The position numbers and the translations under genes are program-made. The notes under the pieces are model-generated. The model saw only the letters and a list, made by a program, of their open reading frames with translations. It ran no database searches and had not been told where the DNA came from. This document shows positions 1 through 64,000 of a DNA stretch of 64,000 nt, piece after piece. Numbering within the stretch: position 1 is the first letter of the stretch; each line of letters opens with the position of its first letter. Origin of the DNA: a virus. Location: the IMG/VR virus record IMGVR_UViG_3300047673_000158, positions 19,412-83,411 of that record; one strand, given 5' to 3'.

Positions 1-959
1 ATGGCAACAAAGTAAACCCGGCTGCTGACTGGATTGATTCGAAGCCATGGGACGGCATACCGCGCATTGAGGCGCTGGCCGACACGCTGGACGCAGCAGA
101 CCCGGAACTGGCCCGCGTGCTGGTGAAACGCTGGATGATTGGCGCCGTGGCGTGTGCGTTCGAAAACCACGGATTTGCCATGCAAGGCGTGCTGGTGTTG
201 CAGGGCGCGCAAGGCGCAGGTAAGACGACGTGGATTATGGGGCTGGCCGACAATAACCGCGATCTGGCCGCCGAATCCGTGATTTTGAACCCGGCCGACA
301 AAGACAGCGTGAAGCAGTTCGCATCTTACTGGCTGGTAGAGTTGGGCGAACTGGAAGCGACTTTCAGTAAGTCAGACATTACCGCGCTGCGCGGCTTCCT
401 CACCAAAAAGGTTGACGAACTGCGCCTGCCGTATGCGAAGGCCACAAGCAAATTTCCACGACGCACGGCGGCTGCCGCGTCCGTGAATGATCGGGCGTAT
501 CTGCGCGACGAAACGGGGAACCGGCGATACTGGACGATTGAGTGCGGCGCAGGCTTGAACGGTATGCACGGGATCGACATACAGCAGGCATGGGCCGAAG
601 CGAAGGTGCTTTACCTGGCTGGCGAGCGGCACCCGTTGACCAAAGATGAAATGGAGCGCCTGTCTGAGTCGAACATGACCTACACAGAACGCAATCCGCT
701 GTCCGACTTGATTATGGACCGCTTCGATTGGGAAAGCCTGTCCGTGGTCAAAATGTCGGCAACTGACGTTTGCATTGCGGTGGGTTACGACAAGCCGACC
801 ACCAAACAGGTGAAGGACGCGGGCACGATCCTGCGCAAGGCGACCGGCAAAGAGCCTTCCCGTTCGAACGGCCGCGTTGTGTTCGCTGTACCACCTTTGA
901 AGCGAAACAGTTACAAACAGGAACAAAATTTCGAAGACGACAACAGCCGCCCTTTCTAA
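1..959 (+). CDS. Primase-helicase, VirE/VapE P-loop domain and C-terminal winged helix (5' truncated by window), copy A
   Basis: Walker A GAQGAGKT, LRDETGNRRYW motif; near-identical to the 3' part of 42319-44730. Confidence 0.88.
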   Translation, partial: GNKVNPAADWIDSKPWDGIPRIEALADTLDAADPELARVLVKRWMIGAVACAFENHGFAMQGVLVLQGAQGAGKTTWIMGLADNNRDLAAESVILNPADKDSVKQFASYWLVELGELEATFSKSDITALRGFLTKKVDELRLPYAKATSKFPRRTAAAASVNDRAYLRDETGNRRYWTIECGAGLNGMHGIDIQQAWAEAKVLYLAGERHPLTKDEMERLSESNMTYTERNPLSDLIMDRFDWESLSVVKMSATDVCIAVGYDKPTTKQVKDAGTILRKATGKEPSRSNGRVVFAVPPLKRNSYKQEQNFEDDNSRPF

Positions 960-1041
960 AATTTGCTAAACTGCGCCCACATGCCCGATGATTCGGGCTT
1001 TGTCAACGGCGGGGATTACAAAATTGTGAAAGGGGAAGGCC

Positions 1042-1245
1042 ATGGGATCATTGCTCAACGAACAGGAAGCGCGTGAATTACTGGACGGATTCGGCAAGGC
1101 TAACAGCCTGGAGGAAGCCGAACTGCGCGGAATGCAGCGCATGTTGTCGCTTGTGTGCAACAGCGGAAAACGAGACTTCCCCACGCTGGTGGGGCGCATG
1201 CGCCGTGTGATCGAGGCAGCGCGCGAGGAAACGACGGCGCACTAA
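1042..1245 (+). CDS. Hypothetical protein (67 aa)
   Basis: RBS aagggg; conserved at 44813-45016; followed by terminator. Confidence 0.7.
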   Translation: MGSLLNEQEARELLDGFGKANSLEEAELRGMQRMLSLVCNSGKRDFPTLVGRMRRVIEAAREETTAH

Positions 1246-1267
1246 TGACGACAGCACGTAAGCGATT

Positions 1268-1291
1268 AAGCCACCTTCGGGTGGCTTTTTT
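1268..1291 (+). terminator. Intrinsic terminator AAGCCACC-TTCG-GGTGGCTTTTTT
   Basis: GC stem, UUCG loop, U tract; same family at 2223, 4852, 23863 and in copy B. Confidence 0.85.
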
Positions 1292-1309
1292 ATTTGTGCG
1301 GCAAAATGC

Positions 1310-1345
1310 TTGCGTTTCCCTAGGGAAACATGGAAAATCGCTTTC
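1310..1345 (+). promoter_or_regulatory. Sigma70-like early promoter with 16-bp operator GTTTCCCTAGGGAAAC and a 13-bp motif over the -10
   Basis: TTGCGT-17-GAAAAT; perfect palindrome 1314-1329; GAAAATCGCTTTC 1333-1345. Confidence 0.7.
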
Positions 1346-1370
1346 ATTGACAACGAAGGCGGGGTGCGAG

Positions 1371-1616
1371 ATGAACGAAGCGAAGGCAATCGAATATGCA
1401 ACCGTGCATTCTGTCACGGTTTCGACGGATAGAAAGAGCGGAAAGGGGGCGCGGGCGTTTGCGTGGTTTCGTGCTGGTGGTTTCGTCGTTCGATCGATTG
1501 CGGGGCAGCAATGGCGCGTGATCGGCGATGATGGCGCGACGTTCACTGGTAGGCGCGGGCAGTGCATAGAATTCTGCGTGAATGCGACGGTTATGCGCCG
1601 CTCCGATGTCGTTTAA
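1371..1616 (+). CDS. Hypothetical early protein (81 aa)
   Basis: ATG just after the promoter; distant homolog at 45145-45402. Confidence 0.6.
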   Translation: MNEAKAIEYATVHSVTVSTDRKSGKGARAFAWFRAGGFVVRSIAGQQWRVIGDDGATFTGRRGQCIEFCVNATVMRRSDVV

Positions 1617-1660
1617 CAACCAGCCCGCCAAGCGCGGGCTTTTCCATGGAGAAACAAAGG

Positions 1661-1993
1661 ATGGCGAATCAAACCCTGGCGGAAATGATCGCGGCGCGTG
1701 ACGAGCTAACGCGCCAGATTGACGAGTTGCAGGCGGCAACCAGGGCCGAAGCGGTGCGGACGGTGGCGGCGCTGATCGCTGAACACGACATGACGGCGCA
1801 CGAAGTGGGGCTGGTGAGAACGCGGCACATCAAGCCTGGCCGCAAAGGTGCGCCGACGTTCAAGCAGAAGGCGAAGCGACCGCCTAACCCGCCGAAGTAT
1901 CGGGACCCGAAGACGGGCGCGACGTGGACGGGGAACGGCAAGGCACCTGCCTGGCTGAACGGGCAGGATCGGGACGAGTTTCTAATCTATTGA
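1661..1993 (+). CDS. hns: H-NS family protein (Bv3F-like) with variant NGK hook
   Basis: N-terminal coiled coil plus PKYRDPKTGATWTGNGKAPAWL. Confidence 0.85.
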   Translation: MANQTLAEMIAARDELTRQIDELQAATRAEAVRTVAALIAEHDMTAHEVGLVRTRHIKPGRKGAPTFKQKAKRPPNPPKYRDPKTGATWTGNGKAPAWLNGQDRDEFLIY

Positions 1994-2060
1994 GGGGCGG
2001 CGCCCGCGAAAGGTGAGGAAATGCGGGATACAATGGGCCGCCAACAACACGGGGTGGTAC

Positions 2061-2201
2061 ATGGTCCTGTTCCTTCTGTTTTTAATATTCGCGCTGCTGT
2101 TTTTTGTGGCGGCGCTTTGGTACTTCCTTCTGGCGCTGTCGCTGTTCCGTGCAGTGAGTACATTGCAGCGGGCGAAACCACGGCGCGAACACGCACACTA
2201 G
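2061..2201 (+). CDS. Small membrane protein (46 aa), moron-like
   Basis: Hydrophobic N-terminal ~28 aa, upstream TACAAT, own terminator; same-length ortholog at 45955-46095. Confidence 0.65.
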   Translation: MVLFLLFLIFALLFFVAALWYFLLALSLFRAVSTLQRAKPRREHAH

Positions 2202-2222
2202 ACCCGCGCGATAGTCACTTTC

Positions 2223-2246
2223 AAGCCACCTTCGGGTGGCTTTTTT
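2223..2246 (+). terminator. Intrinsic terminator
   Basis: AAGCCACC-TTCG-GGTGGC-TTTTTT. Confidence 0.85.
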
Positions 2247-2279
2247 GTTGCGTTTTTTCGTTTAAACGCAAAACGGTGC

Positions 2280-2308
2280 TTGTGTTTGCTTATGGAAACA
2301 TTTATGAT
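2280..2308 (+). promoter_or_regulatory. Early promoter with operator GTTTGCTTATGGAAAC
   Basis: TTGTGT-17-TATGAT; operator 2284-2299. Confidence 0.75.
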
Positions 2309-2343
2309 TCTTCCATCGACAACGAAACACGAAGTGGAACGAA

Positions 2344-2541
2344 ATGAACGCAATCTACAAGCACATTCGCGCAGCATACAAGGCAGGTCAAATGTCTAAC
2401 ATTGCTATCGAGCGCGCCGAAGATGGAAACGGTTGTTTCGTTCGCGCGAATGGCAAATTTCTGCAATGGTTTGCGTCCGTGAATCTTGCTGAACAGGAAA
2501 TAGCAAAGCAGCAATCCAAGTGCGCTAAGTTCATTGCATAA
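2344..2541 (+). CDS. Hypothetical early protein (variable cassette)
   Basis: Directly after promoter and RBS; unrelated gene occupies this slot in copy B. Confidence 0.65.
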   Translation: MNAIYKHIRAAYKAGQMSNIAIERAEDGNGCFVRANGKFLQWFASVNLAEQEIAKQQSKCAKFIA

Positions 2542-2589
2542 CCAGCTAACCGCGCCCGCTTCGGCGGGCATCAATGAGGGGATGCGGAA

Positions 2590-2769
2590 ATGGAAAAGCA
2601 AATTGCAATCAAACACGCGCCGCGCAATTGGTCTTCGCTGAAGCGCTTCGCATGGTCGGACCAGCGCCCTTTTGTGGTGTACGTGGACGGCCAGATAGCG
2701 AAGGATAAGAAAGGCAACGAACGCCGGTTTTCGACGGCCGAAGGCGCCAGAAAAGCGTTTTCAAAATAA
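2590..2769 (+). CDS. Hypothetical protein (59 aa, MEKQIAIK..., not in ORF track)
   Basis: RBS GAGG upstream, open frame to TAA 2769, flanked by conserved linkers. Confidence 0.6.
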   Translation: MEKQIAIKHAPRNWSSLKRFAWSDQRPFVVYVDGQIAKDKKGNERRFSTAEGARKAFSK

Positions 2770-2842
2770 ACACCAAGCCCGCCGCGCGCGGGCTTTTCCA
2801 CTGAAACGGTGGCCGGTGCCGCCGTCGTTCGGAATCCTGAAA

Positions 2843-3037
2843 ATGACTATCAAAAATCGGGCGAAGGTGGCGGAACGGGCAAAGGCTTACGATGCAGCCA
2901 CGGTGCCGACGACGGTGCTAATTTATGCCCTGGCTGACGCAGTGGCGCAGAGTGTCGCAGATGCTACCGGGGCGCCGGTTGATTTCGTGATTCATGGTGT
3001 GGTTAAAATTTCCAGGCAGCCGCAGAAGGCGGCATAG
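2843..3037 (+). CDS. Hypothetical protein
   Basis: Conserved at 46769-46963. Confidence 0.6.
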   Translation: MTIKNRAKVAERAKAYDAATVPTTVLIYALADAVAQSVADATGAPVDFVIHGVVKISRQPQKAA

Positions 3038-3047
3038 GGGGGGTTGT

Positions 3048-3578
3048 GTGAAGGGTCAAATTGAACTGGTGTTGCGCTGGGCTTGCCCGTGCGAAAACAA
3101 CGAAGAATTGCAGGTGGTTTCCCGCCTGCCAGCATGGGCGAATTGCGCAATGGGCGAGGCTACGTTCCGCGAAGCCTGGGCGCAGTTCGCTGGTGAGATT
3201 AAGGCGCATTCGCCTGCCGCGCCATCGGTCGAGCAGGACGAGCGCGGGGCGTTCGAGCGAGCATTGATTAGCTATGCCATGGACGAGGCAGAGAGCACCG
3301 ACGCGGAGGTAATCAGGCAATCACGGGCGCGAGTAATGGCCTTGTTCGACGCCGCCCGCGCCGCATCAACTTCCGCCAATGTGGCGCAGGGAGAGAAGCG
3401 CGATGCGAAAAGCGACCGCTATTTCTTGGTCGTTGAAAATGGCTCTTATCTGATAGTTGATCGCGAAAGAAGTGAGATGCGGGGAGACGAGCCTGACTAC
3501 TTTGTATTGGCGTGGACACCGAATAAAGACGATGCCAAGTTTGTGTGTGATGTCATGAACGAGTCAAGGGAGTTTTAA
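3048..3578 (+). CDS. Mosaic hypothetical protein
   Basis: GTG start after RBS; ERGAFE and NVAQG linker motifs. Confidence 0.55.
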   Translation: MKGQIELVLRWACPCENNEELQVVSRLPAWANCAMGEATFREAWAQFAGEIKAHSPAAPSVEQDERGAFERALISYAMDEAESTDAEVIRQSRARVMALFDAARAASTSANVAQGEKRDAKSDRYFLVVENGSYLIVDRERSEMRGDEPDYFVLAWTPNKDDAKFVCDVMNESREF

Positions 3579-4073
3579 ATGAAACTGACATCTGACGCTA
3601 AAGGCACTGACGCGGCGCGCCGTTATTTGGCCGAGCTTTTGAGAAACGGAAACGGCTCAAATCAATACGCGGATTACATTCGTCATGAACTGGCGGGCGA
3701 CTTCGCGTGGGAATTGGTGAACCGCCTTCTTTACCCCAATGTGGCGCAGGGTGCGGAGGCGGTGTATCAGCAGCAGTATCGCGGCGAAGGCGTGTGGCGA
3801 GACATGCCGAAAGATAAGTGGGACGAGAAACAAGCCGGAATCCTCGCGAGTGACCAACGATTCCGCATCGTCTACACCGCCCCGCCAGCACAGACAGCGC
3901 TCACGGCAACATGCGGACAACTTATCGCCGCTTGCACCGCATACAACGAAGAAATGCGAAAGCGAAACACAGCCAACGTTGGTATGGCGGCGCCTGATGC
4001 GATGCGCAAAGCCATCGACGCCGCCATGACCGCCGCTCAATCAGCAAGCGGGGAAACGAAATGCGGCCAATAA
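3579..4073 (+). CDS. Mosaic hypothetical protein
   Basis: RBS ggag; NVAQGAEAV linker. Confidence 0.6.
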   Translation: MKLTSDAKGTDAARRYLAELLRNGNGSNQYADYIRHELAGDFAWELVNRLLYPNVAQGAEAVYQQQYRGEGVWRDMPKDKWDEKQAGILASDQRFRIVYTAPPAQTALTATCGQLIAACTAYNEEMRKRNTANVGMAAPDAMRKAIDAAMTAAQSASGETKCGQ

Positions 4074-4279
4074 CAAACGCCGACCTATGGGACATTCTGA
4101 CCCAGGCGGAAAGCCGGGTGCGCGAGTATGCCGGAACTGAATTCGACCACGTGGCGAAGCATGCGCAGGAAACCGTGGATTTGGTCATGGCGCGGCTGGA
4201 ACGTAAAGGACTTACGCGGGTGGATTTGGAAGGGCTGGCGGGTATCGAGCGCATGGCTGTGGCGTGTGCGGGTGTTTAA
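4061..4279 (+). CDS. Hypothetical protein
   Basis: Ortholog at 48151-48384. Confidence 0.65.
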   Translation: MRPITNADLWDILTQAESRVREYAGTEFDHVAKHAQETVDLVMARLERKGLTRVDLEGLAGIERMAVACAGV

Positions 4280-4326
4280 TCAACCAGGCGGCCACGGGGT
4301 GGCCGTCGATTTGCGAGGGTGGCGAA

Positions 4327-4824
4327 ATGACGAAAGCGGTAATCATAGTGGGCAGCCCGGCCGACAGCGCGACGCAGTGCGCCAGTGCGCTTGCGCAGCA
4401 CTTCGGGAAAACCGACATTGAGCATGCGGACCTGCCTGCCGACTTCTACACAGGCGGCGCATTCCCGGATAACGCGCTGGTGTTGACGACGGATGACGAC
4501 TTGGCCGTGCATCACAAGACAATCCACGGCGCGACGGTGTACACGTTTAAGGAAGCGGCGCTGGCGGCCGGGCTTAACAACGGCATGCGCGAGCCGGTGG
4601 ACGGCGTGCTGGACGGATACGCGGCCGTTCGCGTGAATAGCTCGCTGCCTCACGTGGCCGTGCTTGATTCTGTGGGCAAGGGGATTTTTACGCTGCCTGT
4701 CGATTACACCGCCCAGCAGGTGAATACAGCGATACGCATTTATGAACAGGCGTGGAAGTGCGGCCATGCATTCGGCGCGGACTTCGTTCGGCATTCAATC
4801 CGCAATGCGTTGGGTATCGTATAG
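4327..4824 (+). CDS. Small P-loop-like protein with degenerate Walker A
   Basis: AVIIVGSPADSAT aligns with AVIIYGPQGCGKT of the copy B ortholog. Confidence 0.6.
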   Translation: MTKAVIIVGSPADSATQCASALAQHFGKTDIEHADLPADFYTGGAFPDNALVLTTDDDLAVHHKTIHGATVYTFKEAALAAGLNNGMREPVDGVLDGYAAVRVNSSLPHVAVLDSVGKGIFTLPVDYTAQQVNTAIRIYEQAWKCGHAFGADFVRHSIRNALGIV

Positions 4825-4851
4825 CCGCTTTCTTCGTACCCTCTACTACAC

Positions 4852-4875
4852 AAGCCACCCTAGGGTGGCTTTTTT
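4852..4875 (+). terminator. Intrinsic terminator
   Basis: AAGCCACCC-TA-GGGTGGCTTTTTT. Confidence 0.8.
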
Positions 4876-4951
4876 GTTTCCAAAAAACAACGCGTGTACG
4901 TAGTGAATGAAGGTAAGTAATGACACCACCCACATTCACTTTCATTCGCAC

Positions 4952-4980
4952 TTGCTTACTTTGATGTACTTGTGGATAAT
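4952..4980 (+). promoter_or_regulatory. Sigma70-like promoter; DnaA box TGTGGATAA (4971-4979) overlaps the -10
   Basis: TTGCTT-17-GATAAT; copy B has TTGCTT-17-GACAAT without the box. Confidence 0.6.
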
Positions 4981-5058
4981 GTAAATCACCGCGTTACCTA
5001 TTAGTAACCTGTTCTGATTCACTGTTTGACTGCATATCATCCACTACACCCTAAGACC

Positions 5059-5640
5059 ATGAAAACCATTATCGAACTGATCCACGAAGCGAACCGGATA
5101 GCGCATAACGAAGCCATTGGCGAAATCACCGTGGACGGCATTCTAGTGGCGCTGGCGACGCTGGAAGCGGCCAGCGGGAAGCGTACGCGCCGCACGCCTG
5201 ACGAGTTCAACCCGGCCGACCACGACGCGGTGGCTAACCTGGTTGCCAATCTCGCAGAAGACGTGGTGAGCGCTTCCATGGTCTATCGCGAGTTATACGG
5301 CCGCACGGGCACCACGGCCGAACTGCGCACCGTGTCGGACGCGCTGCGGGCCTGTGAGTGGGTGCCGTACAAGTCCAATGGGCGCACCAAGTGGCGGCGC
5401 AAGACCATCGCGGAAGACGGCCTGCTGGGGCTGGAAAACGGCCAGGAAATCTATGACCGCGTGCTGGCGTGGGGCGAGAGTGTGCCGCGTTTCCGTGACA
5501 CCGCATCCACCATTTTCCGCCGTGTCATGGGGCGCGATCCGGTGGGGCATGAGGCGCGCGCGGCTGGCGCTGCCCTGCGTGACCTGGGCGCACTGTCGCG
5601 ACGCTCGAATGGCAGCCTGATTTACGAGAAACGCGGGTAA
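5059..5640 (+). CDS. Tandem winged-helix DNA-binding protein next to the origin
   Basis: Two internal repeats ending KSNG and RSNG that resemble the primase C-terminal domain (RSNG). Confidence 0.6.
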   Translation: MKTIIELIHEANRIAHNEAIGEITVDGILVALATLEAASGKRTRRTPDEFNPADHDAVANLVANLAEDVVSASMVYRELYGRTGTTAELRTVSDALRACEWVPYKSNGRTKWRRKTIAEDGLLGLENGQEIYDRVLAWGESVPRFRDTASTIFRRVMGRDPVGHEARAAGAALRDLGALSRRSNGSLIYEKRG

Positions 5641-5850
5641 CGCTACCCTGGAACCCTGCGCACTTACCTGCCATCTACCCTGTCACGAAGCCTTGCCCGG
5701 CAAGGCTTTAAGCCATTTAGGGTGCTTTAGTTAACCAGATTTACCAAATAACTAGGATGAAAGGGTATAGAGGTAATAAGTAGATATAAGCATTGTCTCT
5801 ATACCATAGCAAATCAAAACGTATAGAAATCACCGCCCTACCTACCCTGT
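5641..5850. other. Putative replication origin with ACCCT iterons, hairpin and AT-rich core
   Basis: Direct and inverted TACCCTG/AGGGT repeats around AAGCCTTGC-N-GCAAGGCTT; non-coding, AT-rich. Confidence 0.6.
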
Positions 5851-5932
5851 AGCTTTTCCGGTAATAAATACCGATTTCCGCTCGCATTCTGTTAACATAA
5901 CCCCGCAGTGGCAATTTTTACCGAACGGGGCT

Positions 5933-6322
5933 ATGGACACTAAACCACTACCGGCAAGCGTGCAGGAAATCGCGGACGTGATCGGACGCGAACAGGCGTT
6001 ACACCTTGTGGCGAGTCTGCCGCGACGGAGTGACAACCGACCAGGCAAAGCGTGCAAGCGGCCAATGCTCTATGTGCCGCAGCGAATCACGATGGACCAC
6101 AAGCTGGTGGCCATATTGGGATTTGAAGACGCGGCAAAGATGGTTAATGCGTTCGGCGGTGAAAACCTGTATCCGGCGACGTGTTCCGAAAACAAGGGCG
6201 GCCGACCGAAGAAAAACACCGCCGTGGAAAGCAAGCCTGAGCAACCCGAAAATGTGGCCACTGTCCACAGCGGGGTTTTCCACATGCTATTTCCTTTCCA
6301 CGGGAGTCCTGCCCGTGTTTGA
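5933..6322 (+). CDS. Mor/C-like late transcription activator
   Basis: IADVIGREQAL...LYVP...ILGFEDAAKMVNAFGGENLY; precedes the lysis and late genes. Confidence 0.65.
   Translation: MDTKPLPASVQEIADVIGREQALHLVASLPRRSDNRPGKACKRPMLYVPQRITMDHKLVAILGFEDAAKMVNAFGGENLYPATCSENKGGRPKKNTAVESKPEQPENVATVHSGVFHMLFPFHGSPARV
6212..6279 (+). promoter_or_regulatory. Late promoter motif AAAAACACCGCCGTGG with -10 GAAAAT and an inverted copy of the motif
   Basis: Motif 6212-6227, -10 at 6248, inverted CCACAGCGGGGTTTT 6265-6279. Confidence 0.6.
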
Positions 6323-6635
6323 TCTAATCAGGCGGTTCCCTGGCGCTGAATGGGCGATAGCCGCCTTATTCGGCGCATTGGTAGCCATGCCATTCCATGA
6401 CGAACTGAAGACGCGTAAAGGCTTCGTGGTCTTCGTTCTCACTGGTGTGTGCTGCGGCTACTTTCTGACTGGCGCTGTCATGCGCTATTTCCACATCAAT
6501 CCTGAATCAGCCGGTGGCGTTGGTTTTCTGCTGGGCGCATTTGGCGGCAGCATGATTTCCGCCGTGATCCGCTCGATTAAGGAAGCCGACCTGTGGGCGC
6601 TGGTGAAAGCCCGTTTCGGCGGGGGCGCGCAATGA
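6315..6635 (+). CDS. Holin
   Basis: About 3 TM segments, first gene of the lysis cassette. Confidence 0.7.
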   Translation: MFDLIRRFPGAEWAIAALFGALVAMPFHDELKTRKGFVVFVLTGVCCGYFLTGAVMRYFHINPESAGGVGFLLGAFGGSMISAVIRSIKEADLWALVKARFGGGAQ

Positions 6636-6892
6636 ATGAAACCATAACCGTGGCGGCTGCAATCGTGCTGGCTCTGTGGGCGTGCTGGTGTGGTTTTTCG
6701 CGCAGCGTCAACGACGGCATTGTGGGCAAGGCGATTTACTTCTGGATCGCCGTTTCCTCATTGGCAATCGTGCTGGGCGTTGCGGAATTGCGGACATATC
6801 AAACGCTGATAGTCGCTTTCGCAATGCTGGGCGTTCGGCATTACTGGCTGCGATACGTCAAAAAACAGCTATTCAAAAAGGCGGCAGCGTAA
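6632..6892 (+). CDS. Second holin/antiholin-like membrane protein
   Basis: About 3 hydrophobic segments, basic C-tail, ATGA-coupled to the holin. Confidence 0.6.
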   Translation: MNETITVAAAIVLALWACWCGFSRSVNDGIVGKAIYFWIAVSSLAIVLGVAELRTYQTLIVAFAMLGVRHYWLRYVKKQLFKKAAA

Positions 6893-7377
6893 TGGCTCGC
6901 ATAACAGCACAGCAAGCGGGCGGGGCGAACCGCGTTGCGTTTCTGGACATGATCGCGCATTCGGAAATCGGCGCGGCGCTGCTGGCGGAGTCGGACGACG
7001 GCTATAACGTGCTGGTGGGATCGACGCCAGCAAAGCCGCTGATTTTCCCGTCGTATGCAACGCATCCGAACGTGTTGAATCGGGCGCTGAATTCGACGGC
7101 GGCCGGGCGCTATCAATTGCTGTTCCGCTGGTTCAAGGCGTATGCGGCATTGCTGAAGCTAACGGATTTCAGCCCGCTGTCGCAAGACATGATTGCATTG
7201 CAGCAGATTCGCGAGCGGGGCGCATTTCCGCTGATCGACGCGGGCCAGTTCGAAACGGCCGTCGAGCGCTGTTCGAACATTTGGGCATCGCTGCCCGGCA
7301 ATTCGTATGGCCAGCATATGAACGATATCAAGGCGCTGAAAGTCGCTTTCGTTAATGCGGGCGGGGTGGCGGCATGA
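6892..7377 (+). CDS. Endolysin, lambda R-type lytic transglycosylase (GH104)
   Basis: AFLDMIAHSE, STAAGRYQ, FSPLSQD, IWASLPG motifs. Confidence 0.92.
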   Translation: MARITAQQAGGANRVAFLDMIAHSEIGAALLAESDDGYNVLVGSTPAKPLIFPSYATHPNVLNRALNSTAAGRYQLLFRWFKAYAALLKLTDFSPLSQDMIALQQIRERGAFPLIDAGQFETAVERCSNIWASLPGNSYGQHMNDIKALKVAFVNAGGVAA

Positions 7378-7682
7378 AAGACTTTCTGATTTTAATCGCG
7401 CTGTGCGGTGCGGTGATATTCGGAATTACTTCGTGTGAGCAATCGAAGTGGTATCAGGACAGCGAGAAATCGAGGCGCGAACAGGAAAGGCTTGATGCAA
7501 CACCGCACGTGATCCGTGAAGCGGACGGCTGCAAAGTGTACGCGTTCAAGTCGGGCGACAACTGGCATTACTTCACAAGATGCGCTGACGGCACAGTAAC
7601 GACAGAGCGCAACTATTCAGAACGGCACGGAAAGACGACCGTCCATAAATCCGAAACCATCGTTACGTCGGGGAACAGATGA
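7374..7682 (+). CDS. Putative lipoprotein (copy A only)
   Basis: Signal peptide with ITSC lipobox-like motif; absent from copy B. Confidence 0.6.
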   Translation: MKDFLILIALCGAVIFGITSCEQSKWYQDSEKSRREQERLDATPHVIREADGCKVYAFKSGDNWHYFTRCADGTVTTERNYSERHGKTTVHKSETIVTSGNR

Positions 7683-7804
7683 AGCAGGACGCAATTCTGG
7701 CGATGCTGTGTGGCGCAGTTTTCGTGGCCGGGTTGCTTACTGGCTATTTCGCAAAAGAGCCGGTGGCGAAGCCGGTTCATATCGTGAGGGTGATTCAGGC
7801 ATGA
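7679..7804 (+). CDS. Small membrane protein (41 aa)
   Basis: ATGA coupling at both ends; ortholog at 51557-51688. Confidence 0.55.
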   Translation: MKQDAILAMLCGAVFVAGLLTGYFAKEPVAKPVHIVRVIQA

Positions 7805-8019
7805 AGCGAGCATTGATTGGCGCGGCAATCGGCAGCGTGTTGGCGCGCAAGAGTGGCACGGTTGTGTCCATGGGCGGCGAACCCGTTGGCCTAGCGCGAG
7901 CGGATTTCAAAGATCGCATTGCAGCCATGCAAATGCGCGGAACGATTCGGACGTGCGTTAAGAATGCGCGGCGTGAATACAACCGCATGGCGGGCAGCGA
8001 CAAACTGCCGAAGCCGTGA
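7801..8019 (+). CDS. Hypothetical protein
   Basis: Core RAxFKDRIAAMQMRGTI shared with 51685-51909. Confidence 0.55.
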   Translation: MKRALIGAAIGSVLARKSGTVVSMGGEPVGLARADFKDRIAAMQMRGTIRTCVKNARREYNRMAGSDKLPKP

Positions 8020-8095
8020 TAGTCGCTTTCGCAATTGCAGTTCCGGTGGCGCTGGGGTTTGGCGCCTTCGTGTATCGGTTGACGGGGGAAATCAC

Positions 8096-8563
8096 ATGGC
8101 AGGACTGAGCATTTACGCAAAGCTGGTGGCAGCGGCAATCGTGGCGCTGCTGATAGTCGCTTTCGGCTGGCATGAATACAAGGCCGGTGAAACGGCAGGC
8201 ATGGCAGCGGTGCAGCAGAAGTGGGACCGGCAAACGGCTGCTGTGAGCCAGGCAACCACGGTGGCAGTGACGGCAGCGGCGAGCGATGCGCTGGCGAATT
8301 ACAAGGCGGCTGGTGCGAGTGCGCAGCAGGCCGACGAACACAAGGCGCAGCAGGCTGCTGTGCGGGCCGATTTCAAATCACAGGTGCAGGACTATGCGAA
8401 TCATCATGATGGGGCAAACGCCGGGCAAGACGCGACCGGGAATGCTGGCTGCGCTGCTGGGCTTGGCGCTGACGGGCTGCGCATCTGGAACAGCGCCAAT
8501 GCAGCCGCTAACGGTGGTGGTGCCGTCAAGCCATCCGACAGTGCGGCAAGCGTTGCTCAATGA
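8096..8563 (+). CDS. i-spanin (Rz-like)
   Basis: N-terminal TM, Ala-rich coiled coil, C-terminal CxxxLxADGLRIWN. Confidence 0.75.
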   Translation: MAGLSIYAKLVAAAIVALLIVAFGWHEYKAGETAGMAAVQQKWDRQTAAVSQATTVAVTAAASDALANYKAAGASAQQADEHKAQQAAVRADFKSQVQDYANHHDGANAGQDATGNAGCAAGLGADGLRIWNSANAAANGGGAVKPSDSAASVAQ

Positions 8564-8717
8564 TTGCGCGAGCGTTGCGCCTGCTGCTAGTGGTCGCCTG
8601 GTTGACCTGCTATCCAATCACGTGGACGTGGCGCTGGCATTGGCGGATTGTCGGAGAAGTAAGGCTGATCTGGCCGAAGCGCTCAAAGCGCAAAAAGGTA
8701 TTGACATTGTGCCGTGA
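8394..8717 (+). CDS. o-spanin (Rz1-like lipoprotein), overlapping the i-spanin
   Basis: Lipobox LTGC; two further Cys; overlapped architecture. Confidence 0.72.
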   Translation: MRIIMMGQTPGKTRPGMLAALLGLALTGCASGTAPMQPLTVVVPSSHPTVRQALLNDCASVAPAASGRLVDLLSNHVDVALALADCRRSKADLAEALKAQKGIDIVP

Positions 8718-8797
8718 CGTGCCGCTGGCCGTTCGCTATTCGCGAATGGCGAATACACGAACCACGTGAAGCGGCGGCCGTCAAGCGATATGTGTAG

Positions 8798-8871
8798 TTA
8801 TCCATAGGCAGGGCAGGTTATCCACAGCAGAAGCGCACCATGGTGGTGCATTGTGGATAACCTGTGGATAA
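8798..8871. promoter_or_regulatory. Cluster of four DnaA boxes flanking an NtrC-like palindrome
   Basis: TTATCCATA 8798, TTATCCACA 8818, CGCACCA-TGG-TGGTGCA 8834-8850, TGTGGATAA 8852 and 8863. Confidence 0.75.
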
Positions 8872-8873
8872 GT

Positions 8874-8922
8874 GGGTCCTTCCGGGCGGCACTGGCATGC
8901 GGGGGCCAAGCACGCGCGGGGT
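8874..8922 (+). other. cos site (cosQ plus putative cosN), copy A
   Basis: GGGTCCT matches lambda cosQ; TGCG-GGGGCCAAGCACG-CGCGG resembles lambda cosN; upstream of terS. Confidence 0.7.
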
Positions 8923-9025
8923 TGAAATTCTCCGAGCGTTTTTCAAACTCAAACTATCACTATCTGGCATTTGTCAAGTGTTTGAGCGTTAACGATAAAA
9001 GCATTTTTTCGAGATAGTAAACGCC

Positions 9026-9538
9026 ATGGCTGAATCGGCACGGGGAACCGTCGTAAATCGCGCAGGGCTGGCCGAAATCTTCGGCGTGGCGCTAACCACT
9101 ATCGACACCTGGGTGAAGGCCGGCTGCCCCGTTATGCAACGCGGCGGCCGAGGTGTTGAATGGCGCTTCGACACCGCCGCCGTGGCCCGCTGGCGCACCG
9201 ACGACGCCGCCCAGCGCGCGAAGGGCGACGTTCCAGACGATGCCGACAAGCTGGAACTGCGCAAGCTGGCCGCCGAAACGATGGTGGCCGAATTAAAGCT
9301 GGCCACCGCGCGCGGCGAAGTTGCGCCCGTGGCAGAGTTTGAGAAGGCCACCGCACGGTTAATGGCGACGATACGGGCTAACGTGCTGAACGTCGCGCCG
9401 CGCGCCGTCCTGCGCCTTCTAGCAGAAACGGACGAAACAACGTTTAAACGGGTTTTGCGCGAGGAATTGGCGCTGGCGCTTGAGCAATCGGCAGAAGCTC
9501 CGCTGGAACTGGACGAAGACGGGGAATCGGACGAATGA
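9026..9538 (+). CDS. terS: Terminase small subunit (Nu1-like)
   Basis: VNRAGLAEIFGV...WVKAGCP winged HTH; position after cos. Confidence 0.9.
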   Translation: MAESARGTVVNRAGLAEIFGVALTTIDTWVKAGCPVMQRGGRGVEWRFDTAAVARWRTDDAAQRAKGDVPDDADKLELRKLAAETMVAELKLATARGEVAPVAEFEKATARLMATIRANVLNVAPRAVLRLLAETDETTFKRVLREELALALEQSAEAPLELDEDGESDE

Positions 9539-10116
9539 AACGCGGGGAAGCGAAATCGTTAGGGCTAACTCATTATTCGACGGGCAAGCCATGTAAGGCA
9601 GGGCATATTTCAGCGCGGCGGGTTCAAGACGGCGTTTGCTCAATGTGCGCCGTGGAAAATTCAAGGGCTTGGCGCGGAAAGTACCCTGAAAGAAAAAAGG
9701 CAGTATCGCGTGCCGAATACGATAAAAACCGAGAAAAATACTCGGCGCGGCAGCGCCAAGCAAGGGGTGTAATGAAAGAAAATATCGCGCTAAGGCAGCG
9801 CGATTATTACCTTTCAAACAAGGGAAATTTTTACTCTGCTGTGTGGAGACGGCGTGCGGCGAAACTTCGCGCAATACCAGCGTGGTATGGCGAGTTAGAT
9901 AGTCTCGTGATGATCGAAGCGGCTGATTTATGCGCTATTCGACAGCAAACAACGGGAGTTAGTTGGCATGTTGACCACATGGTGCCGCTTCAGGCCAGAA
10001 ACGCATGTGGGCTGCACTGCGCAGAAAACGTGCAAGTAATCCCGGCGAAAATGAACATCGCAAAGCGCAACCATATGCGATTGACGCAGCCGCTTGAATG
10101 GCTGAAGCACATTTGA
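9535..10116 (+). CDS. HNH homing endonuclease (copy A only)
   Basis: WHVDHMVPL...CGLHCAENVQVIPAKMNIAKRN; lower GC. Confidence 0.88.
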   Translation: MKRGEAKSLGLTHYSTGKPCKAGHISARRVQDGVCSMCAVENSRAWRGKYPERKKAVSRAEYDKNREKYSARQRQARGVMKENIALRQRDYYLSNKGNFYSAVWRRRAAKLRAIPAWYGELDSLVMIEAADLCAIRQQTTGVSWHVDHMVPLQARNACGLHCAENVQVIPAKMNIAKRNHMRLTQPLEWLKHI

Positions 10117-10129
10117 GAAAGCCACTTTC

Positions 10130-12163
10130 ATGAACCACCCATTCAGCAACCTGGATGCCGTAGTTGCAGCAGCCAGCCGCGCCGCGCAAAACCTAATTCC
10201 GCCCGCCGAAATGAAGCCCAGCGAGTGGGCGGAAAAGAATATCCGAATCCCAATCGGAAACGCAGTTCCGGGTCCAATCAATTTCGACAATGCGCCATAC
10301 CAAAGGGGCATGATTGATTGCGTAGTTGAGCCTGGCATTAAGCGCGTTACTTTTCAGACCGGCGCGCAATTAGGCAAGACCACTACACAACAATGCATTA
10401 CGGGCTACTTCATCGACCACGACCCGCGTTCGCAGATTTTCGTCATGCCAACGCAGAACGACGTGCAGACATTCCAGCAAACGAAATTGGTTCCAATGTT
10501 GGAAGCCAATCCGCGCATTACGCGAAAGCTGGCAAAGGCGCGCGGACGCGAAGGCGTCAACAATTCGAGAATGATTAGTTTTGTTGGCGGGTTCCTGATG
10601 TTTTCATGGGCAGGCAGCCCGCGCACCCTTCGCGGACGATCTGCGCCGATTACCCAAGCCGATGAAATCGACGGCATGGAAATGATTGAAGGCGAAGGCG
10701 ATCCGCTGGAACTGCTGGACCAGCGCGCGGCCACTTTCGGCGACCTGGCGATTAACACGGCATCAAGCACGCCGACAATCAAGGGAATTTCGAGAATTGA
10801 AAAGCGCTTTCTGGCGGGCGATCAACGGCGTTATTTTGTTCCGTGCCCGGATTGCGACGAGCCGCAATATTTGAAGTGGACGCAGGTTTTTTGGGACGGC
10901 CGCGACGCGCCAGAAGCCGAACAACACCCGCACACCGCGCGCTATGTGTGTGAGCATTGCGGCAGCATGTGGAACGACGGCCAGCGCGTGGCGGCGATTC
11001 GAAACGCAGAGAAAAACGGTGGCGGCTGGAAGGCGGCGAATCCGTTCAAGGGCCACGCGTCATTTCATGCGCCGGAAATGCTTTCGACGTTCCGCAAGCT
11101 GGGCGACATTGTCCAGTCGTATTTGAATAAGCTGGCCGCTGGCGATTTGCAATCTTTCGTCAACGTTTCTTTGGGCGAATGTTTCGAGGAAACCGCCGAA
11201 CAGGCCGACCCGGATTCACTCTGCGCGCGCCGGGAAGTGTACGCGGCGCAGGTGCCAATGCACGGCCTTTATCTGACGTGCGGCGTGGACATGCAAACCG
11301 ACCGGCTGGAAGTCGAAATAGTGGCCTGGGGGCTGTTCGAACAGTCATGGTCTGTCGCTTACCGCGTGCTGTACGGCGATCCGCTATCGGGCGACGTGTG
11401 GAACGACCTGGACGACCTGCTGGCCGAAGAATTCCAGCATGAAAGCGGCGCGCTGCTATCCATCCAGGCAACCACCGTGGACACGGGCGGCACGACGGGT
11501 TACACCCAGGCCGCCTATGAATACATTCGCGCCCGCCGCGCCCGAAAGATATTCGCTATCAAGGGCATTCCGGGCTGGGGTCGCGCCATTGTCGAGAAGC
11601 CGCAGCGCAAGCAATCCGGCAAACACAGCCGGAAAGTCGATTTGTACCAGGTGGGCGTGGACGAAGCGAAGCTGGTTGTTATGCGCCGACTTGCAATGAA
11701 GCGCGAAGGGCCGGGTTATTGCCACTTTCCGGCCGACGAAGACCACGGCGAAGACTATTTCAAGCAATTAACGGCTGAAAAGCTGAAAACCCGCTTCGTG
11801 CGGGGCTTCCCGGTGCGCGAGTGGCACAAGGGCGACAAGGTGCGAAACGAGGCTTTGGACTGCCGCGTGTACGCCATGGCAGCCCTAAAAATCATGAATC
11901 CATCATTGCGCCAGCTTGCAAAACGGCTGATTTTGAACCCGGAAACGCAGACATGGGCGCCCGTGGCCGACAATCCGGCCGAAATCGCGCCGATTCAGCC
12001 CGAAAAGCCACGCCCACTGCCCAAACCGACGCCGAAGCCCGTTAAGGCGGCAGAAAACCCCGCCGTGGCTAAGGAACAAGCGCCCAGCGAAACTAGGCCC
12101 ATTAAACGGGCGAAATCGCTAACCGCAGGCAGGCGCCGTGGGGGATTCGCCACCAACTGGTGA
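10130..12163 (+). CDS. terL: Terminase large subunit (GpA family)
   Basis: GAQLGKT, ADEID, SSTPT, VPCPDC, GVDMQ, NEALDC. Confidence 0.95.
   Translation: MNHPFSNLDAVVAAASRAAQNLIPPAEMKPSEWAEKNIRIPIGNAVPGPINFDNAPYQRGMIDCVVEPGIKRVTFQTGAQLGKTTTQQCITGYFIDHDPRSQIFVMPTQNDVQTFQQTKLVPMLEANPRITRKLAKARGREGVNNSRMISFVGGFLMFSWAGSPRTLRGRSAPITQADEIDGMEMIEGEGDPLELLDQRAATFGDLAINTASSTPTIKGISRIEKRFLAGDQRRYFVPCPDCDEPQYLKWTQVFWDGRDAPEAEQHPHTARYVCEHCGSMWNDGQRVAAIRNAEKNGGGWKAANPFKGHASFHAPEMLSTFRKLGDIVQSYLNKLAAGDLQSFVNVSLGECFEETAEQADPDSLCARREVYAAQVPMHGLYLTCGVDMQTDRLEVEIVAWGLFEQSWSVAYRVLYGDPLSGDVWNDLDDLLAEEFQHESGALLSIQATTVDTGGTTGYTQAAYEYIRARRARKIFAIKGIPGWGRAIVEKPQRKQSGKHSRKVDLYQVGVDEAKLVVMRRLAMKREGPGYCHFPADEDHGEDYFKQLTAEKLKTRFVRGFPVREWHKGDKVRNEALDCRVYAMAALKIMNPSLRQLAKRLILNPETQTWAPVADNPAEIAPIQPEKPRPLPKPTPKPVKAAENPAVAKEQAPSETRPIKRAKSLTAGRRRGGFATNW
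12054..12094 (+). promoter_or_regulatory. Late promoter motif inside the terL 3' end
   Basis: AAAACCCCGCCGTGG-N20-GAAACT. Confidence 0.65.
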
Positions 12164-12167
12164 CGTA

Positions 12168-12698
12168 ATGCAGGGGCAATTTCCGAACAGCATCCGTGCT
12201 GGCGTGACGTTTTCGCGCACCGTGTGCCTGAAACAGTACCAAGCGCCCCTGTGGGCGCTTTCTGTGCTGCTGCGCGGACCAAAGGCTATTGATTTTTCCA
12301 GCGCGCCTTCGGGCAGTGACCACCTTCTGACGGTGGACGCCGCGACCACGGCGACGTGGCCCGCCGGGGATTACGTTTTTTCCATGCGCGCCGTGTCGAG
12401 CGGCACCGTAATGGAAGTCGAATCCGGGCTGGTGACGGTTCAGCCCGACATTGCCGCGATGGCTGACGGCACCGACACCCGCGTGCACGCCCAGCGTGTC
12501 CTGGATGCCGTCGAAGCGGTGCTGGAGAAGCGCGCAACGCAGGATCAAATGCGCTACGCCATCAATAACCGCGAGTTGTGGCGCACGCCCATTGCCGACC
12601 TGATGGCCCTGCGGAATTTCTACAAAAGCGAACTGCGCCGCATGAAGGCCGCCCAGCGTGGCCGCCTGTTTGGCGACCAGGTAAAGGTGATTCTCTAA
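12168..12698 (+). CDS. Head-tail joining/head completion protein (gpW-like C-terminus)
   Basis: Between terL and portal; YAINNREL motif. Confidence 0.7.
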   Translation: MQGQFPNSIRAGVTFSRTVCLKQYQAPLWALSVLLRGPKAIDFSSAPSGSDHLLTVDAATTATWPAGDYVFSMRAVSSGTVMEVESGLVTVQPDIAAMADGTDTRVHAQRVLDAVEAVLEKRATQDQMRYAINNRELWRTPIADLMALRNFYKSELRRMKAAQRGRLFGDQVKVIL

Positions 12699-14278
12699 TG
12701 GGAATGTTCGATTTCATTCGCTCGCGTGGGCTGATGCCCGCCCGCGCCGTCGAAATGCCGTCCACCACGCCACCTTCGCGCCCGGCGCGCGCCCTTCGCG
12801 CTGCTGGCCGCGCGATCCGTTCCGCGATGCAGTTCAATGCTGCGGGCTTTGACCGTTTAAACGCAACATGGACCGGCACGGCGCTGCCCGCTGACTGGAT
12901 CATTACGAGGAACTATCGCCCACTTGTCGCGCGTTCGCGCGAACAGGCGATGAACAACGACTATGCGCGGGCGTTCCTGCGCATGTGTAGCCAGAACATC
13001 GTGGGGCCGAAAGGCATAACCATGAAAGCCGCTTTCCAGAAAGCGGACGGCAGCCACGACGCTGACACCAGCCGGGCGCTGAAGGCCGCATGGGAACAGT
13101 GGGGCCACAAAAGCACGGCTGACGTGGCGGGCAAAAAGTCGTGGCGCGCTATCCAGCGCTTGCTGGTTAAAAGCGCGGTGCAGGACGGTGAATTTTTCCT
13201 GCGCATCGTGACGGGCAAAGACGCCGGAAAGTGGGGTTTCGCGGTGCAGGTGATCGACCCGCTGCGGGTGCCTGTCGATTACAACGTGGACCGCTACAAC
13301 CAAAGCAACTTCATTCGCCACGGCATCGAATTTACCCGCTTCGGCCGCCCGGTGGCCTACCACCTTTCGACGGTGGACGACGGCGAAGCCGAATATGAGT
13401 ATGCGGGCGTCGGTTACACGACCGTACCGGCCGACCAGATGGTGCACGGCTTCCTGGAAGACATGGTGGGCCAGAAGCGCGGACTGCCCTGGATGGCCAC
13501 GGCGCTGTTTCGTATGCGGAATATGGGCGCATTCGAAGACGCGGCAATCATCAACGCCCGTGTCGGCGCGTCAAAAATGGGCTTCGTCCAGTGGAAGGAA
13601 GGGCAGGCGCCTGAATTTGAAGACGGCGACGACCCGACGAGCCTGGAATTCGACGCTGAACCGGGCTCATTCAACGTGCTGCCAGAAGGCGCGGAAATGA
13701 AGGAATGGCTGCCGCAATACCCCAGCGGCGAGTTCCTTCCCGTGTTCAAAACTCTGCTGCGCGGCGCAAGCGCTGGCTTTGGTGTTTCGTATAACAACCT
13801 GGCCAGCGACCTGGAAGGCGTCAATTTTTCGAGTATCCGCCAGGGCACGCTGGACGAACGCGAACACTGGAAAGAGTTGCAGGAATGGCTTATTGAAGAC
13901 GCCATTCAGCCGGTGCAGGAAGCGTGGCTGCGCTATTCGCTGCTGAAAGGGCGAATCAAGGTTAAAGGAAAGCCGCTTTCACCTGCGCTTCTGGACGAAC
14001 TGCAAGGCGCGATTAGCTGGCAGCCGCGCCGCTGGCAGTGGATCGACCCAACGGCCGACGTAGCCGCCGCCGTGGAGTCGAAAAACAACCTGCTAACCAG
14101 CGCCGGGCGAATCATCCGTGAATGGGGCGGCGACCCTGACGAAATCTTTGCAGACATTGCCGCAGACATTAAGGCGATGGAAGCCGCTGGCATTGACGAG
14201 AAATACATTCTGGCATCCATGGGCCAGGCGCTTGCGCCGCCGCCCGTGGCGTCAGAAGGCAGCCACCCGAACAGCTAA
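12698..14278 (+). CDS. Portal protein, lambda family
   Basis: LVARSR..NND, GQKRGLPW, VNFSSIRQG, WIDPTAD. Confidence 0.95.
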   Translation: MGMFDFIRSRGLMPARAVEMPSTTPPSRPARALRAAGRAIRSAMQFNAAGFDRLNATWTGTALPADWIITRNYRPLVARSREQAMNNDYARAFLRMCSQNIVGPKGITMKAAFQKADGSHDADTSRALKAAWEQWGHKSTADVAGKKSWRAIQRLLVKSAVQDGEFFLRIVTGKDAGKWGFAVQVIDPLRVPVDYNVDRYNQSNFIRHGIEFTRFGRPVAYHLSTVDDGEAEYEYAGVGYTTVPADQMVHGFLEDMVGQKRGLPWMATALFRMRNMGAFEDAAIINARVGASKMGFVQWKEGQAPEFEDGDDPTSLEFDAEPGSFNVLPEGAEMKEWLPQYPSGEFLPVFKTLLRGASAGFGVSYNNLASDLEGVNFSSIRQGTLDEREHWKELQEWLIEDAIQPVQEAWLRYSLLKGRIKVKGKPLSPALLDELQGAISWQPRRWQWIDPTADVAAAVESKNNLLTSAGRIIREWGGDPDEIFADIAADIKAMEAAGIDEKYILASMGQALAPPPVASEGSHPNS

Positions 14279-14284
14279 GACACC

Positions 14285-16213
14285 ATGACGACACCGACGA
14301 CAAAAGAGCCGATTTCCCTGCGCGAAATTAACAGCCGTGGCGTGCACCTGCGCACGGCCGAAGTGGGCGCGATTGACGTAGAGGCGCGCACCGTCGAACT
14401 GGCGTTCAGTTCGGAAATCGAAGTGCCGCGCTGGTGGGGCGTTGAGATTCTTTCGCACGCCGAAGGGGCCGCCGACCTGTCGCGCCTGAATAACGGCGGT
14501 GCACTTCTGATGGACCACGACCGCACCGACCAGGTGGGCGTGATCGAGTCCGCGCGAATCGACGGCGACAAGCGCGGCCGGGCTGTCGTTCGTTTCGGGC
14601 GCGGCGTGCGAGCCAGCGAAGTGTTCCAGGACGTTATCGACAAAATCCGCACGCACGTTTCCGTGGGTTACACCATTGACGCGTACATGCTGACCGAGGA
14701 ACGCGAAGGCGAGCCCGTGTACACCGTCACATCCTGGATGCCGATGGAAATTTCTTTCGTGAGCATTCCGGCCGACGATTCCGTGGGCGTAGGGCGTTCG
14801 GCAGAAAACCCCGCCGTGGAAACACCCGTGGCAGCGCCGCAAAATCCAAACGTGCCCGAAAAGGGCAATGAAATCCAGAACGCAAACATTACAGGAATCC
14901 GAAGCATGCCGGAACCGACACAGGAAACGCAAACCATCGACGCCGACGCACAGCGCCGCGCCGGTGCTGATGCCGAGCGCGCCCGCGTTCGGGACATTAT
15001 CGCGGCTGGCACCCAATACGGTGCCGACGAACTGGCACGTGAATTCGTGTCGAACGGCAAAGGCATGGACGAGTTCCGCGCCGCGCTTCTGACGCACGTC
15101 GAACAGCGCCAATCGCGCCCGCTTGCCGAGCAAACGCTGGACGCCAGCGTGGGCCTGTCGGCAGAAGACGCGCGTAAGTTTTCGTTCATGAAGGCAATCC
15201 GCGCACTGGCGAATCCGACCGACCGCAAGGCGCAGAAGGAAGCCGGTTTCGAAATCGAAGCTGGCCGCGCTGCCGCCGAAAAGCTGGGCAAGGAAGCGCA
15301 GGGCATCATGGTGCCGCCTGAAGTGCTGGGCCGCTCACTGATCGAGTCGCGCAATTTCAACGCAGGCCAGAACGGACAGACCGGCGCAGGCAGCACGGGC
15401 GGCGCATCCATCGCCACCGAACTGATGGCGAGCGCGTTTATCGACTTGCTGCGCAACGCAACCACCATCATGCAATTGGGCCGACCGATTGGCGGCCTGG
15501 TCGGCAACGTGGACATTCCGCGCAAAACTGCCCGCTCGCAAGGCTACTGGATCGGTGAAGGCGACGACGCGCCAGAAGGCGAAATGGACCTGGGCCAAAT
15601 CGCACTGTCTCCCAAGACGGTTGCGGCCTATTCGGACATTACCCGCCGCTTGATGATGCAATCGAGCCTGGACGTTGAAGCGCTGGTGCGCGCCGATCTG
15701 GCCGAAGCGCTGGGCCTGGCGATCGACTACGCCGGTTACTACGGTTCGGGCACGGCACACCAGCCGAAGGGCATTTCGAACTACACGGGCATTTCCGCCG
15801 TTCCGTTCGCTGCGGCCAATCCGTCGTATTCGGAAATCGTTTCGATGGAAACCGCGATTGCGTCGAAAAACGCGGCCGTGGCAAACATGGCTTACGTCGT
15901 CAACGCGACCACCAAGGGCGGCGCAAAGACCACGCAGAAATTCCCTGGCACGCCGACCGGCGCCACCCTGTGGGAACAGGGCGACACCATGAACGGCTAC
16001 CAGACGCGCGTGACGAACCAGCTTGCTGGCGATGACGTGTTTTTCGGCAACTTTGCCGACCTGATTATTGCCATGTGGGGCGGCCTTGACCTGACGGTGG
16101 ACACCATGTCCCTGTCGAAGTCGGGCGGAACCCGCATCGTGGTTTTCCAGGATGTCGATTTCGCACTGCGTCGCGTCGAATCGTTCGCTGTCGGTCGCCA
16201 TACCGGCGCGTAA
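14285..16213 (+). CDS. Prohead protease-major capsid protein fusion (HK97 fold)
   Basis: LLMDH, VSVGY, EISFVSIPAD protease motifs followed by a capsid domain; in-frame ATG 14906 with RBS. Confidence 0.93.
   Translation: MTTPTTKEPISLREINSRGVHLRTAEVGAIDVEARTVELAFSSEIEVPRWWGVEILSHAEGAADLSRLNNGGALLMDHDRTDQVGVIESARIDGDKRGRAVVRFGRGVRASEVFQDVIDKIRTHVSVGYTIDAYMLTEEREGEPVYTVTSWMPMEISFVSIPADDSVGVGRSAENPAVETPVAAPQNPNVPEKGNEIQNANITGIRSMPEPTQETQTIDADAQRRAGADAERARVRDIIAAGTQYGADELAREFVSNGKGMDEFRAALLTHVEQRQSRPLAEQTLDASVGLSAEDARKFSFMKAIRALANPTDRKAQKEAGFEIEAGRAAAEKLGKEAQGIMVPPEVLGRSLIESRNFNAGQNGQTGAGSTGGASIATELMASAFIDLLRNATTIMQLGRPIGGLVGNVDIPRKTARSQGYWIGEGDDAPEGEMDLGQIALSPKTVAAYSDITRRLMMQSSLDVEALVRADLAEALGLAIDYAGYYGSGTAHQPKGISNYTGISAVPFAAANPSYSEIVSMETAIASKNAAVANMAYVVNATTKGGAKTTQKFPGTPTGATLWEQGDTMNGYQTRVTNQLAGDDVFFGNFADLIIAMWGGLDLTVDTMSLSKSGGTRIVVFQDVDFALRRVESFAVGRHTGA
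14805..14845 (+). promoter_or_regulatory. Internal late promoter upstream of the capsid domain
   Basis: AAAACCCCGCCGTGG-N20-CAAAAT. Confidence 0.65.
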
Positions 16214-16256
16214 CAGTTAAGGCAGTAAGCGGCATAGGCTGCCGCTACTGAGACAC

Positions 16257-16286
16257 GGAACGGGCAGCGAAGCGCTGCCCGTTTTC
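16257..16286 (+). terminator. Terminator after capsid gene
   Basis: AACGGGCAGCG-AAG-CGCTGCCCGTT followed by TT; same sequence in copy B. Confidence 0.7.
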
Positions 16287-16302
16287 ACATCAAAATGGAG
16301 AA

Positions 16303-16497
16303 TTGAAAGTGGCTTTCGAACGCGGGGAAGTGCTGGAAGTGCTGAAGCCGTTTTTTGTGGACGGCGAAATGGTTATGCCGGGTGATCGGGTGGAATTGCT
16401 GCGCGCCGACGCCATGCACCTGAAATCACGCGGCATGGTGGTGGCAGAAGGCACCCAGCGGGCCGCCAAGTCGCCCGCCAAGGGCAAGGCAGCCTGA
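16303..16497 (+). CDS. Small head-associated protein
   Basis: RBS ggag; conserved at 59890-60084. Confidence 0.6.
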   Translation: MKVAFERGEVLEVLKPFFVDGEMVMPGDRVELLRADAMHLKSRGMVVAEGTQRAAKSPAKGKAA

Positions 16498-16814
16498 TGC
16501 CAGCGCATCCCGCCTGGGACGTTCTGGACGACTTTCTGGACCCGGACGACTTCGCCAGCCAGGCAACAATCACGCTGGGCGACGGCAGCGTGGTAATTGC
16601 CATGGGCGTGCTGGATGAACCGGGGCAGACCATTGGCGTGGGCACGGCCGAAATGGACACCACGCGGCCGATTTTCACGTGCAAGTTTGTGGACGTGGCA
16701 GCCGTTCGGCGCGGCAATTTTGTGGCTATCGAGGGAAAGCCTTACGAAGTCCACAAAAGCCCGCACGCCCTGGGTGACGGCATGGCCCTGCTGTACCTGG
16801 AGCCGTCGTTATGA
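16497..16814 (+). CDS. Head-tail joining protein (gpFII-like)
   Basis: FLDPDDFA...DGMALLYL; synteny. Confidence 0.75.
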   Translation: MPAHPAWDVLDDFLDPDDFASQATITLGDGSVVIAMGVLDEPGQTIGVGTAEMDTTRPIFTCKFVDVAAVRRGNFVAIEGKPYEVHKSPHALGDGMALLYLEPSL

Positions 16815-17389
16815 ACGGCACGCAGTGGATAGGAATAAGTGAAATCGGCTTTGATCGTATCGAAGCCTTCTTGTCGGCAACGCCTAAGCAGGTGGACCAG
16901 GCCATTGCATCAACGTGCGTAAAAATGGCGCGGTGGCTAACCACAAAGTCTGTCCGCGAACTGGCGAGGCATCTGAATTTGCCGCAGAAGGAGGTACGCC
17001 GCCGCCTGCGCACGTTCCGCATGCATGCGGTGGACAAGCGCCGCTATATACGCGTGTGGTACGGGCTGGACCCTATCGGTGCGATCCACCTTGGTGCAAA
17101 GGATCAAAGGGCGCCTGGCGGCGGGGTGGCAGCCTACGGCGGGCGTTTTTTTAAGGGCGCCTTTATCGCCAAGGGCCGGGCAGGCAACGGCAACGCGTCG
17201 GAGTCAAACCGGCAAGTGTTCGAACGCGTGGGACGCGCCCGGCTGAAAATCAAAAAAGTTACGGTGGCGCTATCCGACCCGGCGCAAACCTACATTGAAG
17301 ACCACCTGCTAGGCGGCCACGCCTTCACAGACCAGTTTTACAAAACATTCGAACATGAACTGACATGGCGACAGCAACGCTCCCAATAG
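16811..17389 (+). CDS. Minor tail protein (gpZ-like)
   Basis: Basic; AFIA...VFER.GRARL motif; synteny. Confidence 0.72.
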   Translation: MNGTQWIGISEIGFDRIEAFLSATPKQVDQAIASTCVKMARWLTTKSVRELARHLNLPQKEVRRRLRTFRMHAVDKRRYIRVWYGLDPIGAIHLGAKDQRAPGGGVAAYGGRFFKGAFIAKGRAGNGNASESNRQVFERVGRARLKIKKVTVALSDPAQTYIEDHLLGGHAFTDQFYKTFEHELTWRQQRSQ

Positions 17390-17931
17390 TCCAGATTTCT
17401 GGCGTTAAAGCCGCCATCGTGGCTGCGATCCAGGCGACATTCCCCGATTTTAAAGCGGTGGTATTTGACCGCGAGGAAACCGACCGCGAGGCGCTGGAAG
17501 CCGACGAACTGCCGGGCATCCTGCTGGACATTACCGAATTCGAAGAGGAACCCGATTGCGACCGCTCAAACGGGCTTGTCCCGATGCGTGGCCGCTTCGA
17601 AGCGCGCGTGGTGGTCGGATTCAAGACGACGCAGGCGAAGACCGCAGCGCAGGCCGCAGCCATGACCCTGGCCGCATGGCTGCGCCTGAAACGGTTCAAT
17701 TCAGATTCGTGCTGGACTGAAGCGGCGCACGTGATTGGCGCATATCGCGACGAGTTCCACCCGATGGCCGACCGCTATGTGGTGTGGCGTGTCGAGTGGG
17801 CGCAGGTAATCCAGTTCGGCACGGACATTTACGCAGAAGGCGACCTGCCGACGCCGAACCCGTCTTACAGCTTTGCGCCGGATATTGGCACGGGCCACGA
17901 AGCTGATTACACGCCGCTGGTGCCGCAATGA
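17365..17931 (+). CDS. Tail terminator/completion protein
   Basis: Acidic; VVWRVEW; synteny. Confidence 0.65.
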   Translation: MATATLPIVQISGVKAAIVAAIQATFPDFKAVVFDREETDREALEADELPGILLDITEFEEEPDCDRSNGLVPMRGRFEARVVVGFKTTQAKTAAQAAAMTLAAWLRLKRFNSDSCWTEAAHVIGAYRDEFHPMADRYVVWRVEWAQVIQFGTDIYAEGDLPTPNPSYSFAPDIGTGHEADYTPLVPQ

Positions 17932-18599
17932 GCGCCCAGGACATTGGCGAACTGCAACGGCAGATTTCGCAGCTAATCCGCATTGGCACGGTGGTATCCG
18001 TTACCGGCGACATGGCCACGGTGGAAATTGGCGGGGTGGAGTCGGACCCGATGCAGTGGGCGGTGCAGCGCGCCGGGCCAGATGCCGAATGGTGGGCGCC
18101 GGAACCGGGCGAACAGGTGGTGATCCTGACGCCTTACGGCGACGTGGCGCAGGCCATCATTCTGTTTTCGCTGTATCAGGACCTGTACGCGGCGCCCGCG
18201 AACGATCCGAACGTGCATCGGGTTTCGTACAAAGACGGAACCGTGATCCAGCACGACCGCAGCGCGAAGGCTTACAGCGTCAACGTGCCTGCTGGCGGCA
18301 GCATTTCGCTGACCGTGGGCAGCACGTCGCTGGTTCTGGTGGACGGCAAGGCGACGCTTACCGCGCAGCAGTTCGAACACGTAGGCGAACAGGCGACATT
18401 CGACGGCGCGGCCACCATCAAAAAGCTGCTGTCGTGGCTGTCCGGGGTATCCGGTGCGGCTGGCGCGAGCGGCGGAACGAACGCGATTAACGGCGGCGTA
18501 AATGTCGTCAATGGCGACGTGGTGGTGGATGGCATCGGAGTTAAGTCTCACCACCACAACGAACACGACGGCCCGCCGACAAGCGACGCGCAAGCCTAA
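17928..18599 (+). CDS. Baseplate spike (P2 gpV-like)
   Basis: LIRIGTV, RAG..WWAPEPGEQV, C-terminal HxH. Confidence 0.9.
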   Translation: MSAQDIGELQRQISQLIRIGTVVSVTGDMATVEIGGVESDPMQWAVQRAGPDAEWWAPEPGEQVVILTPYGDVAQAIILFSLYQDLYAAPANDPNVHRVSYKDGTVIQHDRSAKAYSVNVPAGGSISLTVGSTSLVLVDGKATLTAQQFEHVGEQATFDGAATIKKLLSWLSGVSGAAGASGGTNAINGGVNVVNGDVVVDGIGVKSHHHNEHDGPPTSDAQA

Positions 18600-18637
18600 A
18601 CCCCGCCGTGGAACGGGACACTGGCCACGGCCAGAAT
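18598..18637 (+). promoter_or_regulatory. Late promoter motif before the baseplate wedge gene
   Basis: AAACCCCGCCGTGG-N20-CAGAAT. Confidence 0.65.
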
Positions 18638-18644
18638 CCCGTTC

Positions 18645-18983
18645 ATGAACGGAACCGACGCGACCACTGGAAAGCCGCTTTCAGGCGTTGAACACCTGCG
18701 GCAATCCATAACCGACATTCTCACGACGCCAATAGGCAGCCGTGTGATGCGTCGCGACTACGGCAGCAAGCTGTTCAGCCTGGTTGATGCCCCAATGAAT
18801 CTTTACACCGTGTCGCGCGTCTATGCCGCCACGGCGGCCGCGATTCGCAAGTGGGAGCCGCGCTTTAAGGTTACTCGCGTAAGCCTTTCCAGCGCCGAAC
18901 CGGGCGCAATCGCGCTGGACATTTCCGGCAATTACCTGCCTGACGGGCAGCCCGTAAAAATCGACGGCATAAAGGTTTCGTAA
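18645..18983 (+). CDS. Baseplate wedge protein (P2 gpW/gp25-like)
   Basis: HLRQSITDILTTPIGSRVMRRDYGS, WEPR. Confidence 0.93.
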   Translation: MNGTDATTGKPLSGVEHLRQSITDILTTPIGSRVMRRDYGSKLFSLVDAPMNLYTVSRVYAATAAAIRKWEPRFKVTRVSLSSAEPGAIALDISGNYLPDGQPVKIDGIKVS

Positions 18984-19906
18984 TGTCCAACGCCTACACA
19001 GCGGTGGACCTGTCCACACTCGCCCCGCCGCAGGTTATCGAAGCACTGGATTTCGATACGATTTTCGCGGACATGCTGGCCGATCTGATCGCGCGCAGCG
19101 CTAACGACCCATACCCGTTTACCGCGCTTGTCGAGTCGGACCCGGCTTACAAGGCATTGCAGGTTTGCGCCTATCGCGAAGTGCTGCTACGCCAGCGCAT
19201 CAACGAAGCCGCCCAAGCGCTAATGCTCGCGTATGCGCAGAAAAGCGACCTGGACCAAATCGGCGCCGGGCTGGACGTGCCGCGCCTTGTCATTACGCCC
19301 GCCGACGATACTACGGTGCCGCCCACGGCTGCCGTAATGGAAAGCGACGCCGCATATAAAGCCCGCATCCAGCAGTCTTTCGAAGGCTTCAGCAGCGCCG
19401 GGCCGGTGGGCGCCTATCAGTTTTACGCGCTGTCGGCGGATGGCCAGGTGCGCGACGTAAGCGTTACGTCGCCAACGCCTGGGACCGTGCTGGTAACGAT
19501 CCTGTCCGCGAATGGCGACGGCGGCGCAGACAGCGACCCGGACGGCACGCTACTGGCGGCCGTCACTGCCGCACTGACGGCGGAAAACGTGCGCCCGCTG
19601 TGCGACACGGTACAGGTGCAGTTCGCGCAAATCCTGCCCTACACGGTGAACGCCACGCTTGAGATTTACGCGAGCGTGGACCAGGCGGCCGTGCTTGCCA
19701 TGGCAAACGCAACGATTGCGGAATACACGCTGGCCTGCTGGAAATGCGGCGCCGCGCCGACGTTGGCGGGCGTGTATGCGGCGCTGTTTGTTACGGGCGT
19801 TCAGAACGTGATTCTTCACGCGCCGGGCATCCAGGCCGACATGGTGGCCACGAAGACGCAGGCGGCGTTTTGTACGGGAATCACCATTAACGGGGTGGTG
19901 GCGTGA
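18983..19906 (+). CDS. Baseplate J-like protein
   Basis: DLSTLAPP, ESDP, AGPVGAY, VRPLCD. Confidence 0.93.
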   Translation: MSNAYTAVDLSTLAPPQVIEALDFDTIFADMLADLIARSANDPYPFTALVESDPAYKALQVCAYREVLLRQRINEAAQALMLAYAQKSDLDQIGAGLDVPRLVITPADDTTVPPTAAVMESDAAYKARIQQSFEGFSSAGPVGAYQFYALSADGQVRDVSVTSPTPGTVLVTILSANGDGGADSDPDGTLLAAVTAALTAENVRPLCDTVQVQFAQILPYTVNATLEIYASVDQAAVLAMANATIAEYTLACWKCGAAPTLAGVYAALFVTGVQNVILHAPGIQADMVATKTQAAFCTGITINGVVA

Positions 19907-20490
19907 CGGACGCGGTGCAGGAAGACAGCCTGCTGCCCGTCAACGCGACACAGGCAGAGCGGAACCTGGCGCTGGCCGCTTCGCGCGTAAGCGCCGTTCC
20001 GGTGCCCATGCGTTCGCTTTATAACCCGGCAACGTGCCCGGCCGTTGCGCTGCCATGGCTCGCGTGGGCGTGGTCGGTTAGCGAGTGGGATAGCAACTGG
20101 CCCGAAGCCACGAAACGCGCCGTGATCGCGGCCAGTGTGGCAGTCCACAAAATCAAAGGCACGCCAGCATCCATAAAGGCAGCGCTAGCCGCTGCTGGCT
20201 ATCCGGGCGCTGAAGTAATCGAGGGCGCAGGTAGCTGGTATCTGGACGGCTCGCGAATGCTCAATGGCGCCGACTTCCTGGGCGACAGCGACGGCACGAA
20301 GTGGGCCTGGTATCGCGTGCGGCTTGCCCAGCCGATTGCAAACAGTCAGGTGGCGCAGGTGAAACGGATTCTGGCTAACACCGCGCCAGCGCGCTGCTAC
20401 CTGGAAGCGCTGGATTTCACCGCCGCCGCATTCATTCTGGACGGCAGCGTAAAGCTGGACGGGACATATAACCTTGGAACAGTGATTTAA
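19903..20490 (+). CDS. Tail protein I (P2 gpI-like)
   Basis: SLLPVNAT, LPWLAWAWSV, HKIKGT. Confidence 0.92.
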   Translation: MTDAVQEDSLLPVNATQAERNLALAASRVSAVPVPMRSLYNPATCPAVALPWLAWAWSVSEWDSNWPEATKRAVIAASVAVHKIKGTPASIKAALAAAGYPGAEVIEGAGSWYLDGSRMLNGADFLGDSDGTKWAWYRVRLAQPIANSQVAQVKRILANTAPARCYLEALDFTAAAFILDGSVKLDGTYNLGTVI

Positions 20491-22415
20491 TGGCCAATCT
20501 TACAGAAAACGACGCATACGATTCTGGCGTATATCAGTGGGAAACCACCGATTCGGCGCTGGGTGGCCCGCTGGGGGTAATGAACAAGCCCCTGCTGTCG
20601 CTGGTGAACCGTTCGCGTTACCTGCTGAACCGGCTTCTGGACGGAGCGCTGGGCTTCATGGCCGACACGGGCGCGAAAAACGCCATTGCCACAACGCTGG
20701 CCCAGCCAATGCCGGGCCTGGTTGACGGGGTGAAAGTCACTTTCAGGACGAAAGTAACGAACGACGGCGCGGTAACGCTTGCGCTGACGAACGCGACAGG
20801 TGGCCCGACGCTGGCCACGCTTCCCGTGTACGGCAGCGACCAGGCGGCGCTTATCGGCGGCGAACTGCCAGCCGGTTCCGTCGTGAATGTGCGGCTGAAT
20901 ACGGCGCTGAATGCGGCCAACGGCGGCGCCTGGGTTATCGAGTCGATTTCTGGCGGCTATGCCAACATTCCGACCGCGCCCACGGGCGACATGACGAAGA
21001 AAGCCGCGAACATGGCGGCCATCTTTGCCGCGACGGACGGCTATCAGGTGGTGGACGTTTCGGGCAGCACGGACACGACGCTAACCCAGGCGCAGTATGG
21101 CGTGGCCATGCTGAAGCTAACCGGCGTGCTGGGCGCTTCGAAAAACCTGATTCTTCCGGCGCAGTCGGGCCAGTGGATTATCGACAACGAAGCCACGGGC
21201 AATTTCAACGTGACGGCGAAGGCTGCGGGCAGCAGCGGCAGCACGGTTATCCTGCCTGCCGGTTCGCCTGTGATCGTGTGCAGCGACGGCACCAACGTTA
21301 AGTTTGCGAGCGCTGGCGGCCAGTCCTACATGAAGGCTTACCCGTTCTCCGGGCTGGCCACGAACACGCTGACGATTACGGGCGGCTATACGCCCGGCGC
21401 AATCATTGTCGAGCGGAACGGCGCGCTTCAGGAACCCGGCACGGCCGCGAATCCTGACTACACGGCAACGGACGGCGCAACGATTGTATTTAACACGGCG
21501 CTGACTTCTGACGAGTACGTGACCGTGTACACGTTCGCCACGTTCAGCGTGGCCAACGCGGTGCAGAAATCCGGCGACACCATGGGCGGGCCGCTGGCGT
21601 TGTATGCGGGATCGACGGTAAGCACGCCTGCTGCGCTGGACAATAGCGCGGCCGTGGCCAATACCGCAGCAATGAATCGCGTGGGCGGCGTAGTTGGTTC
21701 GGTTCGGAATGGCCGCATGGTGGTTGGCGCTGTCAGTTCAACGGCAACCTATACCGCAGACGAAGTGGTGCTGGAAACCGCGCTGGGTGGTGCGCCGTTC
21801 CGCGCGTCGGCAGTCAACCAGGCAATCAACCTGGCAACGACGGGCGCAGGCGGCATTTCCGGTTCGCTGACGGCTTCTGGATTCGCGGCCACGTATCTGA
21901 TTTACGGGCCTGTCACTGGCCTGTCGAACATTACGATTGACGCCACCAGCACGGTTGCGCCTGAAGTGTGCCCGGCCGGGAACATTCCGAGCGGCTACAC
22001 GGCCAGCGCGCTGGTGAGCGTGTGGCCGCTGAACGCGAGCAAGCAATTTATTGTCGGCTCGCTGATTGATAGGACGGTTAATTTTGCGCAGACCACTGGC
22101 TATTCGGGTTCTGGCGCAATTTCCATTGTCGCTGCGCCAATCGCGTGCGTGCCGAAAAACGCCAAGTTCGGCAGTGGGTCGCTGTCCATTACGGTTACAA
22201 ACAGCGGAATTTCGACGTTCAATGCATTTACGCAAACGGCCGTTGGCGCTTCCACGGCGGTGGTTTCGATAAACACGCCGAATGCGGGCGGCGGCGGAAT
22301 GACAATCAATTTTTCGCGTCTTCCGTTCCTCACGCAGCAAACGTGGTATGTGGCGACGACACAAGGCGCGACCATTTCGAACGTTACCCTTTCACTTGTC
22401 GGCTACGAATTCTAA
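20490..22415 (+). CDS. Tail fibre protein
   Basis: MANLTE...GVYQWE N-terminus; Gly/Ala/Thr-rich; follows gpI. Confidence 0.85.
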   Translation: MANLTENDAYDSGVYQWETTDSALGGPLGVMNKPLLSLVNRSRYLLNRLLDGALGFMADTGAKNAIATTLAQPMPGLVDGVKVTFRTKVTNDGAVTLALTNATGGPTLATLPVYGSDQAALIGGELPAGSVVNVRLNTALNAANGGAWVIESISGGYANIPTAPTGDMTKKAANMAAIFAATDGYQVVDVSGSTDTTLTQAQYGVAMLKLTGVLGASKNLILPAQSGQWIIDNEATGNFNVTAKAAGSSGSTVILPAGSPVIVCSDGTNVKFASAGGQSYMKAYPFSGLATNTLTITGGYTPGAIIVERNGALQEPGTAANPDYTATDGATIVFNTALTSDEYVTVYTFATFSVANAVQKSGDTMGGPLALYAGSTVSTPAALDNSAAVANTAAMNRVGGVVGSVRNGRMVVGAVSSTATYTADEVVLETALGGAPFRASAVNQAINLATTGAGGISGSLTASGFAATYLIYGPVTGLSNITIDATSTVAPEVCPAGNIPSGYTASALVSVWPLNASKQFIVGSLIDRTVNFAQTTGYSGSGAISIVAAPIACVPKNAKFGSGSLSITVTNSGISTFNAFTQTAVGASTAVVSINTPNAGGGGMTINFSRLPFLTQQTWYVATTQGATISNVTLSLVGYEF

Positions 22416-22430
22416 AGGCGAACACACATC

Positions 22431-22955
22431 ATGAGTCTTGCGGCCAATCTGGCGAAACTTGGAAAGCTGCTGCTGGCGCAAGCCAGCGGCGTTATCAACG
22501 GCCCGACGCCGAACGCGGGCGACAACAGCCAGGCAGTGATTAACAGCGCCTGGTTCAAGGCCGAACAGGCGACGGAAACGGCGCAGGGTACGGCGAAGGT
22601 GGCCACGCAGGCAATCACGAACGCAGGCACGGACGACGCCACGATTGTGACGCCGAAAAAGCTGCGGGCGGGGTTTGCTATCAGCCTGGGCACCAATGGT
22701 TACATTACATTCCCCACTTGGCTGGGTGGCCTGATTATTCAGTGGGGGACAATTTCCGCGTCTACTGGTTGGGCGTGGACATATCCGATTGCGTTTCCGA
22801 CGCAGTGCGCGGGCGCATATGCGACGAACGGGGACACTGGAGCAACGTTTGTGGCGTTATATAGCGCTACAAAAACATCCGTATTCGGCAATCGCTGGAA
22901 TACTTCGGGGCAGGGCGCGAGCGGGTCAACCACAATTTTAGTTATCGGGTACTGA
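22431..22955 (+). CDS. Short tail-fibre-like protein (gp53-like C-terminal domain)
   Basis: GTDDATIVTPKKL, NGYITFP..GLIIQWG, YPIAFP. Confidence 0.8.
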   Translation: MSLAANLAKLGKLLLAQASGVINGPTPNAGDNSQAVINSAWFKAEQATETAQGTAKVATQAITNAGTDDATIVTPKKLRAGFAISLGTNGYITFPTWLGGLIIQWGTISASTGWAWTYPIAFPTQCAGAYATNGDTGATFVALYSATKTSVFGNRWNTSGQGASGSTTILVIGY

Positions 22956-22959
22956 GAAC

Positions 22960-23535
22960 ATGGGCCAAAAACGCGCGGCATATGACGACGCCGGAACAAT
23001 CACGGCGTTCTATGACGATTCAATCAGCCCCGCGCCGCAAGGCGTGGCCACTATTCCGCTAACGACCGACCAGTGGCAAGCGTGCCTGTCGAGCCAGGGC
23101 GGCTATATCGTGCAGAATGGCGCGCTGGTGAATGCGCCGACAGCCACGGCGGCCGAATTGCTGGCAGCCGCGAAAGCCGCCAAGGTGGCCGAACTGACGG
23201 CGGTATGCAGGGCGGCAATTCTCGCTGGCTTCATGTCCAGCGCGCTGGGCACGCCGTACAGTTATCCGGCGAAAGACACGGACCAGCAGAACCTTAACGC
23301 GTCCGTGGTGGCGTCGCTGCTGCCGGGCCTGGCTGACGATTGGGCGACGCCATTCTGGTGCGCCGACGCGCAGGGCGTGTGGGCATTCCGCATGCACACC
23401 GTGGCGCAAATCCAGCAGGTTGGCAAAGACGGCAAGGCCGCGATTGTGGCCGCCATGGTGAAAAACCAGGCGCTGGCCGACCAGGTGGCAGCCGCCACCA
23501 CCGTGGCCGACGTTGAAGCCATCGCCTGGGCCTGA
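22960..23535 (+). CDS. Tail fibre assembly chaperone (DUF4376-like)
   Basis: GFMSSALG..Y...TDQQNL, FWCAD, VEAIAW. Confidence 0.75.
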   Translation: MGQKRAAYDDAGTITAFYDDSISPAPQGVATIPLTTDQWQACLSSQGGYIVQNGALVNAPTATAAELLAAAKAAKVAELTAVCRAAILAGFMSSALGTPYSYPAKDTDQQNLNASVVASLLPGLADDWATPFWCADAQGVWAFRMHTVAQIQQVGKDGKAAIVAAMVKNQALADQVAAATTVADVEAIAWA

Positions 23536-23537
23536 CC

Positions 23538-23837
23538 ATGAAAGCGCGTGCAAAACTGGTTTTGCTGTGGGCCATGTGCGCCGCGTTTTCCGGCGTGCTG
23601 CTGCTGGCCATGCTAGTGCAGGCGCTTTTCGGTTCCGAAGCGCGAGCGCTGAATATGGCAATCGCCTATGACGAGTGCGCCAACGCGCTTTTCGGGGACG
23701 ACCCGAAGGTGACGATTTCGGAACGCACGGGCAATGCGCTGATCGCGGGCAAGCGCTGGGCGAAGTTGGCGGCGCCGTGCATTGATTTCATTTTCGGGCC
23801 TGGCCACTGCCTGGCGCGCGCCACCACACCACACTGA
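23538..23837 (+). CDS. Hypothetical membrane protein
   Basis: TM segment plus AYDECANALFG..TISER motif. Confidence 0.65.
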   Translation: MKARAKLVLLWAMCAAFSGVLLLAMLVQALFGSEARALNMAIAYDECANALFGDDPKVTISERTGNALIAGKRWAKLAAPCIDFIFGPGHCLARATTPH

Positions 23838-23862
23838 AAGCGACTTTCAAGCGGCAGCCATT

Positions 23863-23887
23863 GGCCACCTTCGGGTGGTCTTTTTTT
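23863..23887 (+). terminator. Intrinsic terminator
   Basis: GGCCACC-TTCG-GGTGGTC-TTTTTTT. Confidence 0.85.
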
Positions 23888-23891
23888 GCCC

Positions 23892-23932
23892 AAAACCCCG
23901 CCGTGGAACGGTTAGCCGCCCAGCGCGATGAT
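23892..23932 (+). promoter_or_regulatory. Late promoter motif for the sheath/tube operon
   Basis: AAAACCCCGCCGTGG-N20-GATGAT immediately after a terminator. Confidence 0.72.
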
Positions 23933-23961
23933 TGCGGCAATATTAAGGGGTGGCCCATTAC

Positions 23962-25413
23962 ATGAGCACAGACTTTCTCCACGGCGTAGAAGTCCTGGAA
24001 ATCAACGACGGTTCGCGGACCATTAGCATTGCGTCCAGTTCGGTTATTGGCATTATCGGCACCGCGCCGAATGCCGACCCGGCCGCATTCCCGCTTAACA
24101 CGCCCGTGCTGGTGGCTGGCTCGCGTGTGGAGGCGGCCAAGCTGGTGGCGCTGACGACTTCGGCGGATAACGGCACGCTGCCGGATGCAATCGACAGCAT
24201 TTTCGACCAGTCCAAGGCGGTTTTGATCGTGGTCCGCGTGGATGCCGACGAAGACCCGGCCGCGCAGCTTGCCAATCTGATTGGCGGCGTTGACGCGAAC
24301 GGCAATTACCTTGGCGTCCAGGCTTTCGTGGGCGCCGAACACGTGACGGGCTACAAGCCGCGCATTCTGCTGGCGCCGGGCTTCACGCACCAGCGCGTGG
24401 CCAACGGCGTTTCCACGCTGGCAATCAACAACGCGGGCGCTGGCTACACAGACGGCACTTACGCACTGACGGCCACGGGCGGCGGTGGCGGCACGGGCGC
24501 AGCGGCCACGGCAACGGTGGCAGGCGGCAAGGTTACGGCTGTTGCCATCGCGAAAAACGGCGGCGGATATACGGCCGTACCGACGTTCGCACTTCCCGCT
24601 GGCGCAGGCGCTGGCACGACCCAGGCCACCTTCACGGCGACCACGGGCACGGTGGCAAACGCGGTGGTGGCGGAAATGCTTGGCATTGCCGAATCGCTGC
24701 GCGCCGTGATTATCGCGGACGCGCCCAGCACGAACGACGTGGACGCCATCGCATACGCGGGCGATTTCGACAGCCGCCGCGTGTACCTGGTTGAACCCCA
24801 GGTGACGAAGACCGACAGCAGCGGCAACAACGTAACCGCCTTCACCAGCGCGCACACGGCTGGCCTGATTGCGAAGTCGGACAACGAACGCGGCTTCTGG
24901 TGGTCCCCGTCGAACCAGGCCATTAACGGCGTGACGGGCACCGCTCGCGTGATCGACTTCACCATGGGCGACACGACCTGTCGCGCCAATCTGCTGAACG
25001 CGAAAAACGTCAACGTCGTGATTCGCCAGAACGGTTATCGGCTGTGGGGCAATCGAACGCTGTCGAGCGATGCCAAATGGAAGTTCCTCTGCGTGGTCCG
25101 CACGTCGGACATTATCGCGGACAGCCTGATGGCGGCGCACCTGTGGGCGGTTGACCAGGGCATTACAAAAAACTACGTCAGCGACGTGGTGGAAGGCGTG
25201 AACGCGTTCCTGCGCAACCTGACGGCGCGCGGCGCGATCCTGGGCGGCCAGTGCTGGGCAGACCCGGACCTGAACACGCCGGATCAAATCGCGGCCGGTG
25301 CAATCGCGTTCGATTTCGATTTCACGCCGGTTTATCCGTCCGAGCGCGTGACGTTCCGCGAACACCTGGTGAATGACTATATCGCCAGCATTTTTTCGAC
25401 TAGCGCGAGCTAA
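23962..25413 (+). CDS. Tail sheath protein (P2 FI-like) with an inserted Gly/Thr-rich domain
   Basis: FLHGVEV, PRILLAPG, GFWWSPSN, RLWGNRT. Confidence 0.95.
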   Translation: MSTDFLHGVEVLEINDGSRTISIASSSVIGIIGTAPNADPAAFPLNTPVLVAGSRVEAAKLVALTTSADNGTLPDAIDSIFDQSKAVLIVVRVDADEDPAAQLANLIGGVDANGNYLGVQAFVGAEHVTGYKPRILLAPGFTHQRVANGVSTLAINNAGAGYTDGTYALTATGGGGGTGAAATATVAGGKVTAVAIAKNGGGYTAVPTFALPAGAGAGTTQATFTATTGTVANAVVAEMLGIAESLRAVIIADAPSTNDVDAIAYAGDFDSRRVYLVEPQVTKTDSSGNNVTAFTSAHTAGLIAKSDNERGFWWSPSNQAINGVTGTARVIDFTMGDTTCRANLLNAKNVNVVIRQNGYRLWGNRTLSSDAKWKFLCVVRTSDIIADSLMAAHLWAVDQGITKNYVSDVVEGVNAFLRNLTARGAILGGQCWADPDLNTPDQIAAGAIAFDFDFTPVYPSERVTFREHLVNDYIASIFSTSAS

Positions 25414-25418
25414 AGCCC

Positions 25419-25925
25419 ATGCCGATCCAGAATATCCGCAAGTATTTCAACGTCTTTTATAACGGGCTTGGAAAGGCTGGCAAGTGCGAGGAATTCAACC
25501 CGCCGAAGCTGGCCGCCAAGCTGGAAGACTTCCTGGGCGGCGGCATGTTCGCGCCCGCCGAAATCACGATGGGGCTAGAAAAGCTCGAATCGGATTTCAC
25601 GCTGAAGTCCTACGATAAAGACGTTATCGCAACTTTTGGCGTGACCGAAGGAACGGACATTACCGTGTCCCTTCGCGAAGTGCTGGAAGACGACGACGGC
25701 ACGCAAACCGGCGTGGTCCACACCCTGCGCGGCAAGGTGAAGGAAATCGACCAGGGTTCCGTGCAGACCGGCACGGCCGCCAAGCTGAAAACCACGCTTA
25801 CCCTGAAGTATTACAAGCTGGAACACGGCGGCACCACGGTGCTGGAAATCGACGTTGTGAACATGGTTTTCAAGCGCAACGGCGTGGACGCACTGGCCAA
25901 CGTGCGCAGCCTGCTGGGCATCTAA
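25419..25925 (+). CDS. Major tail tube protein (P2 FII-like)
   Basis: PPKL...GGM, YYKL...EIDVVNM. Confidence 0.93.
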   Translation: MPIQNIRKYFNVFYNGLGKAGKCEEFNPPKLAAKLEDFLGGGMFAPAEITMGLEKLESDFTLKSYDKDVIATFGVTEGTDITVSLREVLEDDDGTQTGVVHTLRGKVKEIDQGSVQTGTAAKLKTTLTLKYYKLEHGGTTVLEIDVVNMVFKRNGVDALANVRSLLGI

Positions 25926-25989
25926 AGACAGCGCAGGGCTGGTGCAACGCCAGCCCTGAAAGCGACTTTCATAAAAACAGGAATCATCC

Positions 25990-26295
25990 ATGGCAACCCG
26001 CAAGCAAACCGAAGAAAAGAAAACGCCCGAAGACTTCGTGGAATATATCGAAGGCTTCGCAGATATTACGCTGTCGCGCCCGCTGGACGTTGCAGGCGTT
26101 CCGGTGAAAAAACTCCGCATGCGCGAGCCGACCGTCCGAGACCAGCTTGTGTATGACAAGCTGAAGGGAAGCGACATTGAGCGCGAAGTAACCATTTTCG
26201 CCAATCTGTGCGAAATGGACGAAAAGCAGATGCAAAGCCTTTCCGTTCGCGACTACCGGCGCGTGTCGGCGGCCTATTCGGGTTTTCTGGACTAG
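25990..26295 (+). CDS. Tail assembly chaperone (P2 gpE-like)
   Basis: LRMREPTVRD; slippery G-GGT-TTT at 26280-26286. Confidence 0.85.
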   Translation: MATRKQTEEKKTPEDFVEYIEGFADITLSRPLDVAGVPVKKLRMREPTVRDQLVYDKLKGSDIEREVTIFANLCEMDEKQMQSLSVRDYRRVSAAYSGFLD

Positions 26296-26438
26296 CGCCC
26301 GCGCTTATCCGACGCGGTGCGCTTTCCCTGGCAAGCCACACTGGCTGGGGTGAATCGGAAATATTAGGCATGGCCGCTTCGCGGTTCCTGTGGTGGATCG
26401 ACGGTCTAAACGAACTGACAGCGAGCGATGGCGAATAA
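26280..26438 (+). CDS. -1 frameshift extension of the chaperone (gpE+E'-like)
   Basis: -1 frame reads LASHTGWGESEILGM..RFLWW, like P2 E'. Confidence 0.72.
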   Translation, partial: GFSGLAPALIRRGALSLASHTGWGESEILGMAASRFLWWIDGLNELTASDGE

Positions 26439-28473
26439 GCGGCTAAATGCCACAATCGTTATTGGTGGCACGATTTCCGGCGCGCTTAAGGGCGCGCTGG
26501 GCGTGGCCCAAAACGGGCTGAAGCAAATCAGCAGCGAAATGGGGCGCGTGACCAAGCGCCAGGTTTTGCTGGGGAAGTCTATCCAGACGTTTTCCCGCAT
26601 GGGTAAAGACGTTTCTGCATTGCGCAACGAGTATGCGAAAACCGTTTCGACGCTTGACAACCTGCGCCGTGCGCAGGATCGGCTAAATAAATCCCAGGCG
26701 AGCTACACCAGCGCAAAGGAAACCCGTTCGAAATTGAACGGCGCGGCCGTGCGAATGGGCGCCACTGGCCTGGCGATTGGCGGCGTTCTGTCCAGGGGCG
26801 TGCACGCTGCAATCGAGCGTGAAAACGTCGTGGCCGTGATCCGCAATTCTGGCGTATCGAAGGAAGACGGCGACGCCATGATTAGCGCCGCGCAGCATTC
26901 AAAGCAGTTTGGCGTGTCAGTCACGAAGGCGACGGACACGGTTAGCGAACTGCGCACTGCGCTGGGCGACGCACACCACGCCATCGAAGCGCTGCCAACG
27001 GCGCTAAAAGCGATTTCTGGGCTTCAGCTTTACGACCGCCTGCACCACACTGATATGGCATCGGGCGATTCTGCCTATCAGATGGCGAAGGTAGCCGACG
27101 AGCGCGGCGGGGCAACCGACCCGGCCGCCATGCGCGAAAAATACAATTGGGCGTTTAAGGCGCTGACTGGCTCAAACGGCAAAGTGACTGTGAGCGATCT
27201 GCTTACGTCCGTGCGTTCCGGTAAGGGCGCCGTGCAGGCAATGAGCGATGAAGCGTTTTTCGGTGATACGTTTTTGCAGCAAAGCATGGGCGCCGACCGT
27301 TACGGCACGTCCAGCAGTTCGCTGGTAAATGCGTGGATCGGCGGGCACCAAACGCACGGCGCGTTTGACCACATGATGCAATTGGGCCTGCTGAACAAAA
27401 AGGGCGTGAAGTTCGACAAGACCGGCAAGGTTAAGACGATCTCGCCTGACGCGCTGGTGGACGCCCAAACGTTCCTGAAAGACCCGCAAACCTGGGTGGA
27501 TAAACACCTGGTGCCGCTGGCGAAGAAAAAGGGCGTTGACGTGAACGACCCGGCGCAGGTTATGGCGTTTGTAAACGCCATCGCGTCGAACACGAACGCG
27601 GCAAACATGCTGCTAAGTCGCATCCGGTTCAGTTCGAACATTTGGAAGGATCGGCGCAACGTCTTGCAGGCGAACGACACCGAAGGTTCAGACAAGGCCA
27701 ATCAGCAGTCCACGGCAGGGAAGATGGACAACGCCCGTGCGCGCCTGGATGATGCGCAGACCCGTGTGGGCGAGGTGCTGATACCCGCTTTCGCCAACGC
27801 CATGGAACGGCTGGCCACGGGGCTGGAATCCGTTAACAAGTTCGCGGACGCAAACCCGAAGCTGATGGAAGGCGTAGTGCTGGGCCTGGGCGGGCTGGCT
27901 GTGGGCCTGACATTGGCAGCGCCCATTCTGGCCACGGCGGGCGGCGCCCTGACGATTATCGCGGGTATCAAGCTGGCGGGCGCGGTGGCATCGCTGCGCG
28001 ATCTGAAGACGGCCGCCGAAGGTGTGGGACCCGCGACGGGCGGCGCAGCGAAGGGAATCTGGGGATTTCTCGGAAAGCTGGGGCTGGTGGCGGGGCTGGT
28101 GGAAACCGGGCTTACCGTGGCGAAGGCGGCCGGGCTGCCTGACGTGGACAAGGAAAAGGGCGCGGACGACGTTAAAAACGGCCGCTGGTGGGCCGCATCG
28201 GCGCACCTTAACCCGGTTGATTTCGGCGCGGCAGTATGGCGCCACATGACCGGGAAAGACCAGGACGCAGGCCCGGCCGCCGCGCCGACCATTCCGCCGA
28301 TTGCGGGCGGCCGAAGCGGCGGCGGTGCGCAGACTATCGATCAGCGCCAGTATCACGTCGCCTTCCACCAGCAGCCGGGCCAGTCCGGTAAGGACGCGGT
28401 AAACGAGCTAATGACCCGCCTGGGGGCGCCAGCTAACAAGCTGGGTTCCGGGCTTTACGATTCGGGGCTGTAA
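26428..28473 (+). CDS. Tape measure protein
   Basis: Long Ala/Gly-rich helical protein after the chaperone. Confidence 0.85.
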   Translation: MANKRLNATIVIGGTISGALKGALGVAQNGLKQISSEMGRVTKRQVLLGKSIQTFSRMGKDVSALRNEYAKTVSTLDNLRRAQDRLNKSQASYTSAKETRSKLNGAAVRMGATGLAIGGVLSRGVHAAIERENVVAVIRNSGVSKEDGDAMISAAQHSKQFGVSVTKATDTVSELRTALGDAHHAIEALPTALKAISGLQLYDRLHHTDMASGDSAYQMAKVADERGGATDPAAMREKYNWAFKALTGSNGKVTVSDLLTSVRSGKGAVQAMSDEAFFGDTFLQQSMGADRYGTSSSSLVNAWIGGHQTHGAFDHMMQLGLLNKKGVKFDKTGKVKTISPDALVDAQTFLKDPQTWVDKHLVPLAKKKGVDVNDPAQVMAFVNAIASNTNAANMLLSRIRFSSNIWKDRRNVLQANDTEGSDKANQQSTAGKMDNARARLDDAQTRVGEVLIPAFANAMERLATGLESVNKFADANPKLMEGVVLGLGGLAVGLTLAAPILATAGGALTIIAGIKLAGAVASLRDLKTAAEGVGPATGGAAKGIWGFLGKLGLVAGLVETGLTVAKAAGLPDVDKEKGADDVKNGRWWAASAHLNPVDFGAAVWRHMTGKDQDAGPAAAPTIPPIAGGRSGGGAQTIDQRQYHVAFHQQPGQSGKDAVNELMTRLGAPANKLGSGLYDSGL

Positions 28474-28476
28474 GGC

Positions 28477-29418
28477 ATGGCGAACGACAGCGGAAACCTG
28501 CCCACAATGATGGTGCTGGGCGATTACATTTTCTCGCTAAACACCCTGGTTTTTCAGGAATGGGCGCGAACGACAGAATGGAAGTGGCCCGCGCAGGAAC
28601 GCATGGGCCAGCTTGCCGCCAAGCAATTCACGGGGCGAGGCGAAGACGCGCTGGAACTGCCGGGCGTGATCTATCCCGATTTCGCGGGCGACATTCAGAG
28701 CCTGGATGAACTGCGCGCCATGGCTAACGACGGGCTGCCCTACGATCTGACGGACAGCCTGGGGTTCTATCAGGGCCGATGGGTTATCAACCGGCTGGAC
28801 GAAAAGCAGACGCACCACAAGACGGACGGCACGCCGCGCAAAGTGGAATTCACGCTGCGCCTGTCGATCTTTGACGACGGTACGACGGCCGACGACGGCA
28901 GCAGCGTGCTGGACAAGGCCAGCGGGCTGGTGACGGCCGCCACCACGGCAACCGGCACCACCAGCGCCCTGTCCGGGTTCGCGAGCATGGCAAAGACCGT
29001 GCAGACCACGGCCGCCACGGCGCTGGGCAGCCTGAAGGCGGCCGCCGCGCAGGTGCAGACTGTCGTGGGGCCGGTGCTGGCCGAAGCAAACAGCGCTATC
29101 GGCGCGCTGAACCGTTCCATTTCCGTGGTGAATGATCTGCGATCCACGGCCGCCAATGTGGCCGCGCAGGTGCAATCCATCGGCAATATCGGCGCCGTGT
29201 TGAGCGGGTCAAAAACGCTGCTGGACAAAATCGAGGCACTGGGCACGGGCGCTTCGTCGGCAACCCGCGTTATCGGGAATATCAGCCTTGTGGCGGGTTC
29301 CGTGCCGTCCAGTGTGTCCATGGCCCTGTCGAGCGCGAGTAACGCCACCACGTCCGTTTCCAGCCTGCTGGATAGCACAAAGACCGCTGCAAATTCCCTG
29401 CTGGCCAAATTCTCATGA
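28477..29418 (+). CDS. P2 gpU-like tail protein with long Ala/Ser/Thr-rich C-terminal extension
   Basis: MMVLGDYIF, QFTGRGED, PRKVEFTLRL. Confidence 0.82.
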   Translation: MANDSGNLPTMMVLGDYIFSLNTLVFQEWARTTEWKWPAQERMGQLAAKQFTGRGEDALELPGVIYPDFAGDIQSLDELRAMANDGLPYDLTDSLGFYQGRWVINRLDEKQTHHKTDGTPRKVEFTLRLSIFDDGTTADDGSSVLDKASGLVTAATTATGTTSALSGFASMAKTVQTTAATALGSLKAAAAQVQTVVGPVLAEANSAIGALNRSISVVNDLRSTAANVAAQVQSIGNIGAVLSGSKTLLDKIEALGTGASSATRVIGNISLVAGSVPSSVSMALSSASNATTSVSSLLDSTKTAANSLLAKFS

Positions 29419-29636
29419 CAGCACAATATCTTTCCCGCGAAGGCGACACGCTGGACTATATCGCCTGGGCGCAATACGGGACCGTCACACCGTCGGTTCT
29501 TAACGCGGTGCTGGCGGCTAACTATGGGCTGGCCGACCTGGGGCCGGTGCTGCCGGTGGGCACCGTCGTGGCGCTGCCTGCAATCGACGTGGCAACGGAC
29601 GTGGCGACCACGGGCGAGGTTTCGCTATGGACGTGA
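29415..29636 (+). CDS. Tail protein X (LysM-like)
   Basis: GDTLDYIAWAQYG...N.GLADLGPVLP.G, VSLW. Confidence 0.9.
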   Translation: MTAQYLSREGDTLDYIAWAQYGTVTPSVLNAVLAANYGLADLGPVLPVGTVVALPAIDVATDVATTGEVSLWT

Positions 29637-30685
29637 ACGTTACGCCGTCGTTTTCGCTGAAGGCGAACGACAACGACATAACGGCCATCATCGTGGATCG
29701 GTTTGTATCGCTTTCGCTGACGGACGAAACCGGCGACAACGCGGACAAGCTGGAAATTGTGCTGGCCGACCACGTGGACGATGCGCGCATTAAAAAGCCG
29801 CCCACGGGCGCGGAAATCGCACTATCGCTGGGCTATGACGGCGTGATGACGGCGAAAGGTATTTTCGTATGTGACAGCGTGCGCCGCACGGGCTGGCCGC
29901 GCCAGCTTACGATTGTGGCGCACGCTGCGCCGTGGGACGAAACACCGAAAGGCAAAATAGACTTTCAGTCCCACAAGTCGCGAGCGTGGAAGGTGGGAAC
30001 GACCATCGGCGCAATGGTCCAGAAGATGGCGAAAGAGCATGGCATGACCGCGCTGGTTTCGCCATCGCTGGCCAGCGTGGCGCTGCCGCACATTAACCAG
30101 TCCGAAGAATCGGATATAAACCTGCTGCTGCGCATCGCGAAGAAATACGACGCCATTGCAAAGCCAGCCGGTGGAAAGCTGATTTTCACCAAGCGAGGCG
30201 ACGCCACGACGGTAAGCGGCGCGGCGCTGCCAAAAATTCCGGTGGCGGCCAGCGATTGCGGCGCATTCCAGTGGGAAGAATCCACGCGCGAGTCGGCGGG
30301 CACCGTGGTGGCCTATTACCACTCGAAGCGCAGCGCGAAGCGGCACGAAGTAACGGCGGGAACAGGCGAGCCGGTGAAGCGGCTGAAGCAGTATTTCCCC
30401 ACGCCAGCCATGGCCCTGGCTGCCGCAAAAGCGGAACTGGCGAAGCGGGCGCGCGGCGCGTTCCGGTTCAACGTGAATATTCCAGGCGAGCCGCGATTGA
30501 CGGCCGAATGCCTGCTGGACGTTACCGGGTTTGGTGACGAGTCAGACGGCGAATGGCTGGTGAAGCGCGCAATTCACAATATGAGTAAAGACGCGTACCG
30601 CTGCGTGGTTGACTGCGAAAGACCGAACAGCGACGCCGACGTGGAAGCAGTCATGAATGGCACGGAATCGGACGCGGCAGACTAG
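29627..30685 (+). CDS. Late control D/baseplate hub protein
   Basis: SLSLTDETG..ADKLEI, QSEESD..LLRIA. Confidence 0.9.
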   Translation: MDVNVTPSFSLKANDNDITAIIVDRFVSLSLTDETGDNADKLEIVLADHVDDARIKKPPTGAEIALSLGYDGVMTAKGIFVCDSVRRTGWPRQLTIVAHAAPWDETPKGKIDFQSHKSRAWKVGTTIGAMVQKMAKEHGMTALVSPSLASVALPHINQSEESDINLLLRIAKKYDAIAKPAGGKLIFTKRGDATTVSGAALPKIPVAASDCGAFQWEESTRESAGTVVAYYHSKRSAKRHEVTAGTGEPVKRLKQYFPTPAMALAAAKAELAKRARGAFRFNVNIPGEPRLTAECLLDVTGFGDESDGEWLVKRAIHNMSKDAYRCVVDCERPNSDADVEAVMNGTESDAAD

Positions 30686-30696
30686 CGAGAGCCGTA

Positions 30697-30791
30697 TTAT
30701 CCAGATGGACGAAACGCCGACCGTTCGCCACCGATGCCGCCGCCCCGCGCGCCCCTGGATGCCAGGGCGGCGGGGTTTATCCAGATGAACG
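30697..30791. repeat. 15-bp direct repeat TTATCCAGATG(G/A)ACG bracketing a GC-rich hairpin
   Basis: Copies at 30697-30711 and 30777-30791 in the convergent intergenic gap. Confidence 0.6.
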
Positions 30792-30815
30792 CAGGCCGCC
30801 CGCCTGCGCTTCGCT

Positions 30816-31457
30816 TTAGTCTTCCTCGCCTTCCACGTCCATGGCTCCATGAAGCGGGCAGGGCGGGCGGCCGACTTCCAACCACTTGCGCGTGATTCGC
30901 ACCGTGTAGCCGCATTCGGCGCACATGGCTTTGAGAAGCCGGGCGGATTGCTTTTTGGGGCCGGTGGACGATTCGCCGTCGCTTTCTTCACCCAGGCTAG
31001 GACCGTCTTCGCCTTCGCCACGTTGTTGCCCGCGTGCGTTGGTCCACCGCAGGCTGGCGTGGGGAATCTTGCCCAGCTTGTCAATGAACGGCTGCGCCCA
31101 CTCTTTGAATTCTTCGCCTACGACCGTGGACGTAAGCGGGCGTTTCAGGCCCAGCGCCATGACGACACGGGCAAACGCGCCTTGGTGCCCGCATTCGAAC
31201 CCCACGGCAGCGTGCGCCAGTTCATGCGCCAGGTGGCCGGAAATCATCATTGAATCTGCTTCGTCAGGGCGGATATGGATTTGAAAGCGCTTATCCGCGC
31301 TGGCGCTGGAATGCCAGCACTCCGCTGCTGCGCGTCCGTCTTTGCCTGCGGCCGGGAAGCCCACGGACACATAGAACGGCGGCAGCGGGTGGCCCAATTC
31401 TTCGAAGCGCGGGGCCATGAGGTTTGCCATTTCGTTAAGCCAGGTTTCGCGGTTCAT
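30816..31457 (-). CDS. SprT-like zinc metalloprotease domain protein
   Basis: LAHELAHA...GH...F; C-terminal CxxC...CPxH. Confidence 0.75.
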   Translation of the reverse strand: MNRETWLNEMANLMAPRFEELGHPLPPFYVSVGFPAAGKDGRAAAECWHSSASADKRFQIHIRPDEADSMMISGHLAHELAHAAVGFECGHQGAFARVVMALGLKRPLTSTVVGEEFKEWAQPFIDKLGKIPHASLRWTNARGQQRGEGEDGPSLGEESDGESSTGPKKQSARLLKAMCAECGYTVRITRKWLEVGRPPCPLHGAMDVEGEED

Positions 31458-31502
31458 GCTGAAAGTCCCTTTCGTTTCGTTATTCGTTTAAACGCAAAAC
31501 GG

Positions 31503-31531
31503 ATTCTAGTCGTTTACTTTTGGAAACGCAA
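31503..31531 (-). promoter_or_regulatory. Early promoter with operator
   Basis: Minus strand TTGCGT-17-TAGAAT; operator GTTTACTTTTGGAAAC 31512-31527. Confidence 0.75.
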
Positions 31532-31538
31532 GCGGGCG

Positions 31539-31571
31539 TAAAAAAGCCCGTGGCGAACAATCCACGGGCTT
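31539..31571 (-). terminator. Terminator of the ssb operon
   Basis: AAAAAAGCCCGTGG...CCACGGGCTT. Confidence 0.75.
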
Positions 31572-31606
31572 ATTACTTCAGGCTATGGAATCAGCCTTAC
31601 TTATGG

Positions 31607-32077
31607 CTAAAACGGTATATCGTCGTCCATTTCATCGAAGCCGCCGCCGTTCGTTGGCTTGCCTGCTGCGGCCGGGCGTTCCTGCCGTTCGCGCGCCGGG
31701 CGTTCGCTGCGCTGGCCACCATCGCCTGACGATCCGCCGCCTTCGCGCGGGCTGCCTAGCATTTTCATGGTATCGGCCACAATTTCCGTGCTGTAACGGG
31801 TTTCGCCGTCTTTCTCCCAGGTTCGCGTTTGAATGCGACCCTGGATAAACACCTGGCTGCCTTTCTTCAGGAATTCGCTAACGATTTCCGCCAGCTTGCC
31901 GAAGAATGCCACGCGGTGCCATTCGGTGCGTTCCTGTTTGGCGCCGTCTTTGTCTTTCCACGTTTCCGTGGTTGCAATGCGGATATTTGCTACAGCGTCA
32001 CCGCTGGGCAAGTACCGCACTTCAGGGTCCGCGCCCAGGTTGCCAATGAGTTGAACTTGATTCAAATATGCGGGCAT
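31607..32077 (-). CDS. ssb: Single-stranded DNA-binding protein
   Basis: [21 protein letters not shown]-terminal DDDIPF. Confidence 0.97.
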
Positions 32078-32122
32078 GAAAGTGACTTTCCGAAAGTTAA
32101 ATTGTATTACGAAAGACGCATG

Positions 32123-32383
32123 TTACGCGAACGTGGACGGCTGCGCCACGGCGCGAGTAAGCATCATGAAGCCGATTTGCAAATGGCGCTTCCCTTCTTC
32201 TTCCCAGCCCATGGCTTCGATTACCACGGCCTGTTTTTCTTCGTCGCCACGCGCGGCCGTGTACTGCTTCGCGGTGCGCTTTTGTACGGCTTCCACCAGC
32301 CGTTTTGTTTCTTCCCCGTGCGCTTCGATGCGTGCCAGAAGTTCTTCCGTTTCCGGGCTGGTGTTTTGCGTCATTTGGTCCAT
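32123..32383 (-). CDS. Acb2-like (anti-CBASS sponge fold) protein, divergent
   Basis: RIxxxG..QY..W...GK.HLQIGFMMLTRAVAQPSTF matches the recalled Acb2 pattern [22 protein letters not shown]. Confidence 0.72.
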   Translation of the reverse strand: MDQMTQNTSPETEELLARIEAHGEETKRLVEAVQKRTAKQYTAARGDEEKQAVVIEAMGWEEEGKRHLQIGFMMLTRAVAQPSTFA

Positions 32384-32443
32384 TGTGGTTCCTTTCTTGC
32401 TATGTCAACGCGGAACGTTTAATACATTCCGCATGAATGATTA

Positions 32444-32665
32444 TCAGCGATACCTTTCAAATTCTCTAGCGCAAACAGGGCCACAAAACAGCCTTAATTC
32501 GTCGCCTTCGAACGGTTCGGCACACCGTGGATTTTTGCAGCAGCCTTCTGCGGCCACACGCGGCGCTGCTTCCGCGCGTGCCCGTTGAGCCTGGATGGAT
32601 TGCGCCAGGTCAATCTCGATTCTGTGCTGGGCCTGGTCCAGCACGTCCGAAAACAATTCAGCCAT
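32444..32665 (-). CDS. TraR/DksA-like C4 zinc-finger protein
   Basis: SDVLDQAQ N-terminal helix plus CxxxxC...FCxxxC. Confidence 0.65.
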   Translation of the reverse strand: MAELFSDVLDQAQHRIEIDLAQSIQAQRARAEAAPRVAAEGCCKNPRCAEPFEGDELRLFCGPVCAREFERYR

Positions 32666-33161
32666 TTGCCTGGTTCTCTGCGCGTTCCATGGCGATGACG
32701 GCGCCAGCCAGGTAATTGATTGCGCCCAGCAGTTCCCGCACGCCAGCGCCGTGCGGCAGGCGCTGCGATTCTTCGGATTTTTTGAACGCCTGGCCCAGCA
32801 GCGCGCCGACACCGAAACGCCGCGCCATGTCCTGCATAACTTGCGCGTCGAACGGTTCGCCGTCTTGCGCGTGGCGTTCCGCACCCTTGCCGTGGGCTGC
32901 CTGCTGGAAAGCGCGAGCCAGTACGCGGGCTAAGCTTTGATAGCCCGGCGCGTCCAGCAGCACGCCGGATTCAGCGCGCGGCTTCTGTGGAATCACTTCC
33001 AAGGCGCCGAAATGGAAATGGTCGTGGGCGCCGGGGATTTTGCTGGCAAGCTGCACCACCACCATGCTGCCGTCGAACCGAACCACGCGGCCGTCGCAGC
33101 CTGCCATGGGCACGTGTACCGTGTCGCCCACGGATACGGAAAGTGTATTGGTGGCTGTCAT
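32658..33161 (-). CDS. Conserved phage hypothetical protein
   Basis: GKGAERHA...GQAFKK..E...ELLGAINYLA; coupled within the operon. Confidence 0.65.
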   Translation of the reverse strand: MTATNTLSVSVGDTVHVPMAGCDGRVVRFDGSMVVVQLASKIPGAHDHFHFGALEVIPQKPRAESGVLLDAPGYQSLARVLARAFQQAAHGKGAERHAQDGEPFDAQVMQDMARRFGVGALLGQAFKKSEESQRLPHGAGVRELLGAINYLAGAVIAMERAENQANG

Positions 33162-34135
33162 TATTCGGCACCTTCCAAAGCCGCATTCACGCCTGCCAGT
33201 TCAGTGCCGCCCGCCTGCGCTTCGGTGCGTTGCTTGTCGAACGCAGCGGCCTGTTCCTTCAGGTCTTCCGGGCAGCCCTTGGTGCTGATGCGCTTTTTGA
33301 TCGCGGCCGGTACGGCTGCCCACGCCTTCACCAGTTCCGCCGTGCCCTTTGCCGCTTCCATGCGCAGCGCGTCCAGCGTGCGCTGCTTTTCTTCGTCCAC
33401 CTTGGTGCCGCCGTCCACCCATTCACGGATGCGCAGGCCGTGTTCATAGCCCAGGAAGCCTTCGTGCCAGCCGACCGTCCCCACGATTTCTTCCAGGTCC
33501 GGGTGGCTTTTCAGCACTTCGCGCTGTTTGCCGCCGTCGTACATCATGATCGACACGGTAAGTTCGAACGGGAAATTCTTTTCGCAAATCGGCTGGATGC
33601 CCTGCGGTTCGTATTCCGTCTTTCCGTTGACCCGGACCATTTTCGTTTTTTCGCGGGCACGCATGCACGCGATAACGTGCATCGGCGACGACAGCAGCGC
33701 ATTCACGAAACGCTTATGCTCTGCCTTTGCGTCGTTCCATTTTGGAACCTTCAACACTGAGCCGGGCGGGTTCGCGATTTCTTCACAGCCGCCAGTGCCT
33801 TCCCATTCGTGCGACGTGCTATCAATAATCAGCACTTCGAAACCAGCCTTTGCCGCGCCTTCAATCACGTCAATGTAGCGTTGCGGGCTGAACGGCGCGT
33901 ACAGGTCGTGAATCATGAATTTCTTCACGTTGCCTTCTGCGTCCTGCAGGACGCGGGCGAACAGACGGCCGCGCCGGTTTTCCGTGCAGACAAAGCCGAT
34001 TTTCGACGTGTCGCCCTTCACCATGCCGTGGGCGATTTCCAGCGCCGTGCGGGTCTTTCCGCCGCCGCTTACCCCAGCCAGGCCAATCACCAGCCGGGCG
34101 CCTTCGCGTTCCGCAACTTCAAATTTGATAGTCAC
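33161..34135 (-). CDS. AAA ATPase, Sak4-like recombinase
   Basis: GVSGGGKT, LIIDSTSHEW; between exonuclease and ssb. Confidence 0.8.
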   Translation of the reverse strand: MTIKFEVAEREGARLVIGLAGVSGGGKTRTALEIAHGMVKGDTSKIGFVCTENRRGRLFARVLQDAEGNVKKFMIHDLYAPFSPQRYIDVIEGAAKAGFEVLIIDSTSHEWEGTGGCEEIANPPGSVLKVPKWNDAKAEHKRFVNALLSSPMHVIACMRAREKTKMVRVNGKTEYEPQGIQPICEKNFPFELTVSIMMYDGGKQREVLKSHPDLEEIVGTVGWHEGFLGYEHGLRIREWVDGGTKVDEEKQRTLDALRMEAAKGTAELVKAWAAVPAAIKKRISTKGCPEDLKEQAAAFDKQRTEAQAGGTELAGVNAALEGAE

Positions 34136-34150
34136 TTTCTTATGTTCCCT

Positions 34151-35275
34151 TTATGCGCCAAGACGCTGCACGCCCTGGCTGACATACCAAGCTGGCAATG
34201 CCAGGCTTTCCACTTTCTCGCTATACGCCGGAAACTTCCCGCTTTGCAGGCATTCCGCGTATCGGTTCAGATTTGCCCGATACTGCATCCGGCCTAGCTC
34301 TACGTCTTCCGCTCGCAACACATACACGCCGACCGCATACGGCGCCTTTTTTTCCACCGCGATAAACACAAACGCACGCGGCTTGCGCTTCACTGCCGCC
34401 AGGCCATCCCTGTAAAACGGGTCCTGGACGTGATACCGATAGTTAGCGCAAGACTTCGCGAATTCATGCGGGCTTGCGTCTTCTGTGGTCTTCAGGTCCA
34501 CCACAAAGTCGTCGTCAGTCAGGTAATCCGGCCGACAGCGACACAGCACGCCTGTTACCTTGTCAATCCAGTACACGGATTGTTCAGGACGCCCAGGTTT
34601 TTGCAGCAAGGCTGCTGCCTTCGGATGCGCCATAACGGCTTCGCGCATCTTGTGCAGCACGTCCCATTCTTCCGTTTGCAGGATCGAGCGGTGGCCGTTG
34701 TTGCGCTCCCATTCCGCCTTCAAATCCCGCCACAACGTCACCGGCTTACCGTTTGACCGCAGCAGTGTTGCAAGCTGTTCCGTCGATCCTGAAACGGGCA
34801 GCAGCCCTTCACGCGATTCGTTCAGCACACCAATAAGCTGCTTAAGTTCCGCGCCGCTCATTGCTTCGCAGGCTTCACGCGTCCACACCATCGTGTCCAC
34901 GTCAGTTTGCGCTGCAATGATGCGTTCAATCTGTTCTGCCTTCGCGCCCGTGGTTGCCAGTTTTGGCAGCCGCCTTGCGTTCAGGCTTTCCACCATCGAC
35001 ACCAGCACTTCCTTATCGTCAATGGCTTCCGGGTAATCGCTGCGCCGCATGCCCAGCGTGTATTCCGTCGCAAACACCTTGGGTTCCAACACCAGCGCAT
35101 GGAACGCGGTTCCGATGGCCTGCGCCGCCGTTGGCACCCTGTCTTCACGCGGCGCGTCCAGTGCTGCTTTCAGATGCGCCGGGCTTCGTTCGATCAGGTC
35201 CAGAAGCGACTTTGAAACCCCTGGGCCGCCGTGGTAATCCGCGTTCGAAATATCCGGGTAAATGCCTGGCTTCAT
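34151..35275 (-). CDS. RecE/exonuclease VIII-like PD-(D/E)xK nuclease (DUF3799)
   Basis: PGIY.DISNADYH, GTAFH, RCRPD, VDLKTT, YHVQ..FY. Confidence 0.9.
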   Translation of the reverse strand: MKPGIYPDISNADYHGGPGVSKSLLDLIERSPAHLKAALDAPREDRVPTAAQAIGTAFHALVLEPKVFATEYTLGMRRSDYPEAIDDKEVLVSMVESLNARRLPKLATTGAKAEQIERIIAAQTDVDTMVWTREACEAMSGAELKQLIGVLNESREGLLPVSGSTEQLATLLRSNGKPVTLWRDLKAEWERNNGHRSILQTEEWDVLHKMREAVMAHPKAAALLQKPGRPEQSVYWIDKVTGVLCRCRPDYLTDDDFVVDLKTTEDASPHEFAKSCANYRYHVQDPFYRDGLAAVKRKPRAFVFIAVEKKAPYAVGVYVLRAEDVELGRMQYRANLNRYAECLQSGKFPAYSEKVESLALPAWYVSQGVQRLGA

Positions 35276-35349
35276 GCGTTGAAATCCTGTGCTTCCTATC
35301 GAACATACACAAGCGCTAGAGCGTGTTATGTGCCTGTTCAATAAGGATA

Positions 35350-35475
35350 TTTTTAATCTTACGTTTCCAAATGTCAACACATAGGGAAACATTATTTAGG
35401 CTGTCGTTTACTACCAACAGGCCATTTTTACCTATGCGGTAAAGTTTGCCGATATTACCCGGATTCGGTCATAAT
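35350..35475. promoter_or_regulatory. Divergent promoter region with operator
   Basis: Leftward TTGACA-17-AAAAAT overlapping GTTTCCAAATGTCAAC (35363-35378); rightward TTGCCG-18-CATAAT. Confidence 0.6.
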
Positions 35476-35501
35476 TACCGAATCGTGGCGTGGATACGAC
35501 A

Positions 35502-36947
35502 ATGGCCGTAGTTCTCCGGGAATACCAATCCGAACTGATTGCGCAGGCGCGGCAAGCCCTGCGCAGGACTAAGCGCGTGCTGATTCAATCGGCCACGGGA
35601 TCGGGCAAAACGGCGCTGGCCACGCACATGGCCATTGAGTCGGTGGCGCGCGGCCGGAAAGTGAATTTCATTTGCCATCGCGCCGAACTGGTGGACGGCA
35701 CCAGCAAGACATTCCACAAATTTGGATTGCCCCACGGGTTCATTGCGGCCGGGCGGCCTATGACCGTTCAGACCATGGCGAACGTGTGCAGCATTGACAC
35801 GCTGAAAGCCCGGCTGGAACAAGTTAAGGCGCCCGACGTGGCCATATGGGACGAGTGCCACCACATGGGCGCAGCGGGCTGGCAGCTTGTCATGAAGGCG
35901 TGGCCCGACACGTACCACATAGGGCTGTCCGCGACGCCGTGGCGGCTGGATGGCACGGGGCTGGGCGATTTCTTCGATGAAATGGTTATGGGTCCGTCCG
36001 TGGCATGGCTGATCGAGGAAGGGCACCTGTCGGAATATCGGGTGTATGCGCCGCACGTGCCCGACATGAAGGGCGCGCGTAAGTCTATGGGCGACTTCGC
36101 CAAGGCCGACGCAGCGGAACGCATGGACAAGCCCAAACTAACGGGCGACACAATCGAGCATTGGAAACGGCTGGCAGCCGGAATGCGAACGGTGGTTTTC
36201 GCCACCACGATTGCGCACAGCGAACACGTGGCCGAACAGTTCAACGCGGCAGGCGTGCCCGCTGCGCACCTGGATGGCAACACGCCTAAAGCGCTGCGCC
36301 GACAAATCATTCAGGACTATGCGGCCGGGGAAATCCTGGTGCTGTGCAATGTGGACCTGTTCGGGGAAGGGTTCGACCTGGCCAGCATCGCGCAATGTGA
36401 CGTGACGATTGACTGCGTGGTCATGCTGCGGCCGACGCACAGCCTTTCTCTGTTCCTGCAAATGGTGGGCCGCGCGCTGCGCCCGTACCTTGGCAAAGTC
36501 GCTGTGATCCTGGACCAGGCGGGCAACACGCTGCGCCACGGCTTCCCCGACGACGAACGCGAATGGCAACTGGAAGGCCGCGACAAAAAGAAAGGCGGCA
36601 AAAAACAGGAAGGGCCGCCGCCGCCAATCACCTGCGATAAGTGCTTTCAGCAAATCCGCCGACCGCTGCCGCCGAAGTGCCCCACGTGCCAAAAAATCCT
36701 GCTGGGAGAAGCGAAGCTGCCGGAATCCGACGACGGCGAACTGGTGGAAATCACCGAAGCAGAGAAGAAACGACGGCGTGCGATCCTGCGGCAAGAGGAA
36801 TCCGAAGCGAAGGATTTGGGCGCGCTGATCGCGCTAGGGGCGCGGCGCGGCTACAAAAACGCGACCGGCTGGGCGCATAAGAAATTCCAGAATAGCCCTT
36901 GGAGAAAGCAGCTTTCTGAAAAACAACAGCCCGTGGTTGATGTGTAA
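35502..36947 (+). CDS. SF2 DEAD/DEAH helicase
   Basis: LREYQ, ATGSGKT, DECHH, GLSATP, QMVGRALR. Confidence 0.93.
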   Translation: MAVVLREYQSELIAQARQALRRTKRVLIQSATGSGKTALATHMAIESVARGRKVNFICHRAELVDGTSKTFHKFGLPHGFIAAGRPMTVQTMANVCSIDTLKARLEQVKAPDVAIWDECHHMGAAGWQLVMKAWPDTYHIGLSATPWRLDGTGLGDFFDEMVMGPSVAWLIEEGHLSEYRVYAPHVPDMKGARKSMGDFAKADAAERMDKPKLTGDTIEHWKRLAAGMRTVVFATTIAHSEHVAEQFNAAGVPAAHLDGNTPKALRRQIIQDYAAGEILVLCNVDLFGEGFDLASIAQCDVTIDCVVMLRPTHSLSLFLQMVGRALRPYLGKVAVILDQAGNTLRHGFPDDEREWQLEGRDKKKGGKKQEGPPPPITCDKCFQQIRRPLPPKCPTCQKILLGEAKLPESDDGELVEITEAEKKRRRAILRQEESEAKDLGALIALGARRGYKNATGWAHKKFQNSPWRKQLSEKQQPVVDV

Positions 36948-36954
36948 AAACTGG

Positions 36955-36983
36955 TTGTGTTTTCTTTTGGAAACATCCATAAT
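36955..36983 (+). promoter_or_regulatory. Promoter with operator GTTTTCTTTTGGAAAC
   Basis: TTGTGT-17-CATAAT; operator 36959-36974. Confidence 0.72.
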
Positions 36984-37013
36984 TGCTGCAAGTCGTGATG
37001 TTACGGGGTTTGT

Positions 37014-37142
37014 ATGTGGTGGGTTCTAGTGATTAGCGGGCTTTTTGCTGTCCTGTTTATCTATTTGCTATGGGACAGTCTTCGGGGTGCGGCGATGTTT
37101 CCGCCGCGTGAAAACGTAAATAAGGGAGTTTGTGGATCATGA
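37014..37142 (+). CDS. Small membrane peptide (42 aa, MWWVLVISG...)
   Basis: First ORF after the promoter, single TM, ATGA-coupled to the next ORF. Confidence 0.5.
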   Translation: MWWVLVISGLFAVLFIYLLWDSLRGAAMFPPRENVNKGVCGS

Positions 37143-37237
37143 AGAAATTCGCTTTCAACGTCGCAGGTGGTGTGGTGCTGGGCCTGGTGCTGATGATTGG
37201 CCCAATCCTGGACGGTCTTCGTAACATCGCGGCCTGA
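37139..37237 (+). CDS. Small membrane peptide (32 aa, MKKFAFNV...)
   Basis: RBS aagggag, single TM. Confidence 0.55.
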   Translation: MKKFAFNVAGGVVLGLVLMIGPILDGLRNIAA

Positions 37238-37241
37238 CAGG

Positions 37242-37550
37242 ATGGCCCGCGTTCATACCCGGTGCAGGCATTGCGAAACGCGCCGCGTACTGAAGCAGCA
37301 CCCGGACAAATATCACGTGGTGCCGCAGTGCAGAGTGTGCGGCCGTCGCGATTTCCGCGTGGATGCCTGGATGAACAAGCGCAACACGCGGGCCATGGCT
37401 TGCATGTGTAGCGGGTATGCGTGGGCTGGAATGATGACTGGTGCAATGCACCGCAAGGGTTCGAAGCAATGCTGGTATAGGGCCGATGGAACGCGCCGGG
37501 AGTATGGCGATTCTGATTACTTTGTACCGGATTTTTTGAAGGCCGCCTGA
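37242..37550 (+). CDS. Cys-rich zinc-finger protein
   Basis: CRHC, CRVC, CMC...HRKGS..C. Confidence 0.65.
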   Translation: MARVHTRCRHCETRRVLKQHPDKYHVVPQCRVCGRRDFRVDAWMNKRNTRAMACMCSGYAWAGMMTGAMHRKGSKQCWYRADGTRREYGDSDYFVPDFLKAA

Positions 37551-37576
37551 CGGCCGATTACTAGGAGAACTTACAA

Positions 37577-38560
37577 ATGGCAGAGAAACAGAAATCGTAT
37601 CGTGACCTGATCGCAGAAGGCACGGCATCCCGCGCGAACGCCATCAAAGTACGCATTGAGGACATTCACGAACAGCCGGGCTTTAACCTGCGCGACCCTG
37701 ACGCCGTGGACGAAAACGGCGAAACGTTCGCAGAAGGGATTAACCGATTCGCAGAATACATCGTGGCGGGTGGCACGTTCCCGCCCATTGAAATCCGCAT
37801 TCGCGCAGAAGGTGGCGTGTGGGTGGTGGACGGACACCGCCGACGCCTTGCCGTGCTGCGCGCCATGGAAATGGGCGCGCCGCTGGCCGATAAAAACGGC
37901 GACGTGTGGATTCACACTATCGCGTTTGAAGGCAACGACGTAGACCGCCTTACGCGCATCATGACTTCCAATGAGTCGCGCAAGCTGACTGATTTGGAGC
38001 GCGCGAACGGTTACAAGCGCATGGCCGCATTCGGGCTGTCGTCCAGCGACATTGCAGCGCGAGTGGGCCGCAGCCGCCCGCACGTCGAACAGCTTTTGAT
38101 CCTGGCGAACGCTAACCACGACGTGCAGGAAATGGTTAAGGCCGGGAAGGTATCGGCCACGGCCGCCATTGACCTGGTGCGAAAGGAAGGCGAAAACGCG
38201 GGCGCCGTGCTGGGCGAAAAGGTTGCAGCAGCCGGTGGCGGGCGCGTGAAGAAAGGCGACCTGAAACCGGCAGGGCTGCCGCGCAAGGTGGTGGACGAAG
38301 TGGTGGACGCGCTGGGCTGGTTCAGGAAACACGGCCTGAATGCCGAGCAGCGCAAGGTGGTGGCCCGCGCAGAGAAAGACGGCAGCGCACACGCTGACGT
38401 GGAAGTAACCGTGACGGCGGGCGCGCTGGCCGAACTGATGAAAGCGGCCGGGCTGGTGGAAGAAACCCGCAAGCAGCAGGCAGCGAAGGCGGCGGAAAAG
38501 GCAGCGAAGGCCAGCCAGGCAGAACTGCCCGAAGGCGACGACGAGCAGGACGCAGCGTAA
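37577..38560 (+). CDS. ParB/Spo0J-like DNA-binding protein
   Basis: PGFNLR, VVDGHRR, HTH SSDIAARVGRS..HVEQLL. Confidence 0.82.
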   Translation: MAEKQKSYRDLIAEGTASRANAIKVRIEDIHEQPGFNLRDPDAVDENGETFAEGINRFAEYIVAGGTFPPIEIRIRAEGGVWVVDGHRRRLAVLRAMEMGAPLADKNGDVWIHTIAFEGNDVDRLTRIMTSNESRKLTDLERANGYKRMAAFGLSSSDIAARVGRSRPHVEQLLILANANHDVQEMVKAGKVSATAAIDLVRKEGENAGAVLGEKVAAAGGGRVKKGDLKPAGLPRKVVDEVVDALGWFRKHGLNAEQRKVVARAEKDGSAHADVEVTVTAGALAELMKAAGLVEETRKQQAAKAAEKAAKASQAELPEGDDEQDAA

Positions 38561-39273
38561 TGGTCCGGGGCTACATCATTTCTTTGTGTGACCTGACGGG
38601 CCACATGGTGCAGCCCTGGGTGGATGCGGGTTATCACGCCGTACTGGTGGACCCGCAACACCCGAAAGGGGTCCACACCAGCGAGCCGAACGCTAAGGGC
38701 GGCACCATTACGCGAATCGGCGCAACCATCGTGGAATGCGCCGACGTGCTGGGCGCTTTCTTCCGGCTGTTTCCGGCCGCGCCCGTGGTATTCGTGGCGG
38801 GCTTCCCGCCCTGCACGGACGTGGCGGTATCGGGCGCCCGGTGGTTCAGCCACAAGGCGAAGGCCGATAAGCACTTTCAGACTAAGGCCGCGCTGGTGGC
38901 AGAACAATGCCGCATGGTGGGCCTGCTGTCCGGTGCGCCGTGGTTTTTCGAAAATCCCGTGTCTGTCTTCAGCGGCATTTTCGGCAAGCCTTCGCACACG
39001 TTCAACCCTTACGACTACACGGGATTTGAACCGGCCGACAACTACACGAAGAAAACCTGCCTGTGGACTGGTGGCGGGTTTGTGATGCCAGCCCCGTGCC
39101 GCGACTTGTCGCTGGGTGCGCCGGATAACCGGATTCACACGGCGCCGCCCAGCGCCGACCGGGCCAATTTCCGCAGCGCCACGCCCATGGGTTTTGCGCG
39201 GGCTGTGTTTGAAGCGAACGCGCCGCACTTGCGCGCAATTCGAACCCCTGCATTTTTTGCGGCGGCAGCATGA
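38560..39273 (+). CDS. DNA cytosine-C5 methyltransferase-like protein
   Basis: ISLCDLTG, FPPCT, ENP, YTKKTCLW, RSATPMGFA. Confidence 0.75.
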   Translation: MVRGYIISLCDLTGHMVQPWVDAGYHAVLVDPQHPKGVHTSEPNAKGGTITRIGATIVECADVLGAFFRLFPAAPVVFVAGFPPCTDVAVSGARWFSHKAKADKHFQTKAALVAEQCRMVGLLSGAPWFFENPVSVFSGIFGKPSHTFNPYDYTGFEPADNYTKKTCLWTGGGFVMPAPCRDLSLGAPDNRIHTAPPSADRANFRSATPMGFARAVFEANAPHLRAIRTPAFFAAAA

Positions 39274-39650
39274 AAGAAACCGGAATCCAGAACGAAATCC
39301 GCAACGCGCTGGCGGGGCACTGCATGCTGTTCCGCGCGAACGTCGGCACGGCGTGGACGGGGAACGATATTAAGCGGCTGCCTGACGGGTCCATTTTGAT
39401 CCGCGATCCGCGCCCGTTCAGCACGGGACTGCCGCCCGGCTTTTCGGACCTGTTCGGGCTGGTGACGGTTGAAATCACGCCGGAAATGGTGGGGCAGAAG
39501 TTTGCGCAGTTCCTGGCGGGCGAAGTGAAGACGGCGACGGGCCGCAAGCGCAAGGCGCAGGGTCCGTTCCTGGATGCAATTAAACAAGCTGGTGGCCGCG
39601 CCGACGTATGGCGAAGCGCTGCCGACGCACTGCGGACCATCGGCAAATGA
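39270..39650 (+). CDS. VRR-NUC nuclease
   Basis: E..IQ, FRANVG, GFSDLFG, EVKT..GR. Confidence 0.85.
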   Translation: MKETGIQNEIRNALAGHCMLFRANVGTAWTGNDIKRLPDGSILIRDPRPFSTGLPPGFSDLFGLVTVEITPEMVGQKFAQFLAGEVKTATGRKRKAQGPFLDAIKQAGGRADVWRSAADALRTIGK

Positions 39651-39886
39651 AAGCAAAGCGCGCACCGTATCGAGCCACGGACTACGAACCGCCCGTGATT
39701 GTGGTGGAAAGCGGCGACGTGGAACGGGACGCGCTGCGCGTTATGGGGCTGCCGAAGCTGTGGCAGCGCCAGCACGAAATCTGGCGCGTGGGGCACCTGC
39801 ACGGGCTGGCACACGAAACCGCTGTTAAAAGGCGGGTATCTCAACTCTGGAAGGAAAAGGAAGGGGAATTTAAAAATGCAGCATGA
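39647..39886 (+). CDS. Hypothetical protein
   Basis: ATGA-coupled to the VRR-NUC gene. Confidence 0.5.
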   Translation: MKAKRAPYRATDYEPPVIVVESGDVERDALRVMGLPKLWQRQHEIWRVGHLHGLAHETAVKRRVSQLWKEKEGEFKNAA

Positions 39887-40265
39887 CAACCACGCAATCG
39901 AAGTATCGGGGCAAATTCTTACTGATCGCTGTTTCGGCGCGTCGTTCGCTTCTGGATGGTGGACGGACCTGAAGACCGGCGAAGACCTGCGCATGGCCAA
40001 CAACGTGCCAGAAAAGCTAATGCTGATTGTTTCGGAAGTGTCCGAAGCGATGGAAGGCCACCGCAAAAACCTGATGGACGACAAGCTGCCGCACCGTCCG
40101 ATGGTGGAAGTTGAACTGGCAGACGCAGTGATTCGGATTTTTGACCTGGCGGGCGCTAAGGGTTACGACGTGGCGGGCGCGATTGTCGAAAAGCTGGCGT
40201 ACAACGCGCAGCGCGCCGACCACAAACCGGAAAACCGGCTGGCAGAAGGCGGCAAGGCGTACTGA
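39876..40265 (+). CDS. MazG-like nucleotide pyrophosphohydrolase
   Basis: LIVSEVSEAMEGHRK, VELADAVIRIFDLAG, EKLAYN. Confidence 0.85.
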   Translation: MQHDNHAIEVSGQILTDRCFGASFASGWWTDLKTGEDLRMANNVPEKLMLIVSEVSEAMEGHRKNLMDDKLPHRPMVEVELADAVIRIFDLAGAKGYDVAGAIVEKLAYNAQRADHKPENRLAEGGKAY

Positions 40266-40408
40266 TGCTTTCCGCCTTCAAAACGCGCAGGGCGGCTTCA
40301 AATATCGGCCGCCTGTACGGAATCAAGCGCCGATGGTTTGGGCTTGAGCCTGAACCGTGGTATAGGGCGCGGCTTATCAGGGTGCTGGAATGCAATCGCC
40401 ACCACTGA
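40265..40408 (+). CDS. Small basic hypothetical protein (47 aa)
   Basis: TGATG coupling; fills the gap in the operon. Confidence 0.45.
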   Translation: MLSAFKTRRAASNIGRLYGIKRRWFGLEPEPWYRARLIRVLECNRHH

Positions 40409-40758
40409 CAACCCGCGCAATGGTAATGGCTGCCCTGGCTGGCGAAGACATGACGGTGGCGCAGGCTGCCGAAGTGCTGGCGATGCACCGTAACACGGTT
40501 GAATATCACCTGCGCCGTGCGCATAAGGAAGGCCGCGCCCATGTGTGCGGGTGGCACCGAAACATTGGCGTGCAGGGCGATTGGGGCGCTATTTACCGGG
40601 CTGGCGAAGGCGAAGACGTTCCGCCGCCTAGCGCGCCTATGAAAGTTCGGGTGAAGGTGTACAGCCGACGCTACTACAAGGCAAACCGGGCGCTGATACG
40701 CGCCCGGAGCGCGGCAAAACGGGGAAAACTGGGCCACTACGTGCAACTGCTGACATGA
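40390..40758 (+). CDS. HTH DNA-binding protein
   Basis: MTVAQAAEVLAMHRNTVEYHL. Confidence 0.7.
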   Translation: MQSPPLTTRAMVMAALAGEDMTVAQAAEVLAMHRNTVEYHLRRAHKEGRAHVCGWHRNIGVQGDWGAIYRAGEGEDVPPPSAPMKVRVKVYSRRYYKANRALIRARSAAKRGKLGHYVQLLT

Positions 40759-41006
40759 AAAAGAAAATCGCTTTCGTGATTCATCCGGGCTTCGTCACTT
40801 CGCAGAACGACGGACAGCGCCACTACATTACGGCCGAACAGCTTGTGCGCCTGTACCGGCTTCATCCAGGCACGTGGGTGGTGTATCAGCCGCCGCGAGC
40901 ATTCGACCGGGCGGCAAGCTGGCGACGAAACCCGTATGAAGGCTTGAAAGCGATTTTCCCGCGCAACGATGGCAAGTATCCGATTTTTGACGGGGCCGAA
41001 TCATGA
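40755..41006 (+). CDS. Hypothetical protein
   Basis: HPG.V.S.NDGQRHYI...QL..LY; coupled. Confidence 0.6.
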   Translation: MKKKIAFVIHPGFVTSQNDGQRHYITAEQLVRLYRLHPGTWVVYQPPRAFDRAASWRRNPYEGLKAIFPRNDGKYPIFDGAES

Positions 41007-41332
41007 ACGCTGCACAGTTTTCGCGGGCACGTGACCGAATTGGACGGGAAGCAAAAGCCCGTAAGGGGTACGAAGCAAAAGCAATGCGCCGACTTATCCG
41101 CGAAGCCCGCGCAGTGATCGTGATTTCTGGCCGAACCATCATCGGCTGGCGCATGCCTGACGGCGCAATAGTCTGCTACAAGCGCAGGTATGGAACGATT
41201 GGTGCCGCGCAAATGGACATGCTAGGCATTCAGGCGGAATACGGTAAGCGCGGGGTTCCGCGCCGGGCTTACCAGTGTGATTTTTGCGGTGGCTTTCACT
41301 TGACCAGTAAGATTTCGATTAAAGAGGATTGA
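41003..41332 (+). CDS. Hypothetical protein with CxxC-H motif
   Basis: RAYQCDFCGGFHLTS. Confidence 0.6.
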   Translation: MNAAQFSRARDRIGREAKARKGYEAKAMRRLIREARAVIVISGRTIIGWRMPDGAIVCYKRRYGTIGAAQMDMLGIQAEYGKRGVPRRAYQCDFCGGFHLTSKISIKED

Positions 41333-41844
41333 ATATGTTGTGCCCGAAATGCAAACACGCGACGCAGGTTAAAGACACACGCGGCACGATGCGCCGCCGC
41401 CAGTGCATGAACATCGCATGCGGGGACCGCTTCGTTACCGACGAAGTGTTAAGCGATAGGCCGATGCCGCGCACGACGGCCGAAGCAAACAAGCTGGACA
41501 CGCTGGAAGAAATCGGCAGGCGCAGCCCGACGATTAAGGCGCTTCGCAAACAGGTGGCCGCACTGGAAGCGGCACTGAAGGCAGCGACCGCAGCGCCCGT
41601 GGCCGTCGAACCGGCACCTGTCGAACCCGTGGCCGCAAAACCTGAACCCGTGACAGAACCCGCGCCGGTTCTGCGCGTTCCGCCGCCGAAGAAAACGCCC
41701 GTGACAATCAATGGACGCCCGGCCGCATTCTTCAGCCGGGAATCGCTGGTGGCCGACGTGCCGCCGACCGCAGAAGCCCCGCCCGTGGGCGCACCTTCCT
41801 GGGTGCCCCGCCTGCCGCCTGCCGCGTTCGGACGGATGCGGTAA
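41329..41844 (+). CDS. Ogr/NrdR-like zinc-ribbon protein with Pro-rich tail
   Basis: CPKC...RRRQC...C..RF.T.E. Confidence 0.65.
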   Translation: MNMLCPKCKHATQVKDTRGTMRRRQCMNIACGDRFVTDEVLSDRPMPRTTAEANKLDTLEEIGRRSPTIKALRKQVAALEAALKAATAAPVAVEPAPVEPVAAKPEPVTEPAPVLRVPPPKKTPVTINGRPAAFFSRESLVADVPPTAEAPPVGAPSWVPRLPPAAFGRMR

Positions 41845-41859
41845 AAAAGGAACAAAGTT

Positions 41860-41890
41860 ATTTACCTATGGAAACGTCCAGGGCTATAAT
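41860..41890 (+). promoter_or_regulatory. Promoter with operator ATTTACCTATGGAAAC
   Basis: TATAAT 41885-41890; operator 41860-41875. Confidence 0.7.
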
Positions 41891-41926
41891 GCGCTGGACG
41901 TTTTTACTATTTGCGCGGCGCGAGAA

Positions 41927-42319
41927 ATGACCACTACAAAAACAGCGAAGACCCAGGCCGACCGGCTTACCTACCTGATGCGGCGGCACCACCTGGACAG
42001 CGCCGACGTGGCCGCGCTGCTGGGGCGGGGTGAAAAGACCGTGCGCCAGTGGGCAGCCGGTAAGGCCATGATTTCCGACGAACTGCTGGACAAGCTGCGC
42101 GCCAAGCTGGCGACGCGCCCGCGCGAGCTAGACCCGCGCACCGCTCGCCTGTTCGAAATCATGGAGAAAAACAAACTGAGCTTGCGCGATGTTGGCAGGC
42201 TGGTGGGCCGATCTGAACAGACGGTGCGAATCTGGCGCTGCGAGGCGAAAATTATCCCGCTGCATACGCTGGCTTTCCTGGAAACGCAGGTGGACAGCGC
42301 CGCAGGGGTGGCCGCGTAA
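41927..42319 (+). CDS. Tandem Cro/XRE-like HTH regulator
   Basis: Two repeats: DVAALLGRGEKTVRQW and DVGRLVGRSEQTVRIW. Confidence 0.78.
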   Translation: MTTTKTAKTQADRLTYLMRRHHLDSADVAALLGRGEKTVRQWAAGKAMISDELLDKLRAKLATRPRELDPRTARLFEIMEKNKLSLRDVGRLVGRSEQTVRIWRCEAKIIPLHTLAFLETQVDSAAGVAA

Positions 42320-44730
42320 TGTCAATAGATTTTCGCGTTGTAAATGCTGCGCTGGACCCGCTCAGGGTCGTGCCTGAATGGCTGCCTGATGGCAAAAAGG
42401 TGGGCGACAACTGGATGGCGCGCAATGGTTCCCTGGCCGTGAACCTGACGACGGGCAAGTGGGCGCTATTCTCAAGTGATGAAAAATCAGACCGTGGCGG
42501 CGACCTGGTGGGCCTGTACGCCTGGGTTTTTCACAACAAAAACCAGGTGGAAGCGGCGCGCGAACTGATGCGAACGCACGGCATCGTGGACAACGCGCAA
42601 ACGCGCGAGCAAGCCGCGAAAATCACGCCGCTGCAACAGCCGACCTATACGCCGGTAATGCCCGTTCCTGAAGACGTGCCGCAGGAACCTAACCTGTCGT
42701 GGCAGAAGGGCTTTAAGCACCCTAAGCTTGGCATGCCGTCGAAGGTGTGGGCGTACCGCGATTCGGAAGGCCGCCTGCTGATGTACATCGGCCGGTATAC
42801 CGACGAAGCCGGGGACAAACAGGTGGTGCCGTGGTCGTGGGGCACGCACCCGACGAACGGGAAAGTGGGCTGGCAAATCCGTGGGCTTACGGGCCGCATG
42901 AAACGCCCGCTGTACGGGCTGGACAAGCTGGCGCAATACCCTGAACACGACGTGCTGGTGGTGGAAGGCGAAAAGACCACGGACGCAGCGCAGGCGCTGC
43001 TGGGCGACGCCTGCGTGGTCGTTTCCTGGATGGGTGGCATGGGTGCCGCCGACAAAGCCGCCGTGCGCCGCTTGCAAGGCCGCCGCGTGTTCTTCTGGCC
43101 TGACTTCGATATGTTCCGCGAAAAGCTGACGCCGGAAGAAAAGGCCGCCAACGTGGACCCAGAAACTAAGCCCATTCTGCCGCTGCATAAGCAGGGCGGT
43201 GCGCTGGCAATGATGGCGATTGCCGAGAAGCTACGCGGCCACACGCCGGATGCGAATTTGCGCATGGTGGGTTATCAGCCAGGCGAGAAGCCGCACGGGT
43301 GGGATTTGGCCGACGCGCTGGCCGAAGGCTGGACCGGCGAAGACGTGCTGAAAATGCTTGCCGAGCGTTCGCGCGATCCACGCGAGGTAATGACGGCGGA
43401 AACGATTAAACCGGCCGCGCCCGTCGAACCCGTGTCGGCTGCACCTGCGCCTGCGGCTGCCTCACCCGCCGCGCCCGCTGCACCAGCGCCGAAATATACG
43501 CCGCTGGAATACCCGGTGAATGAATTCGGTTTTCCAGACCGTGGCGATAAAGGGCCGCTGGACACGCTGGAAAATCTGGCGTACCTGATGCGCCAGTATG
43601 GGATCGAGTCGCGTTACAACGTGATTTCTAAAGACGTGGAAATCAGCATACCTAACACACGGTTTAGCCAGGATAACCACATGGAGGCATGTTTGGCCAC
43701 TATCGGCAGTCTTTGTGCCCGCAACCGCATGCCCCGCGCCAATGTGCCGGGCTATATCACCACGCTGGCCGATGGCAACAAAGTTAACCCGGCCGCTGAC
43801 TGGATTGATTCGAAGCCGTGGGACGGCGTGCCGCGCATTGAAGCGCTGGCCGATACGCTGGACGCAGCCGACCCGGAACTGGCCCGCGTGCTGGTGCGCC
43901 GCTGGATGATTGGCGCCGTGGCGTGCGCGTTCGAAGACCACGGCTTTGCCATGCAAGGCGTGCTTGTGTTGCAGGGCGCGCAGGGCGCAGGTAAGACGAC
44001 TTGGATTATGGGGCTGGCCGACAATAACCGCGATCTGGCCGCCGAATCCGTGATTTTGAACCCGGCCGACAAAGACAGCGTGAAGCAGTTCGCATCTTAC
44101 TGGCTGGTGGAGTTGGGCGAACTGGAAGCGACTTTCAGTAAGTCAGACATTACCGCTCTGCGTGGCTTCCTCACCAAAAAGGTTGACGAACTGCGCTTGC
44201 CGTATGCAAAGGCCACCAGCAAATTTCCCCGACGCACGGCGGCTGCCGCGTCCGTGAATGATCGGGCGTATCTGCGCGACGAAACGGGGAACCGGCGCTA
44301 CTGGACGATTGAGTGCGGCGCGGGCTTGAACGGCATGCACGGGATCGACATGCAGCAGGCATGGGCCGAAGCGAAGACCCTTTACCTGGCTGGTGAGCGG
44401 CACCCGTTGACCAAAGATGAAATGGAACGGCTGTCGGAGTCGAACATGATCTACACGGAACGTAATCCGCTGTCCGACTTGATTATGGACCGCTTCGATT
44501 GGGAAAGCCTGTCGGTCGTCAAAATGTCCGCTACTGACGTTTGCATTGCCATGGGTTACGACAAGCCGACCAATAAGCAGATTAAAGACGCTGGCGCGAT
44601 CCTGCGCAAGGCGACGGGCAAAGAGCCTTCGCGGTCGAACGGCAAAGTTTTGTTCGCTGTACCACCTTTGAAGCGAAACAGTTACAAACAGGAACAAAAT
44701 TTCGAAGACGACAACAGCCGCCCTTTCTAA
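42319..44730 (+). CDS. TOPRIM primase fused to VirE/VapE helicase and winged helix
   Basis: GGDLVGLYA, RPLYGL, VVEGEK, WPDFD, GWDLAD, GAQGAGKT. Confidence 0.9.
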   Translation: MSIDFRVVNAALDPLRVVPEWLPDGKKVGDNWMARNGSLAVNLTTGKWALFSSDEKSDRGGDLVGLYAWVFHNKNQVEAARELMRTHGIVDNAQTREQAAKITPLQQPTYTPVMPVPEDVPQEPNLSWQKGFKHPKLGMPSKVWAYRDSEGRLLMYIGRYTDEAGDKQVVPWSWGTHPTNGKVGWQIRGLTGRMKRPLYGLDKLAQYPEHDVLVVEGEKTTDAAQALLGDACVVVSWMGGMGAADKAAVRRLQGRRVFFWPDFDMFREKLTPEEKAANVDPETKPILPLHKQGGALAMMAIAEKLRGHTPDANLRMVGYQPGEKPHGWDLADALAEGWTGEDVLKMLAERSRDPREVMTAETIKPAAPVEPVSAAPAPAAASPAAPAAPAPKYTPLEYPVNEFGFPDRGDKGPLDTLENLAYLMRQYGIESRYNVISKDVEISIPNTRFSQDNHMEACLATIGSLCARNRMPRANVPGYITTLADGNKVNPAADWIDSKPWDGVPRIEALADTLDAADPELARVLVRRWMIGAVACAFEDHGFAMQGVLVLQGAQGAGKTTWIMGLADNNRDLAAESVILNPADKDSVKQFASYWLVELGELEATFSKSDITALRGFLTKKVDELRLPYAKATSKFPRRTAAAASVNDRAYLRDETGNRRYWTIECGAGLNGMHGIDMQQAWAEAKTLYLAGERHPLTKDEMERLSESNMIYTERNPLSDLIMDRFDWESLSVVKMSATDVCIAMGYDKPTNKQIKDAGAILRKATGKEPSRSNGKVLFAVPPLKRNSYKQEQNFEDDNSRPF

Positions 44731-44812
44731 AATTTGCTAAACTGCGCCCACATGCCCGATGATTCGGGCTTTGTCAACGGCGGGGATTACAAAATTGTGA
44801 AAGGGGAAGGCC

Positions 44813-45016
44813 ATGGGATCATTGCTCAACGAACAGGAAGCGCGGGAATTACTGGAAGGCTTCGGCAAGGCTAACAGCCTGGAAGAAGCCGAACTGCGCG
44901 GAATGCAGCGCATGCTGTCGCTTGTGTGCAACAGCGGGAAACGAGACTTCCCCACGCTGGTGGGGCGCATGCGCCGTGTGATCGAGGCAGCGCGCGAGGA
45001 AACGACGGCGCACTGA
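44813..45016 (+). CDS. Hypothetical protein (copy B)
   Basis: Ortholog of 1042-1245. Confidence 0.7.
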   Translation: MGSLLNEQEARELLEGFGKANSLEEAELRGMQRMLSLVCNSGKRDFPTLVGRMRRVIEAAREETTAH

Positions 45017-45144
45017 TGACGGCGACACGTAAGCGATTAAGCCACCTTCGGGTGGCTTTTTTATTTGTGCGTCAAAAGGGCTTGCGTTTACTTAGGGAAA
45101 CATGGAAAATCGCTTTCATTGACAACGAAGGCGGGGTGCGGGCA

Positions 45145-45402
45145 ATGAACGAACAGGACGCAATCGAGTTCGCCAGCATAAACGGCGTGACTGTGACAAC
45201 AGATAAGGTTGACCGCTTCAAGGTTGGCGGAAAGTGGAGCCGCCGAATTTCTTTCCGCGTTGGGAAGTTCATCGTTATTCGATTTGGCGATGAAACCGCA
45301 TGGAGGATAGCGGGAGTTAGCCCGCGTCCGTTCAGGCGCGGCGAAGCAATCGAACGCTGCGTGAATCTAACTATCGAGCAAATTCAGATGGAGGATGAAT
45401 GA
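45145..45402 (+). CDS. Hypothetical early protein (copy B)
   Basis: Follows promoter and operator 45082-45117. Confidence 0.6.
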   Translation: MNEQDAIEFASINGVTVTTDKVDRFKVGGKWSRRISFRVGKFIVIRFGDETAWRIAGVSPRPFRRGEAIERCVNLTIEQIQMEDE

Positions 45403-45731
45403 GTCAGCAAACCCTGGCGGAACTGATCGCGGCGCGTGACGAGCTAACGCGGCGCATTGAGGATATGCAGGCGGCAACCAGGGCAGAAGCGGTGCGGACG
45501 GTGGCGGCGCTGATCGCTGAACACGACATGACGGCGCACGAAGTGGGGCTGGTGCGAACCCAGCAATTGAAGCCGGGCCGCAAGGGTGCGCCGACGTTCA
45601 AGCAGAAGGCAAAGCGACCGCCGAACCCGCCGAAGTATCGAGACCCGAAAACGGGCGCGACGTGGACGGGGAACGGCAAGGCACCTGCCTGGCTGAACGG
45701 GCAGGATAGGGACGAGTTTTTAATCTACTGA
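45399..45731 (+). CDS. hns: H-NS family protein (copy B)
   Basis: Ortholog of 1661-1993. Confidence 0.85.
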   Translation: MSQQTLAELIAARDELTRRIEDMQAATRAEAVRTVAALIAEHDMTAHEVGLVRTQQLKPGRKGAPTFKQKAKRPPNPPKYRDPKTGATWTGNGKAPAWLNGQDRDEFLIY

Positions 45732-45737
45732 GGGTAA

Positions 45738-45914
45738 ATGATGGACGATACGATACGCAGGCCGGGCGTGCTGCCCATTGCAAAGCGGCTGGCAGTGCAA
45801 AACCCAAGCTGGACGCAAGAGCGCGTGAATTGTGAGGCGAAGCGAATTTTTATCGAGCAGCAGCGGGCCGCGAAATACGACAGCAAAGGTGGCGACGGTT
45901 CAAAGGTGAGGTAA
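45738..45914 (+). CDS. Hypothetical protein (58 aa, copy B only)
   Basis: RBS gagg, open frame; insertion relative to copy A. Confidence 0.5.
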   Translation: MMDDTIRRPGVLPIAKRLAVQNPSWTQERVNCEAKRIFIEQQRAAKYDSKGGDGSKVR

Positions 45915-45954
45915 TACGGGATACAATGGGCTACCAATAACTACGGGGTGGCCT

Positions 45955-46095
45955 ATGTTTGTGTTCCTGCTGCTATTATTCGCAGCGCTAATGGTCTTCG
46001 GGCTGGCGCTTGCATTCTTCCTGCTGTCGCTGGCCCTGTACCGCGCAGCGAGTTCATTAGAGCGGGCCAAACCACAGCGCGAACACGCACACTAG
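45955..46095 (+). CDS. Small membrane protein (46 aa, copy B)
   Basis: Ortholog of 2061-2201, ends ERAKPQREHAH. Confidence 0.65.
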   Translation: MFVFLLLLFAALMVFGLALAFFLLSLALYRAASSLERAKPQREHAH

Positions 46096-46237
46096 ACCCG
46101 CGCGATAGTCACTTTCTAGCCACCTTCGGGTGGCTTTTTTGTTGCCTTTTTCGTTTAAACGCAAAACGGGGCTTGTGTTTGCTTTTGGAAACATTTATGA
46201 TTCTTCCATCGACAACGCAACACGAAGGGGAAACGAA

Positions 46238-46459
46238 ATGGCCGCAGGATTCAAGAGCCGCGCAACGAAAGTCGTGAACTTCGTTCAAATCAATCATCAA
46301 CGCTTCTGGACTTTCGATAACGGCCATTTCGCATACTCGATTGGCGATGGCGTGAAGTGCTGCAACGCTCGCGGCCGTTCGTTCGCCAACACGGGACACT
46401 ACGCGCCGTTAGTGGAAGCGCAGCACAAAGCAATGCAGCGATTCGAGCGCAACGCCTAA
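46238..46459 (+). CDS. Hypothetical early protein (variable cassette)
   Basis: Same slot as 2344-2541, unrelated sequence. Confidence 0.6.
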   Translation: MAAGFKSRATKVVNFVQINHQRFWTFDNGHFAYSIGDGVKCCNARGRSFANTGHYAPLVEAQHKAMQRFERNA

Positions 46460-46502
46460 CAACCGCGCCCGCTTCGGCGGGCATCAATGAGGGATGGAAT
46501 AA

Positions 46503-46694
46503 ATGGAAATCTCACTGAACATAACTTTTGACGACGGCACGGAAGAAAACGACATAGCAAACGCCCTAAGCATCGCAGGGGATCGAGCGTCAGAGTGTGG
46601 ACGCGAGATAGCGGCAATGAAAGTTGACGACCAAATACAAATTGATGTCAATTATCCAGGTGTGCAGGACGTTTCAATTTTCCGCCACGCCTGA
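46503..46694 (+). CDS. Small acidic protein (variable cassette)
   Basis: Same slot as 2590-2769, unrelated; D/E-rich. Confidence 0.65.
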   Translation: MEISLNITFDDGTEENDIANALSIAGDRASECGREIAAMKVDDQIQIDVNYPGVQDVSIFRHA

Positions 46695-46768
46695 ACACCA
46701 AGCCCGCCGCGTGCGGGCTTTTGCAGTGAAACGGTGGTGTGGTGCCGCCGTCTTTCGGAATCCTGAAA

Positions 46769-46963
46769 ATGACTATCAAAAAACGGGCGCAGGTGACGGA
46801 ACGGGCGAAGGCTTACGACGCAGCCGCACAGCCGACAACGGGGCTAATCTATGCCCTGGCTGACGCGGTGGCGCAGAGTATCGCTAACGTGACGGGTGCG
46901 CCGGTTGATTTTGTCATTCATGGGATAGTGAAGATTTCCAGGCAGCCGCAAAAGGCGGCATAG
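46769..46963 (+). CDS. Hypothetical protein (copy B)
   Basis: Ortholog of 2843-3037. Confidence 0.6.
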   Translation: MTIKKRAQVTERAKAYDAAAQPTTGLIYALADAVAQSIANVTGAPVDFVIHGIVKISRQPQKAA

Positions 46964-46971
46964 GGGGTTGT

Positions 46972-47412
46972 GTGAGTGAGGATAAATACAAGGCAGCGCG
47001 GCAGGAATTCGCGCAGTGGTTCGCGTCGAACTATCCTGGACCGGATACGATAATTCACGATCCGTTCTGGCATGCGCCGAAAGTGTTTCGGGCTGCGCTG
47101 ACGGCTATCGAGCGGAACGCGCAATCGTGCGGTGACGCCGAGCAAGCAGACGCTCCGCAAAAGCTGTGTTCCATCTGCCACGGATACGGACGCTATCAGG
47201 ACGGCAACAGCGGGACGGAATCAGACGGCTACGCTCCGAATATTGTTGAGTGCGAATGCGCTCCTGAAGAACGATTCCCGAAAACATCGTCAATGCCAAG
47301 CGGTTCGACCGCGAGACATTTGCAGATGACACGGAGTTCGCAGATTAGGTTCAGAGCCGCGCACGCCACACACTCGCTCGCGCAAAGGACAGCAAATGAA
47401 CACGACAAATAA
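46972..47412 (+). pseudogene. Mosaic ORF with a probable frameshifted, nonsense-interrupted 3' module
   Basis: Alternative frame reads NAKRFDRETFADDTEFAD*VQSRARHTL (TAG 47346) and ends ATGA-coupled to the next gene. Confidence 0.45.
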
Positions 47413-48154
47413 CACTTCGCTCACCGATGAGCAGATTCGCAACATCGAGAACGACCAGGCGAAGATGCCCGGCGTTACCCGCGAAAACCTGACGGCGCGA
47501 ACCGTACGCGCGGCCCTAATTGCGCAGCATGGATTCTGTCTCGATGAAGATCAATGCACATGCGCTCGCGAAATTGGCTACCGAGTGTGCCAGCCAAGCA
47601 CCCACACTTCGCCGAGCGGTGAGGATGCCGCAAATGGGGCGATGGGGGAGCGGGAAGCGTTTGAGGCGATCCACGAGTTTCTAGGCATCGCAGCAAAGCG
47701 TCTCTACCCAACTCCCGACAAGCCTAATAGTGATTGGGCAAAACTTCGGGCAGCAGTTGACGCGCTCGCACTACTCCAAGCCCGCGCCGCACTCACCGCC
47801 GAAAAGGTGGCAGCGGAGCCGGTGGCGGGTGAGATTCAAGCATTCGAAGCATGGTTCAAGACTTCCGGCTTCTGGAATAACGCGATTACGGAAAAGGCTT
47901 GGCGTGCGGCGTGCGCATGGATGCGTGAATCGAACGCGACTATGTGCGAGGAAGTCATGGAGCAAAGCCGTAATTCACTATTTCGGAGCGCCGCGAAGAT
48001 ATGCGCGGGACTCATACGCGCCGGAAGAAAGGCGCAATGCGACTTGCCGCCAAAAGGCTGGTACTGCACGCGCGATAAAGGCCACGAAGGACCATGTGCA
48101 GCGCATTCAACCGAGCAGCAGCCCGCGCAATCTGCCGAGCAGGACGACGAATGA
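47396..48154 (+). CDS. Mosaic hypothetical protein
   Basis: LTDEQI, EREAFE, ARAAL..AAEPVA linkers; CTRxxGHxGPCAAH. Confidence 0.6.
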   Translation: MNTTNNTSLTDEQIRNIENDQAKMPGVTRENLTARTVRAALIAQHGFCLDEDQCTCAREIGYRVCQPSTHTSPSGEDAANGAMGEREAFEAIHEFLGIAAKRLYPTPDKPNSDWAKLRAAVDALALLQARAALTAEKVAAEPVAGEIQAFEAWFKTSGFWNNAITEKAWRAACAWMRESNATMCEEVMEQSRNSLFRSAAKICAGLIRAGRKAQCDLPPKGWYCTRDKGHEGPCAAHSTEQQPAQSAEQDDE

Positions 48155-48384
48155 AGCCACTTACACACTGCGATCTATTGGACATTCTCACGCAGGCGGA
48201 AAGCCGGGTGAAGCAATACGCCGGGACGGAGTTCGACCACGTGGCCAAGCATGCTCAGCAAACCGTGGATTTGGTAATGGCGAAGCTGGCGCGCGAAGGG
48301 ATAACGCGGCGCGATCTGGAAGGGCGCGCGGATATTGAACGGCTGGAAATGAAGTTTGCGGGCGGGGTAGTGAGCGCGGTTTAA
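48151..48384 (+). CDS. Hypothetical protein (copy B)
   Basis: Ortholog of 4061-4279. Confidence 0.65.
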   Translation: MKPLTHCDLLDILTQAESRVKQYAGTEFDHVAKHAQQTVDLVMAKLAREGITRRDLEGRADIERLEMKFAGGVVSAV

Positions 48385-48431
48385 TCAACCAGGCGGCCAC
48401 GGGGTGGCCGTCGATTTCGAAGGGGAACGAC

Positions 48432-49001
48432 ATGGGCAGGGCAGTGATTATTTATGGTCCGCAGGGATGCGGGAAAACGACGCACGCGAAGCAAATTGCG
48501 CAGCACTTCGGGAAGGCTGAAGTAATCGAAGCGGGCGACTTGCCTAGCGACTTCTGGAAGGGTGCGCCGTTCAGCAATAACGCGCTGGTGCTGACGAACG
48601 ACCAAGCGCTGGCGATGCACCACGGTGAGCATTTCGGCGCGAAGGTGTACACGTTCAACGAAGCGATGCTGGCGTGCGGCATCAATGAGCGGCAGCCGTA
48701 CCAAACAGAAGGCCACCCGCCACCCGGAGAATTGCTTGAAGGCATAAAGCCCGGATTCATAGCAATGCGCCGCACGCGGGCACCGTATGAGAAGGAAGCA
48801 ATGATAGATGTTTTCGACTCATTCGAAGACGGCAGCAGGCCGCTTGAAGGGCGGAAAAAGCTATTCAGTGTTCCGGCGACGTGGACGGCTGAACACATTA
48901 ACGTGGCGCTGGAAATCGAACGGCTGTCTTACCTGGATGGTGAGCGGGACGGCCGGGCCAGCGCGCAGTTCGAGATTCGCAAGGCGCTGGGGCTGAGATA
49001 G
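48432..49001 (+). CDS. Small P-loop protein
   Basis: Walker A GPQGCGKT. Confidence 0.65.
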   Translation: MGRAVIIYGPQGCGKTTHAKQIAQHFGKAEVIEAGDLPSDFWKGAPFSNNALVLTNDQALAMHHGEHFGAKVYTFNEAMLACGINERQPYQTEGHPPPGELLEGIKPGFIAMRRTRAPYEKEAMIDVFDSFEDGSRPLEGRKKLFSVPATWTAEHINVALEIERLSYLDGERDGRASAQFEIRKALGLR

Positions 49002-49240
49002 ATAGCCGCTTTCTTCGTACCCTTCACTACACAAGCCACCCTAGGGTGGCTTTTTTGCGTCCAAAAAACGGCGCAGATATGTAGTGTATGTGCAAAAATT
49101 CATATCAACTCACCTGCACTTTGCATCCACACTTGCTTATTTTGATACCCTCATAGACAATGATTATCACCGTGTTACCTACTGCAACCATGGTTAGGTA
49201 CACTCTCGGATTGCATTCCATCCCTCATACACTGAAGACC

Positions 49241-49822
49241 ATGAAAACCATTATCGAACTGATCCACGAAGCGAACCGGATAGCGCATAACGAAGTCATT
49301 GGCGAAATCACGGTGGACGGCATTCTGATAGCCCTGGCGACGCTGGAAGCGGCCAGCGGGAAGCGTACACGCCGCGCGCCTGACGAGTTCCAGCCCGCCG
49401 ACCACGACGCCGTGGCTAACCTGGTTGCCAATCTCGCAGAAGACGTGGTGACGGCTGCCACGGTCTACCGCGAACTGTACGGCAGGGCTGGCACTACGGC
49501 CGAACTGCGCACGGCGTCGGAGGCGCTGCGGGCCTGTGGCTGGGTGCCGTACAAGTCAACCGGCCGCACCAAGTGGCGGCGCAAGTCGGTTGCAGAAGAC
49601 GGCCTATACGGGCTGGCGAACGGCAGCGAAATATACGACCGCGTGACGGCGTGGGCGGACAGCATGCCGCACTTTCGGGACACCGCATCAACCATCTTTC
49701 GCCGGGTCATGGGCCGCGATCCTACGGCGATTGAGGCGCGTGCGGCGGGTGCTGCACTTCGTGACCTTGGTATCCCGTCCAGACGCACAAACGGCAGCCT
49801 GACATACGAGAAACGGGCCTGA
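49241..49822 (+). CDS. Tandem winged-helix protein (copy B)
   Basis: Ortholog of 5059-5640. Confidence 0.6.
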   Translation: MKTIIELIHEANRIAHNEVIGEITVDGILIALATLEAASGKRTRRAPDEFQPADHDAVANLVANLAEDVVTAATVYRELYGRAGTTAELRTASEALRACGWVPYKSTGRTKWRRKSVAEDGLYGLANGSEIYDRVTAWADSMPHFRDTASTIFRRVMGRDPTAIEARAAGAALRDLGIPSRRTNGSLTYEKRA

Positions 49823-50032
49823 AGCTACACTGCTACCCTGCCCGATACACTGCCAACTACACTGTTACCAAGCCTTGCCCAGCAAGGCTTTCAGCCATTT
49901 AGTGCATCTTAGGTAATCACTTTTACCAAATAACTAGGATGAAAGGGTATATAGTGGATAAGTAAGAATAGTGATTGTCTCTATACCATAGCAAATCAAA
50001 ACGTATAGAAACTGCTGCACTGGTGCACTGGT
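49823..50032. other. Putative origin, ACACT/GCACT iteron variant
   Basis: TACACTG x3, TGCACTGG x2, inverted AGTG copies, same hairpin as copy A. Confidence 0.6.
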
Positions 50033-50115
50033 GTGGTTTTTCGGTAATAAATACCGATTCGTGTCCGCATTCTGTTAACATAACCCCGCAGTGGCAATTT
50101 TTACCGAACGGGGCT

Positions 50116-50505
50116 ATGGACACTAAACCACTACCGGCAAGCGTGCAGGAAATCGCGGACGTGATCGGACGCGAACAGGCGTTACACCTTGTGGCAAATC
50201 TGCCGCGACGGAGTGACAACCGACCAGGCAAAGCGTGCAAGCGGCCAATGCTATATGTGCCGCAGCGAATCACGATGGACCACAAGCTGGTGGCCATATT
50301 GGGATTTGAAGACGCGGCAAAAATGGTTAATGCGTTCGGCGGTGAAAACCTGTATCCGGCGACGTGTTCCGAAAACAAAGGCGGCCGACCGAAGAAAAAC
50401 ACCGCCGTGGAAAGCGAGCCTGAGCAACCCGAAAATGTGGCCACTGTCCACAGCGGGGTTTTCCACATGCTATTTCCTTTTCACGGGAGTCCTGCCCGTG
50501 TTTGA
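50116..50505 (+). CDS. Mor/C-like activator (copy B)
   Basis: Ortholog of 5933-6322. Confidence 0.65.
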   Translation: MDTKPLPASVQEIADVIGREQALHLVANLPRRSDNRPGKACKRPMLYVPQRITMDHKLVAILGFEDAAKMVNAFGGENLYPATCSENKGGRPKKNTAVESEPEQPENVATVHSGVFHMLFPFHGSPARV

Positions 50506-50818
50506 TCTAATCAGGCGGTTCCCTGGTGCTGAATGGGCGATAGCCGCCTTATTCGGCGCATTGGTAGCCATGCCATTCCATGACGAACTGAAGACGCGTA
50601 AAGGCTTCGTGGTCTTCGTTCTCACTGGTGTGGCGTGCGGCTACTTCCTCACTGGAATGACGATCCGTTACTTCCATATCAATCCCGAATCAGCAGGTGG
50701 CGTGGGCTTTCTGCTGGGCGCATTCGGCGGCAGCATGATTTCCGCCGTTATCCGCTCGATTAAGGAAGCCGACTTGTGGGCGCTGGTGAAAGCCCGTTTC
50801 GGCGGGGGTTCGCAATGA
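50498..50818 (+). CDS. Holin (copy B)
   Basis: Ortholog of 6315-6635. Confidence 0.7.
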   Translation: MFDLIRRFPGAEWAIAALFGALVAMPFHDELKTRKGFVVFVLTGVACGYFLTGMTIRYFHINPESAGGVGFLLGAFGGSMISAVIRSIKEADLWALVKARFGGGSQ

Positions 50819-51075
50819 ACGAAACCATAACCGTGGCGGCTGCAATCGTGCTGATGCTGTGGGCGTGCTGGTGTGGTTTTTCGCGCAGCGTCAACGACGG
50901 CATTGTGGGCAAGGCGATTTACTTCTGGATCGCCGTTTCTGCGCTGGCCATTGTGTTGCACGTGGCTGAATTGCGGACATATCAGACTTTGATAGTCGCT
51001 TTCGCAATGTTGAGCGTTCGGCATTACTGGCTGCGATACGTCAAAAAACAGCTATTCAAAAAGGCGGCAGCGTAA
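50815..51075 (+). CDS. Second holin/antiholin-like protein (copy B)
   Basis: Ortholog of 6632-6892. Confidence 0.6.
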   Translation: MNETITVAAAIVLMLWACWCGFSRSVNDGIVGKAIYFWIAVSALAIVLHVAELRTYQTLIVAFAMLSVRHYWLRYVKKQLFKKAAA

Positions 51076-51560
51076 TGGCTCGCATAACAGCACAGCAGGC
51101 GGGTGGGGCGAACCGCGTTGCATTTCTGGACATGATCGCCCATTCGGAAATTGGCCTGCTACTGCTGGCAGAAACGGATAACGGCTATAACGTGCTGGTG
51201 GGATCGACGCCAGCTAAGCCGCTCATTTTCCCGTCGTATGCAACGCATCCAAACGTGCTGAATAAGGCGCTGAATTCGACGGCGGCCGGGCGCTATCAAT
51301 TGCTGTTCCGCTGGTTTAAGGCGTATGCGGCTTTGCTGAAGCTGCCGGATTTTAGTCCGCTGTCTCAAGACCTGATTGCATTGCAACAGATTCGCGAGCG
51401 TGGCGCATTTGCGCTGATCGACGCGGGCCAGTTCGAAGCGGCAGTGGCGAAGTGTTCGAACATTTGGGCATCGCTGCCGGGCAACTCGTATGGGCAGCAT
51501 ACGAACGATATTGCGGCGCTGAAGTTCGCCTATTTGAATGCGGGCGGGGTGGCGGCATGA
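51075..51560 (+). CDS. Endolysin GH104 (copy B)
   Basis: Same catalytic motifs as copy A. Confidence 0.92.
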   Translation: MARITAQQAGGANRVAFLDMIAHSEIGLLLLAETDNGYNVLVGSTPAKPLIFPSYATHPNVLNKALNSTAAGRYQLLFRWFKAYAALLKLPDFSPLSQDLIALQQIRERGAFALIDAGQFEAAVAKCSNIWASLPGNSYGQHTNDIAALKFAYLNAGGVAA

Positions 51561-51688
51561 AGCGGGATTGCAAAGAGTTCATTCTGGCGCTGCTGTGTGC
51601 TGCCGCATTCGTGGCGGGAATGCTTAGCGGCTATTTCGCAAAAGAGCCGGTGAAGCCGGTTCATGTGGTGAGGGTTTATCAGGCATGA
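51557..51688 (+). CDS. Small membrane protein (copy B)
   Basis: Ortholog of 7679-7804. Confidence 0.55.
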   Translation: MKRDCKEFILALLCAAAFVAGMLSGYFAKEPVKPVHVVRVYQA

Positions 51689-51909
51689 ACGAAATTTCTG
51701 GAGTGCTGCCGCGAGCGAGCTTTAAGGATCGAATCGCGGCTATGCAAATGCGCGGAACGATTCAAACGTGCATTAAGAATGCGCGGCGTGAATACAACCG
51801 AATCGAGCGCAAGCGGCTGGGCGGCATGGCGGAAAGCATGGCGCATAAGGCAATGGACGCGGTTGAAAATCGCGTGTTTGCCCTGTACGACCAAACGAAC
51901 CCGCTGTGA
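51685..51909 (+). CDS. Hypothetical protein (copy B)
   Basis: Shares core with 7801-8019. Confidence 0.55.
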   Translation: MNEISGVLPRASFKDRIAAMQMRGTIQTCIKNARREYNRIERKRLGGMAESMAHKAMDAVENRVFALYDQTNPL

Positions 51910-51988
51910 TAGTCGCTTTCGCAATTGCAGTTCCGGTGGCGCTGTGGTTTGGCGCCTTCGTTTGGGTGTTATGGGGAGCAATTTTCGA

Positions 51989-52462
51989 ATGATCGGACTG
52001 AGCATTTACGCAAAGGTGGCAGCGGCGGCAATCGTGGCGCTGGTGATAGTCGCTTTCGGCTGGCATGAGTACAAGGCTGGCGAAACGGCAGGCATGGCGA
52101 CCGTGCAGCAGAAGTGGGATGCACAGACGGCAGCCGTGGACCATGCAACCACGGTGGCGGTGCAGGCAGCGGCCAGTGATGCGCTGGCGAATTACAAGGC
52201 GGCTGGCGATAGCGTGCAGGCTGCCGACGAACACAAGGCGCAGCAGGCCGCTGTGCGCGATCAATTGACGAAGCGAGCAATCGACTATGCAAACAAACCG
52301 GGCAACGTGGGAACGGCGGGCAGTGCTGCTGGTGCTAGTGGCAGTGTGGGCGTGTGTGGGCTTGATGCTGACGGGTTGCGCATCTGGAACGATGCCAATG
52401 CAGCAGCCAACGGTGGCAGTGGTGGCAGCGCATCCGACAGTGCGGGAAGCGTTGCTAAATGA
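51989..52462 (+). CDS. i-spanin (copy B)
   Basis: Ortholog of 8096-8563. Confidence 0.75.
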   Translation: MIGLSIYAKVAAAAIVALVIVAFGWHEYKAGETAGMATVQQKWDAQTAAVDHATTVAVQAAASDALANYKAAGDSVQAADEHKAQQAAVRDQLTKRAIDYANKPGNVGTAGSAAGASGSVGVCGLDADGLRIWNDANAAANGGSGGSASDSAGSVAK

Positions 52463-52616
52463 TTGCGCGAGTGTTGCGCCTGCTGCTAGTGGTCGCCTGG
52501 TTGACCTGCTATCCAATCACGTGGACGTGGCGATGGCATTGGCGGATTGTCGGCAGAGTAAGGCTGATCTGGTTGATGCGATACGCAAACAGGTTGGTAT
52601 TGACATCGTGCCGTGA
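52287..52616 (+). CDS. o-spanin (copy B)
   Basis: Lipobox LTGC. Confidence 0.72.
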   Translation: MQTNRATWERRAVLLVLVAVWACVGLMLTGCASGTMPMQQPTVAVVAAHPTVREALLNDCASVAPAASGRLVDLLSNHVDVAMALADCRQSKADLVDAIRKQVGIDIVP

Positions 52617-52746
52617 TGCCAAATGAAAACGGCCAGCGCGATGGCTGGCCGTGATGGAAGACGTTGCAGTGTCCGCCGACTTACTTGCTTCTCAAGAGCG
52701 GCGCAAATCTACAACGGAATCTGTATCGTGTCAAGTGCTAGCATAG

Positions 52747-52820
52747 TTATCCACAGGGCTATGCAGTTATCCACAGGCTGATGCACCATGATGGTGCGAT
52801 TGTGGATAACCTGTGGATAA
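52747..52820. promoter_or_regulatory. Four perfect DnaA boxes flanking an NtrC-like palindrome (copy B)
   Basis: TTATCCACA 52747 and 52767; TGCACCA-TGA-TGGTGCG 52782-52798; TGTGGATAA 52801 and 52812. Confidence 0.78.
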
Positions 52821-52823
52821 TTA

Positions 52824-52870
52824 GGGTCCTTCCTGACGGGGCCAGGGTGCGGGGTCCAAAGCACCGCGTA
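52824..52870 (+). other. cos site (copy B)
   Basis: cosQ GGGTCCT, then TGCG-GGGTCCAAAGCAC-CGCG at the same spacing as copy A. Confidence 0.7.
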
Positions 52871-52976
52871 AATAAAAATCTGAGAGGGTTTTTTTAAACG
52901 CGGACTACGACTAGTGAGCGCTTGTCAAGTGCTTTGATTGTTAACGAAAAACGAAATCTGACAAAGTAGTTTACCT

Positions 52977-53510
52977 ATGGCAACAGGCGTGCGGGGAATG
53001 CTCGTAAATCGGGCGAAGCTGGCCGAAGTCTTCGACGTGGCTCTGACGACCATCGACACCTGGGTGAAGAAAGGCTGTCCCGTCCACCAGCGTGGCGCGA
53101 AGGGGATCGAGTGGCAGTTCAACACCGCCGACGTGGCCCGGTGGCGCGAAGACGAACGCGCCAAACAGGCCGCTGGCACCGCGCCCGACGATATGGACAA
53201 GCTGGACCTACGGAAGGCGCAGGCCGACACCCTGCGCGCCGAACTGGAACTAGCGAAGGCCCGCGACGAAGTGGCGCCCGTGGCCGAATTCGAGAAGGCC
53301 ACCAGCCGCATGCTGGCCACGATCCGCACCAACGCCCTGAACATTCCCGCACGCGCCGCACTCCGGCTGCTGGGCGAGACCAACGAAACAACGTTTAAAC
53401 GCATTTTGCGCGAAGAAATCACGCTGGCGCTTGAAACATCGGCCGAATCCGACGTGGCGCTGGAAGACGAAGACGAAGACGGGGAAGCGAAGAATGACCG
53501 CGAGATTTGA
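52977..53510 (+). CDS. terS: Terminase small subunit (copy B, divergent)
   Basis: VNRAKLAEVFDV...WVKKGCP. Confidence 0.9.
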   Translation: MATGVRGMLVNRAKLAEVFDVALTTIDTWVKKGCPVHQRGAKGIEWQFNTADVARWREDERAKQAAGTAPDDMDKLDLRKAQADTLRAELELAKARDEVAPVAEFEKATSRMLATIRTNALNIPARAALRLLGETNETTFKRILREEITLALETSAESDVALEDEDEDGEAKNDREI

Positions 53511-53712
53511 CCGCCTGAAGGCCACGCGCCTAGCCAACGAACTGGCCGCCGAACTGGCAAAGCTGGCCGAAGTGCCGCACAAAATCCAGAAGGGCGGCGA
53601 CGTTCTGAGCATGACGAAGTTTTGCCTTCCCGCGCTGGCTCGCTGCTTTGAACATGGCGTGTACGAAGGTTTGGAACCTGGCAACGATCTGCCCGCGTGG
53701 CTGAAAGACTGA
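53494..53712 (+). CDS. Hypothetical protein in the slot occupied by the HNH gene in copy A
   Basis: 72 aa ORF between terS and terL. Confidence 0.55.
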   Translation: MTARFDRLKATRLANELAAELAKLAEVPHKIQKGGDVLSMTKFCLPALARCFEHGVYEGLEPGNDLPAWLKD

Positions 53713-53723
53713 AAGCCACTTTC

Positions 53724-55757
53724 ATGCGCCACCTTTTCAGCAATATCCCCGCCATTCGCAAGGCGCTAAAGCGCGCTGCCCGCAACCTTGTGCCGCCCGC
53801 CGACATGCTGCCGTCCGTGTGGGCTGAAGCCAATCTGATGATTCCGGCCGGTAACGCCGTACCGGGCTTGATTCGCTTCGACAATGCGCCGTACCAGCGC
53901 GGCATGCTGGACGTGATCGTTAAGCCGGGCATTAAGCGTGTTACTTACATGACCGGCGCGCAGCTTGGAAAGACGACTATCCAGCAGGCTATCGCCGGGT
54001 TTTTTATCGACCACGACCCGCGCAGCCAGATTTTCATTCAGCCGACGCAGGGCGACGTGCAGACGTTCCAGGAAACGAAACTGCGGCCGATGCTGGACGC
54101 GAACAAAAGCATTTCGCGCAAGCTGGCGAAGTCGCGCGGGCGCGATGGCGTCAACAACAGCCGCATCATTTCGTTTATCGGCGGCTGGCTTATGTTCGGC
54201 TGGGCAGGTTCGCCACGGACCCTGCGCGGCCGTTCCGCACCTGTCACGCAGGCCGACGAAGTGGACGGCATGCTGGCCGACACGGGCGAGGGCGACCCGC
54301 TGGAACTGCTGGCGCAGCGCGCCGCGACGTTCGGGGATTTGCAGCTTAGAACCGAATCCAGCACGCCGACCATTAAGGGCGCATCGCGCATCGAAACGTC
54401 GTTCCTGATGGGCGATCAACAGCGCTATTACGTGCCGTGCCCTGACTGCGGCGAGGCGCAGTATTTGAAGTGGCCGCAAGTGATCTGGACCGGCCGCGAC
54501 AATCTGGAAGGCGAGCAAGACCCGGACAGCGCGCGATACTGCTGCGAACACTGCGGCAGCCTGTGGGACGACGGCCAGCGGGTAATGGCCATTCGCACGG
54601 CTGAAGCCAAGGGCTGGGGCTGGAAGGCTTCGAAGCCGTTCAAGGGCCACGCATCATTCCACGCACCCGAAATTCTTTCGACGTTCCGCAAGCTGCGCGA
54701 CATCGTGCAGTCCTATTTGGACAAGCTGGCGGCCGGTGATCTGCAATCGTTCGTGAACGTTTCCCTGGCTGAAACATTCGAGGAAACCGCCGAACAGGCC
54801 GACCCGGATTCACTCTACGCGCGCCGGGAAGTGTACGCGGCGCAGGTGCCAATGCACGGCCTGTATCTGACGTGCGGCGTAGACATGCAAATCGACCGCC
54901 TGGAAGTGAAAATTACGGCGTGGGGGTTGTTCGAACAGTCATGGTCTATCGCTTACCGCGTGCTGTACGGCGACCCGCTGGCGGGCGACGTGTGGAACGA
55001 TCTGGACGACTTGCTGGCGGAAACGTTCGAACATGAAAGCGGCACGCTGCTATCCATCCAGGCCACCTGCCTGGACACGGGCGGCACCACGGGTATGACG
55101 CAGGCCGCCTATGAATACATTCGCGCCCGGCGCGGCCGAAAGATATTCGCTATCAAGGGTATTCCAGGCTGGGGCCGCCAGATTGTCGAGAAGCCGCAGC
55201 GCAAGCAATCGGGCAAGCACAGCCGGAAAGTGGACCTGTACCAGGTGGGGACCGACGAAGCCAAGCTGGTGGTAATGCGCCGCCTTGCGCTGAAGCGTGA
55301 AGGGCCGGGCTATTGCCACTTTCCGGCCGACGAAGACCACGGCGAAGACTATTTCAAGCAAATAACGGCTGAAAAGCTGAAAACCCGCTTTGTACGGGGC
55401 TTTCCGGTGCGCGAGTGGCACAAGCCAGATAAGGCCAGAAACGAGGTTTTGGACTGCACTGTGTACGCCATGGCAGCCCTAAAAATCATGAATCCGAGCC
55501 TGAAACAGCTTGCAAAAAGGCTGATTTTGAACCCGGAAACGCAGACATGGGCGCCCGTGGCCGACAATCCGGCCGAAATCGCGCCGGTTCAGCCCGAAAA
55601 GCCGCGCCCGTTGCCAAAACCGACGCCGAAGCCCGCCAGGCAGCCGGAAAACCCCGCCGTGGCTAAGGAACAGGCGCCCAGCGAAACTAGGCCCATTAAA
55701 CGGGCGAAATCGCTAACCGCAGGCCGACGCCGTGGGGGATTCGCCACCAACTGGTGA
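53724..55757 (+). CDS. terL: Terminase large subunit (copy B)
   Basis: GpA motifs as in copy A. Confidence 0.95.
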   Translation: MRHLFSNIPAIRKALKRAARNLVPPADMLPSVWAEANLMIPAGNAVPGLIRFDNAPYQRGMLDVIVKPGIKRVTYMTGAQLGKTTIQQAIAGFFIDHDPRSQIFIQPTQGDVQTFQETKLRPMLDANKSISRKLAKSRGRDGVNNSRIISFIGGWLMFGWAGSPRTLRGRSAPVTQADEVDGMLADTGEGDPLELLAQRAATFGDLQLRTESSTPTIKGASRIETSFLMGDQQRYYVPCPDCGEAQYLKWPQVIWTGRDNLEGEQDPDSARYCCEHCGSLWDDGQRVMAIRTAEAKGWGWKASKPFKGHASFHAPEILSTFRKLRDIVQSYLDKLAAGDLQSFVNVSLAETFEETAEQADPDSLYARREVYAAQVPMHGLYLTCGVDMQIDRLEVKITAWGLFEQSWSIAYRVLYGDPLAGDVWNDLDDLLAETFEHESGTLLSIQATCLDTGGTTGMTQAAYEYIRARRGRKIFAIKGIPGWGRQIVEKPQRKQSGKHSRKVDLYQVGTDEAKLVVMRRLALKREGPGYCHFPADEDHGEDYFKQITAEKLKTRFVRGFPVREWHKPDKARNEVLDCTVYAMAALKIMNPSLKQLAKRLILNPETQTWAPVADNPAEIAPVQPEKPRPLPKPTPKPARQPENPAVAKEQAPSETRPIKRAKSLTAGRRRGGFATNW

Positions 55758-55761
55758 CGCA

Positions 55762-56292
55762 ATGCAGGGGCAATTTCCTAACAGCATCCGTGCTGGCGTG
55801 ACGTTTTCGCGCACCGTGTGCCTGAAACAGTACCAAGCGCCCGAATGGGCGCTTTCTGTGCTGCTGCGCGGACCAAAGGCCATTGATTTTTCCAGCGTGC
55901 CTTCTGGTAGCGACCACCTGCTGACGGTGGACGCCGCGACCACGGCAACGTGGCCCGCTGGTGATTACGTTTTCGCAGTCCGGGCAGTATCGAACGGCAC
56001 CGTAATGGAAGTGGAAGCCGGGCTGGTGACGGTTCAGCCTGACATTGCCGCGATGGCTGACGGCACCGACACCCGCGTGCATGCCCAGCGTGTCCTGGAT
56101 GCCATCGAAGCGGTGCTGGAAAAGCGCGCGACGCAGGATCAAATGCGCTACGCCATCAATAACCGCGAGTTGTGGCGCACGCCCATTGCGGACCTGCTGG
56201 CCCTGCGGAATTTCTACAAAAGCGAACTGCGCCGCATGAAGGCCGCCCAGCGTGGCCGCCTGTTTGGCGAACAGGTAAAGGTGATTCTCTAA
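55762..56292 (+). CDS. Head completion protein (copy B)
   Basis: Ortholog of 12168-12698. Confidence 0.7.
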   Translation: MQGQFPNSIRAGVTFSRTVCLKQYQAPEWALSVLLRGPKAIDFSSVPSGSDHLLTVDAATTATWPAGDYVFAVRAVSNGTVMEVEAGLVTVQPDIAAMADGTDTRVHAQRVLDAIEAVLEKRATQDQMRYAINNRELWRTPIADLLALRNFYKSELRRMKAAQRGRLFGEQVKVIL

Positions 56293-57872
56293 TGGGAATG
56301 TTCGATTTCATTCGTTCGCGCGGGCTGATGCCTGCCCGCGCCGTCGAAATGCCGTCCACCACGCCACCTTCCCGCCCTGTGCGCGCCCTGCGCGCTGCTG
56401 GCCGCGCGCTTCGTTCCGCGATGCAGTTCAACGCTGCTGGATTTGATCGTTTAAACGCAACGTGGACCGGCACGGCGCTGCCCGCTGACTGGATCATTAC
56501 GCGGAACTATCGCCCGCTTGTCGCGCGCTCGCGTGACCAGGCGATGAATAACGACTATGCGCGGGCGTTCCTGCGCATGTGTAGCCAGAATATCGTGGGG
56601 CCGAAAGGCATAACCATGAAAGCCGCTTTCAAAAAAGCGGACGGCAGCCACGACGCGGACACCAGCCGGGCGCTGAAGTCCGCATGGGAACAGTGGGGCC
56701 ACAAAAGCACGGCCGACGTGGCGGGCAAAAAGTCGTGGCGCGCTATCCAGCGCTTGCTGGTGAAAAGCGCGGCGCAGGACGGAGAATTTTTCCTGCGCAT
56801 TGTCACGGGCAAAGACGCTGGAAAGTGGGGTTTTGCGGTGCAGGTGATCGACCCGTTGCGGGTGCCGATTGACTACAACGTGGACCGCTACAACCAGGGC
56901 AATTTCATTCGCCACGGGATCGAGTTCAACCGTTACGGCCGCCCGGTGGCCTACCACCTTTCGACGGTGGACGACGGCGAAGCCGAATATGAGTATGCGG
57001 GCGTTGGTTACACGACCGTACCTGCCGACCAGATGGTGCACGGCTTCCTGGAAGACCTGGTGGGCCAGAAACGCGGCCTGCCATGGATGGCCACGGCGCT
57101 ATTCCGTATGCGGAATATGGCCGCATTCGAAGACGCGGCAATCATCAATGCACGCGTTGGCGCGTCAAAAATGGGTTTCGTCCAGTGGAAAGACGGCGAG
57201 GCGCCGGAATTCGAAGACGGCGACGACCCCACTAGCCTGGAATTCGACGCAGAACCTGGCTCTTTCAACGTGCTGCCGCAGGGCGCCGAAATGAAGGAGT
57301 GGCTGCCGCAGTATCCCAGCGGTGAATTTCTGCCCGTCTTCAAAACTCTGCTTCGCGGCGCAAGCGCAGGCTTTGGTGTTTCGTACAACAACCTAGCCAG
57401 CGACCTGGAAGGCGTCAATTTTTCGAGTATCCGCCAGGGCACGCTGGACGAACGCGAGCATTGGAAAGAATTGCAGGAATGGCTGATTGAAGACGCCATC
57501 CAGCCGGTGCAGGAAGCATGGCTGCGCTATTCGCTGCTGAAAGGCCGAATCAAGGTTAAAGGAAAGCCGCTTTCACCTGCGCTTCTGGACGACTTGCAGG
57601 ACGCCATTAGTTGGCAGCCGCGCCGCTGGCAGTGGATCGACCCGACAGCCGACGTAGCAGCCGCCGTGGAGTCGAAAAACAACCTGCTAACCAGCGCTGG
57701 CCGAATCATTCGCGAATGGGGCGGCGATCCTGACGAAATCTTTGCCGACATTGCCGCCGACATTAAGGCGATGGAAGCCGCTGGCATTGACGAAAAATAC
57801 ATTCTGGCATCCATGGGCCAAGCGCTTGCGCCGCCGCCCGTGGCGTCAGAAGGCAGCCACCCGAACAGCTAA
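56292..57872 (+). CDS. Portal protein (copy B)
   Basis: Ortholog of 12698-14278. Confidence 0.95.
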   Translation: MGMFDFIRSRGLMPARAVEMPSTTPPSRPVRALRAAGRALRSAMQFNAAGFDRLNATWTGTALPADWIITRNYRPLVARSRDQAMNNDYARAFLRMCSQNIVGPKGITMKAAFKKADGSHDADTSRALKSAWEQWGHKSTADVAGKKSWRAIQRLLVKSAAQDGEFFLRIVTGKDAGKWGFAVQVIDPLRVPIDYNVDRYNQGNFIRHGIEFNRYGRPVAYHLSTVDDGEAEYEYAGVGYTTVPADQMVHGFLEDLVGQKRGLPWMATALFRMRNMAAFEDAAIINARVGASKMGFVQWKDGEAPEFEDGDDPTSLEFDAEPGSFNVLPQGAEMKEWLPQYPSGEFLPVFKTLLRGASAGFGVSYNNLASDLEGVNFSSIRQGTLDEREHWKELQEWLIEDAIQPVQEAWLRYSLLKGRIKVKGKPLSPALLDDLQDAISWQPRRWQWIDPTADVAAAVESKNNLLTSAGRIIREWGGDPDEIFADIAADIKAMEAAGIDEKYILASMGQALAPPPVASEGSHPNS

Positions 57873-57878
57873 GACACC

Positions 57879-59801
57879 ATGACGACACCGACGACAAAAG
57901 AGCCGATTTCCCTGCGCGAAATTAACAGCCGTGGCGTGCATTTGCGCACCGCCGAAGTGGGCGCAATCGACGTGGAAGCGCGCACCGTAGAACTGGCGTT
58001 TAGTTCGGAAATTGAAGTGCCGCGCTGGTGGGGCGTTGAGATTCTTTCGCACGCCGAAGGTGCCGCCGACTTGTCGCGCCTGAATAACGGCGGTGCGCTG
58101 CTGATGGACCACGACCGCACCGACCAGGTGGGCGTGATCGAATCCGCGCGAATCGACGGCGACAAGCGCGGCCGGGCTGTCGTTCGCTTCGGGCGCGGCG
58201 TGCGCGCCAGCGAAGTGTTCCAGGACGTTATCGACAAAATCCGCACCCACGTGTCCGTGGGTTACACCATTGACGCGTACATCCTGACCGAGGAACGCGA
58301 AGGCGAGCCCGTGTACACCGTCACTTCCTGGATGCCCATGGAAATTTCCTTTGTGAGCATTCCGGCTGACGACTCCGTGGGCGTAGGGCGTTCGGCAGAA
58401 AACCCCGCCGTGGAAACGCCCGTGGCAGCGCCGCAAAATCCGAACATGCCCGAAACGGGCAGCGAAACACCACACACTCAAGGAATCCGAAGCATGCCGG
58501 AACTGAACCAGGAACCGCAAACCATCGACGCCGACGCACAGCGCCGCGCCGGTGCTGATGCCGAGCGCGCCCGCGTTCGGGAAATCATGGCCGCAGGCAA
58601 CAAATATGGCGCCGACGACTTGGCGCGCGATTTCGTTTCGAGCGGCAAGACCATGGACGAGTTCCGCGAAGCGCTTCTGGCGCACGTCGAACAGCGCCAA
58701 ACGCGCCCGCTGGCCGAACAGACGCTGGACGCGTCCGTGGGCCTGTCGGCTGAAGACGCGCGCAAATTTTCGTTCATGAAGGCAATCCGCGCGCTGGCGA
58801 ATCCGACCGACCGCAAGGCGCAGAAGGAAGCCGGTTTCGAAATCGAAGCTGGCCGCGCTGCCGCCGAAAAGCTGGGCAAGGAAGCGCAGGGCATCATGGT
58901 GCCGCCCGAAGTGCTGGGCCGCTCGCTGATCGAATCGCGAAATTTCAACGCTGGCCAGAACGGCCAAACCGGCGCAGGTTCGACGGGCGGCGCATCCATC
59001 GCCACCGAACTGATGGCGAGCGCGTTTATCGACTTGCTGCGCAACGCCACGACCATCATGCAATTGGGCCGACCGATTGGCGGCCTGGTCGGAAACGTGG
59101 ACATTCCGCGCAAAACTGCCCGCTCGCAAGGCTACTGGATCGGTGAAGGCGACGATGCGCCCGAAGGCGAAATGGACCTGGGCCAAATCGCGCTTTCTCC
59201 GAAGACGGTTGCAGCGTATTCGGACATTACGCGTCGCCTGATGATGCAATCGAGCCTGGACGTGGAAGCGCTGGTGCGCGCCGATCTGGCCGAGGCGCTG
59301 GGCCTGGCGATCGACTACGCCGGTTACTACGGTTCGGGCACGGCACACCAGCCGAAGGGCATTTCTAACTACACGGGCATTTCCGCCGTGGCGTTCGCAG
59401 CGGCCAATCCGTCGTATGCAGAAGCCGTGGCGATGGAAACCGCGATTGCGTCGAAAAACGCGGCCGTGTCGAACATGGCCTATGTCGTCAATGCGACCAC
59501 CAAGGGCGGCGCAAAGACCACGCAGAAATTCCCCGGCACGCCGACCGGCGCGACGCTGTGGGAGCAAGGCGACACGATGAACGGGTATCAAACCCGCGTG
59601 ACGAACCAGCTTCAGAGCGACGACGTGTTTTTTGGCAACTTCGCGGATCTGATTATCGCCATGTGGGGCGGCCTGGACCTGACGGTTGACACCATGTCCC
59701 TGTCGAAGTCGGGCGGAACCCGCATCGTGGTTTTCCAGGATGTCGATTTCGCATTGCGTCGCGTCGAATCGTTCTGCGTGGGTCGCCATACCGGCGCGTA
59801 A
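57879..59801 (+). CDS. Protease-major capsid fusion (copy B)
   Basis: Ortholog of 14285-16213; internal ATG 58494. Confidence 0.93.
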   Translation: MTTPTTKEPISLREINSRGVHLRTAEVGAIDVEARTVELAFSSEIEVPRWWGVEILSHAEGAADLSRLNNGGALLMDHDRTDQVGVIESARIDGDKRGRAVVRFGRGVRASEVFQDVIDKIRTHVSVGYTIDAYILTEEREGEPVYTVTSWMPMEISFVSIPADDSVGVGRSAENPAVETPVAAPQNPNMPETGSETPHTQGIRSMPELNQEPQTIDADAQRRAGADAERARVREIMAAGNKYGADDLARDFVSSGKTMDEFREALLAHVEQRQTRPLAEQTLDASVGLSAEDARKFSFMKAIRALANPTDRKAQKEAGFEIEAGRAAAEKLGKEAQGIMVPPEVLGRSLIESRNFNAGQNGQTGAGSTGGASIATELMASAFIDLLRNATTIMQLGRPIGGLVGNVDIPRKTARSQGYWIGEGDDAPEGEMDLGQIALSPKTVAAYSDITRRLMMQSSLDVEALVRADLAEALGLAIDYAGYYGSGTAHQPKGISNYTGISAVAFAAANPSYAEAVAMETAIASKNAAVSNMAYVVNATTKGGAKTTQKFPGTPTGATLWEQGDTMNGYQTRVTNQLQSDDVFFGNFADLIIAMWGGLDLTVDTMSLSKSGGTRIVVFQDVDFALRRVESFCVGRHTGA

Positions 59802-59889
59802 GTTTTAGGCAGTAAGCGGCATAGGCTGCCGCTACTGAGACACGGAACGGGCAGCGAAGCGCTGCCCGTTTTCACATCAAATCGAGGAA

Positions 59890-60084
59890 ATGAAAGTGGC
59901 TTTCGAACGCGGGGAAGTGCTGGAAGTGCTGAAGCCGTTTTTTGTGGACGGCGAAATGGTTATGCCGGGTGATCGGGTGGAATTGCTGCGCGCCGACGCC
60001 ATGCAACTGAAATCACGCGGCATGGTGGTGGCAGAAGGCGCCCAGCGGGCTGCCAAGCCATCGGCCAAGGGCAAGGCCGCCTGA
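59890..60084 (+). CDS. Small head-associated protein (copy B)
   Basis: Ortholog of 16303-16497. Confidence 0.6.
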   Translation: MKVAFERGEVLEVLKPFFVDGEMVMPGDRVELLRADAMQLKSRGMVVAEGAQRAAKPSAKGKAA

Positions 60085-60401
60085 TGCCAGCGCATCCCGC
60101 CTGGGACGTTCTGGACGATTTTCTGGACCCGGACGACTTCGCCAGCCAGGCAACAATCACGCTGGCCAATGGCAGCGTGATTGTTGCCATGGGCGTGCTG
60201 GACGAGCCGGGGCAGACCATTGGCGTGGGCACCGCCGAAATGGACACCACGCGGCCGGTTTTCACGTGCAAGTTTGTGGACGTGGCAGCCGTTCGGCGCG
60301 GCAATGCGGTGGTGATCGAGAGCAAGGCTTACGAAGTCCACAAAAGCCCGCACGCCCTGGGTGACGGCATGGCCCTGCTGTACCTGGAACCCTCGCTGTG
60401 A
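60084..60401 (+). CDS. Head-tail joining protein (copy B)
   Basis: Ortholog of 16497-16814. Confidence 0.75.
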   Translation: MPAHPAWDVLDDFLDPDDFASQATITLANGSVIVAMGVLDEPGQTIGVGTAEMDTTRPVFTCKFVDVAAVRRGNAVVIESKAYEVHKSPHALGDGMALLYLEPSL

Positions 60402-60964
60402 TTGAAATTTCGATTGACGAACACAGCCTGGACGCTATCGAAGCGTTTCTGGCTGCGACGCCTAAGCAGGTGGACAAGGCGCTGAATTCGACTTTCACGA
60501 AGATGGCGCGCTGGCTAACGGCCAAATCAATCCGCGAGCTATCCGCACACCTGAAGCTGCCGCGAAAGGAAATGAAACGGCGGCTGCGCACGTTCCGGCT
60601 GTCGCGCGTGGCGGGCGGTAAGGGCGTGCGGGTGTGGTACGGGCTGGACCCGATAGGCGTCATTCACCTGGACGCAAAGGAAGACCGGGGGATAGGCGGT
60701 GGCGTGGCCGCCTACGGCGACCGCTTTTTTGCTAACGCGTTCATAGCGAAGGGCCGGGCAGGCAACGGCGGCACGGCCGCGTCCAACAGGCAGGTTTTCA
60801 AGCGCAAGGGCCGCGCCCGGCTGCCGCTTCAGAAAGTCACTGTCGCGCTGGGCGATCCGGCGCAAACGTACATCGAAGACCACCTGCTGGGCGGGTCCGT
60901 CTTTATGGATCGGTTTTTTAAAACATTCGAACACGAACTGACATGGCGACAACGCTCCCAATAG
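60398..60964 (+). CDS. Minor tail protein Z-like (copy B, divergent allele)
   Basis: Ortholog of 16811-17389. Confidence 0.72.
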   Translation: MIEISIDEHSLDAIEAFLAATPKQVDKALNSTFTKMARWLTAKSIRELSAHLKLPRKEMKRRLRTFRLSRVAGGKGVRVWYGLDPIGVIHLDAKEDRGIGGGVAAYGDRFFANAFIAKGRAGNGGTAASNRQVFKRKGRARLPLQKVTVALGDPAQTYIEDHLLGGSVFMDRFFKTFEHELTWRQRSQ

Positions 60965-61506
60965 TCCAGATTTCTGGCGTTAAAGCCGCCATCGTGGCCG
61001 CGATCCAGGCGACATTCCCCGACTTTAAGGCGGTGGTATTTGACCGCGAGGAAACCGACCGCGACGCGCTGGAAGCCGACGAACTGCCGGGCATCCTGCT
61101 GGACATTACCGAATTTGAAGACGAACCCGATTGCGACCGCTCAAACGGGCTTATCCCGATGCGTGGCCGCTTCGAAGCGCGGGTGGTGGTCGGATACAAG
61201 ACGACGCAGGCGAAGACCGCAGCGCAGGCCGCAGCAATGACGCTGGCCGCATGGCTGCGCCTGAAGCGGTTCAATTCGGATTCATGCTGGACCGAGGCGG
61301 CGCACGTGATTGGCGCGTACCGTGACGAGTTCCACCCGATGGCCGACCGCTATGTGGTTTGGCGTGTCGAGTGGACGCAGGTAATTCAGTTCGGTACGGA
61401 CATTTACGCAGAAGGCGACCTGCCGACGCCGAACCCGTCTTACAGCTTTGCGCCTGACATTGGCACGGGCCACGAAGCTGATTACATCCCGCTGGTGCCG
61501 CAATGA
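60943..61506 (+). CDS. Tail terminator (copy B)
   Basis: Ortholog of 17365-17931. Confidence 0.65.
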   Translation: MATTLPIVQISGVKAAIVAAIQATFPDFKAVVFDREETDRDALEADELPGILLDITEFEDEPDCDRSNGLIPMRGRFEARVVVGYKTTQAKTAAQAAAMTLAAWLRLKRFNSDSCWTEAAHVIGAYRDEFHPMADRYVVWRVEWTQVIQFGTDIYAEGDLPTPNPSYSFAPDIGTGHEADYIPLVPQ

Positions 61507-62174
61507 GCGCCCAGGACATTGGCGAACTGCAACGGCAGATTTCGCAGCTAATCCGCATTGGCACCGTGGTTTCCGTGACCGGCGACATGGCCGCGGTGGA
61601 AATTGGCGGGGTGGAGTCGGACCCGATGCAATGGGCGGTGCAGCGCGCCGGGCCAGATGCCGAATGGTGGGCGCCGGAACCGGGCGAACAGGTGGTGATC
61701 CTGACGCCTTACGGCGACGTGGCGCAGGCCATCATCCTGTTTTCGCTGTATCAGGATTTGTACGCGGCGCCCGCGAACGATCCGAACGTGCATCGGGTTT
61801 CGTACAAAGACGGGACCGTGATCCAGCACGACCGCAGCGCGAAGGCGTACAGCGTCAACGTGCCCGCTGGCGGAAGCATTTCGCTTACCGTGGGCAGCAC
61901 GTCGCTGGTGCTGGTTGACGGCAAAGCGACGCTGACGGCGCAGCAGTTCGAACACGTGGGCGACCAGGCGACATTCGACGGCGCGGCGACCATTAAAAAG
62001 CTGCTGTCGTGGCTGTCCGGGGTATCCGGTGCGGCTGGAAGTGGCGGCGGAACGAACGCCATCAATGGCGGCGTAAATGTCGTGAATGGTGACGTGGTTG
62101 TGGATGGCATTGGTGTTAAGTCGCACCACCACAACGAACACGACGGCCCGCCGACCAGCAACGCGCAAGCCTAA
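61503..62174 (+). CDS. Baseplate spike gpV-like (copy B)
   Basis: Ortholog of 17928-18599. Confidence 0.9.
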   Translation: MSAQDIGELQRQISQLIRIGTVVSVTGDMAAVEIGGVESDPMQWAVQRAGPDAEWWAPEPGEQVVILTPYGDVAQAIILFSLYQDLYAAPANDPNVHRVSYKDGTVIQHDRSAKAYSVNVPAGGSISLTVGSTSLVLVDGKATLTAQQFEHVGDQATFDGAATIKKLLSWLSGVSGAAGSGGGTNAINGGVNVVNGDVVVDGIGVKSHHHNEHDGPPTSNAQA

Positions 62175-62219
62175 ACCCCGCCGTGGAACGGGGCGCTGGC
62201 CACGGCCAGAATCCCGTTC

Positions 62220-62558
62220 ATGAACGGAACCAACGCGACTACTGGAAAGCCGCTTTCAGGCGTTGAACACCTGCGGCAATCCATTACTGACATTCTCACG
62301 ACGCCAATAGGCAGCCGTGTGATGCGCCGCGACTACGGCAGCAAGCTGTTTAGCCTGGTTGATGCCCCAATGAATCTTTCCACCGTGTCGCGCATCTACG
62401 CCGCTACGGTGGCCGCGATTCGCAAGTGGGAACCCCGCTTTCAGGTTACACGCGTAAGCCTTTCCAGCGCCGAACCGGGCGCAATCGCGCTGGACATTTT
62501 CGGCAATTACCTGCCTGACGGGCAGCCCGTAAAAATTGACGGCATAAAGGTTTCGTAA
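62220..62558 (+). CDS. Baseplate gpW-like (copy B)
   Basis: Ortholog of 18645-18983. Confidence 0.93.
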   Translation: MNGTNATTGKPLSGVEHLRQSITDILTTPIGSRVMRRDYGSKLFSLVDAPMNLSTVSRIYAATVAAIRKWEPRFQVTRVSLSSAEPGAIALDIFGNYLPDGQPVKIDGIKVS

Positions 62559-63481
62559 TGTCCAACGCCTATACAGCGGTGGACCTGTCCACACTTGCAC
62601 CGCCGCAGGTTATCGAAGCGCTGGATTTCGATACGATTTTCGCGGACATGCTGGCCGATCTGATTGCGCGAAGCGCGAACGATCCATACCCGTTTACCGC
62701 GCTTGTCGAGTCAGACCCGGCTTACAAGGTTTTGCAGGTGGCGGCCTATCGTGAAGTCCTGCTGCGCCAGCGCATCAACGAAGCCGCCCAGGCGCTAATG
62801 CTCGCGTATGCGACCGGGACCGACCTGGACCAAATCGGCGCCGGGCTGGACGTGCCGCGCCTGACAATCACGCCAGCCGACGATACGACCATACCGCCGA
62901 CGCCTGCCGTGATGGAGAGCCACGCCGCATACCGCGCCCGCATCCAGCAGTCTTTCGAAGGCTTCAGCAGCGCCGGGCCGGTGGGCGCCTATCAGTTTTA
63001 CGCGCTGTCGGCAGATGGCCAGGTGCGGGACGTAAGCGTTACGTCGCCCACGCCTGGGACCGTGCTGGTAACGATCCTGTCTGCAAATGGCGACGGCGGC
63101 GCAGACAGCGACCCGGACGGCAAGCTGCTGGCGGCCGTCACTGCGGCGCTGACGGCGGAAAACGTGCGCCCGCTGTGCGACACGGTTCTGGTCCAGTTCG
63201 CGGGAATCCTGCCCTACACGCTGAACGCCACGCTGGAAATTTACGCGAGCGTGGACCAGGAAGCGGTTCTGGCCATGGCGAACCAAACGGCGGCCGAATA
63301 CACGCTGGCCTGCTGGAAATGCGGCGCCGCGCCGACGCTGGCAGGCGTGTATGCGGCGCTGTTTGTTACGGGCGTTCACAACGTGATTCTTCACGCGCCG
63401 GGCATCCAGGCCGACATGGTGGCGACGAAGACGCAGGCCGCCTTCTGTACTGGAATCACGATTAACGGGGTGGTGGCGTGA
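62558..63481 (+). CDS. Baseplate J-like (copy B)
   Basis: Ortholog of 18983-19906. Confidence 0.93.
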   Translation: MSNAYTAVDLSTLAPPQVIEALDFDTIFADMLADLIARSANDPYPFTALVESDPAYKVLQVAAYREVLLRQRINEAAQALMLAYATGTDLDQIGAGLDVPRLTITPADDTTIPPTPAVMESHAAYRARIQQSFEGFSSAGPVGAYQFYALSADGQVRDVSVTSPTPGTVLVTILSANGDGGADSDPDGKLLAAVTAALTAENVRPLCDTVLVQFAGILPYTLNATLEIYASVDQEAVLAMANQTAAEYTLACWKCGAAPTLAGVYAALFVTGVHNVILHAPGIQADMVATKTQAAFCTGITINGVVA

Positions 63482-64000
63482 CGGACGCGGTGCAGGAAGA
63501 CAGCCTGCTGCCCGTCAACGCGACGCAGGCAGAGCGCAATCTGGCGCTGGCCGTTTCGCGTATAAGCGCTGTTCCTGTGCCCCTGCGCTCGCTTTACAAC
63601 CCGGCAACGTGCCCGGCCGTGGCGCTGCCATGGCTCGCGTGGGCGTGGTCGGTTAGCGAGTGGGATAGCAACTGGCCCGAAGCCACGAAACGCGCCGTGA
63701 TAGCGGCCAGCGTGGCGGTCCACAAAATCAAAGGCACGCCAGCATCCATAAAGGCGGCGCTGGCTGCTGCGGGCTATCCGGGCGCTGAAGTGATCGAGGG
63801 TGCAGGTAGCTGGTATCTGGATGGCTCGCGAATGCTCAATGGCGCCGACTTCCTGGGCGACAGCGACGGCACGAAATGGGCCTGGTATCGCGTGCGGCTT
63901 GCCCAGCCGATTGCAAACAGTCAGGTGGCGCAGGTGAAACGGATTCTGGCTAACACCGCGCCAGCGCGCTGCTACTTGGAAGCGCTGGATTTCACCGCCG
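63478..64000 (+). CDS. Tail protein I (copy B, 3' truncated by window)
   Basis: Ortholog of 19903-20490. Confidence 0.9.
   Translation, partial: MTDAVQEDSLLPVNATQAERNLALAVSRISAVPVPLRSLYNPATCPAVALPWLAWAWSVSEWDSNWPEATKRAVIAASVAVHKIKGTPASIKAALAAAGYPGAEVIEGAGSWYLDGSRMLNGADFLGDSDGTKWAWYRVRLAQPIANSQVAQVKRILANTAPARCYLEALDFTA

Follow-up and report, generated by a model that had tools for sequence, protein, structure and literature searches.

The acb2-like gene and its neighbours

The window analysed here is a stretch of 64,000 nt covering positions 19,412 to 83,411 of the IMG/VR record IMGVR_UViG_3300047673_000158. An acb2-like ORF is located at 32123..32383 on the minus strand. It starts with ATG and, within coordinates that include the stop codon, encodes an 86-aa protein with the predicted two-helix hairpin of the Acb2 family. 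A Shine-Dalgarno-like motif, AAAGGAA, was read from the sequence at 32389..32395 (minus strand), 5 nt before the acb2 ATG, and the same motif is found upstream of the acb2 allele in L005-L008. A chance ORF was ruled out by homology, by the ribosome-binding site and by conservation on 22 contigs. A longer upstream start was ruled out as well, since the listed ORF already opens at the first start codon that follows a stop.

The downstream neighbour is ssb (31607..32077, minus strand; PF00436, E = 3.9e-38; phrog_44), which has the same early-operon orientation. The upstream neighbour is a small TraR/DksA-like zinc-finger gene (32444..32635, minus strand; weak match to phrog_54, E = 0.0073), which encodes 63 aa if an internal ATG is its start and is conserved in the other genome copy of the record. 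The minus-strand early run begins with a PDDEXK/exonuclease VIII-like gene (PF12684, E = 1e-37), an AAA_24 ATPase gene (phrog_1366) and a gene for a 167-aa protein, continues through the TraR/DksA-like gene, the acb2 ORF and ssb, and is followed by a gene for a 213-aa protein; the functions of the 167-aa and 213-aa products are unknown. P2-like tail genes lie beyond the early-gene block. An earlier note on this DNA, made from the sequence alone, had placed an 86-aa ORF between ssb and a TraR-like gene, and this placement is correct. The C-terminal sequence that it quoted is also correct except for one missing terminal Ala; the protein ends in ...AQPSTFA.

Homology and predicted fold

When the window protein was compared with all PDB chain sequences by phmmer, only Acb2 of phage PaMx33 ('p26', 8H2J/8IXZ) was matched (E = 2e-5), the next chain having an E-value of 0.78. 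It matched phrog_717 at E = 5e-9. The Pfam family PF24729 (Acb2_Tad1_hairpin) gave E = 3.3e-4 and 21.2 bits, under the gathering cut-off of 27 bits. Since the same family was found at E ≤ 0.01 in 16 of 17 clade members tested (best 1.3e-10), we attribute the low score to the altered N-terminus of the window allele. A profile search of 1.84 billion representatives returned 804 proteins at E ≤ 1e-3, and a profile built from 137 homologs reached 8H2J at E = 2e-36 and T4 Vs.4 (7UQ2) at 6e-8. PADLOC gave only a chance Cas3b match for the window protein (E = 0.052), and NCBIfam only a sub-threshold sigma-factor match.

An AlphaFold2 model of the window protein, built as a single chain with the homolog alignment, had a pLDDT of 91.9. 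It consists of helices 10-43 and 48-80 and contains no beta strands; the pLDDT of residues 1-5 is below 50. The model of a 92-aa sibling showed the same hairpin, also with a low-confidence N-terminus in the monomer. In the Foldseek search with the window model, the best match was 8h2j_A (TM 0.80, rmsd 1.9 Å), and ranks 1-8 were all Acb2/Vs.4 chains, with TM 0.67-0.80. The earlier note had assigned the protein to the Acb2 fold with its scaffold kept, had proposed the Foldseek comparison and had staked the assignment on a profile or structure match to Acb2. Both kinds of match were obtained. Judged by the profiles and by the predicted fold, the window protein is a genuine Acb2 homolog by descent and fold.

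Replacement of the ligand-binding residues

Cyclic dinucleotides are held in Acb2 by Y11 (stacking) and K26 (salt bridge), and the substitutions Y11A and K26A abolish cGAMP binding (PMC10312549). According to the same source, the dinucleotide pocket is formed by two protomers in the solved structure, cyclic trinucleotides are held by R67 and T74 with A70 and I71, and Y11 and K26 are highly conserved while R67 and T74 vary in some homologs (PMC10312549). L14 and P90 are described as further base contacts (PMC12393519). T4 Acb2 uses its C-terminal F82 for stacking on the ligand, and binding is lower in the F82C mutant (PMC12657218).

These residues were mapped onto the window protein with a HMMER alignment and a 173-sequence MAFFT alignment that included PaMx35 ORF24 (93 aa). 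The numbering was fixed by ORF24, whose residues 14-93 are identical to the aligned 8H2J chain. The first 20 codons (32324..32383, minus strand) form the remodelled dinucleotide-pocket segment, in which GY(R/K) is absent by both DNA and protein alignment: G10-Y11-R12 corresponds to M-T-Q or to a gap, no aromatic residue precedes Y41, and L14 is replaced by T8. K26 is replaced by E20, so that neither Y11 nor K26 is present. Codon 20 (32324..32326, minus strand) is GAA (Glu) in the window and CAG (Gln) in sister sequences of the 86-aa lineage, and the same two base differences, at 32324 and 32326, were seen in contigs from other runs. The retained half of the dinucleotide pocket lies in the C-terminal A-Q-P-S-T-F-A tail (32126..32146, minus strand), where P82 and F85 correspond to P90 and the terminal Phe; P90 is invariant in 173/173 aligned sequences.

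The trinucleotide-pocket positions R67, A70, I71 and T74 fall in codons 59-66, G-W-E-E-E-G-K-R (32186..32209, minus strand), an acidic stretch with one Arg. Here R67 is replaced by G59, L69-A70-I71 by E61-E62-E63 and T74 by R66. R67 and T74, which are the feature of a subset and do not define the family, are thus both missing.

Conservation in the family and in the close clade

To place these replacements we used a family sample of the 150 best representatives, one per 50%-identity cluster. Of these, 140 have Y11, 145 have K26 and 137 have the pair, and two representatives (P0026 and P0069) lack both. R67 was found in 76 and T74 in 61, with both in 55 and neither in 68. Since R67 and T74 are so variable across the family, the missing trinucleotide residues of the window protein are ordinary. 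Arg74 never occurred together with Arg67 (0/15 against 76/150 overall; Fisher p = 1e-5), which hints, as far as sequences can tell, at an alternative design of the three-fold site. The co-loss of Tyr and Lys gave p = 0.036 in an uncontrolled Fisher test on the 150 representatives, which ignores kinship, and p = 0.5 in a phylogenetically controlled test with just 4 usable pairs; the association is not relied on here. When homologs were sought for P0026, in which the Tyr segment is missing and K26 is Gln, no protein other than P0026 came back. No deep clade without Tyr and Lys was found, this singleton being the double-loss 50% representative that was checked.

The close clade, taken at an identity above about 55%, comprised 32 different sequences. 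Its named members are from Caballeronia fortuita and Burkholderia vietnamiensis, and the host group is probably Burkholderiaceae. MGWEEE and R66 were invariant in 32/32, and all 32 share G-W-E-E-E-G-x-R. Most of them keep GY(R/K) and K26: Tyr was kept in 18 and Lys in 21, and both were gone in 10 sequences belonging to four lineages. The difference at the trinucleotide site is therefore a character of the clade, and the loss of Tyr and Lys is specific to the allele. The earlier note had read correctly that the GYR motif is missing and that E, G, R and EEE stand at K26, R67, T74 and LAI, and both alignments agree with it on every position. It had taken the four replacements as one set; all four positions are indeed replaced, but they were neither changed in one event nor are they equally unusual.

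A tblastn search of 50,697 phage records gave 4 weak records, whose full-length identity did not exceed 39%, and the clade is thus absent from cultured-phage records. A scan of genome contigs gave one locus, in Caballeronia fortuita, and scans of metagenome contigs gave none.

A sister allele in the same record and the spread of the 86-aa allele

The whole record of 83.4 kb is composed of a pair of related genomes, each ~43.3 kb long, which are arranged head to tail and are roughly 90% identical. This tandem arrangement could be an assembly join. The second genome copy carries its own acb2 outside the window (L002:1498-1776, minus strand), also between a TraR-like gene and ssb. It is a 92-aa allele with GYK and K26, and the two proteins are 73% identical over the 81 residues aligned by tblastn. 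When the DNA of the two alleles was aligned, 15 contiguous bases were missing from the window allele, with the gap junction near 32367/32368 (minus strand). The missing bases are the codons of Leu-Ile-Ser-Gly-Tyr. Together with one codon-shift of the start, this leaves the window allele six N-terminal codons shorter, five of them in the contiguous gap, with the frame kept and the Tyr lost within the missing segment.

The dS of acb2 between the two genome copies was 0.94, the highest of nine neighbouring genes (0.16-0.53 for the others). We used dS because identity in the long-block MAFFT alignment dips to 0.58-0.60 over acb2, where a pairwise alignment gives 82%. The high dS indicates that the alleles are older than their flanks, and the sequences suggest that acb2 alleles have probably been exchanged by recombination.

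A separate record of 43,301 bp, with a completeness rating of 100%, has the 86-aa allele as its only acb2. The allele occurred as 6 protein variants on 22 contigs, and contigs from three or more further rhizosphere metagenome runs also carry it, exact in one run and as known variants in two. Among the 24 sequencing runs listed, no RNA run carried it. The 86-aa allele is more than a redundant second copy.

Recurrent loss and selection

A tree of the clade was built from residues 27 to the end (66 columns, 32 sequences), with strong support for 3 of 20 inner branches. It requires at least 8 changes of the Tyr state and at least 6 of the Lys state, and the Tyr-state changes are always in tips or young lineages. 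Some of these changes are confined to a short N-terminal stretch and can be recognised without the tree. P0002 (Asn11, Gln26) has its last 66 residues identical to those of three Tyr/Lys siblings, and its 6 differences from the sibling P0271 are all in residues 6-26 (chance under uniform placement, 5e-4). Between P0274 (Gln11) and P0012 there are 8 differences, every one of them in residues 2-18. Leu22 is present in all four double-loss lineages of the clade and only there. The losses are therefore recurrent, placed at the tips of the tree and founding no deep lineages.

The window allele was also compared with five 92-aa alleles. Over residues 22-86 dN/dS was 0.16-0.22, in the same range as when the 92-aa alleles are compared with one another (0.07-0.21), a core value that is no proof of later constraint since most of the long branch may predate the loss. 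Over residues 1-21 it was 0.38-1.06, where the 92-aa alleles compared with one another give 0.17-0.42. In the 86-aa lineage (5 DNA sequences, 3 haplotypes) we counted 5 synonymous and 5 non-synonymous changes where neutrality predicts ~1:3.5, a weak, suggestive departure (binomial p = 0.05). Seven of the 10 variable residues in this lineage fall in positions 1-20 (binomial p = 0.002), so that the pocket segment varies there without evident constraint.

Interpretation of the 86-aa allele

The earlier note had offered three options for this protein: a sponge retuned to another signal, a protein-binding derivative or an inactive relic. On balance we lean towards a recent Acb2 allele with a disabled dinucleotide pocket, belonging to a clade without the trinucleotide pocket, probably under conditions where binding is useless or harmful. 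Stable retuning is made less likely by the N-terminal variability and by losses confined to the tips.

The analysis establishes the homology, the fold, the replacements, the indel, the division into clade-wide and allele-specific changes and the recurrence of loss; hexamer formation, the loss of binding and its selective cause we infer. The gene would be expressed from the early replication/recombination operon (exonuclease, AAA ATPase, TraR-like gene, acb2, ssb), and its product, an Acb2-family hairpin, would by homology assemble into a hexamer. The clade appears never to have possessed the Arg/Thr trinucleotide pocket. The window allele seems to have lost the dinucleotide pocket in addition, by deletion of the Tyr segment and change of the phosphate-binding Lys to Glu/Gln, and would be expected no longer to sequester the canonical CBASS cyclic di- and trinucleotides. 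This loss is probably recent and one of several independent losses in the clade. As its cause we consider it most likely that binding turned useless, for example in a host without CBASS, or harmful, for example in the presence of a guard of the Panoptes type, which uses decoy nucleotides and is set off when Acb2 binds them. A precedent for selection against binding is given by T4, of which 14 of 15 Panoptes escapers carried loss-of-function mutations in acb2, and the binding-dead Acb2 Y8A does not trigger Panoptes (PMC12657218). Decoys have also been argued to press sponges towards narrower specificity (PMC12393519). No SMODS/CD-NTase match was found in the one isolate genome with a canonical allele (0/1), a result that carries no information on the host of the window phage.

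A Glu at the phosphate-binding position, together with a short, variable N-terminus without an aromatic residue, argues against an anionic nucleotide at the old site. The variable N-terminus, the toggling between Glu and Gln and the restriction of the losses to tips make a stably retuned pocket less likely. Two observations stand against a disabled pocket: half of it, P82 and the terminal Phe, is retained, and the recurrent changes of Tyr to Gln or Asn and of Lys to Gln, with Leu22, could mark a new specificity. A plain relic, for its part, is opposed by the intact ORF, the good ribosome-binding site, the abundance of the allele, its presence alone in a complete genome and the conservation of the core and of MGWEEE..R. 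By its sequence the window protein would act most like a pocket-null Acb2, a natural counterpart of the laboratory mutants Y11A/K26A or Y8A.

A sponge that keeps the Acb2 hexamer and binds a different signal is a serious rival reading, although the less likely one. The new site could be the remodelled vertex pocket (N-terminus, E/Q20, P82 and F85) or the acidic three-fold site (E61-E63 with R66). There is a precedent in Acb2_43, reported to bind 3'cADPR via N-terminal residues without CBASS inhibition (PMC12393519). The purifying selection on the core, the recurrence of Lys to Gln and of Leu22 in double-loss lineages, and the exclusion of Arg67 by Arg74 can all be read in the same direction, as can the motif MGWEEE..R, which within the clade is more conserved than Tyr or Lys. 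A newly optimised pocket, however, should not be the most variable part of the protein within its lineage or toggle between Glu and Gln at position 20; the model has a poorly resolved N-terminus and no strands there, and the forms lacking Tyr or Lys are tips or singletons and not deep clades. The acidic site with its neighbouring Lys/Arg residues could equally be a salt-bridge plug between subunits. A related proposal, which we hold to be unlikely, is that the pocket is repeatedly switched off by opposing selection from CBASS and from Panoptes-type guards, and that the window allele is guard-proof and kept for a second activity at the MGWEEE..R site, such as the binding of a non-canonical, cationic or metal-bridged signal at the three-fold axis.

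That the protein is still a cyclic-dinucleotide sponge, with the C-terminal Pro and Phe and N-terminal polar residues compensating for Tyr and Lys, is very unlikely. P82 and the terminal Phe are indeed where T4 has the ligand-stacking F82 (PMC12657218), but a single substitution, Y11A or K26A in PaMx33 or Y8A in T4, is reported to abolish binding already, and in the window protein both residues are gone, a negative Glu stands in place of Lys and no aromatic residue precedes position 41. Less probable still is a role at the protein level, in which a pocket-less subunit acts via protein contacts, for example by co-assembly that alters the binding-competent Acb2 of a co-resident or superinfecting relative. 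The two alleles in the two head-to-tail genomes of one record, and a dinucleotide pocket built from two protomers (PMC10312549), would suit such a role. It is purely inferential, and it is set against the complete 43.3-kb genome in which the 86-aa allele is alone and against the possible joining of the tandem during assembly.

The diversity of Acb2 specificity is already published (PMC12393519). In the literature searched we found no description of natural Acb2 alleles without Y11 and K26, or of their recurrent loss; the supplementary tables of PMC12393519, a study in which 46 Acb2 proteins were tested, might list some. For the analysis of such losses the 86-aa allele and its 92-aa sister are a ready-made matched pair, with which the function of the scaffold without dinucleotide binding can be studied. 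The pair could show whether Panoptes-like guards drive the natural loss of sponge activity, and whether any ligand binds at the acidic three-fold site. No known sponge against cyclic-nucleotide immunity is, to our knowledge, more widespread than Acb2, and the Tyr/Lys pocket is treated as a hallmark of the family. As the window protein fails this hallmark, we advise against annotating it as an anti-CBASS dinucleotide sponge before an assay has been made. Even if the allele represents only decay, it means that an 'Acb2 / anti-CBASS' label given by homology can mislead on function.

Comparison with known systems

Acb2 is a homohexamer with three vertex pockets. The window protein shares family, fold and length class with Acb2 of the Pseudomonas phages PaMx33 and PaMx35 (8H2J, 8H2X, 8IXZ), and W68, G79, M81 and the TRAVAQP..F tail are conserved between them. 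The two differ at Y11, L14, K26, R67, A70/I71 and T74, which in the window protein are absent, T, E, G, E/E and R, respectively. The gene setting differs too. The window acb2 lies by ssb in a replication/recombination operon, whereas the JBD67 homolog is beside the genes of the major head protein and head-tail adaptor and the PaMx35 homolog is beside a gene annotated 'structural protein'.

In Tad1 the hairpin domain is joined by a further domain, which provides the gcADPR pocket; the window protein is the hairpin alone. No Tad1 chain was among the listed fold or sequence matches of the window protein. Acb2_43 (9PTQ), an Acb2-family member, inhibits Thoeris but not CBASS, and its specificity is set by the N-terminus (PMC12393519). 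Additional beta strands at its two termini form a 3'cADPR pocket, for which T4, H5, L6, V7, K19 and K55 are used (PMC12393519). The model of the window protein is without strands, a difference that holds for a comparison by description only and with residues 1-5 of the model below pLDDT 50. Acb2_43 was absent among the PDB matches of the window model and of the 137-homolog profile.

T4 Vs.4/Acb2 (7UQ2) has the same fold as the window protein (TM 0.79). Like the window clade, it is without the trinucleotide-pocket Arg, having D61 there, and it does not bind cA3 (PMC10312549). Unlike the window protein, which is without the Tyr and the Lys, it keeps the stacking Tyr as Y8; its ligands are dinucleotides, among them the Panoptes decoy 2',3'-c-di-AMP (PMC12657218). 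The closest relatives are the 92-aa sister alleles, that of L002 and that of the Caballeronia fortuita prophage (L017). They are 69-76% identical to the window allele and share MGWEEE..R and the C-terminal tail with it, and the L002 allele has the same position between a TraR-like gene and ssb. In contrast to the window allele, these sister alleles keep GY(R/K) and K26 and carry six more N-terminal residues, located ahead of the first helix.

Divergence of acb2 between the two genome copies

The 83.4-kb virus record was found to be a pair of related phage genomes of ~43.3 kb each, joined head to tail and sharing ~90% identity. Copy A occupies record positions 1-43337 and copy B positions 43338-83411, and the window covers record positions 19412-83411. 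Several short cassettes are without homology between the two copies. Either a tandem double lysogen or two strains joined during assembly could explain this arrangement.

The acb2 gene (window 32123-32383, minus strand) and eight neighbouring genes were compared copy against copy over window 28477-35392. The dS of acb2 was 0.94, the highest of the nine genes, while the other eight ranged from 0.16 to 0.53. This top rank suggests that recombination exchanged the acb2 allele, as opposed to divergence in situ.

Features near acb2

A short inverted repeat was read from the sequence at window 32410-32432, between the TraR-like gene and acb2. Its 8-nt arms are paired at 7 of 8 positions around a 7-nt loop. 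The GCGGA/TCCGC arms are retained at the equivalent site of the other genome copy, where the loop is not the same. The repeat may serve as an operator or form a hairpin in the RNA.

The minus-strand gene at window 30816-31457, beside ssb, encodes a 213-aa protein matching phrog_6361 (unknown function). Its translation contains an H-E-x-x-H motif and a Cys-rich, zinc-ribbon-like C-terminal segment, and the protein is possibly of metalloprotease type.

Variation at the ligand pockets

Two sibling pairs of clade relatives from outside the window, P0002/P0271 and P0274/P0012, were compared. Within each pair the C-terminal 66-74 residues are identical, and all 6-8 differing positions, which take in the ligand Tyr and Lys of the dinucleotide pocket, fall in the N-terminal 26 residues. 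Such a distribution would result either from selection focused on this N-terminal stretch or from a 5′ module having been exchanged.

In the Acb2 family alignment (P0004, P0023-P0171), 15 of the 150 representatives carry Arg at the T74 position of the three-fold pocket, usually just after an E/D-G/A-x motif. None of these 15 also has Arg at R67 (Fisher p = 1e-5). Arg at the T74 position without the R67 Arg may mark a second way of building the three-fold pocket of Acb2.
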